In this document: piece by piece, positions 1-7,076 of the stretch | How positions within the stretch are numbered: position 1 is the stretch's first letter | How the letters are laid out: each line of letters begins with the position of its first letter | DNA from: a virus | Taxonomy: Duplodnaviria > Heunggongvirae > Uroviricota > Caudoviricetes | Virus record (IMG/VR): IMGVR_UViG_2667528155_000012 | DNA length: 7,076 nt | Reading direction: 5' to 3' (one strand) | Position numbers and translations under genes: made by a program | Notes under the pieces: model-generated | What the model was told of the DNA's origin: nothing | Seen by the model: only the letters and a program-made list of their open reading frames with translations | Database searches by the model: none

Positions 1-417
1 GTAAAGTTCTGAAGCATCTCTTGGGGTTTCATGTGGATGCCGAGTATAACCAAGTATTTGTGGTATTAAATTACCATGCGATTGAACTACAGATTCATAT
101 TTCTTATAGCAAGCATTATCAAAAAATCTCATTCTTATGCTAAGTTCTCTGAGTTTGTCAACGTCTAGAGAAACTTGTTTGTTGGCAATAATTAAATCTC
201 CGCGGTTTAATGTATTCTTGTGTTGAAAAATCAGTAAAAGCCATTCTGTATTATTGTAAAGCTTTTCAAGATTGGCATGTATATCAAGTCCGAGTTTTTC
301 ATATGCGGATAATTTGACCTCTTTTTCCTTTGCAGAAAGAGAAGATGAATAAGCCAGTAATCCGCTTATTATGGCAACAATAAATGTTCCTATAATGGTT
401 AAGGTATTCGAGTCCAT
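1..417 (-). CDS. Hypothetical membrane-anchored protein, N-terminal 139 codons only (C-terminus beyond the window edge); AT-rich moron-like gene
   Basis: ATG at 417..415 on the minus strand, open to position 1 with no stop (not in the ORF track because it runs off the edge). Translation begins MDSNTLTIIGTFIVAIISGLLAYSSS..., i.e. one N-terminal hydrophobic helix then a hydrophilic domain. Composition is much more AT-rich than the adjacent lysis genes. I recognise no family. Confidence 0.5.
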   Translation of the reverse strand, partial: MDSNTLTIIGTFIVAIISGLLAYSSSLSAKEKEVKLSAYEKLGLDIHANLEKLYNNTEWLLLIFQHKNTLNRGDLIIANKQVSLDVDKLRELSIRMRFFDNACYKKYESVVQSHGNLIPQILGYTRHPHETPRDASELY

Positions 418-445
418 TGTATTCTTCAAAAGTTGGTCAAAAATA

Positions 446-474
446 TATTGTAATATTTTAATGTATAAAATCAA
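446..474 (-). promoter_or_regulatory. Candidate sigma70-type promoter for the 1..417 minus-strand gene
   Basis: On the minus strand: TTGATT (plus 474..469), 17-nt spacer, TACAAT (plus 451..446), about 30 nt upstream of the ATG at 417. Pattern match only. Confidence 0.25.
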
Positions 475-524
475 TCATTTCCCCTCATTCTGAGAGGACT
501 CACAGCAACAAAGAGGGGGGCTAA

Positions 525-911
525 ATGTCCGATCCGATTTCCGGTTCTGGGATGGCTGGTGGTGTCCTGACGGGGGCCAGCGTCTATGGATTTCTATCCG
601 GAACCGATTACGGCGTGGTGTTTGGCGCATTTGCCGGGGCTGTATTTTACATTGCAACCGCAGCGGATCTAAGTGCAGCGCGCCGACTGGCATATTTTCT
701 GGTGTCGTATATCGCGGGGATCCTTTGTTCCGGGCTGGTGGGTTCAAAGCTGGCTCAGGCTACCGGCTACAGTGATAAACCACTGGATGCCATTGGCGCC
801 GTAATCGTTTCTGCTTTAGCCGTCAAAATCCTGACATTCCTGAATAATCAGGATGTCGGCTCGCTGGTGGCGCTGATAACGCGCCGGGGAGGTTCAGGTG
901 GTACAAAATGA
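525..911 (+). CDS. Putative holin (128 aa, multi-TM, charged C-terminal tail)
   Basis: ATG at 525 preceded by SD AGAGGGGGG with a 5-nt spacer. Several hydrophobic helices (GVVFGAFAGAVFYIA, LAYFLVSYIAGILCSGLVG, AIGAVIVSALAVKILTFL) and a basic C-terminal tail (ITRRGGSGGTK). First gene of a translationally coupled operon ending in endolysin and spanins. Confidence 0.7.
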   Translation: MSDPISGSGMAGGVLTGASVYGFLSGTDYGVVFGAFAGAVFYIATAADLSAARRLAYFLVSYIAGILCSGLVGSKLAQATGYSDKPLDAIGAVIVSALAVKILTFLNNQDVGSLVALITRRGGSGGTK

Positions 912-1179
912 CCCATCGGCAACTTTTAATGCATTGCTTTGTGCTGGGGTAGTGTTAACCCTGATGTTTTACCGTCGCGGCGACTCGCGACATCGACCGT
1001 GGATATCTCGCTTAGCGTGGCTGCTTACGGTCATCTACAGCGCCGTTCCGCTGGCGTATCTGTGCGGTATTTACCCGTACTCATCATGGGCCACTATCGG
1101 GGCCAACTTTATTTTCCTGTCCGTGCTGGTCGCCGTAAGAGGCAACGTGGCACGTCTGGTTGATCATCTGAGGCACTAA
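898..1179 (+). CDS. Second small membrane protein of the lysis cassette (holin partner or antiholin-like), 93 aa, GTG start
   Basis: GTG at 898 preceded by GGGGAGG (886-892) with a 5-nt spacer. Overlaps the holin stop (909-911), and its TAA overlaps the endolysin ATG (taATG at 1177-1181). Hydrophobic segments FNALLCAGVVLTLMFY, LAWLLTVIYSAVPLAYLCGIY, IGANFIFLSVLVAV. Function inferred from position and topology only. Confidence 0.55.
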   Translation: MVQNDPSATFNALLCAGVVLTLMFYRRGDSRHRPWISRLAWLLTVIYSAVPLAYLCGIYPYSSWATIGANFIFLSVLVAVRGNVARLVDHLRH

Positions 1180-1793
1180 TGAACCAATCACAATTTCAGC
1201 AGGCGGCTGGTATCAGCGCCGGGCTTTCTGCGCGCTGGTTTCCGCACATTGACGCGGCAATGAAAGAGTTTGGCATTACAGCTACGAACGATCTGGCTAT
1301 GTTCATCGCCCAGGTTGGGCATGAGTCTGCTGGCTTTACCTCGCTGGTGGAAAGCTTCAACTACTCGGTAGAGGGGCTGAAGAAAACCTTTGGTAAACGG
1401 CTTACTCCTTATCAGTGTGAAATGCTGGGTCGTGTCGATGGTAAGCAGGTGGCCCACCAGCCGCAAATAGCCAATCTGGTTTATGGTGACCGCATGGGGA
1501 ATAACAGCCAGGGTGACGGCTGGAAATATCGCGGTCGCGGCCTGCTGCAAATCACGGGTCGTGAGAACTACACCAAATGCGGCACGGCGCTGAAACTTGA
1601 CCTTATCAGTACGCCAGAATTGCTAACGCAAGAGCGACATGCGGCTCGTTCGGCTGCGTGGTACTTCACGTTACGCGGTTGCCTGATGTATTCGGGTGAC
1701 GTGGCACGCGTTACGCAGATTATTAACGGCGGACAGAACGGCATTAAAGACCGCCGTGAACGTTACGCCAAAGCTAAAGCTGCACTGGTGTGA
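1179..1793 (+). CDS. Phage endolysin, glycoside hydrolase family 19 (chitinase-like lysozyme), 204 aa
   Basis: Translation contains KEFGITATNDLAMFIAQVGHESAGFTSLVE, the hallmark region of GH19-type phage endolysins with the catalytic Glu in HES, plus downstream GWKYRGRGLLQITGRENY. SD GAGG 5 nt upstream; sits between holin genes and spanins. Confidence 0.9.
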   Translation: MNQSQFQQAAGISAGLSARWFPHIDAAMKEFGITATNDLAMFIAQVGHESAGFTSLVESFNYSVEGLKKTFGKRLTPYQCEMLGRVDGKQVAHQPQIANLVYGDRMGNNSQGDGWKYRGRGLLQITGRENYTKCGTALKLDLISTPELLTQERHAARSAAWYFTLRGCLMYSGDVARVTQIINGGQNGIKDRRERYAKAKAALV

Positions 1794-1800
1794 GGTCAGT

Positions 1801-2070
1801 ATGGGGCTTGAAATGATTATCGGCCTGGTTGTTGCTGTGCTGGCTGCAATTGCAGGTGCTTTTGGGCTGGGCAAATCACGCGGTACCAGTATCGCTGAAA
1901 CAAAAGCGGACCAACAACGCACTGAAGAACGTGCAATAGCTATTGAAGCGGTTGCAGAACGCCGGGTAGAAACAACAAAAGGAGCCAGGGATGTACAACA
2001 GACTGTTAACCATATGCCTGATGACGCTGCTGATCGCGAGCTGCGCAAAAACTGGACACGTAAGGATTGA
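1801..2070 (+). CDS. Inner-membrane spanin subunit (Rz-like i-spanin), about 89 aa
   Basis: ATG at 1801 with GAGG upstream, 8 nt after the endolysin stop. N-terminal TM helix MGLEMIIGLVVAVLAAIAGAFGL followed by a charged, helical periplasmic domain. The ORF-track start at 1696 lies inside the endolysin gene and is rejected. Unusually short for an Rz protein. Confidence 0.7.
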   Translation: MGLEMIIGLVVAVLAAIAGAFGLGKSRGTSIAETKADQQRTEERAIAIEAVAERRVETTKGARDVQQTVNHMPDDAADRELRKNWTRKD

Positions 2071-2212
2071 GGTTATTGACACCGGCTGCGATTGGGTAAA
2101 ACCCATCTACGGCACTGCTCATGATTGGGAAGTGCTGGACAGGCAGACCAAGAAAGACATTCTTATGCATAACAAAGTGTGGATGTCAAACTGTGGCTCT
2201 ATAACTTATTGA
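1991..2212 (+). CDS. Outer-membrane spanin subunit (Rz1-like lipoprotein o-spanin), 73 aa
   Basis: ATG at 1991 with GGAG 6 nt upstream. Lipoprotein signal MYNRLLTICLMTLLIASC with lipobox IASC. Starts in a different frame inside the 3' end of the i-spanin gene and extends beyond it, the classic overlapped spanin architecture. Confidence 0.7.
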   Translation: MYNRLLTICLMTLLIASCAKTGHVRIEVIDTGCDWVKPIYGTAHDWEVLDRQTKKDILMHNKVWMSNCGSITY

Positions 2213-2862
2213 TTTTGTTTTTTGTTGTCTACCATATCAGGCAATGTGAAGGCATATAGAAGAAATACTTCGGTGAAACCAATCATTTCTTGAGCATCTT
2301 CTTTTGAAAATTCTTCATCAGAATGAACTGCTCCATTGGAATCGATTCGAACTATATGTGCCCATTCCCTCATTTGATCTGTAATCAGTCCCTTAGCATG
2401 CAACATAGAAATCCGTTTAACCAATTTTTCATCTTTTGAGTCATTTCCCAGTAACTCCCGTGTAGCAATGTCCAAGACTTTACGGCAAAGCATAACGGAT
2501 GTGTCGAAACGACAGCGCCCTAAGTTGTCTTTTGCTTCTATGAAAGCCATAGCAGCACGTGGCGGAGTGTGTTCGGGGGCGTTAAGGAGGGTGGGTTTCG
2601 GGATGATATCAATCAACTGGTACTCAGTATTTCCAGGAATGATTACGTTTACATCATTATTTTGCCTAGATTTTGCACGAGGTAAATAACCACCGGGATT
2701 ATTCATTTTTACAATAGCAATACCTGATTGAAAACAGCTTCGACAACAAAATGCAATATTAACTAAAGGCCCGGCGTTGATACGCAGTTCTGCCCATCCT
2801 TCAAGGACAGCATTTTCCCTCAGACAATGTGGGCAAGTGATATCGAAAGTGAGAATTCCCAT
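2206..2862 (-). CDS. Zinc-ribbon protein with a C-terminal DUF4145/HEPN-like domain (218 aa); candidate defence or abortive-infection effector
   Basis: ATG at 2862..2860 with GGAG 7 nt upstream on the minus strand; the ORF-track TTG start at 2907 is less likely. N-terminus has CPHC ... CCRSC (Cys-x2-Cys ... Cys-Cys-x2-Cys), typical of a zinc ribbon. C-terminus (VMLCRKVLDIATRELLG ... LITDQMREWAHIVRIDSNGAVH ... EDAQEMIGFTEVFLLYAFTLP) matches my recollection of the DUF4145 pattern with an R-x7-H motif. AT-rich, convergent with the spanin gene. Confidence 0.7.
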   Translation of the reverse strand: MGILTFDITCPHCLRENAVLEGWAELRINAGPLVNIAFCCRSCFQSGIAIVKMNNPGGYLPRAKSRQNNDVNVIIPGNTEYQLIDIIPKPTLLNAPEHTPPRAAMAFIEAKDNLGRCRFDTSVMLCRKVLDIATRELLGNDSKDEKLVKRISMLHAKGLITDQMREWAHIVRIDSNGAVHSDEEFSKEDAQEMIGFTEVFLLYAFTLPDMVDNKKQNQ

Positions 2863-3046
2863 GACTCTACTCCATACATTAAAAGAAATTGAAAATGAAT
2901 TACACAATGCACAACGACCTGAGTCTACACTCCTTCAACGATATGAAGTATCGAATGAGATTAAAAAAAAGGAGTTTGTAGTCGCTTTGATCGGTAAACT
3001 GATAGAATTGGACCGCCGTCTCTATGTCACATCATTGAAGCCTTAG
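2861..3046 (+). CDS. Hypothetical small protein (61 aa), divergent from the zinc-ribbon gene; uncertain
   Basis: ATG at 2861 reads MTLLHTLKEIENELHNAQRPESTLLQRYEVSNEIKKKEFVVALIGKLIELDRRLYVTSLKP, a predicted helical peptide. Only a weak SD (GTGAG), and the same DNA must also carry the promoter of the minus-strand gene, so coding status is doubtful. Confidence 0.25.
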   Translation: MTLLHTLKEIENELHNAQRPESTLLQRYEVSNEIKKKEFVVALIGKLIELDRRLYVTSLKP

Positions 3047-3415
3047 TTTCAATTTTACCGATTTATCGCTTAAGGGGTAGGACTTCAACACTACTAAGTG
3101 AGCATTGCAGCAGGCATTCAGGGGAATGCTGTGACAGTAGTTAGCTAGGGTAAACCGTTTGCGCCTGGGGATTTTACTTTGCGACGGAAAATTAAAAAAC
3201 TATATGATTTCTTATCCCACTAGGATGTCTGCGGACTACTACTGACTGTTTAGGCTATTACGAGGGGCTCAAACTCAACGTCTGGCATCAACGCAGAACT
3301 GAAAAAGTCGCCATGAATGTGGTTACGGTATTTGGTGGGATATAAACGTACCTTCATTTCTAAGCTTGATAATCACCTTTGTCCGAATTGCCTACGCGAT
3401 AGTCATGTAGTTTTA

Positions 3416-3445
3416 GTCATAACCGTTTACCCTATTGATGTCAAG
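3416..3445 (-). promoter_or_regulatory. Candidate minus-strand sigma70-like promoter inside the ORF-poor gap
   Basis: Minus strand: perfect -35 TTGACA (plus 3445..3440), 18-nt spacer, -10 TATGAC (plus 3421..3416). It would drive leftward transcription across 3409..3047 towards the zinc-ribbon gene. Pattern match only. Confidence 0.25.
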
Positions 3446-3542
3446 ATAAATTGGATAACACTGATGAATCGAACCTCTAAATCCTTTGATGGGCCACTCA
3501 TAGCTGACTGGTTCAAAAAAGTGTTATCAATGGTATGATAAG

Positions 3543-3572
3543 TTGAGATGAAAGGTGTAAATGAACTATAAT
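3543..3572 (+). promoter_or_regulatory. Candidate sigma70 promoter of the AT-rich two-gene operon
   Basis: TTGAGA (3543-3548), 18-nt spacer, consensus TATAAT (3567-3572), about 35 nt upstream of the ATG at 3608. Confidence 0.3.
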
Positions 3573-3607
3573 AATTCAACAGTTAATCTGAGAAAAATGG
3601 ATTATGT

Positions 3608-3877
3608 ATGTCGAATGTAAAAAAAATAGATGCTATAGTTCAAAATTTATTTGAATTCAGAGATGCTACAGGTGAACTTACGGATAAAAATATTGTTTTA
3701 ATACAAAAAATCATAACGAACTTACCTGACTATGCTGGTAAGGATCCATATGAATTTTATTCATCATTTTCTGAAGATATTAATGAGTCGCTCAAAGCAA
3801 TTGCCAATTATCATAAGGCACATGCTAAATACATTAATGCCCTCGATAAATTAGCAGAGCTTAGGTCGGAGGGGTAA
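3608..3877 (+). CDS. Hypothetical small acidic helical protein (89 aa), first gene of a two-gene accessory operon
   Basis: ATG at 3608, TAA at 3875-3877. Very AT-rich coding sequence; translation MSNVKKIDAIVQNLFEFRDATGELTDKNIVLIQKIITNLPDYAGKDPYEFY... has no TM segment and no motif I recognise. Its 3' end carries the SD of the next gene. Confidence 0.6.
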   Translation: MSNVKKIDAIVQNLFEFRDATGELTDKNIVLIQKIITNLPDYAGKDPYEFYSSFSEDINESLKAIANYHKAHAKYINALDKLAELRSEG

Positions 3878-3879
3878 TA

Positions 3880-4257
3880 ATGGCTACGGAAGATATTCAG
3901 GCTTTGTTATCTAAAGTTAATGCGTTAAGATTTGAAGATAAAAGAATAGAGAAGGAAACAGGAGAGATTGAAAATGAAATTCAGGCTCAATTTCTTCGTG
4001 ATGGTAAAACAAGGAGTACATTAACCATAACATTTATGAGAGGCTTTTTTGGTCTTATCGTTTTTTCTTTTATATTTGTGATAGTTTATAACTATTGCGC
4101 AGTGCAATGGGTACTTCAATTACAAAGCAAAGGGCTCATGGAGGCTTCTAAAAGTATCGCACTACTTGAGTTAGATAAGGTGTTATCTATTATGGTTAGT
4201 GCGTTAGGAACATCTCTTGGGTTTATAATTGGCTATTATTTTAAAGACAAAAAATAA
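3880..4257 (+). CDS. Hypothetical membrane protein (125 aa): N-terminal coiled-coil-like region plus two C-terminal TM helices; second gene of the operon
   Basis: ATG at 3880 with GGAGG (3868-3872) and a 7-nt spacer, 2 nt after the upstream stop. Charged N-terminal ~50 aa, then FFGLIVFSFIFVIVYNYCAVQWVL and LSIMVSALGTSLGFIIGYYF hydrophobic helices. Followed by a strong intrinsic terminator. Confidence 0.65.
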   Translation: MATEDIQALLSKVNALRFEDKRIEKETGEIENEIQAQFLRDGKTRSTLTITFMRGFFGLIVFSFIFVIVYNYCAVQWVLQLQSKGLMEASKSIALLELDKVLSIMVSALGTSLGFIIGYYFKDKK

Positions 4258-4330
4258 ATAATTTAATTTTACATTGCTATTTATGTTTTGCTTTTAAGAT
4301 TTTTAACTTTCTAGATGTAGAGTTATTGTT

Positions 4331-4360
4331 AAAGCACTGGTATTTGCCAGTGCTTTTTTA
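4331..4360 (+). terminator. Rho-independent terminator of the two-gene operon
   Basis: Perfect 8-bp stem AGCACTGG (4333-4340) / CCAGTGCT (4347-4354), loop TATTTG, then TTTTTTATT. Lies 76 nt after the stop at 4257. Confidence 0.6.
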
Positions 4361-4364
4361 TTAA

Positions 4365-4376
4365 AATCCGCGGATT
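4365..4376. repeat. Perfect 12-bp palindrome AATCCGCGGATT right after the terminator
   Basis: Read directly: aatccgcggatt is its own reverse complement. Possible dimeric protein-binding site; function unknown. Confidence 0.4.
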
Positions 4377-4764
4377 AATGACGGCAATCATGAATACTCC
4401 TCCAAAGACTGATCCAACGATACGGGTGTATAAGTCACACTTGTTTAATCTGTGATTGATGGCACTATAATTTATGTTGCACAACATAAACTGCCGATGG
4501 AGGGAATTGAGTGCTGAGCATGTCAGACATAAGTGTGTTGTCGAAGGTCTCCTCAGGCATGGTTTCTGCATAACGTCGACACTTGAAAGCCTCCATAATG
4601 ACAATAAAGTATAAGTATTATCATTATTAATTGTCACTTGCCGTTGCGACATGCTTGGGCGGCGACCGCCTAAGTTCTCTTTATAAATGAGAAGTTCCCG
4701 CTAGCGACCGTTTCTGATTCCTTTTTTTCTACTAAGTTTGTATCAAATAAACAGGATAATGCCG

Positions 4765-5127
4765 ATGCCAGCACGAGCAAAGCGTCCATGCCGGCACAAG
4801 GGCTGTGCGGCAGTTACCAACGATGCCAGTGGCTATTGTGATCAACACCGACAGCGGCATGCTGGTGATGGCTGGCGTAACTACCAGGCAGGAAAGAGCA
4901 GGCAGGAACGTGGATATGGGCGGACCTGGGAAATTAAACGGGTGCGTATCCTTCAGCGTGATAAGTACCTGTGTCAGAACCATCGCCGGCAGAAGATTGC
5001 AAAAAAGGCGACCAGCGTTGACCACATCATTCCAAAAGCTCATGGCGGTACTGATGACGATTTCAATCTTGAGTCGTTGTGCTGGGACTGCCACAGAGCG
5101 AAGACGGCAAGAGAGCGTATCCGATGA
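4765..5127 (+). CDS. Phage-associated HNH endonuclease (about 121 aa from ATG 4765)
   Basis: C-terminal HNH signature DHIIPKAHGGTDDDFNLESLCWDCH and an N-terminal Cys/His cluster (CRHKGC ... CDQH). AGGA (4753-4756) is 8 nt upstream of ATG 4765; alternative starts are ATG 4759 and TTG 4738. An HNH gene just upstream of terS is typical of HK97-like cos phages. Confidence 0.85.
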   Translation: MPARAKRPCRHKGCAAVTNDASGYCDQHRQRHAGDGWRNYQAGKSRQERGYGRTWEIKRVRILQRDKYLCQNHRRQKIAKKATSVDHIIPKAHGGTDDDFNLESLCWDCHRAKTARERIR

Positions 5128-5461
5128 GTTAGACCCATTGCACATATTTTGGTTCACGGCTCTATACAATAGCTAACTGCCCAAAATAATGGGGTGGTTC
5201 ATCGCGCCGCGCCAACCTGCACTGCAGCTATTGTGGGCAGTCAGGGCATAACTCTAGTGCCTGTCCACATAATGAGAGCTGCGGTCGTCGGCGCAGCCTG
5301 AATGATGACTTCCATCTTGATTGATGCCCACACAGGCCAGGGGAAGGGGGGATCAAATCCCTGACCCCTTTCGCCTTCCAGGACTGCCGCCTGAAGGACA
5401 TTTTTGCACGTCATAAATAAGGATCTTTTTTCCGGTAGGTTTCACCTATTAAAGAGGAGTT
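5128..5461. other. Candidate cos / packaging-initiation region between HNH and the small terminase
   Basis: 334-bp non-coding gap at the position where HK97-like phages carry cos. Contains a GC-rich purine run with an imperfect hairpin (about 5341-5368) and a second stem-loop at 5374-5397. The cleavage site itself cannot be determined from sequence. Confidence 0.3.
5374..5405 (+). terminator. Terminator-like stem-loop plus T-run upstream of terS (possible terminator, attenuator or terminase-binding structure)
   Basis: CCTTC(C)AGG (5374-5382) pairs with CCTGAAGG (5390-5397) with a 1-nt bulge and a 7-nt loop, followed by ACATTTTT (5398-5405). Confidence 0.3.
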
Positions 5462-5896
5462 ATGGCTGGTGGAATTCGATCGTCTGGAGGGGGGAGAAAA
5501 CCCATCTTACCCGCCGGACAAAAAAGTAAATTAACCCGAATTGCACCTCCTGCAGAGTTAATGGGGGAGGCTGCAATAAGACTGTGGAAAACCCAAAGTA
5601 AAATTCTGATCGAAAGAGGCGTGTTTGAACTGGAGGATGCGCCCCTGCTTGTGGCTTACTGCAATGCCTTCCATTTAATGCTTGAAGCTGAAAAATTGCT
5701 CTCGTCAAGCCTGACGACCGAAAGTGAAATGGGGGGATTAAAGAAACATCCCGCCGTTAACATCAGAAATGATTCAGTTTCCCAGATAGCCCGTCTTGGT
5801 TCGCTTCTGGGGTTGGATCCGCTCAGCCGAATTCGGATGCGTGGCGGTGGAAATGATCCTGACGACGACGGGAATGAATTTGATGAGTTTGACTGA
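5462..5896 (+). CDS. terS: Terminase small subunit, P27 family (144 aa)
   Basis: ATG at 5462 after AAGAGGAG. Translation has the family's characteristic N-terminal GGGRKP motif, a central LVAYCNAFHLMLEAEK, a C-terminal LGLDPLSRIRMRGG and an acidic tail. Its stop overlaps the next start (tgATGg). Confidence 0.85.
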   Translation: MAGGIRSSGGGRKPILPAGQKSKLTRIAPPAELMGEAAIRLWKTQSKILIERGVFELEDAPLLVAYCNAFHLMLEAEKLLSSSLTTESEMGGLKKHPAVNIRNDSVSQIARLGSLLGLDPLSRIRMRGGGNDPDDDGNEFDEFD

Positions 5897-7076
5897 TGGC
5901 TACATATCCGAACGTCAATGCAGCGAACCAGTATGCAAGAGATGTTGTTGGCGGGAAGATCCTTGCTTGTCAGTTAACTGTGCTTGCCTGTCAAAGACAC
6001 CTTGATGATTTGGAACGTGCGAAGGATCCTGCCTGGCCTTACCGGTTTGATAAAAACAAGGCCGAGCGATTTTTGCGCTTTGCTCAGAAGATGCCTCATA
6101 CGGCCGGTGAATGGGCCAGGAAGAAACTACGAATAGAATTTGAGCCCTGGCAAAAGTTTGCCCTTGGTGTGCCATTTGGATGGGTTAATAAGAAGTCCGG
6201 ATTCCGGCGTTTTTCTGAAATATATATTGAGGTGCCCAGGAAAAATGGGAAATCCGCAATTGCAGCTGCCGTTGGTAATTATATGTTTTGCGCCGATGGT
6301 GAACATGGTGCAGAAGTGTACTGTGGCGCCACTACTGAAAAACAAGCCTGGAAAGTCTTCTCTCCCGCTCTACAAATGGTAAAAAAACTCCCGGCATTGC
6401 GACAAAAATACTCAGTCAAACCCTGGGCGAAGAAAATGACCCGTCCGGATGGCTCTGTTTTTGCGCCAGTCATCGGCGATCCTGGTGACGGCGATTCCCC
6501 TTCATGTGCAATTATTGATGAATATCACGAGCATCAGACTGATGCACTTTATACAACGATGACTACCGGGATGGGGGCAAGGGAGCAGCCTGTTACTCTG
6601 ATTATTACTACAGCGGGTTATGACATTACTTCGCCCTGTTACGAGAAGCGTGTGCAGATAGTGGAAATTCTCCGCCGTAACCGGACAGGAGAAGAAAACG
6701 AGACAATATTTGGCATTATATACGGTCTGGATGACGATGATGACTGGACCAGGCCCGAAGCGCTGATTAAAGCAAATCCCAACTTTGGTGTTTCTGTTAA
6801 AGAGCATTTTCTTCGGGCGAAGCAGTTACTGGGAATATCCAATCCCAGCCAGACTAACAAAATTCTGACCAAGCACTTTAACCGGTGGGTAAGTGCAAAA
6901 ACGGTTTTTTATGACCTGCAAAGATGGATGGCTGCTGCGGATAAAAACCTTAAATTATCTGCTGAAGGAAGTCTCAACGCTGAATACAGAATTTCTAATC
7001 TGGATGCAGATTTATCTTCACCGGACGCAGACTTGTCTATGATGTCGCGTCATACTATTTTTCAACACGTTGAAAT
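5896..7076 (+). CDS. terL: Terminase large subunit, N-terminal ~393 codons (continues past the window end)
   Basis: ATG at 5896 overlapping the terS stop; frame open to 7076, and no ORF-track entry exists because no stop is reached. Walker A-like VPRKNGKS and Walker B-like CAIIDEYHEH are present, consistent with the terminase ATPase domain. Confidence 0.9.
   Translation, partial: MATYPNVNAANQYARDVVGGKILACQLTVLACQRHLDDLERAKDPAWPYRFDKNKAERFLRFAQKMPHTAGEWARKKLRIEFEPWQKFALGVPFGWVNKKSGFRRFSEIYIEVPRKNGKSAIAAAVGNYMFCADGEHGAEVYCGATTEKQAWKVFSPALQMVKKLPALRQKYSVKPWAKKMTRPDGSVFAPVIGDPGDGDSPSCAIIDEYHEHQTDALYTTMTTGMGAREQPVTLIITTAGYDITSPCYEKRVQIVEILRRNRTGEENETIFGIIYGLDDDDDWTRPEALIKANPNFGVSVKEHFLRAKQLLGISNPSQTNKILTKHFNRWVSAKTVFYDLQRWMAAADKNLKLSAEGSLNAEYRISNLDADLSSPDADLSMMSRHTIFQHVE

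Follow-up and report, generated by a model that had tools for sequence, protein, structure and literature searches.

A predicted RAZR-like zinc-ribbon/HEPN RNase gene and a small head-to-head partner form a mobile cassette in lambdoid prophages

What does a lambdoid prophage gain from an AT-rich gene that runs against its own late operon? We analyzed a 7,076-nt stretch of tailed phage DNA (IMG/VR record IMGVR_UViG_2667528155_000012, hereafter the window) in which such a gene, here called the ZF-HEPN gene, separates the spanin pair from the packaging genes HNH/TerS/TerL and runs antisense to them. The initial annotation had described an open reading frame of 218 codons plus stop in an AT-rich moron slot, and both the frame and its setting were borne out (GC content 0.41; lysis genes 0.51-0.55, HNH gene 0.53). 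The slot between spanins and packaging genes is the place that bor takes in lambda. Lambda morons of the bor/lom type and exclusion genes of the rexAB/sieB type are AT-rich, autonomously organised and antisense between phage modules and, as in the present case, are presumably expressed in the lysogen, although the proteins are unrelated. The gene and its immediate surroundings are as follows:

about 1801-2070, spanin gene Rz, one half of the spanin pair beside the ZF-HEPN gene
1991-2212, plus strand, o-spanin gene Rz1 (lipobox LIASC; phrog_1275, E 1.8e-28)
2206-2862, minus strand, ZF-HEPN gene, 657 nt (218 aa and a stop codon at 2206-2208), encoding a predicted RAZR-like zinc-ribbon/DUF4145 RNase
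2870-2873, minus strand, GGAG Shine-Dalgarno of the ZF-HEPN gene, read from the sequence, within codons 3-4 of a small gene on the opposite strand
2899-2927, minus strand, possible sigma-70 promoter of the ZF-HEPN gene, weak, with boxes TAGACT and TGTAAT 17 nt apart, also within the small gene and found by manual reading

The 3' end of Rz1 and the stop region of the ZF-HEPN gene overlapped convergently by 7 nt. A mechanical ORF list contained an alternative upstream TTG start at position 2907, giving 233 aa, but the true start is the ATG at 2862, since it is preceded by the Shine-Dalgarno sequence and homologues begin there with M-[GAS]-[ILMV], an opening found in all 34 that were aligned. A consensus promoter scan upstream of the gene reported no minus-strand promoter and conservation of the manual candidate was not clear in distant loci; neither the scan nor the distant-locus comparison yielded a convincing promoter for lysogenic expression. 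Scanning the window for Rfam families and tRNA genes returned nothing.

The protein was divided into the following regions, based on an AlphaFold2 (AF2) model, conservation and profile alignment:

2704-2862, minus strand, residues 1-53, Cys4 zinc ribbon and putative sensor domain (ligands C10, C13, C40 and C43)
2563-2703, minus strand, residues 54-100, insert and linker, delimited by the AF2 model, the hhalign gap against RAZR and entropy
2209-2562, minus strand, residues 101-218, five-helix HEPN (DUF4145) domain
2323-2349, minus strand, R172-I-D-S-N176-G-A-V-H180, predicted composite RNase active-site motif R-x3-N-x3-H, from sequence reading, conservation and the RAZR alignment

A zinc ribbon fused to a DUF4145/HEPN domain had been proposed from the letters alone, and this architecture was upheld by both profile and model. 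Pfam DUF4145 (PF13643) matched residues 120-198 with an E value of 7e-11 and 42.5 bits (curated cut-off 23.1), making the protein a member of that HEPN family, and the AF2 model of the whole protein (pLDDT 85) had the helical fold of the HEPN superfamily (Pfam clan KNTase_C). Within the cysteine cluster, read as C10-P-H-C13 ... C39-C40-R-S-C43, the four ligands did not vary in 35 close and 106 distant relatives, while C39 was not conserved among them. The ribbon strands were modeled at residues 4-6, 20-27, 33-40 and 46-53 (pLDDT about 90), and its profile matched, marginally, the zinc ribbons of Rpb9, RPA12 and TFIIS, among them 1qyp, the ribbon which the RAZR authors used as their superposition reference (PMC13017515). 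Residues 54-83 were hypervariable and made up an insert peculiar to the clade, modeled by AF2 with a helix at 61-66 and strands at 73-75 and 81-87. It was followed at residues 84-100 by a conserved Pro-rich segment (P88, P96, P100) whose P88 was invariant in 106 sequences and which is the probable counterpart of the RAZR linker 66-79, an element that in RAZR packs on the HEPN domain. Entropy was 1.56 bits for the zinc-ribbon domain (ZFD) and 2.53 bits for the insert as against 0.79 bits for the HEPN domain, a sensor-like pattern of variability. The active-site motif is a divergent R-x7-H typical of DUF4145 and RAZR, the canonical HEPN form being R-x4-6-H; R172, N176 and H180 were invariant in close relatives and at least 90% conserved in distant ones. 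The segment F196-P208 was an invariant hydrophobic helix.

The closest characterized relative was RAZR/PD-T7-4, the ring-activated zinc-finger RNase of E. coli UMB1727 (RRL46918.1; PDB 9Y9C/9Y6U; Nature 2026), a validated abortive-infection RNase (PMC13017515, PMC9519451). It is activated by assembling around phage ring proteins (portal, Gp77) and cleaves ssRNA nonspecifically; R146A and H154A abolish its defence, mutation of these residues also abolishes RNA cleavage, and V21, D179, D180 and R184 are needed for higher-order assembly (PMC13017515). As the reference sequence we joined the database fragments P0307 (N-terminus) and P0285 (C-terminus) into 219 aa, and the residue numbering of the joined sequence matched every residue named in PMC13017515. 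BLASTP against this sequence gave 28% identity over 151 aa (E 3e-4). With a broad profile which included distant relatives, hhalign against the RAZR family gave a probability of 98.4% (E 7.4e-15) over 172 columns that span the ZFD through the final helix, whereas the narrow-family profile reached only 79% over 94 columns. Likewise, neither the single sequence nor the narrow profile found RAZR among the PDB sequences, and the broad profile alone reached 9y9c chain OA (RAZR, 219 aa, 24 chains) at E 2.9e-7, with both domains aligned. The PADLOC PD-T7-4 model (PDLC04109) did not match the ZF-HEPN protein at E<=0.001 (E 0.0023, 15.5 bits, residues 102-216 only), although at that threshold it matched 51 of 106 relatives (best E 1.8e-11); homology to RAZR shows only at the profile-profile level, and the PADLOC model barely detects this protein. 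By these comparisons, the ZF-HEPN protein is homologous to RAZR/PD-T7-4 over its full length, though distantly.

The two proteins have in common an N-terminal Cys4 zinc ribbon, a putative Pro-rich linker and a C-terminal DUF4145/HEPN domain at nearly the same length (218 and 219 aa), a residue-for-residue R-x3-N-x3-H motif, and a location on mobile elements. The ribbon aligned to RAZR 13-54. Both BLASTP and hhalign placed R172, N176 and H180 opposite RAZR R146, N150 and H154, so that R172 and H180 are the predicted catalytic pair, and the suggestion in the initial annotation that the Rx7H element is a likely RNase active site gained an experimentally essential counterpart of the same spacing. 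Its suggestion of a defence or toxin effector also appears well founded by analogy with RAZR, given the full-length homology and the alignment of these three residues. The linker element IIPxP...AP.h.P (P88, P96, P100) aligned with RAZR IIPAAGNVELPNPDMP, although an alternative alignment exists. There were also differences. Identity to RAZR is about 21-28%, the ZF-HEPN protein carries an insert of about 26-30 aa after the ribbon, immediately before the linker element, and it is without the C-terminal helix-loop-helix tail of RAZR. The interface residues of RAZR were not conserved (D179, D180 and R184 correspond to L202, Y203 and L207, and V21 to R15). Because of the insert and the missing tail, ring assembly as in RAZR may not apply to the ZF-HEPN protein. 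The genetic setting differs as well, the ZF-HEPN gene being antisense in lambdoid prophages and RAZR co-directional, downstream of integrase.

The family proved to be large and mobile. PHROG family phrog_1305 matched the protein over its full length (E 3e-42), and we found 146 word-indexed homologues and 2,718 representative clusters (50% identity clusters) at E<=1e-3, numbers which place the sequence resemblance far above chance. The Enterobacterales loci examined were prophage-borne and included Stx phages and prophages of Klebsiella, Yersinia, Proteus, Providencia and Citrobacter. The gene occupied one of two prophage slots, lysis-terminase or replication-nin, and was always antisense to the flanking operon. 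The second of these slots also houses the prophage HEPN defence HepS (PMC13043305). Sliding identity against four lambdoid prophage loci (L004-L007) delimited the mobile unit:

2170-3010, mobile cassette block
2861-3046, plus strand, small partner gene, co-directional with the late operon, encoding a predicted three-helix protein of 61 aa (phrog_8371)

The block was 92-100% identical to these other lambdoid prophages, which have lambda-type Nu1/gpA terminases, and identity fell to about 50-70% in the flanks and lower further out. The cassette is a discrete AT-rich block that has been exchanged among different lambdoid prophages.

The description of the gene as single-gene cargo is probably wrong, since in this clade it is regularly, if not always, paired head-to-head with the small coding gene. 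The ATG codons of the two genes share 2 nt (CATG at 2860-2863). Against phrog_8371 the small protein scored E 8e-6 and the Stx-phage homologue E 5.5e-56; homologues of the small protein formed 67 clusters, and variability by codon position (0.49/0.38/0.65) gave a coding signature. Homologous small ORFs in the same arrangement came from at least 10 genera and from either prophage slot, and the pair was found across Enterobacterales, in Gilliamella, in Alcaligenes and on one metagenome contig. The AF2 model (pLDDT 92) contained helices at residues 2-16, 20-30 and 33-59. A fold search with it was uninformative, and Pfam, NCBIfam and PADLOC searches with the small protein and two downstream ORFs gave nothing useful. 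A Klebsiella clade with proteins of 212 aa and one distant relative (L044) lacked the partner gene, no partner homologue was found near the one RAZR-family locus examined, and RAZR, by comparison with this clade, is a stand-alone single gene. The small gene was also present without the RNase gene in E. coli Stx-like prophages. In L007 the partner has lost its start codon and in L004-L006 it is truncated, with the RNase gene intact in all four. The pair moves as one cassette, yet the partner is not obligatory for the RNase gene, as shown by the RNase clades without partner and by the orphan partner copies. The small gene may modulate the RNase.

We propose, at a probability of roughly 0.6, that the ZF-HEPN gene encodes a prophage-borne, RAZR-like abortive-infection RNase and that the small gene, which reads in the direction of the phage operon, modulates this RNase, most simply by restraining it during the development of its own phage. 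In the lysogen a promoter of its own, opposed to the phage operon, would drive the RNase gene, and the protein would rest as an inactive oligomer. Upon infection the hypervariable face of the zinc ribbon would bind a protein of the incoming phage, by analogy with RAZR probably a large ring such as the portal, and the new geometry would make HEPN pairs active; ssRNA (mRNA, tRNA, rRNA) would then be cut, translation would stop and the infection would abort. The small gene has the orientation of the early or late transcripts of its phage, and lytic induction of the resident prophage would accordingly switch it on. The read-through transcript over it would be antisense to the RNase gene, and in this strand-switch arrangement the small protein would modulate the RNase, most simply by restraining it while the resident prophage develops. 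A stronger version, which we offer tentatively as a possibility that may well prove incorrect, is an immunity module worked by the strand switch itself. The lysogen would make only the RNase of the two proteins, as a guard against superinfecting phages, and the antiterminated early or late transcript of the induced prophage would both silence the RNase gene, by running antisense across it, and supply the inhibitor. As part of this same tentative scheme, the small protein would bind the RNase or its zinc-ribbon sensor and block activation by the prophage's own portal, which is of HK97 type with 419 aa, or by other ring proteins of that prophage.

The arrangement of the two genes could also be read as an addiction-type toxin-immunity pair, with a constitutively dangerous HEPN RNase and the three-helix protein as its antitoxin, stabilizing the prophage rather than sensing phage. 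We regard this as decidedly unlikely. The genes are divergent and not co-transcribed, which would place them under opposite expression regimes; the RNase occurs without partner in the 212-aa Klebsiella clade, in L044 and in RAZR itself; and the loci with a start-less or truncated partner beside an intact RNase gene are hard to fit with an essential antitoxin. No nucleotidyltransferase (MNT) gene adjoined the RNase gene in any context tabulated, which speaks against the addiction pair, and on the same ground a HEPN-MNT toxin-antitoxin system was rejected.

If the RNase is a defence effector, it need not work as RAZR does. Its distinct ribbon face and insert might detect something else, be it a non-ring protein, a nucleic acid or damage to the host, and the enzyme might work in dimers or tetramers that cut a specific RNA target, for example tRNA anticodon loops in the manner of HepS. 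The loss of the RAZR oligomer-interface residues, the insert after the ZFD and the absent C-terminal tail all favor such a reading, for which DS-38, a protein with HEPN and zinc fingers whose action is proposed to differ from that of PD-T7-4 (PMC13092281), and HepS are precedents. We nevertheless consider it unlikely overall, as the RAZR homology is full-length and takes in ribbon and putative linker, the hypervariable-ZFD pattern is the same as in RAZR, and the invariant helix F196-P208 could serve as an alternative oligomer interface. That the protein is instead a regulator comparable to MtlR/YggD, in which a zinc ribbon serving transcription or RNA binding is joined to a HEPN-like helical domain devoid of catalysis, seems very improbable. 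PHROG 1305 and RefSeq do label the Stx-phage homologues as DNA-binding protein, but these names are untested transfers, and the conservation of R172, N176 and H180 extends over at least 2,700 clusters, these residues being the counterparts of ones essential for RAZR defence and RNA cleavage.

Among other known systems, HepS, the 'HEPN solo' abortive-infection protein, is an anticodon nuclease that forms tetramers and is encoded by a prophage. It is always present in an inactive state until structural proteins of the invading phage, namely those of the tail tip, set it off (PMC13043305). It resembles the present case as a small HEPN RNase in a lambdoid prophage accessory slot (replication-antirepressor/nin; Gifsy-1, PDB 9OIK; PMC13043305) and, like it, raises the question of how the resident prophage avoids targeting itself. 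As a family assignment it was rejected on fold score and on motif, HepS having R100-x4-H105 and a HEPN domain without other domain. DS-38 (DefensePredictor HEP2, WP_001313577.1) is similar in being a validated E. coli defence protein with HEPN and zinc fingers (PMC13092281), and was rejected as the true family from its sequence (Table S8), which has 366 aa and the domains the other way round, with HEPN (R-x4-H, RNRVVH) at the N-terminal end and several zinc fingers at the C-terminal end. Zinc-ribbon fusions and occurrence in dsDNA viruses were already recorded in the DUF4145 survey (Anantharaman et al. 2013, PMC3710099), which gave no function, prophage-slot analysis or partner gene. Work on RAZR has been confined to the protein from E. 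coli and to a homologue from Klebsiella that is 78% identical. An architecture-matched system has been characterized already.

RAZR is the first case of a bacterial immune RNase whose activation was traced to its assembly around a large ring of the phage, and the different, hypervariable sensor face of the present clade would widen the set of triggers and test the generality of ring-templated activation. If the small gene does restrain the RNase during the lytic cycle of its own prophage, it would become clear how a prophage harbors a virion-triggered suicide nuclease and yet propagates, and the small protein could be a ready-made inhibitor of RAZR-like defence, of relevance to phage therapy against these pathogens. 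Under the tentative strand-switch scheme, self-targeting by prophage abortive-infection systems would have an encoded solution, unlike the trigger evasion of HepS, and the orphan small genes of E. coli Stx-like prophages would be counter-defence against RAZR-like systems. Current defence finders (PADLOC PD-T7-4) miss this clade. Megablast of window positions 2000-4750 against complete E. coli genomes gave no match, and the exact ZF-HEPN protein is on record as WP_044690700.1, with the identical sequence from both Citrobacter braakii and E. coli.

The whole window spans the lysis-to-packaging junction of a lambdoid prophage with HK97-type packaging.

Features of the window
525-911 and 898-1179: two holins
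1179-1793: GH19 endolysin
about 1801-2070: Rz spanin
1991-2212: Rz1 spanin
2200-4740: AT-rich stretch
2206-2862, minus strand: ZF-HEPN (putative RNase) ORF, 218 aa, ATG with GGAG upstream
2861-3046, plus strand: small partner gene, 61 aa, back-to-back with the RNase gene
3543-3572: near-consensus promoter TTGAGA-18-TATAAT (11/12), before the tandem ORFs
3608-3877, plus strand: tandem ORF 1, 89 aa, phrog_21707
3880-4257, plus strand: tandem ORF 2, 125 aa, hydrophobic central segment, phrog_20796 (E 4.5e-49)
4331-4356: terminator-like hairpin, after the tandem ORFs
4738-5127: HNH endonuclease
5462-5896: TerS, followed by the start of TerL

The HNH endonuclease gene lies directly upstream of P27-family TerS and TerL (5462-7076), an order typical of HK97-like cos packaging. 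The mechanical ORF of the i-spanin begins at a GTG at 1696 (1696-2070), within the endolysin gene; its PHROG match starts at residue 36, so translation probably begins at the ATG near 1801, right after the endolysin stop at 1793.

The initial annotation had proposed that the minus-strand ORF was an AT-rich, zinc-ribbon plus DUF4145/HEPN single-gene defence or toxin cargo antisense to the late operon. The ORF was borne out, as its ATG is preceded by GGAG and its start position was identical in all aligned homologues (n=34), and its GC content was 0.41 compared with 0.51-0.55 for the lysis genes. Its stop region and the Rz1 3' end form a convergent 7-nt overlap. The exact protein, WP_044690700.1, is on record for both Citrobacter braakii and E. 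coli; window positions 1-6961 were 100% identical to contigs of public sequencing runs, and C. braakii GCA_015942485.1 was 96% identical across 479-5388. The DUF4145 call held in a Pfam search (E 7e-11, 42.5 bits, cut-off 23.1), and the AlphaFold2 model (mean pLDDT 85) predicted a beta zinc ribbon at the N-terminus (strands 4-6, 20-27, 33-40 and 46-53), then a short additional element (helix 61-66, strands 73-75 and 81-87) and a five-helix domain (residues 101-217). The reported cysteine cluster was present, with C10, C13, C40 and C43 invariant in 35 close relatives and 106 distant ones, as was the RIDSNGAVH motif (R172...H180). In the same relatives R127, R172, N176 and H180 were invariant or at least 90% conserved, and the motif would be better written R-x3-N-x3-H. 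The initial observation was correct and its functional guess largely right.

PADLOC gave a weak PD-T7-4 match to the window protein (E 0.0023). A functional screen identified PD-T7-4 as a 'Zn finger-HEPN' system of one gene (PMC9519451), and Zhang et al., Nature 2026, gave it the new name RAZR (PMC13017515). RAZR joins a Cys4 zinc-finger domain (ZFD), its specificity determinant and most variable part, to a DUF4145/HEPN domain with essential residues R146 and H154; a 24-mer forms around phage ring proteins (T7-type portals, SECphi27 Gp77), and nonspecific ssRNA cleavage leads to abortive infection (PMC13017515). The RAZR sequence of 219 aa was reassembled from two database fragments, and its numbering fitted all residues named in the paper (R29, Y31, R35, T41, E43, AGN68-70, R146, H154). 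BLASTP aligned the window protein with RAZR at 28% identity over 151 residues (E 3e-4), pairing HIVRIDSNGAVH with DICRIVGNQAVH. The broad profile of distant relatives, with the window protein as its first row, matched both ribbon and HEPN domain of PDB 9y9c chain OA (219 aa, 24 chains; E 2.9e-7), and by hhalign it matched RAZR at 98.4% (E 7.4e-15) over 172 columns that reach from the first knuckle (CPHC) to the final helix; the narrow family profile reached 79%, over the HEPN core. From these comparisons we therefore regard the window protein as a genuine yet distant full-length RAZR homologue, and our main reading is that it belongs to the RAZR superfamily and acts as an anti-phage RNase effector (probability about 0.8). 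Because this protein class has already been characterised, the system is not new in kind. In the validated ZnF-HEPN system DS-38 the domain order is reversed and the architecture unrelated.

The family comprised 2,718 representative clusters at E<=1e-3 (139 at E<=1e-30), and most of the best 150 of the 2,718 were about 205-230 aa long with both domains. As in RAZR, the N-terminal part varied much more than HEPN did: column entropy was 1.56 bits in the ribbon, 2.53 in the insert and 0.79 in HEPN, with median identities to the window protein of 51%, 23% and 69%. The hypervariable insert, approximately 26-30 residues between ribbon and Pro-rich linker, is not found in RAZR, whereas the RAZR C-terminal helix-loop-helix (residues 180-219) is absent from the window protein. 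The residues shown to make dimer-dimer contacts in RAZR are not conserved: V21 corresponds to R15, and D179, D180 and R184 are replaced by L202, Y203 and L207, which fall in an invariant hydrophobic segment of the window family (FTEVFL.Y.FTLP). RAZR-family genes lie directly downstream of an integrase and co-directional with it; in contrast, the window clade was always found, among the loci examined, inside lambdoid prophages and antisense to the flanking operon. PD-T7-4 sequence tools do not call the window protein, and this distinct, prophage-internal clade is missed by current defence-finding models.

Most or nearly all database entries of the true RAZR family (P0270-P0389) are annotated as N-terminally truncated proteins of 146-166 aa that begin at internal Met63 and lack the ribbon. 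Overlap of the 5' end with the integrase gene upstream is the probable cause, and the sensor domain of this defence family is thus systematically concealed by annotation pipelines. At one RAZR-family locus (L047, 3760-4474) stops interrupt the upstream frame.

Alignment of the DNA upstream of the RNase gene across loci showed that its conservation reflected coding on the opposite strand. The small partner, MTLLHTLKEIENELHNAQRPESTLLQRYEVSNEIKKKEFVVALIGKLIELDRRLYVTSLKP, shares two bases of its ATG with that of the RNase gene (CATG), and each ribosome-binding site lies within the first codons of the other gene. Its homologues carry the motifs DRPEFTL.QRYE and ALIGKLIE.DR with invariant I10, R19, P20, E21 and L24. 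They occupy the same position in Stx phages (annotated hypothetical gp20), Enterobacter, Tatumella, Symbiopectobacterium, Rosenbergiella, Yersinia, Providencia, Klebsiella (66 aa, 277 contigs), Gilliamella, the betaproteobacterium Alcaligenes and a metagenome contig with an RNase that shares just 34% identity with that of the window. Searches of Pfam, NCBIfam and PADLOC gave no match. Codon-position variability (0.49/0.38/0.65, the pattern that marks translation), membership of phrog_8371 (function label unknown) and 67 clusters sharing taxa, and often contigs, with RNase clusters argue that the small ORF is a real gene. The partner was absent from a 212-aa Klebsiella/Citrobacter/Enterobacter clade and one distant chromosomal relative; its start codon was lost in one locus (L007) and it was truncated in three (L004-L006), with the RNase gene intact in all four. 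No partner homologue was found near the RAZR-family gene at the locus examined. This conserved head-to-head gene has not been described for RAZR, and the sensor face of the clade is different too.

In Stx-like prophages of E. coli (L040-L043, 3001-3258) the partner also occurs where no RNase gene is present, as an 85-aa 'orphan' homologue, P0426, on 170 contigs; it sits in the replication-nin slot adjoining a RelE/HTH toxin-antitoxin pair, and tblastn found no trace of a ZF-HEPN gene in these prophages.

By analogy with RAZR, the RNase would be present in a lysogen as an inactive oligomer; on infection the ribbon would bind one of the incoming phage's proteins, probably a large ring (for example the portal), letting HEPN pairs cut single-stranded RNA so that infection aborts. 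Ring-templated activation of this kind is, we judge, slightly short of an even chance. The trigger or target may instead be unlike that of RAZR, for example HepS-like tetramers cutting anticodon loops, as the oligomer interface is not conserved; against this stands the full-length similarity to RAZR. The 'DNA binding protein' label of database homologues, an untested transfer, is contradicted by the conserved catalytic triad.

Given the divergent geometry, any RNase promoter must presumably lie inside the small gene, where a weak candidate was read by eye (TAGACT-17-TGTAAT, 2927-2899). The small gene is on the strand of the phage late transcript or, in the other slot, of the early-right transcript. 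Transcription reading through in the lytic cycle would thus run antisense to the RNase gene and bring about expression of the small protein as well. That this protein is an inhibitor made in the lytic cycle is a tentative and rather unlikely proposal. An addiction-type toxin-antitoxin pair is possible, but neither the divergent arrangement nor the loss of the partner next to intact RNase genes suits it well. Because several lineages keep the RNase without the partner, and neither RAZR nor HepS does harm before it is triggered, we favour a modulatory role (such as prophage self-immunity or counter-defence) over an essential antitoxin.

The cassette used one of two accessory slots. The spanin-terminase slot holds it in the window, in 98%-identical copies by lambda-type Nu1/gpA terminases, in Klebsiella prophages and in Klebsiella phage 2b; the replication genes-ninB slot does so in Stx phages 75/02 and POCJ13 and in Yersinia and Providencia prophages. 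The latter slot is, in Gifsy-1, home of the prophage HEPN defence HepS (PMC13043305). Sliding identity showed about 2170-3010 to be 92-100% identical to prophages whose flanks were only about 50-70% identical, which marks it at sequence level as a discrete mobile block. The copies in L004-L006 adjoin Nu1/gpA terminases, which ties the cassette to the lysis side rather than the packaging module.

Downstream of the small gene, some 560 bp of AT-rich DNA (3047-3607, GC 0.39) contained no convincing gene and no Rfam match, and was conserved only in near-identical prophages (L008-L011). A second, still more AT-rich cargo follows (3543-4356, plus strand, GC 0.32). Its tandem ORFs had no match in Pfam, NCBIfam or PADLOC, are absent from L004-L007 and so go with the HNH/TerS module and not with the ZF-HEPN cassette; they could be another moron or exclusion system. 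In two Klebsiella prophages (L035, L038) a gene of the Acb2/Tad1-hairpin family, an anti-CBASS/Thoeris sponge family, lies at 777-1070, about 1.3 kb from the cassette (gene start 3002) in the same post-lysis accessory region, which is a hotspot common to defence and counter-defence genes. Three Yersinia prophages with the cassette (L029-L031) encode a BstA_C-domain protein (BstA abortive-infection family; 10490-11410) adjoining a cI-like repressor, giving at least two defence candidates each. On the C. braakii chromosome beside the prophage (locus L009), a protein of 1,051 aa that combines Metallophos and nSTAND NTPase domains (18764-20657) starts about 8 kb from the ZF-HEPN gene and is a candidate antiviral STAND-type defence gene.

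What the first reader, a model, noticed from the sequence alone, without database searches (positions are those of the whole stretch)
2206..4737. Compositionally distinct accessory island inserted between the lysis and packaging modules
By eye the block 2206-4737 is markedly more AT-rich than the lysis genes (525-2212) and the terminase genes (5462-7076). Its genes are on both strands, have their own promoters and terminator, and none is a recognisable phage core function. The location matches the variable slot after Rz/Rz1 and before cos in lambdoid phages, a known hotspot for morons and anti-phage systems.
Basis: partly seen in the sequence, partly recalled or inferred. Interest (0 to 1): 0.5.

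Follow-up and report, generated by a model that had tools for sequence, protein, structure and literature searches.

The report
Mosaic accessory-gene slot in a prophage
The AT-rich block between the lysis and DNA-packaging genes of this E. coli prophage is a real, variable cargo slot; it holds a probable anti-phage RNase gene with a small, tightly coupled partner gene, a decayed HNH gene, and an uncharacterised two-gene membrane cassette that recurs in many enterobacterial prophages.

Summary
Unbiased GC segmentation returns 2149-4758 (GC 0.373 against 0.510; LLR 59.6 against a shuffle maximum of 17.4). Homology to related prophages breaks at 2175/2176 and resumes at 4765. Relatives with the same lysis cassette and an HNH gene carry different cargo there.

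The block is a mosaic, not one insert:
- **2206-2862 (-):** a 218-aa Cys4 zinc-ribbon + DUF4145/HEPN protein with an invariant R-x3-N-x3-H motif. It has the architecture of the abortive-infection RNase RAZR (PD-T7-4), but only weak sequence similarity to it.
- **2861-3046 (+):** a conserved 61-aa gene. Its start codon overlaps the RNase start in a CATG in 55 of 55 loci that have it.
- **3199-3460 (+):** a frameshifted HNH pseudogene.
- **3608-4257 (+):** an 89-aa protein plus a 125-aa two-transmembrane protein, with a promoter-like site and a terminator. The pair is AT-rich in all 28 loci examined. It usually follows lysis genes of unrelated families.
- **4357-4764:** unexplained.

Function is inferred, not shown. 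The finding is an ordinary moron slot with moderately interesting cargo. In passing: terL is cut at 6961 and joined to E. coli fsr-ushA intergenic DNA.

The parts
2176..4764 (.). Variable cargo slot between the spanin genes and the HNH endonuclease gene. GC is 0.37 against about 0.51 in the flanks.
   Evidence: Homology to L051, L011 and L057 stops at 2175/2176 and resumes at 4765. GC change-point segmentation gives 2149-4758. Relatives carry different cargo here.
2206..2862 (-). Gene for a 218-aa zinc-ribbon + DUF4145/HEPN protein (RAZR-like; WP_044690700.1). It is antisense to the late operon, and its 3' end overlaps the Rz1 stop by 7 nt.
2861..3046 (+). Conserved 61-aa partner gene (phrog_8371), divergent from the HEPN gene and co-directional with the late operon.
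   Evidence: phrog_8371 E = 8e-6, and 1.5e-13 for a homologue. A homologue is present in 55 of 79 viral loci that carry the HEPN gene. Mean pairwise divergence at codon positions 1/2/3 is 0.377/0.309/0.547 over 34 unique sequences. Similarity to L082 and L083 ends at 3049-3052, right after its stop codon.
2860..2863 (.). CATG in which the two divergent start codons overlap by 2 nt.
   Evidence: Found in frame in 55 of 55 loci that have the partner gene. Seen directly in the sequence.
3199..3460 (+). Decayed HNH endonuclease pseudogene, with an in-frame stop and at least one frameshift.
   Evidence: blastx/tblastn against the HNH of L057: residues 1-41 and 43-93 align colinearly in two frames, E = 9e-9 for the pair of segments. 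DNA similarity of 68% to the L057 HNH gene.
3543..3572 (+). Sigma-70-like promoter (TTGAGA-18-TATAAT, 11 of 12), 35 nt upstream of the 89-aa gene.
   Evidence: Consensus scan. Promoter-like sites at a similar distance occur in many homologous cassettes. This is consensus-level evidence only.
3608..3877 (+). Gene for the 89-aa soluble, predicted helical partner of the membrane protein (phrog_21707). It evolves fast.
   Evidence: PHROG E = 5e-8. 29% identity, E = 4e-10, to the ORF in the same position in L014. Every complete homologous locus has such an upstream ORF. Only one true distant relative was found among 1.8 billion representatives.
3880..4257 (+). Gene for a 125-aa protein with a cytoplasmic helix and two transmembrane helices (phrog_20796). 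The C-terminal GTSLGFIIGYYFK motif is invariant.
   Evidence: phrog_20796 E = 4.5e-49. 132 homologues in Enterobacterales. Alignment A2. Hydropathy peaks at residues 47-79 and 100-119. AF2 model is all-helical, pLDDT 78. No Pfam, PADLOC or PDB fold match.
4331..4356 (+). Intrinsic terminator (11-bp stem plus T-run), 74 nt after the membrane-protein gene.
   Evidence: A terminator follows the homologous cassette in 21 of 28 loci.
4357..4764 (.). Spacer of unknown content, GC about 0.38-0.44, specific to this lineage.
   Evidence: No blastx, blastn, Rfam or PHROG match. A second terminator-like hairpin lies at 4653-4675.
1991..2212 (+). Left flank: the Rz1-type o-spanin gene. Its last 36 nt already belong to the variable segment.
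   Evidence: phrog_1275 E = 1.8e-28. Homology breakpoint at 2175/2176.
4765..5127 (+). Right flank: the intact HNH endonuclease gene of the HNH-terS-terL packaging module.
   Evidence: Pfam HNH E = 9e-13. 86.5% nt identity to L051, beginning exactly at 4765.

Best explanation
Window 2176-4764 is the cargo slot that lambdoid, HK97-type prophages keep between the spanin genes and the HNH-terminase packaging genes. In this lineage it has been filled stepwise.

Piece 1 (about 2176-3050) is a two-gene module.
- A minus-strand gene encodes a Cys4 zinc-ribbon + HEPN (DUF4145) protein.
- I infer that this protein is a prophage-expressed abortive-infection RNase of the RAZR/PD-T7-4 type. The variable zinc-ribbon half would recognise a protein of an incoming phage. 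The HEPN half (R172/N176/H180) would then cut RNA and stop translation.
- A 61-aa gene is read from the opposite strand, and its ATG shares two bases with the RNase ATG.
- The RNase gene lies antisense inside a phage operon, and the small gene points with that operon. I therefore propose, as a hypothesis, that operon read-through after induction both opposes RNase expression and produces the small protein, which would act as regulator or inhibitor.

Piece 2 (3199-3460) is the wreck of an earlier HNH gene. It marks where packaging genes once began.

Piece 3 (about 3540-4360) is a self-contained moron: promoter-like site, an 89-aa soluble protein, a 125-aa two-transmembrane protein, and a terminator. 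It recurs at this position in many enterobacterial prophages. I infer a lysogen-expressed membrane function such as exclusion of, or abortive response to, superinfecting phage.

What is shown: composition, boundaries, slot variability, domain architecture, conserved motifs, gene pairing, and the CATG overlap. What is inferred: every biochemical activity and the regulatory model.
For: Slot.
- GC segmentation and z-test.
- Homology breakpoints at 2175/2176 and 4765.
- Different cargo in relatives L011, L051, L077, L078 and L082.
- No megablast match to the block in 5,426 complete E. coli genomes, although the lysis cassette matches at 80-90% in roughly 240 records.

RNase.
- Pfam DUF4145.
- Invariant Cys4 and R-x3-N-x3-H.
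- The zinc ribbon matches RPB9-type ribbons, as reported for RAZR.
- PD-T7-4 is the best PADLOC family.
- The R-x7-H spacing and protein length (218 against 219 aa) equal those of RAZR.
- The N-terminal half is more variable than the HEPN half: 48% and 27% against 68% pairwise identity. The RAZR paper reports that the zinc-finger domain is the most variable region and sets specificity.
- The gene is antisense to the flanking long ORFs on both sides in 59 of 77 distinct loci. It sits in at least four different slots: lysis-terS, replication-nin, Q-holin and Rz1-HNH.

Partner gene.

HNH pseudogene.

Pair.
- Conserved pairing.
- AT-rich in 28 of 28 loci, and followed by a terminator in 21 of 28.
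- It follows endolysins of four unrelated families and precedes terminases of three families.
- It also occurs between the tail chaperone and tape-measure genes in Proteus.
- It is absent from close relatives L011, L012, L077, L078 and L082.
Against: - Sequence similarity to RAZR itself is at noise level. The window protein scores E = 0.0023 against the PD-T7-4 model. The family profile scores E = 1.8 against PDB 9Y9C, and that hit was lost with a smaller profile. Homology beyond the shared HEPN and zinc-ribbon folds is therefore not established.
- RAZR is described as a one-gene system.
- No promoter for the RNase gene was found within 260 nt upstream in 34 unique loci.
- 24 of 79 loci lack the small gene, so it is not required by all family members.
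- PHROGs labels the family 'DNA binding protein'.
- The pair has no similarity to any known defence, exclusion or lysis protein. Its strong preference for the position right after lysis genes would also fit a lysis-related role.
- The prophage copy in the window appears defective (terL cut), so expression and selection here are unknown.
Confidence: 0.6

Rival explanations
1. The zinc-ribbon/HEPN gene and the 61-aa gene form a toxin-antitoxin (addiction) pair. Its main effect would be to stabilise the prophage in the chromosome rather than to defend against other phages.
For: HEPN domains are the toxins of HEPN-MNT systems, and these are among the best structural matches (7ae2, 5yep, 8xdj). A small conserved partner is rigidly coupled to the gene. 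The module persists in a prophage that appears defective.
Against: The partner has no nucleotidyltransferase or any other Pfam domain. The genes are divergent with overlapping starts, not co-transcribed as in type II systems. 24 of 79 loci carry the HEPN gene without the partner, which is hard to reconcile with an unneutralised constitutive toxin. The closest defence-family match is the single-gene abortive-infection protein PD-T7-4.
Confidence: 0.15
2. The 89-aa/125-aa pair is not lysogenic-conversion cargo. It would be an optional late-operon function of the phage itself, for example a regulator of lysis timing or of the membrane step of lysis.
For: It is co-directional with the late operon. 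In most of 26 distinct loci it directly follows a holin-endolysin-spanin cassette and precedes HNH/terminase. The membrane protein has a very strongly conserved transmembrane helix.
Against: It is absent from close relatives with the same lysis cassette: L011, L077, L078 and L082. It combines with at least four unrelated endolysin families and several holin families. In Proteus prophages it sits between the tail chaperone and tape-measure genes. It is AT-rich against its flanks in 28 of 28 loci and carries its own terminator in 21 of 28. It has no PHROG or Pfam lysis annotation.
Confidence: 0.2
3. The block is largely decaying junk in a dead prophage. Its low GC would reflect relaxed selection and AT-biased mutation rather than acquired accessory genes.
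For: terL is truncated in the window. The block contains an HNH pseudogene and about 0.9 kb without recognisable genes.
Against: All four ORFs are intact. They have full-length homologues with conserved motifs across Enterobacterales. The small ORF shows a coding substitution pattern. The same block is 99-100% identical in carriers whose prophages have complete terL, portal and capsid genes. The homologous cassettes are AT-rich in apparently intact phages too.
Confidence: 0.03

Closest known systems
RAZR (ring-activated zinc-finger RNase; PD-T7-4), E. coli UMB1727; PDB 9Y9C/9Y6U; Nature 2026, PMC13017515
   Same: N-terminal Cys4 zinc ribbon of the RPB9 type, plus a C-terminal DUF4145/HEPN domain. 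The R-x7-H catalytic spacing matches (R146/H154 in RAZR, R172/H180 here). Length is nearly the same (219 against 218 aa). The zinc-finger half is more variable than the HEPN half. It is the best PADLOC match.
   Different: Sequence similarity is marginal (E = 0.0023 to the HMM, E = 1.8 to 9Y9C). Most members of this family carry a conserved divergent 61-aa partner gene with an overlapping start codon, whereas RAZR is described as a single gene. The segment between the two domains is the least conserved part here (27% pairwise identity), while the RAZR linker is reported as mostly conserved. Triggers, oligomeric state and activity are untested here.
DS-38 (HEPN + zinc-finger defence protein validated in E. 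coli; DefensePredictor preprint, 10.1101/2025.01.08.631726)
   Same: It is described as a HEPN plus zinc-finger protein that protects against phage, and whose zinc finger differs from that of PD-T7-4. This is the same relation the window protein has to PD-T7-4.
   Different: No sequence or accession was available in the held text. Identity with this family could not be tested.
Classical morons of lambdoid phages (lambda bor after Rz/Rz1; HK97 gp15 between the tail chaperone and tape-measure genes)
   Same: A promoter-gene-terminator unit of deviant composition, lying between genes that are adjacent in related phages. The slots used are the same: after Rz/Rz1, and between chaperone and tape measure in Proteus.
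   Different: There is no sequence similarity to HK97 gp15. The cassette here has two genes and no known function.
HEPN-MNT toxin-antitoxin systems (for example SO_3166/SO_3165, PDB 5YEP; 7AE2)
   Different: The partner is not a nucleotidyltransferase. The gene arrangement is divergent with overlapping start codons. An N-terminal zinc ribbon is present.
HepS, the Gifsy-1 prophage HEPN defence protein (PDB 9OIK)
   Different: The fold match is weaker, and no zinc ribbon was noted. The relation is only at the HEPN superfamily level.

Membership tests
RAZR / PD-T7-4 | N-terminal Cys4 zinc-ribbon domain | tested here: met
   C10, C13, C40 and C43 are invariant in 39 homologues. The profile matches RPB9-type ribbons at E about 0.05, and 1QYP is also listed. 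The model has a beta-strand N-terminal domain.
RAZR / PD-T7-4 | C-terminal DUF4145/HEPN domain with a catalytic R-x7-H | tested here: met
RAZR / PD-T7-4 | Significant sequence match to the family model or to RAZR itself | tested here: inconclusive
   PADLOC PD-T7-4: E = 0.0023 for the window protein; 16 of 39 relatives score <= 0.01, best 7e-6; the match covers the HEPN part only. PDB 9y9c_OA: E = 1.8 with the family profile, and not found with a smaller profile or by Foldseek.
RAZR / PD-T7-4 | Zinc-finger domain is the most variable region; HEPN is conserved | tested here: met
   Mean pairwise identity is 48% for the zinc-finger domain, 27% for the linker and 68% for HEPN.
RAZR / PD-T7-4 | Single-gene system | tested here: not met
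   A conserved 61-aa divergent partner gene is present in 55 of 79 loci, always with CATG start overlap. I could not examine whether RAZR loci have such an ORF.
RAZR / PD-T7-4 | Assembly around ring-shaped phage proteins (portal, Gp77); RNA cleavage; abortive infection | not testable with these tools
   Requires phage challenge, biochemistry and cryo-EM.
Moron (promoter-gene-terminator insert in a phage operon) | Lies between genes that are adjacent or nearly adjacent in related phages | tested here: met
   In L011 the gap from Rz1 to HNH is about 550 bp and holds one 76-aa ORF. In the Klebsiella phage L012 it is about 400 bp.
Moron (promoter-gene-terminator insert in a phage operon) | Own promoter and terminator | tested here: inconclusive
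   The pair has an 11-of-12 promoter-like site and a strong terminator. A terminator is present in 21 of 28 homologous cassettes. Neither was found for the HEPN gene. These are consensus scans only.
Moron (promoter-gene-terminator insert in a phage operon) | Nucleotide composition differs from the neighbours | tested here: met
HEPN-MNT toxin-antitoxin | Adjacent minimal nucleotidyltransferase antitoxin in the same operon | tested here: not met
   The neighbouring small protein has no Pfam hit and is divergently oriented.
HK97 gp15-type superinfection exclusion protein | Sequence similarity to gp15 | tested here: not met
   No BLASTP alignment with E <= 100.
Phage lysis proteins (holin, spanin or antiholin families) | Match of the 89-aa or 125-aa protein to a lysis family | tested here: not met
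   No Pfam hit. The PHROG families 21707 and 20796 are of unknown function.

The most novel reading that the evidence does not exclude
The block would carry two undescribed things.

First, a RAZR-like RNase clade whose activity is gated by a 61-aa protein encoded head-to-head, with the two ATGs sharing a CATG. Only transcription coming through the host phage's own operon, antisense to the RNase gene, could express the inhibitor. This would be a built-in switch that lets the prophage disarm its own abortive-infection gene when it enters lytic growth.

Second, a widespread two-gene system (soluble protein plus two-transmembrane protein) would be a new prophage-borne exclusion or abortive-infection system.
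Probability: 0.2. Interest if true: 0.7.

Novelty: new variant of a known kind. Interest (0 to 1): 0.5.

Why it matters
Prophage cargo slots are where many anti-phage systems have been found. This one gives three concrete, testable leads.

1. A clade of zinc-ribbon/HEPN proteins, distinct from RAZR, is present in at least 111 IMG/VR viral contigs and across Enterobacterales. Its different zinc ribbon may recognise other phage proteins.
2. Two divergent genes share a CATG at their start codons in all 55 loci that have both. This arrangement raises the question of how a prophage avoids triggering its own suicide RNase during induction.
3. A two-gene membrane cassette with an invariant transmembrane motif recurs after unrelated lysis cassettes and has no assigned function.

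None of this changes the general picture of morons. It adds candidates and a regulatory hypothesis.

Tried and rejected
- **Rfam and tRNA.** Rfam at E <= 1 and ARAGORN over the whole window found nothing.
- **DNA searches.** Megablast and blastn of the block against phage and E. coli collections gave only short hits to the three gene families.
- **Direct link to RAZR.** Single-sequence and small-profile searches of PDB sequences did not recover it. Foldseek ranked HEPN toxins first, but with E > 0.2. I could not obtain the RAZR or DS-38 sequences, because no supplementary files were held. No profile-profile or direct structural comparison with them was therefore possible.
- **HK97 gp15 as a relative of the 125-aa protein.** Rejected, no alignment.
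- **The 125-aa family.** Pfam, PADLOC and PDB fold searches gave only noise.
- **The 89-aa protein.** An exhaustive HMMER search found one short relative, plus coiled-coil noise.
- **The 4258-4764 spacer.** blastx and blastn against all fetched loci found nothing. The 107-aa minus-strand ORF there has no PHROG, Pfam or PADLOC hit.
- **A conserved promoter for the HEPN gene.** None was found inside the partner gene.
- **Cos site.** I considered that the cos site might lie in the block. In HK97-type genomes it lies between HNH and terS, which here is 5128-5461, outside the block. That position comes from established knowledge and was not tested.


Full report
**Map of the window**

- Pfam and PHROG scans identify two holins (525-911, 898-1179), a GH19 endolysin (1179-1793), and overlapping Rz/Rz1 spanins (1801-2070, 1991-2212).
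- After the block come an HNH endonuclease (4765-5127), a P27-type small terminase (5462-5896) and a large terminase that starts at 5896.
- The same 7 kb is 99-100% identical in E. coli and Citrobacter assemblies and in IMG/VR prophage contigs.
- In those carriers the region lies in a lambdoid, HK97-like prophage in the order Q antiterminator, lysis genes, this block, HNH, terminase, portal, capsid.

Yes.
- GC is 0.374 for 2206-4737, against 0.530 for the lysis genes and 0.486 for the packaging genes. GC3 is 0.24-0.33 against 0.37-0.58.
The LLR is 59.6. Two hundred 50-bp block shuffles gave 8.5 +/- 2.7, with a maximum of 17.4. The z-score against the flanks is -10.5.

**Is it a variable slot?**

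Yes.
- DNA similarity to prophages with the same lysis cassette ends at 2175/2176. That point is 36 nt before the Rz1 stop codon.
- Where an HNH homologue follows, similarity resumes exactly at 4765. The clearest case is L051, with 96% identity on the left and 86.5% on the right.
- Between these points the relatives carry different cargo:

| Locus | Cargo in the slot |
|---|---|
| E. coli DA33137 (L011) | one 76-aa ORF |
| L077 (CFSAN061769); hits with the same match span include APEC O78-type strains | minus-strand DUF6173 gene |
| L078 | minus-strand 133-aa gene |
| L051 | a divergent copy of the pair plus a 280-aa ORF |
| L082 | two glycosyltransferase-like ORFs |
| Klebsiella phage L012 | two tiny ORFs |

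- The block has no megablast match in 5,426 complete E. coli genomes. The lysis cassette matches at 80-90% in roughly 240 records.

**Piece 1: the zinc-ribbon/HEPN gene (2206-2862, minus strand)**

- The 218-aa product (WP_044690700.1) matches Pfam DUF4145 (E = 8e-11) and phrog_1305.
- In 39 homologues at 45-92% identity, four cysteines (C10, C13, C40, C43) and R172-x3-N176-x3-H180 are invariant.
- The AlphaFold model (pLDDT 86) has a beta-rich N-terminal domain and a helical C-terminal domain.
- DUF4145 was assigned to the HEPN superfamily, with zinc-ribbon fusions noted, by Anantharaman et al. 2013 (PMC3710099).
- The architecture is that of RAZR (formerly PD-T7-4). RAZR is a Cys4 zinc ribbon plus DUF4145/HEPN with catalytic R146 and H154. 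It oligomerises around phage portal or Gp77 rings, cleaves RNA and aborts infection (PMC13017515).
- The spacing of the catalytic residues and the protein length agree with RAZR. The family profile hits the same RPB9-type ribbons the paper used for comparison.
- The N-terminal half is the more variable half, as reported for RAZR.

Direct sequence similarity to RAZR is marginal.
- The PADLOC PD-T7-4 model gives E = 0.0023 for the window protein. Sixteen of 39 relatives score <= 0.01, the best at 7e-6, and the match covers the HEPN part only.
- PDB chain 9y9c_OA scores E = 1.8 against the family profile.
- I therefore call the protein RAZR-like in architecture and do not file it as a member of the RAZR family.
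- The preprint on DefensePredictor describes DS-38, a validated HEPN plus zinc-finger defence protein with a zinc finger unlike that of PD-T7-4. This could be the same family. It could not be checked.

**Piece 1, continued: a partner gene and an unusual arrangement**

- A 61-aa plus-strand ORF (2861-3046) begins inside the tetranucleotide CATG, which also holds the RNase start codon on the other strand.
- Homologues, with the motif RPExTLxQRYE...FVxALIGKLIExDR, sit in the same position next to RNase homologues in Yersinia, Providencia and Salmonella prophages.
- Among 79 IMG/VR loci with an RNase homologue, 55 have the small ORF. In all 55 the two start codons overlap in frame in CATG.
- Mean pairwise divergence at codon positions 1, 2 and 3 is 0.377, 0.309 and 0.547 over 34 unique sequences. 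That is a coding pattern.
- The ORF matches phrog_8371, a family of unknown function, and has no Pfam hit.
- The RNase gene is antisense to the long ORFs on both sides in 59 of 77 distinct loci.
- The module occupies at least four different slots: lysis-terS, replication-nin, Q-holin and Rz1-HNH.
- It is therefore a mobile module embedded backwards in phage operons, with the small gene pointing along the operon.
- Similarity of L082 and L083 to the window runs from 477 to about 3050 at 76-78% and stops right after the small ORF. This sets the right edge of the module. It also shows that its association with this lysis cassette is old.
- No consensus promoter for the RNase gene was found.
- The model in which operon read-through silences the RNase and expresses the small protein is inference from geometry alone.

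**Piece 2: an HNH pseudogene (3199-3460, plus strand)**

- Translated comparison with the HNH of L057 aligns residues 1-41 and 43-93 colinearly in two frames, with an internal stop (E = 9e-9 for the pair of segments).
- This explains the locally higher GC (0.42-0.44) and most of the 745-bp stretch that gene callers left empty.
- It implies that a packaging module once began here. The present pair-plus-HNH segment was joined downstream later.

**Piece 3: the 89-aa/125-aa pair (3608-4257, plus strand)**

- The 125-aa protein has 132 homologues in Enterobacterales.
- Its N-terminal cytoplasmic helix is variable. It has two hydrophobic helices and an invariant C-terminal GTSLGFIIGYYFK motif.
- The 89-aa protein evolves so fast that word-based and exhaustive searches find almost nothing. 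Even so, every complete locus has an ORF of typically 89-105 aa (up to 163 aa) ending at or overlapping the start of the membrane gene. The one in L014 aligns at 29% identity, E = 4e-10.
- In 28 loci the pair has GC 0.32-0.39, always below its flanks. In 21 of these a GC-rich hairpin with a T-run follows.
- In the window a TTGAGA-18-TATAAT site lies 35 nt upstream and the terminator lies 74 nt downstream.
- Pfam counts on the neighbours in 26 distinct loci:
  - Upstream: endolysins of four families in 17 loci, Rz-type spanins, and several holin families.
  - Downstream: HNH (10), small terminases of three families, and large terminases of three families.
  - A minority of loci are in tail or P2-like contexts.
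- Proteus prophages carry the pair between the tail chaperone and tape-measure genes.
- No Pfam, PADLOC or fold match exists, and HK97 gp15 is unrelated.
- The structure is that of a moron. The function is open. A lysis-accessory role remains a serious rival because of the positional preference.

**Piece 4: 4357-4764**

This stretch has no match to anything I searched and remains unexplained.

**Verdict**

The block is a stepwise mosaic rather than one insert. It contains a dead HNH gene. Only one cassette shows promoter and terminator signals.
- As a phenomenon it is ordinary, because morons after Rz/Rz1 are textbook.
- The cargo is moderately interesting: a RAZR-like clade with a CATG-coupled partner gene, and a widespread uncharacterised two-gene membrane cassette.

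Noticed in passing
window 6962-7076 (junction at 6961/6962): The last 115 bases are 99-100% identical to the fsr-ushA intergenic region of 5,420 of 5,426 complete E. coli genomes. The large terminase gene is cut at 6961, whereas every other carrier of this prophage segment continues with terL. The junction reads ...TATCTG|CTGAAGG.... This is either a deletion that left a defective prophage next to ushA, or a chimeric assembly.
   Followed up: partly
window 1-474 (continues upstream, see L001:4806-6595): A second AT-rich stretch (GC 0.32). It is the 5' part of a 239-aa minus-strand gene. Together with a 283-aa plus-strand gene it fills the slot between the Q antiterminator and the holin. Neither protein has a Pfam, PHROG or PADLOC hit. 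Relatives carry TIR or ThsB-TIR + caspase-like genes at that position (L014, L027).
   Followed up: partly
window 477-480: Every related prophage starts to align with the window at 477-480, just upstream of the first holin gene. This is a sharp module boundary of the lysis cassette.
   Followed up: no
window 2206-2212: The HEPN gene and Rz1 converge and overlap by 7 nt, with no terminator between them. A transcript of the HEPN gene would therefore run antisense into the spanin genes.
   Followed up: no
L139-L158 and L086-L089, L130 (viral loci): Two clades of the zinc-ribbon/HEPN family lack the 61-aa partner gene. One is Klebsiella-type at 45-48% identity and the other is at 60-63% identity. 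The partner is therefore clade-specific.
   Followed up: partly
L082:1318-3347 (minus strand): In a relative that shares the lysis cassette and the HEPN module, the rest of the slot holds two high-GC ORFs of 485 and 196 aa that look like glycosyltransferases. This reading is by eye, from the sequence only.
   Followed up: no
window 4653-4675: A second terminator-like hairpin (10-bp stem, 6 GC pairs) lies about 90 nt upstream of the HNH start codon, in the unexplained spacer.
   Followed up: no
L007 (GCA_015942485.1): One carrier keeps window 479-5388 at 96% identity but has a different early region and a different small terminase (165 aa). The lysis-cargo-HNH segment therefore moves as a block between phage backbones.
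   Followed up: no

What the first reader, a model, noticed from the sequence alone, without database searches (positions are those of the whole stretch)
3543..4360. Self-contained AT-rich two-gene operon (small helical protein plus two-TM membrane protein): candidate undescribed phage-exclusion or abortive-infection module
Two tightly coupled genes (stop of the first at 3877, ATG of the second at 3880, with the SD inside the first gene) have their own promoter-like element and a strong intrinsic terminator. They are far more AT-rich than the flanking phage modules and sit in the lysis-to-packaging moron slot. The architecture, a small cytoplasmic protein followed by a small membrane protein with two C-terminal TM helices, recalls two-component sensor/membrane-effector systems such as RexA/RexB or small membrane-toxin pairs, but I recognise neither protein as a known family. 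This is the strongest candidate for a new system in the window.
Basis: partly seen in the sequence, partly recalled or inferred. Interest (0 to 1): 0.75.

Follow-up and report, generated by a model that had tools for sequence, protein, structure and literature searches.

The report
Unannotated prophage two-gene membrane cassette
This is a real, self-contained pair of small genes (a soluble helical protein and a two-pass membrane protein with a near-invariant tail motif) that prophages swap in and out of their cargo and defence hotspots; it matches no described family and is a good but unproven candidate for a new phage-exclusion system.

Summary
Gene A (3608-3877, 89 aa) and gene B (3880-4257, 125 aa) are translationally coupled. 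They have a near-consensus promoter-like site and a strong terminator, and are about 32% GC against about 52% in the flanks.

A is predicted to be a cytoplasmic helical hairpin. B has a charged N-terminal helix and two transmembrane helices. Its second helix ends in GxxxGxxxGYYFK, which is almost invariant across about 227 sequence clusters.

The A-then-B arrangement holds in every enterobacterial locus examined. An A-sized helical partner also precedes most distant environmental B homologues, though its homology to A was not detectable.

In Enterobacterales the pair is prophage cargo. It usually lies between lysis and packaging genes, next to at least four unrelated lysis cassette types. It also occurs beside an integrase, among tail genes, and in the P2 gpA-gpQ defence hotspot. 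Closely related phage backbones either lack it or carry very different alleles.

Neither protein matched a family in Pfam, NCBIfam, PADLOC, PDB sequence or fold searches; PHROGs has only unknown-function families.

The defence function is inferred, not shown. My best guess (about 0.4) is an abortive-infection or toxin-antitoxin-like module in which A restrains a pore-forming B.

The parts
3543..3572 (+). Sigma-70 promoter-like site, TTGAGA-18 nt-TATAAT, about 35 nt upstream of the start of gene A
   Evidence: 11 of 12 matches, the best in the region. It is a consensus match only and transcription was not shown. Comparable sites (9-10 of 12) occur upstream of A in only about half of the other alleles.
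3608..3877 (+). Gene A: 89-aa acidic (pI 5.3) cytoplasmic protein, predicted antiparallel two-helix hairpin (helices 2-42 and 47-88)
   Evidence: It matches phrog_21707 (unknown function, E = 5e-8). It belongs to a fast-evolving family with conserved L..FR and YN.S..DY..K.L motifs that always sits directly upstream of B.
3868..3874 (+). Shine-Dalgarno GGAGGGG for gene B, inside the 3' end of gene A; a 2-nt gap separates the A stop from the B start
   Evidence: Read directly from the sequence. In most other alleles A and B overlap by 8-32 nt, so translational coupling is conserved.
3880..4257 (+). Gene B: 125-aa inner-membrane protein. It has a variable charged N-terminal helix (residues 1-45), TM1 (about 49-79), a short periplasmic loop, and TM2 (about 100-121) carrying G110xxxG114xxxG118-Y-Y-F-K, followed by a 3-residue tail
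   Evidence: It matches phrog_20796 (unknown function, E = 4.5e-49). A text-index search found 132 clusters. An exhaustive HMM search found 227 clusters at 50% identity. G114, F115, G118, Y119, Y120, F121, K122 and R45 are at least 90% conserved across 134 diverse members.
4331..4362 (+). Intrinsic terminator: 11-bp stem, 4-nt loop and a T-run
   Evidence: -16.4 kcal/mol, z = -5.7. A hairpin plus T-run follows B in roughly half of the other alleles.
2176..4730 (.). Variable cargo region of this prophage, between the end of Rz/Rz1 and the HNH gene. It contains two independent units: a DUF4145 gene on the minus strand and the A-B cassette
   Evidence: L033 matches the window at 480-2175 (96%) and 4765-5127 (87%). 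L067 matches at 479-2172 (89%) and 4731-6063 (90%). Between these anchors each phage carries different cargo.

Best explanation
The region is a mobile two-gene cargo cassette (a moron) of a lambdoid E. coli prophage. It encodes a cytoplasmic helical-hairpin protein (A) and a two-pass inner-membrane protein (B).

Shown:
- The genes are real, translationally coupled, and always inherited together in the order A then B.
- They are dispensable for the phage. They are exchanged as a unit between phages and occupy cargo and defence hotspots in several unrelated phage architectures.
- B's most conserved residues are a small-residue ridge in TM2 (GxxxGxxxG) ending in YYFK, together with R45/T49 before TM1. 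Both clusters lie at the cytoplasmic face of the membrane.
- A and the cytoplasmic N-terminal helix of B are both hypervariable, and their divergence is correlated.

Inferred mechanism:
- B oligomerises through its glycine-zipper TM2 into a pore or lesion that collapses membrane potential.
- A binds the cytoplasmic part of B and holds it inactive in the lysogen.
- An infecting phage releases B, either by directly engaging the variable A / B N-terminal surfaces or by causing loss of A.
- The cell is depolarised before the invader completes its cycle. This is abortive infection, similar in logic to RexAB or to membrane-toxin toxin-antitoxin pairs.
- The allelic diversity of A and of B's N-terminus would then set trigger specificity.
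For: - Real and coupled genes.
- Co-conservation of the pair in every enterobacterial locus with upstream DNA, out of 46 non-redundant pairs, and adjacent RefSeq locus tags.
- An 84-97 aa helical ORF abuts B in most distant environmental loci as well.
- Accessory nature: the pair is absent from Citrobacter phage Chris1, which has the same lysis cassette, and from Klebsiella phage ST846-OXA48phi9.1, which has the same terminase.
- Three backbone-related phages carry alleles only 21-24% (A) and 43-46% (B) identical.
- Hotspot locations:
  - Lysis-packaging junction next to GH19, Phage_lysozyme, M15 and GH108 endolysins and at least six holin families.
  - Beside a lambda-type integrase.
  - Among tail genes next to an AAA_21 ATPase.
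  - Between gpA and portal gpQ of P2-like phages. This is the P2 defence hotspot defined in bioRxiv 10.1101/2021.01.21.427644.
- In P4, the satellite counterpart of P2, 6 of 8 randomly chosen unknown-function gene sets from the defence loci protected against phages (PMC13586616).
- A DUF4145 gene with a weak PD-T7-4 match shares this window's cargo region.
- Distant pairs sit next to transposases, integrases, AbiJ, methylases and nucleases, or are inserted between housekeeping genes. The module therefore works without lysis genes.
- B's motif conservation.
- Precedent: PanT toxins, with a charged N-terminal region and C-terminal transmembrane helices, depolarise membranes and are neutralised by a protein antitoxin encoded upstream (PMC8832971).
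- Divergence: mean p-distance is 0.76 for A, 0.82 for B's N-terminus and 0.42 for B's transmembrane part. A against B N-terminus gives r = 0.76, and a partial r of 0.50 with permutation p = 0.001.
Against: - There are no functional data of any kind.
- No homology to any known defence, toxin or holin family was found, so the mechanism rests on architecture and location.
- Location in a hotspot is a prior, not proof. These hotspots also carry virulence, partition and anti-defence genes, and an Acb2/Tad1-hairpin gene shares the slot in Klebsiella.
- A is very small for a sensor.
- The pair points the same way as the late genes and often directly follows Rz, so a role in the phage's own lytic cycle is not excluded.
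- Promoter-like sites are inconsistent across alleles.
- The A-to-B binding and B oligomerisation steps are inferred, because no multimer prediction could be run.
- The mirror-tree correlation is also what simple co-inheritance would give.
- Homology between enterobacterial A and the environmental partners was not detectable (hhalign probability 1.8%).
Confidence: 0.4

Rival explanations
1. Non-suicidal superinfection exclusion. B sits in the inner membrane of the lysogen and blocks genome entry by incoming phages, as T4 Imm, P22 SieA or HK97 gp15 do. The invariant TM2 motif would contact a conserved host membrane component used for DNA translocation. A would be a stabiliser or regulator.
For: B is a small inner-membrane protein carried as a moron in prophage cargo slots. 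Extreme conservation of one transmembrane helix across phyla fits binding to a universal membrane partner as well as it fits self-assembly. B is almost absent from plasmids (1 of 72,556) and from isolated phages (1 of 50,697), but recurs in prophages.
Against: Known exclusion proteins of this type are single genes, whereas here a cytoplasmic partner is strictly co-conserved. The hypervariable parts are cytoplasmic, not periplasmic. There was no hit to the Imm_superinfect family or any other Pfam family. Distant homologues occur in CPR bacteria and Planctomycetes with very different envelopes.
Confidence: 0.2
2. A toxin-antitoxin-like addiction module that stabilises the prophage or genomic island, with no dedicated anti-phage role. 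B would be a membrane toxin and A a labile protein antitoxin.
For: The architecture is two small overlapping genes with the soluble one first. The distribution is sporadic, in variable regions beside transposases and integrases and between housekeeping genes. There is precedent in PanT membrane toxins. One distant partner, in L011, has a sequence that looks like a ribbon-helix-helix antitoxin.
Against: The pair is nearly absent from plasmids, where addiction modules are common. A has no recognisable DNA-binding or Panacea domain. High allelic turnover at phage hotspots is more typical of conflict systems. Many toxin-antitoxin systems also act in defence, so this rival overlaps with the best explanation.
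Confidence: 0.15
3. An accessory of the phage's own lysis programme, acting as a lysis-timing regulator, antiholin-holin-like pair or lysis-inhibition pair. This would be analogous in architecture to T4 RIII (small, cytoplasmic) plus RI (membrane-tethered), or to P1 LydA/LydB. It would be expressed with the late operon.
For: In most enterobacterial loci the pair lies immediately downstream of the spanin genes and in the same orientation. B has a class II holin-like two-transmembrane N-in/C-in layout with a glycine-zipper TM2.
Against: - The pair is absent from phages with nearly the same lysis cassette.
- It is associated with at least four unrelated endolysin types and at least six holin families, so it has no constant lysis partner.
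- It is also found away from lysis genes, beside an integrase, among tail genes and in the P2 gpA-gpQ hotspot.
- Distant pairs sit in non-phage contexts.
- In the window it is separated from the lysis genes by an opposite-strand gene and has its own promoter-like site and terminator.
- It has no holin Pfam hit and lacks the long charged C-terminal tail of holins.
Confidence: 0.12
4. A lysogenic-conversion factor unrelated to phages, such as a membrane-stress, ion-homeostasis or host-interaction function, in the manner of the lambda Bor and Lom morons.
For: These cargo slots also hold non-defence genes, for example a RhoGAP-domain protein and a glycosyltransferase plus sulfatase next to the pair in L007 and L043. 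Distant homologues lie between housekeeping genes.
Against: Rapid allelic replacement and hypervariability of A and B's N-terminus are unusual for a housekeeping-type membrane function. The family is rare and patchy, with 227 clusters among 1.84 billion representatives.
Confidence: 0.1

Closest known systems
Lambda RexA/RexB abortive-infection system
   Same: It is a prophage-expressed two-gene unit with a cytoplasmic component and a small inner-membrane component. The proposed outcome, membrane depolarisation on infection, is the same.
   Different: No sequence or profile similarity was found. RexB has four transmembrane helices and RexA is about 279 aa (my own knowledge), against a 2-TM B and an 89-aa hairpin A. 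RexAB lies in the immunity region with cI, whereas this pair lies in the lysis-packaging cargo slot.
PanA-PanT toxin-antitoxin pairs with membrane toxins (PanT Esc. col., Bar. api., Hel. sp.; PMC8832971)
   Same: These are two-gene loci, usually antitoxin first. The toxins have a charged or coiled-coil N-terminal region and C-terminal transmembrane helices. They depolarise the membrane and are neutralised by direct protein binding.
   Different: A has no Panacea/DUF4065 domain, and B's usual partner is an approximately 90-aa hairpin. The motif GYYF does not occur in the paper's supplements that were held as text.
Class II holins and pinholins (for example phage 21 S21)
   Same: These are small proteins with two transmembrane helices, N-in and C-in, and a TM2 small-residue (glycine-zipper) face used for oligomeric pore formation (my own knowledge). 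B also lies next to lysis genes.
   Different: B matches no holin Pfam family, although the flanking holins are recognised. B has a 45-aa N-terminal cytoplasmic helix and only a 3-residue C-terminal tail. It is dispensable, being absent from related phages, and it occurs outside phages.
Single-gene membrane superinfection-exclusion proteins (T4 Imm, P22 SieA, HK97 gp15 moron)
   Same: These are small inner-membrane proteins encoded by prophages or phages, and HK97 gp15 is a classical moron (my own knowledge).
   Different: Those proteins work as single genes, whereas here a cytoplasmic partner is strictly co-conserved. No Pfam match such as Imm_superinfect was found.
Cargo of the P2 gpA-gpQ and P4 defence hotspots (Rousset et al.; PMC13586616)
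   Same: Relatives of the pair occupy exactly the P2 gpA-gpQ locus. The modular swapping behaviour is the same.
   Different: None of the systems named in those papers, as far as I read them, has this composition. PADLOC v2 models do not match.

Membership tests
Moron (autonomous cargo unit of a temperate phage, in the sense of Hendrix and Juhala) | Own promoter upstream and own terminator downstream | tested here: met
   The promoter-like site matches 11 of 12 positions at 3543-3572. The terminator at 4331-4356 has z = -5.7. These are consensus and fold predictions only, and transcription was not measured.
Moron (autonomous cargo unit of a temperate phage, in the sense of Hendrix and Juhala) | Base composition distinct from neighbouring phage genes | tested here: met
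   GC is 0.32 against about 0.5 in the window. In the other enterobacterial loci the pair is 0.31-0.39 and is below its flanks in nearly every case; flanks are mostly 0.45-0.55, and the gap is small or absent in some Providencia-type loci.
Moron (autonomous cargo unit of a temperate phage, in the sense of Hendrix and Juhala) | Present or absent between otherwise related phages | tested here: met
   The pair is absent from Chris1 and ST846-OXA48phi9.1. Different alleles occur in L033 and L067, whose backbones are 89-96% identical.
RexAB | Sequence or profile homology to RexA and RexB | tested here: not met
   No Pfam or PADLOC hit for either protein.
RexAB | Four-transmembrane channel protein, encoded with cI in the immunity region | tested here: not met
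   B has two predicted transmembrane helices. The pair lies between the lysis and packaging genes.
Any system modelled in PADLOC-DB v2.0.0 | HMM match of a component protein | tested here: not met
   There were no hits for A or B. Across 134 diverse B homologues only scattered single weak hits appeared, with no shared family. Newer DefenseFinder and DefensePredictor models were not available.
Holin (class II or pinholin) | Match to a holin family model | tested here: not met
   There is no holin Pfam hit for B, while the neighbouring genes hit Phage_holin_8 and Phage_holin_3_7.
Holin (class II or pinholin) | Two transmembrane helices, with N- and C-termini in the cytoplasm | tested here: inconclusive
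   Two helices are predicted. The N-in/C-in orientation is inferred from the absence of a signal peptide and from flanking K/R residues. No topology predictor or experiment was used.
Holin (class II or pinholin) | Essential component of the lysis cassette, present in all related phages | tested here: not met
   The pair is absent from Chris1, which has the same cassette. It also occurs away from lysis genes.
Type II / PanAT-like toxin-antitoxin pair | Conserved two-gene locus with a gap under 100 nt or an overlap, soluble partner first | tested here: met
   The gap is 2 nt in the window, and overlaps of 8-32 nt occur elsewhere.
Type II / PanAT-like toxin-antitoxin pair | Recognised antitoxin domain (Panacea/DUF4065, RHH, HTH and similar) in the partner | tested here: not met
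   There are no Pfam or NCBIfam hits for A. A is a plain helical hairpin with no significant fold match.
Type II / PanAT-like toxin-antitoxin pair | Toxicity of B alone and neutralisation by A | not testable with these tools
   This requires expression experiments.
Cargo of the P2 gpA-gpQ defence hotspot | Location between the replication gene gpA and the portal gene gpQ of a P2-like phage | tested here: met
   In L046 the order is Phage_GPA at 2446-4296, A at 4928-5419, B at 5403-5795 and portal at 5818-6849 on the minus strand. L047 and L050 show portal plus gpP-type terminase next to B. This holds for relatives only, not for the window's own lambdoid element.
Anti-phage defence system (functional class) | Reduces infection by at least one phage when present | not testable with these tools
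   This requires plaque and liquid-infection assays.

The most novel reading that the evidence does not exclude
The pair is the first-noticed member of an ancient, phylum-spanning two-gene membrane module, the 'GYYFK' family. In this reading a small helical-hairpin protein gates a glycine-zipper two-transmembrane pore. It would be a new class of abortive-infection or exclusion system, which enterobacterial temperate phages have captured and diversify at their cos- and att-proximal hotspots.
Probability: 0.35. Interest if true: 0.75.

Novelty: new variant of a known kind. Interest (0 to 1): 0.6.

Why it matters
If the cassette does exclude phages, it would add a very compact system of about 0.8 kb to the defence repertoire, with a membrane effector family that no current database recognises. 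It would also show that the lysis-packaging junction of lambdoid prophages behaves like the P2/P4 hotspots.

The near-invariant TM2 motif gives an immediate handle for mutagenesis and for finding the family in other genomes. The hypervariable A and B N-terminal surfaces offer a natural allelic series for studying trigger specificity.

Even if it turns out to be a plain membrane toxin-antitoxin pair or an exclusion protein, it defines two unannotated protein families (phrog_20796 and phrog_21707) that recur in clinical Klebsiella, Enterobacter, Serratia, Providencia and E. coli prophages.

Tried and rejected
- Near-identical DNA searches found nothing. Megablast of the cassette gave no match in the phage collection or in complete RefSeq E. 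coli genomes. A second allele also gave none.
- Family libraries gave nothing for A or B: Pfam, NCBIfam and PADLOC. Pfam and PADLOC scans of 134 diverse B homologues gave only scattered weak transmembrane hits.
- PDB sequence profiles matched nothing credible.
- Foldseek found no significant match. A against the PDB returned only generic helical hairpins with E of at least 0.14. B against the PDB and against BFVD returned nothing.
- The afdb50 fold library was not available.
- Rfam and tRNA scans of the window were empty.
- Profile-profile comparison of enterobacterial A with the environmental upstream partners gave probability 1.8%. I therefore do not claim these partners are homologous, only that they are alike in size, position and predicted helicity.
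- A text search for GYYFK in the literature found no papers.
- The Gifsy defence protein GiPD474 was rejected as a match because it has an ATPase domain.
- The newly named P4 systems Bandua, Aernus, Toga, Reve, Crouga and Hailong were rejected because their domain content differs.
- I could not obtain PanT sequences to test homology with B.
- Direct and inverted repeats around the cassette gave only short, probably chance matches, with no att-like or IS-like ends.
- The T4 RI/RIII analogy was considered from memory only and was not tested by sequence.
Full report
**1. Observation**

The window is a late-region segment of a lambdoid prophage. Reading left to right it carries:
- a holin (Phage_holin_8, 525-911) and a second holin-like gene (898-1179)
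- a GH19-type endolysin (1179-1793) and Rz/Rz1-like genes (about 1801-2212)
- a minus-strand DUF4145 gene (2206-2907)
- the two genes of the finding
- an HNH endonuclease (4738-5127), TerS (5462-5896) and TerL.

Gene A is 3608-3877 (89 aa) and gene B is 3880-4257 (125 aa). GGAGGGG at 3868-3874 lies inside A, just ahead of B's ATG.

The best promoter-like site of the 2800-4800 scan is TTGAGA-18-TATAAT at 3543-3572, matching 11 of 12 positions. An 11-bp hairpin with a T-run at 4331-4356 folds at -16.4 kcal/mol, z = -5.7.

GC is 0.30-0.34 over the pair and 0.50-0.55 in the lysis and packaging modules.

Dinucleotide-preserving shuffles of 3543-4360 never produced a 125-codon plus 89-codon ORF pair in 2000 trials.

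**2. The two proteins**

Neither protein matches Pfam, NCBIfam or PADLOC. PHROGs places B in phrog_20796 (E = 4.5e-49) and A weakly in phrog_21707 (E = 5e-8). Both are families of unknown function.

AlphaFold2 predicts A as an antiparallel two-helix hairpin, residues 2-42 and 47-88, with pLDDT 92. It predicts B as one long helix (3-83) plus a second helix (98-122), with pLDDT 78. Hydropathy places the membrane spans at about residues 49-79 and 100-121.

A is acidic (pI 5.3) and has no hydrophobic segment.

Fold searches against the PDB and BFVD, and profile searches against PDB sequences, gave nothing significant.

**3. The B family**

A text-index search found 132 clusters, all labelled hypothetical. 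All those with an organism name were from Enterobacterales, apart from two labelled only as uncultured Caudoviricetes.

In an alignment of 27 of them, the first 45 or so residues are variable. The second transmembrane helix, ALGTSLGFIIGYYFK[DE]K, is invariant. It contains G110xxxG114xxxG118.

An exhaustive HMM search of 1.84 billion representatives found 227 clusters at E up to 1e-3. All are small proteins of about 70-230 aa. Nearly all end in LGF[VI][IV]GYYFK.

Across 134 diverse members, R45, G114, F115, G118, Y119, Y120, F121 and K122 are at least 90% conserved. This search did not depend on the motif. The locus scans did use the motif as a pattern, so their hits are ascertained on it.

The conserved residues lie at the cytoplasmic ends of both helices. 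A GxxxGxxxG face is the classical transmembrane packing and pore motif (my own knowledge). No Pfam or PADLOC family covers any part of this superfamily, and the motif string is absent from the searchable literature.

**4. Co-conservation**

In every enterobacterial locus with upstream DNA, a 96-163 aa ORF on the same strand abuts or overlaps B. These ORFs are homologous to A. phmmer E-values reach 7e-14 from the single sequence, and a profile search retrieved 32 more clusters.

The alignment shows conserved L..FR and YN.S..DY..K.L motifs. By helix register these face each other in the hairpin (the spatial claim is an inference).

RefSeq locus tags confirm adjacency of the two genes: Pantoea CG435_10845 and CG435_10840, V461_21730 and V461_21725, and ABEH00_10025 and ABEH00_10030.

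Over 46 non-redundant pairs the mean p-distances are 0.76 for A, 0.82 for B's N-terminus and 0.42 for B's transmembrane part. A's divergence tracks that of B's N-terminus, with r = 0.76 and a partial r of 0.50 (permutation p = 0.001). This shows that the two genes travel and diverge together. It is compatible with co-evolution but does not prove it.

In distant environmental homologues (25-37% identity) B is again directly preceded by an 84-97 aa helical ORF. hhalign finds no significant similarity between these partners and A (probability 1.8%), so I call them analogous partners only.

There are exceptions. In human-gut loci B follows a 430-aa gene, possibly an integrase: integrase domains hit a few proteins in the pooled neighbour scan, but I did not confirm these genes individually. 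One Dojkabacteria partner looks like a ribbon-helix-helix protein.

**5. Genomic behaviour**

The exact window element recurs in E. coli assemblies with the same gene order.

Citrobacter phage Chris1 has the same lysis cassette but lacks the pair. Klebsiella phage ST846-OXA48phi9.1 has the same HNH and terminase genes and also lacks it.

Two IMG/VR or metagenome phages share the window's backbone on both sides of the cargo:

| Locus | Left match to window | Right match to window | Cargo between |
|---|---|---|---|
| L033 | 480-2175, 96% | 4765-5127, 87% | different A-B allele plus a 280-aa gene; no DUF4145 gene |
| L067 | 479-2172, 89% | 4731-6063, 90% | different A-B allele only |

The alleles are 21-24% identical in A and 43-46% in B. 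The replaceable cargo region of the window is therefore about 2176-4730.

Across enterobacterial loci the pair is AT-rich at 0.31-0.39 GC, below flanks that are mostly 0.45-0.55.

It usually lies between the lysis and packaging modules. The neighbouring lysis genes, however, belong to at least four endolysin types (GH19, Phage_lysozyme, M15_3, GH108) and at least six holin families, and the terminases also differ. No lysis protein is a constant partner.

Other positions for the pair are:
- beside a lambda-type integrase at the prophage end (L021-L023)
- among tail genes next to an AAA_21 ATPase (L005)
- between gpA and the portal gene gpQ of P2-like phages (L045-L047 and L050).

The gpA-gpQ locus is the P2 defence hotspot that carries old and tin (bioRxiv 10.1101/2021.01.21.427644).

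A 2026 study found that 6 of 8 randomly chosen unknown-function gene sets from the P4 defence loci protected against phages (PMC13586616). None of the systems it names has this composition.

B is found in only 1 of 50,697 deposited phage genomes (Klebsiella phage P7641, same slot) and 1 of 72,556 plasmids.

Distant pairs lie next to IS1595 transposases, integrases, AbiJ-like proteins, methylases and PD-(D/E)XK nucleases. Others are inserted between housekeeping genes such as obg, sbcB and topA. The module is therefore autonomous and does not need phage lysis genes.

**6. Interpretation**

What is shown is a real, tightly coupled and deeply co-conserved gene pair. In Enterobacterales it behaves as exchangeable prophage cargo and sits at sites known to collect conflict systems.

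What is inferred is the function. I commit to the following model at about 0.4. B oligomerises through its glycine-zipper TM2 into a depolarising pore. A holds it inactive by binding its cytoplasmic part. Phage infection releases B, giving abortive infection.

The closest working analogues are RexAB in logic and the PanT membrane toxins in architecture. PanT toxins have a charged N-terminus and C-terminal transmembrane helices. They depolarise the membrane and are neutralised by an upstream protein antitoxin (PMC8832971).

The pair is not a member of either family. The RexA/RexB and Panacea domain tests were negative.

The rivals are:
- non-suicidal exclusion at DNA entry (0.2)
- a pure addiction toxin-antitoxin module (0.15)
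- a lysis-timing accessory (0.12)
- a non-phage lysogenic-conversion function (0.1).

The lysis-accessory idea is weakened by several findings. The pair is absent from phages with the same cassette, it associates with many unrelated lysis cassette types, and it occurs away from lysis genes and outside phages.

**7. Verdict**

The family is undescribed in every resource I could query. It has a striking signature motif and sits in defence hotspots, so it merits experimental testing. I score interest at 0.6. I rate novelty as a new variant of a known kind: a two-component unit with a membrane effector, but with no homology to known examples.

Noticed in passing
window 2206-2907 (minus strand): A DUF4145 protein (Pfam E = 8e-11; phrog_1305) has a weak match to the PADLOC model PD-T7-4 (E = 0.0027). 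It lies in the same AT-rich cargo region but is absent from the backbone relatives L033 and L067, so it is a separate moron and itself a candidate defence gene.
   Followed up: partly
window 3303-3538 (ORF 3317-3538, plus strand): The 73-aa ORF just left of the A-B promoter is a decayed fragment of an HNH endonuclease gene. It is 53% identical over 34 aa to the core (RDNHLCQNCLR...) of the intact HNH of L039, with DNA similarity to L039 6960-7154 and L060 4996-5087. The cassette is therefore flanked by HNH sequence on both sides, a remnant on the left and the intact gene at 4738-5127 on the right. This looks like a recombination scar.
   Followed up: partly
window 4608-4675: A second strong terminator-like hairpin lies at 4653-4675 on the plus strand (10 pairs, 6 GC), just upstream of the HNH gene. 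A 10-of-12 promoter-like site lies on the minus strand at 4637-4608. The minus-strand 107-aa ORF at 4329-4652 matched nothing in Pfam, NCBIfam or PADLOC (two weak PHROG hits, E 0.03-0.16).
   Followed up: no
L056 6784-7068 and L057 6775-7068 (Klebsiella prophages): An Acb2/Tad1-hairpin (anti-defence sponge) gene occupies the same lysis-to-packaging slot, a few hundred bases upstream of the A-B pair. The slot therefore carries both defence-like and anti-defence cargo.
   Followed up: no
L005 6651-8630 (Providencia chromosome): Here the pair sits among tail genes. It is followed by a 419-aa AAA_21 (AbiEii-like) ATPase and a 238-aa gene, which is an arrangement reminiscent of two-gene ATPase defence systems.
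   Followed up: no
L081-L130 (environmental metagenome loci), alignment A5: The 84-97 aa ORFs upstream of distant B homologues form a clear family of their own, with conserved N19, L..Q and LF..Y. They have no detectable profile similarity to enterobacterial A. Either the partner has diverged beyond recognition or B has recruited different hairpin partners.
   Followed up: partly
L123-L129 and L142-L145 (human-gut metagenome and viral contigs); L011 5569-5811: These are variant architectures. In the gut loci, B (100-111 aa) directly follows a gene of about 430 aa, possibly an integrase, with no A-like ORF. In a Dojkabacteria MAG the upstream 80-aa ORF has a ribbon-helix-helix-like sequence, as in classical antitoxins.
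   Followed up: no
L039 5932-6381 and L049 6001-6258: Possible decaying copies. The B of L039 reads GYSFK where other members have the near-invariant GYYFK. The B ORF of L049 is truncated to 85 aa.
   Followed up: no
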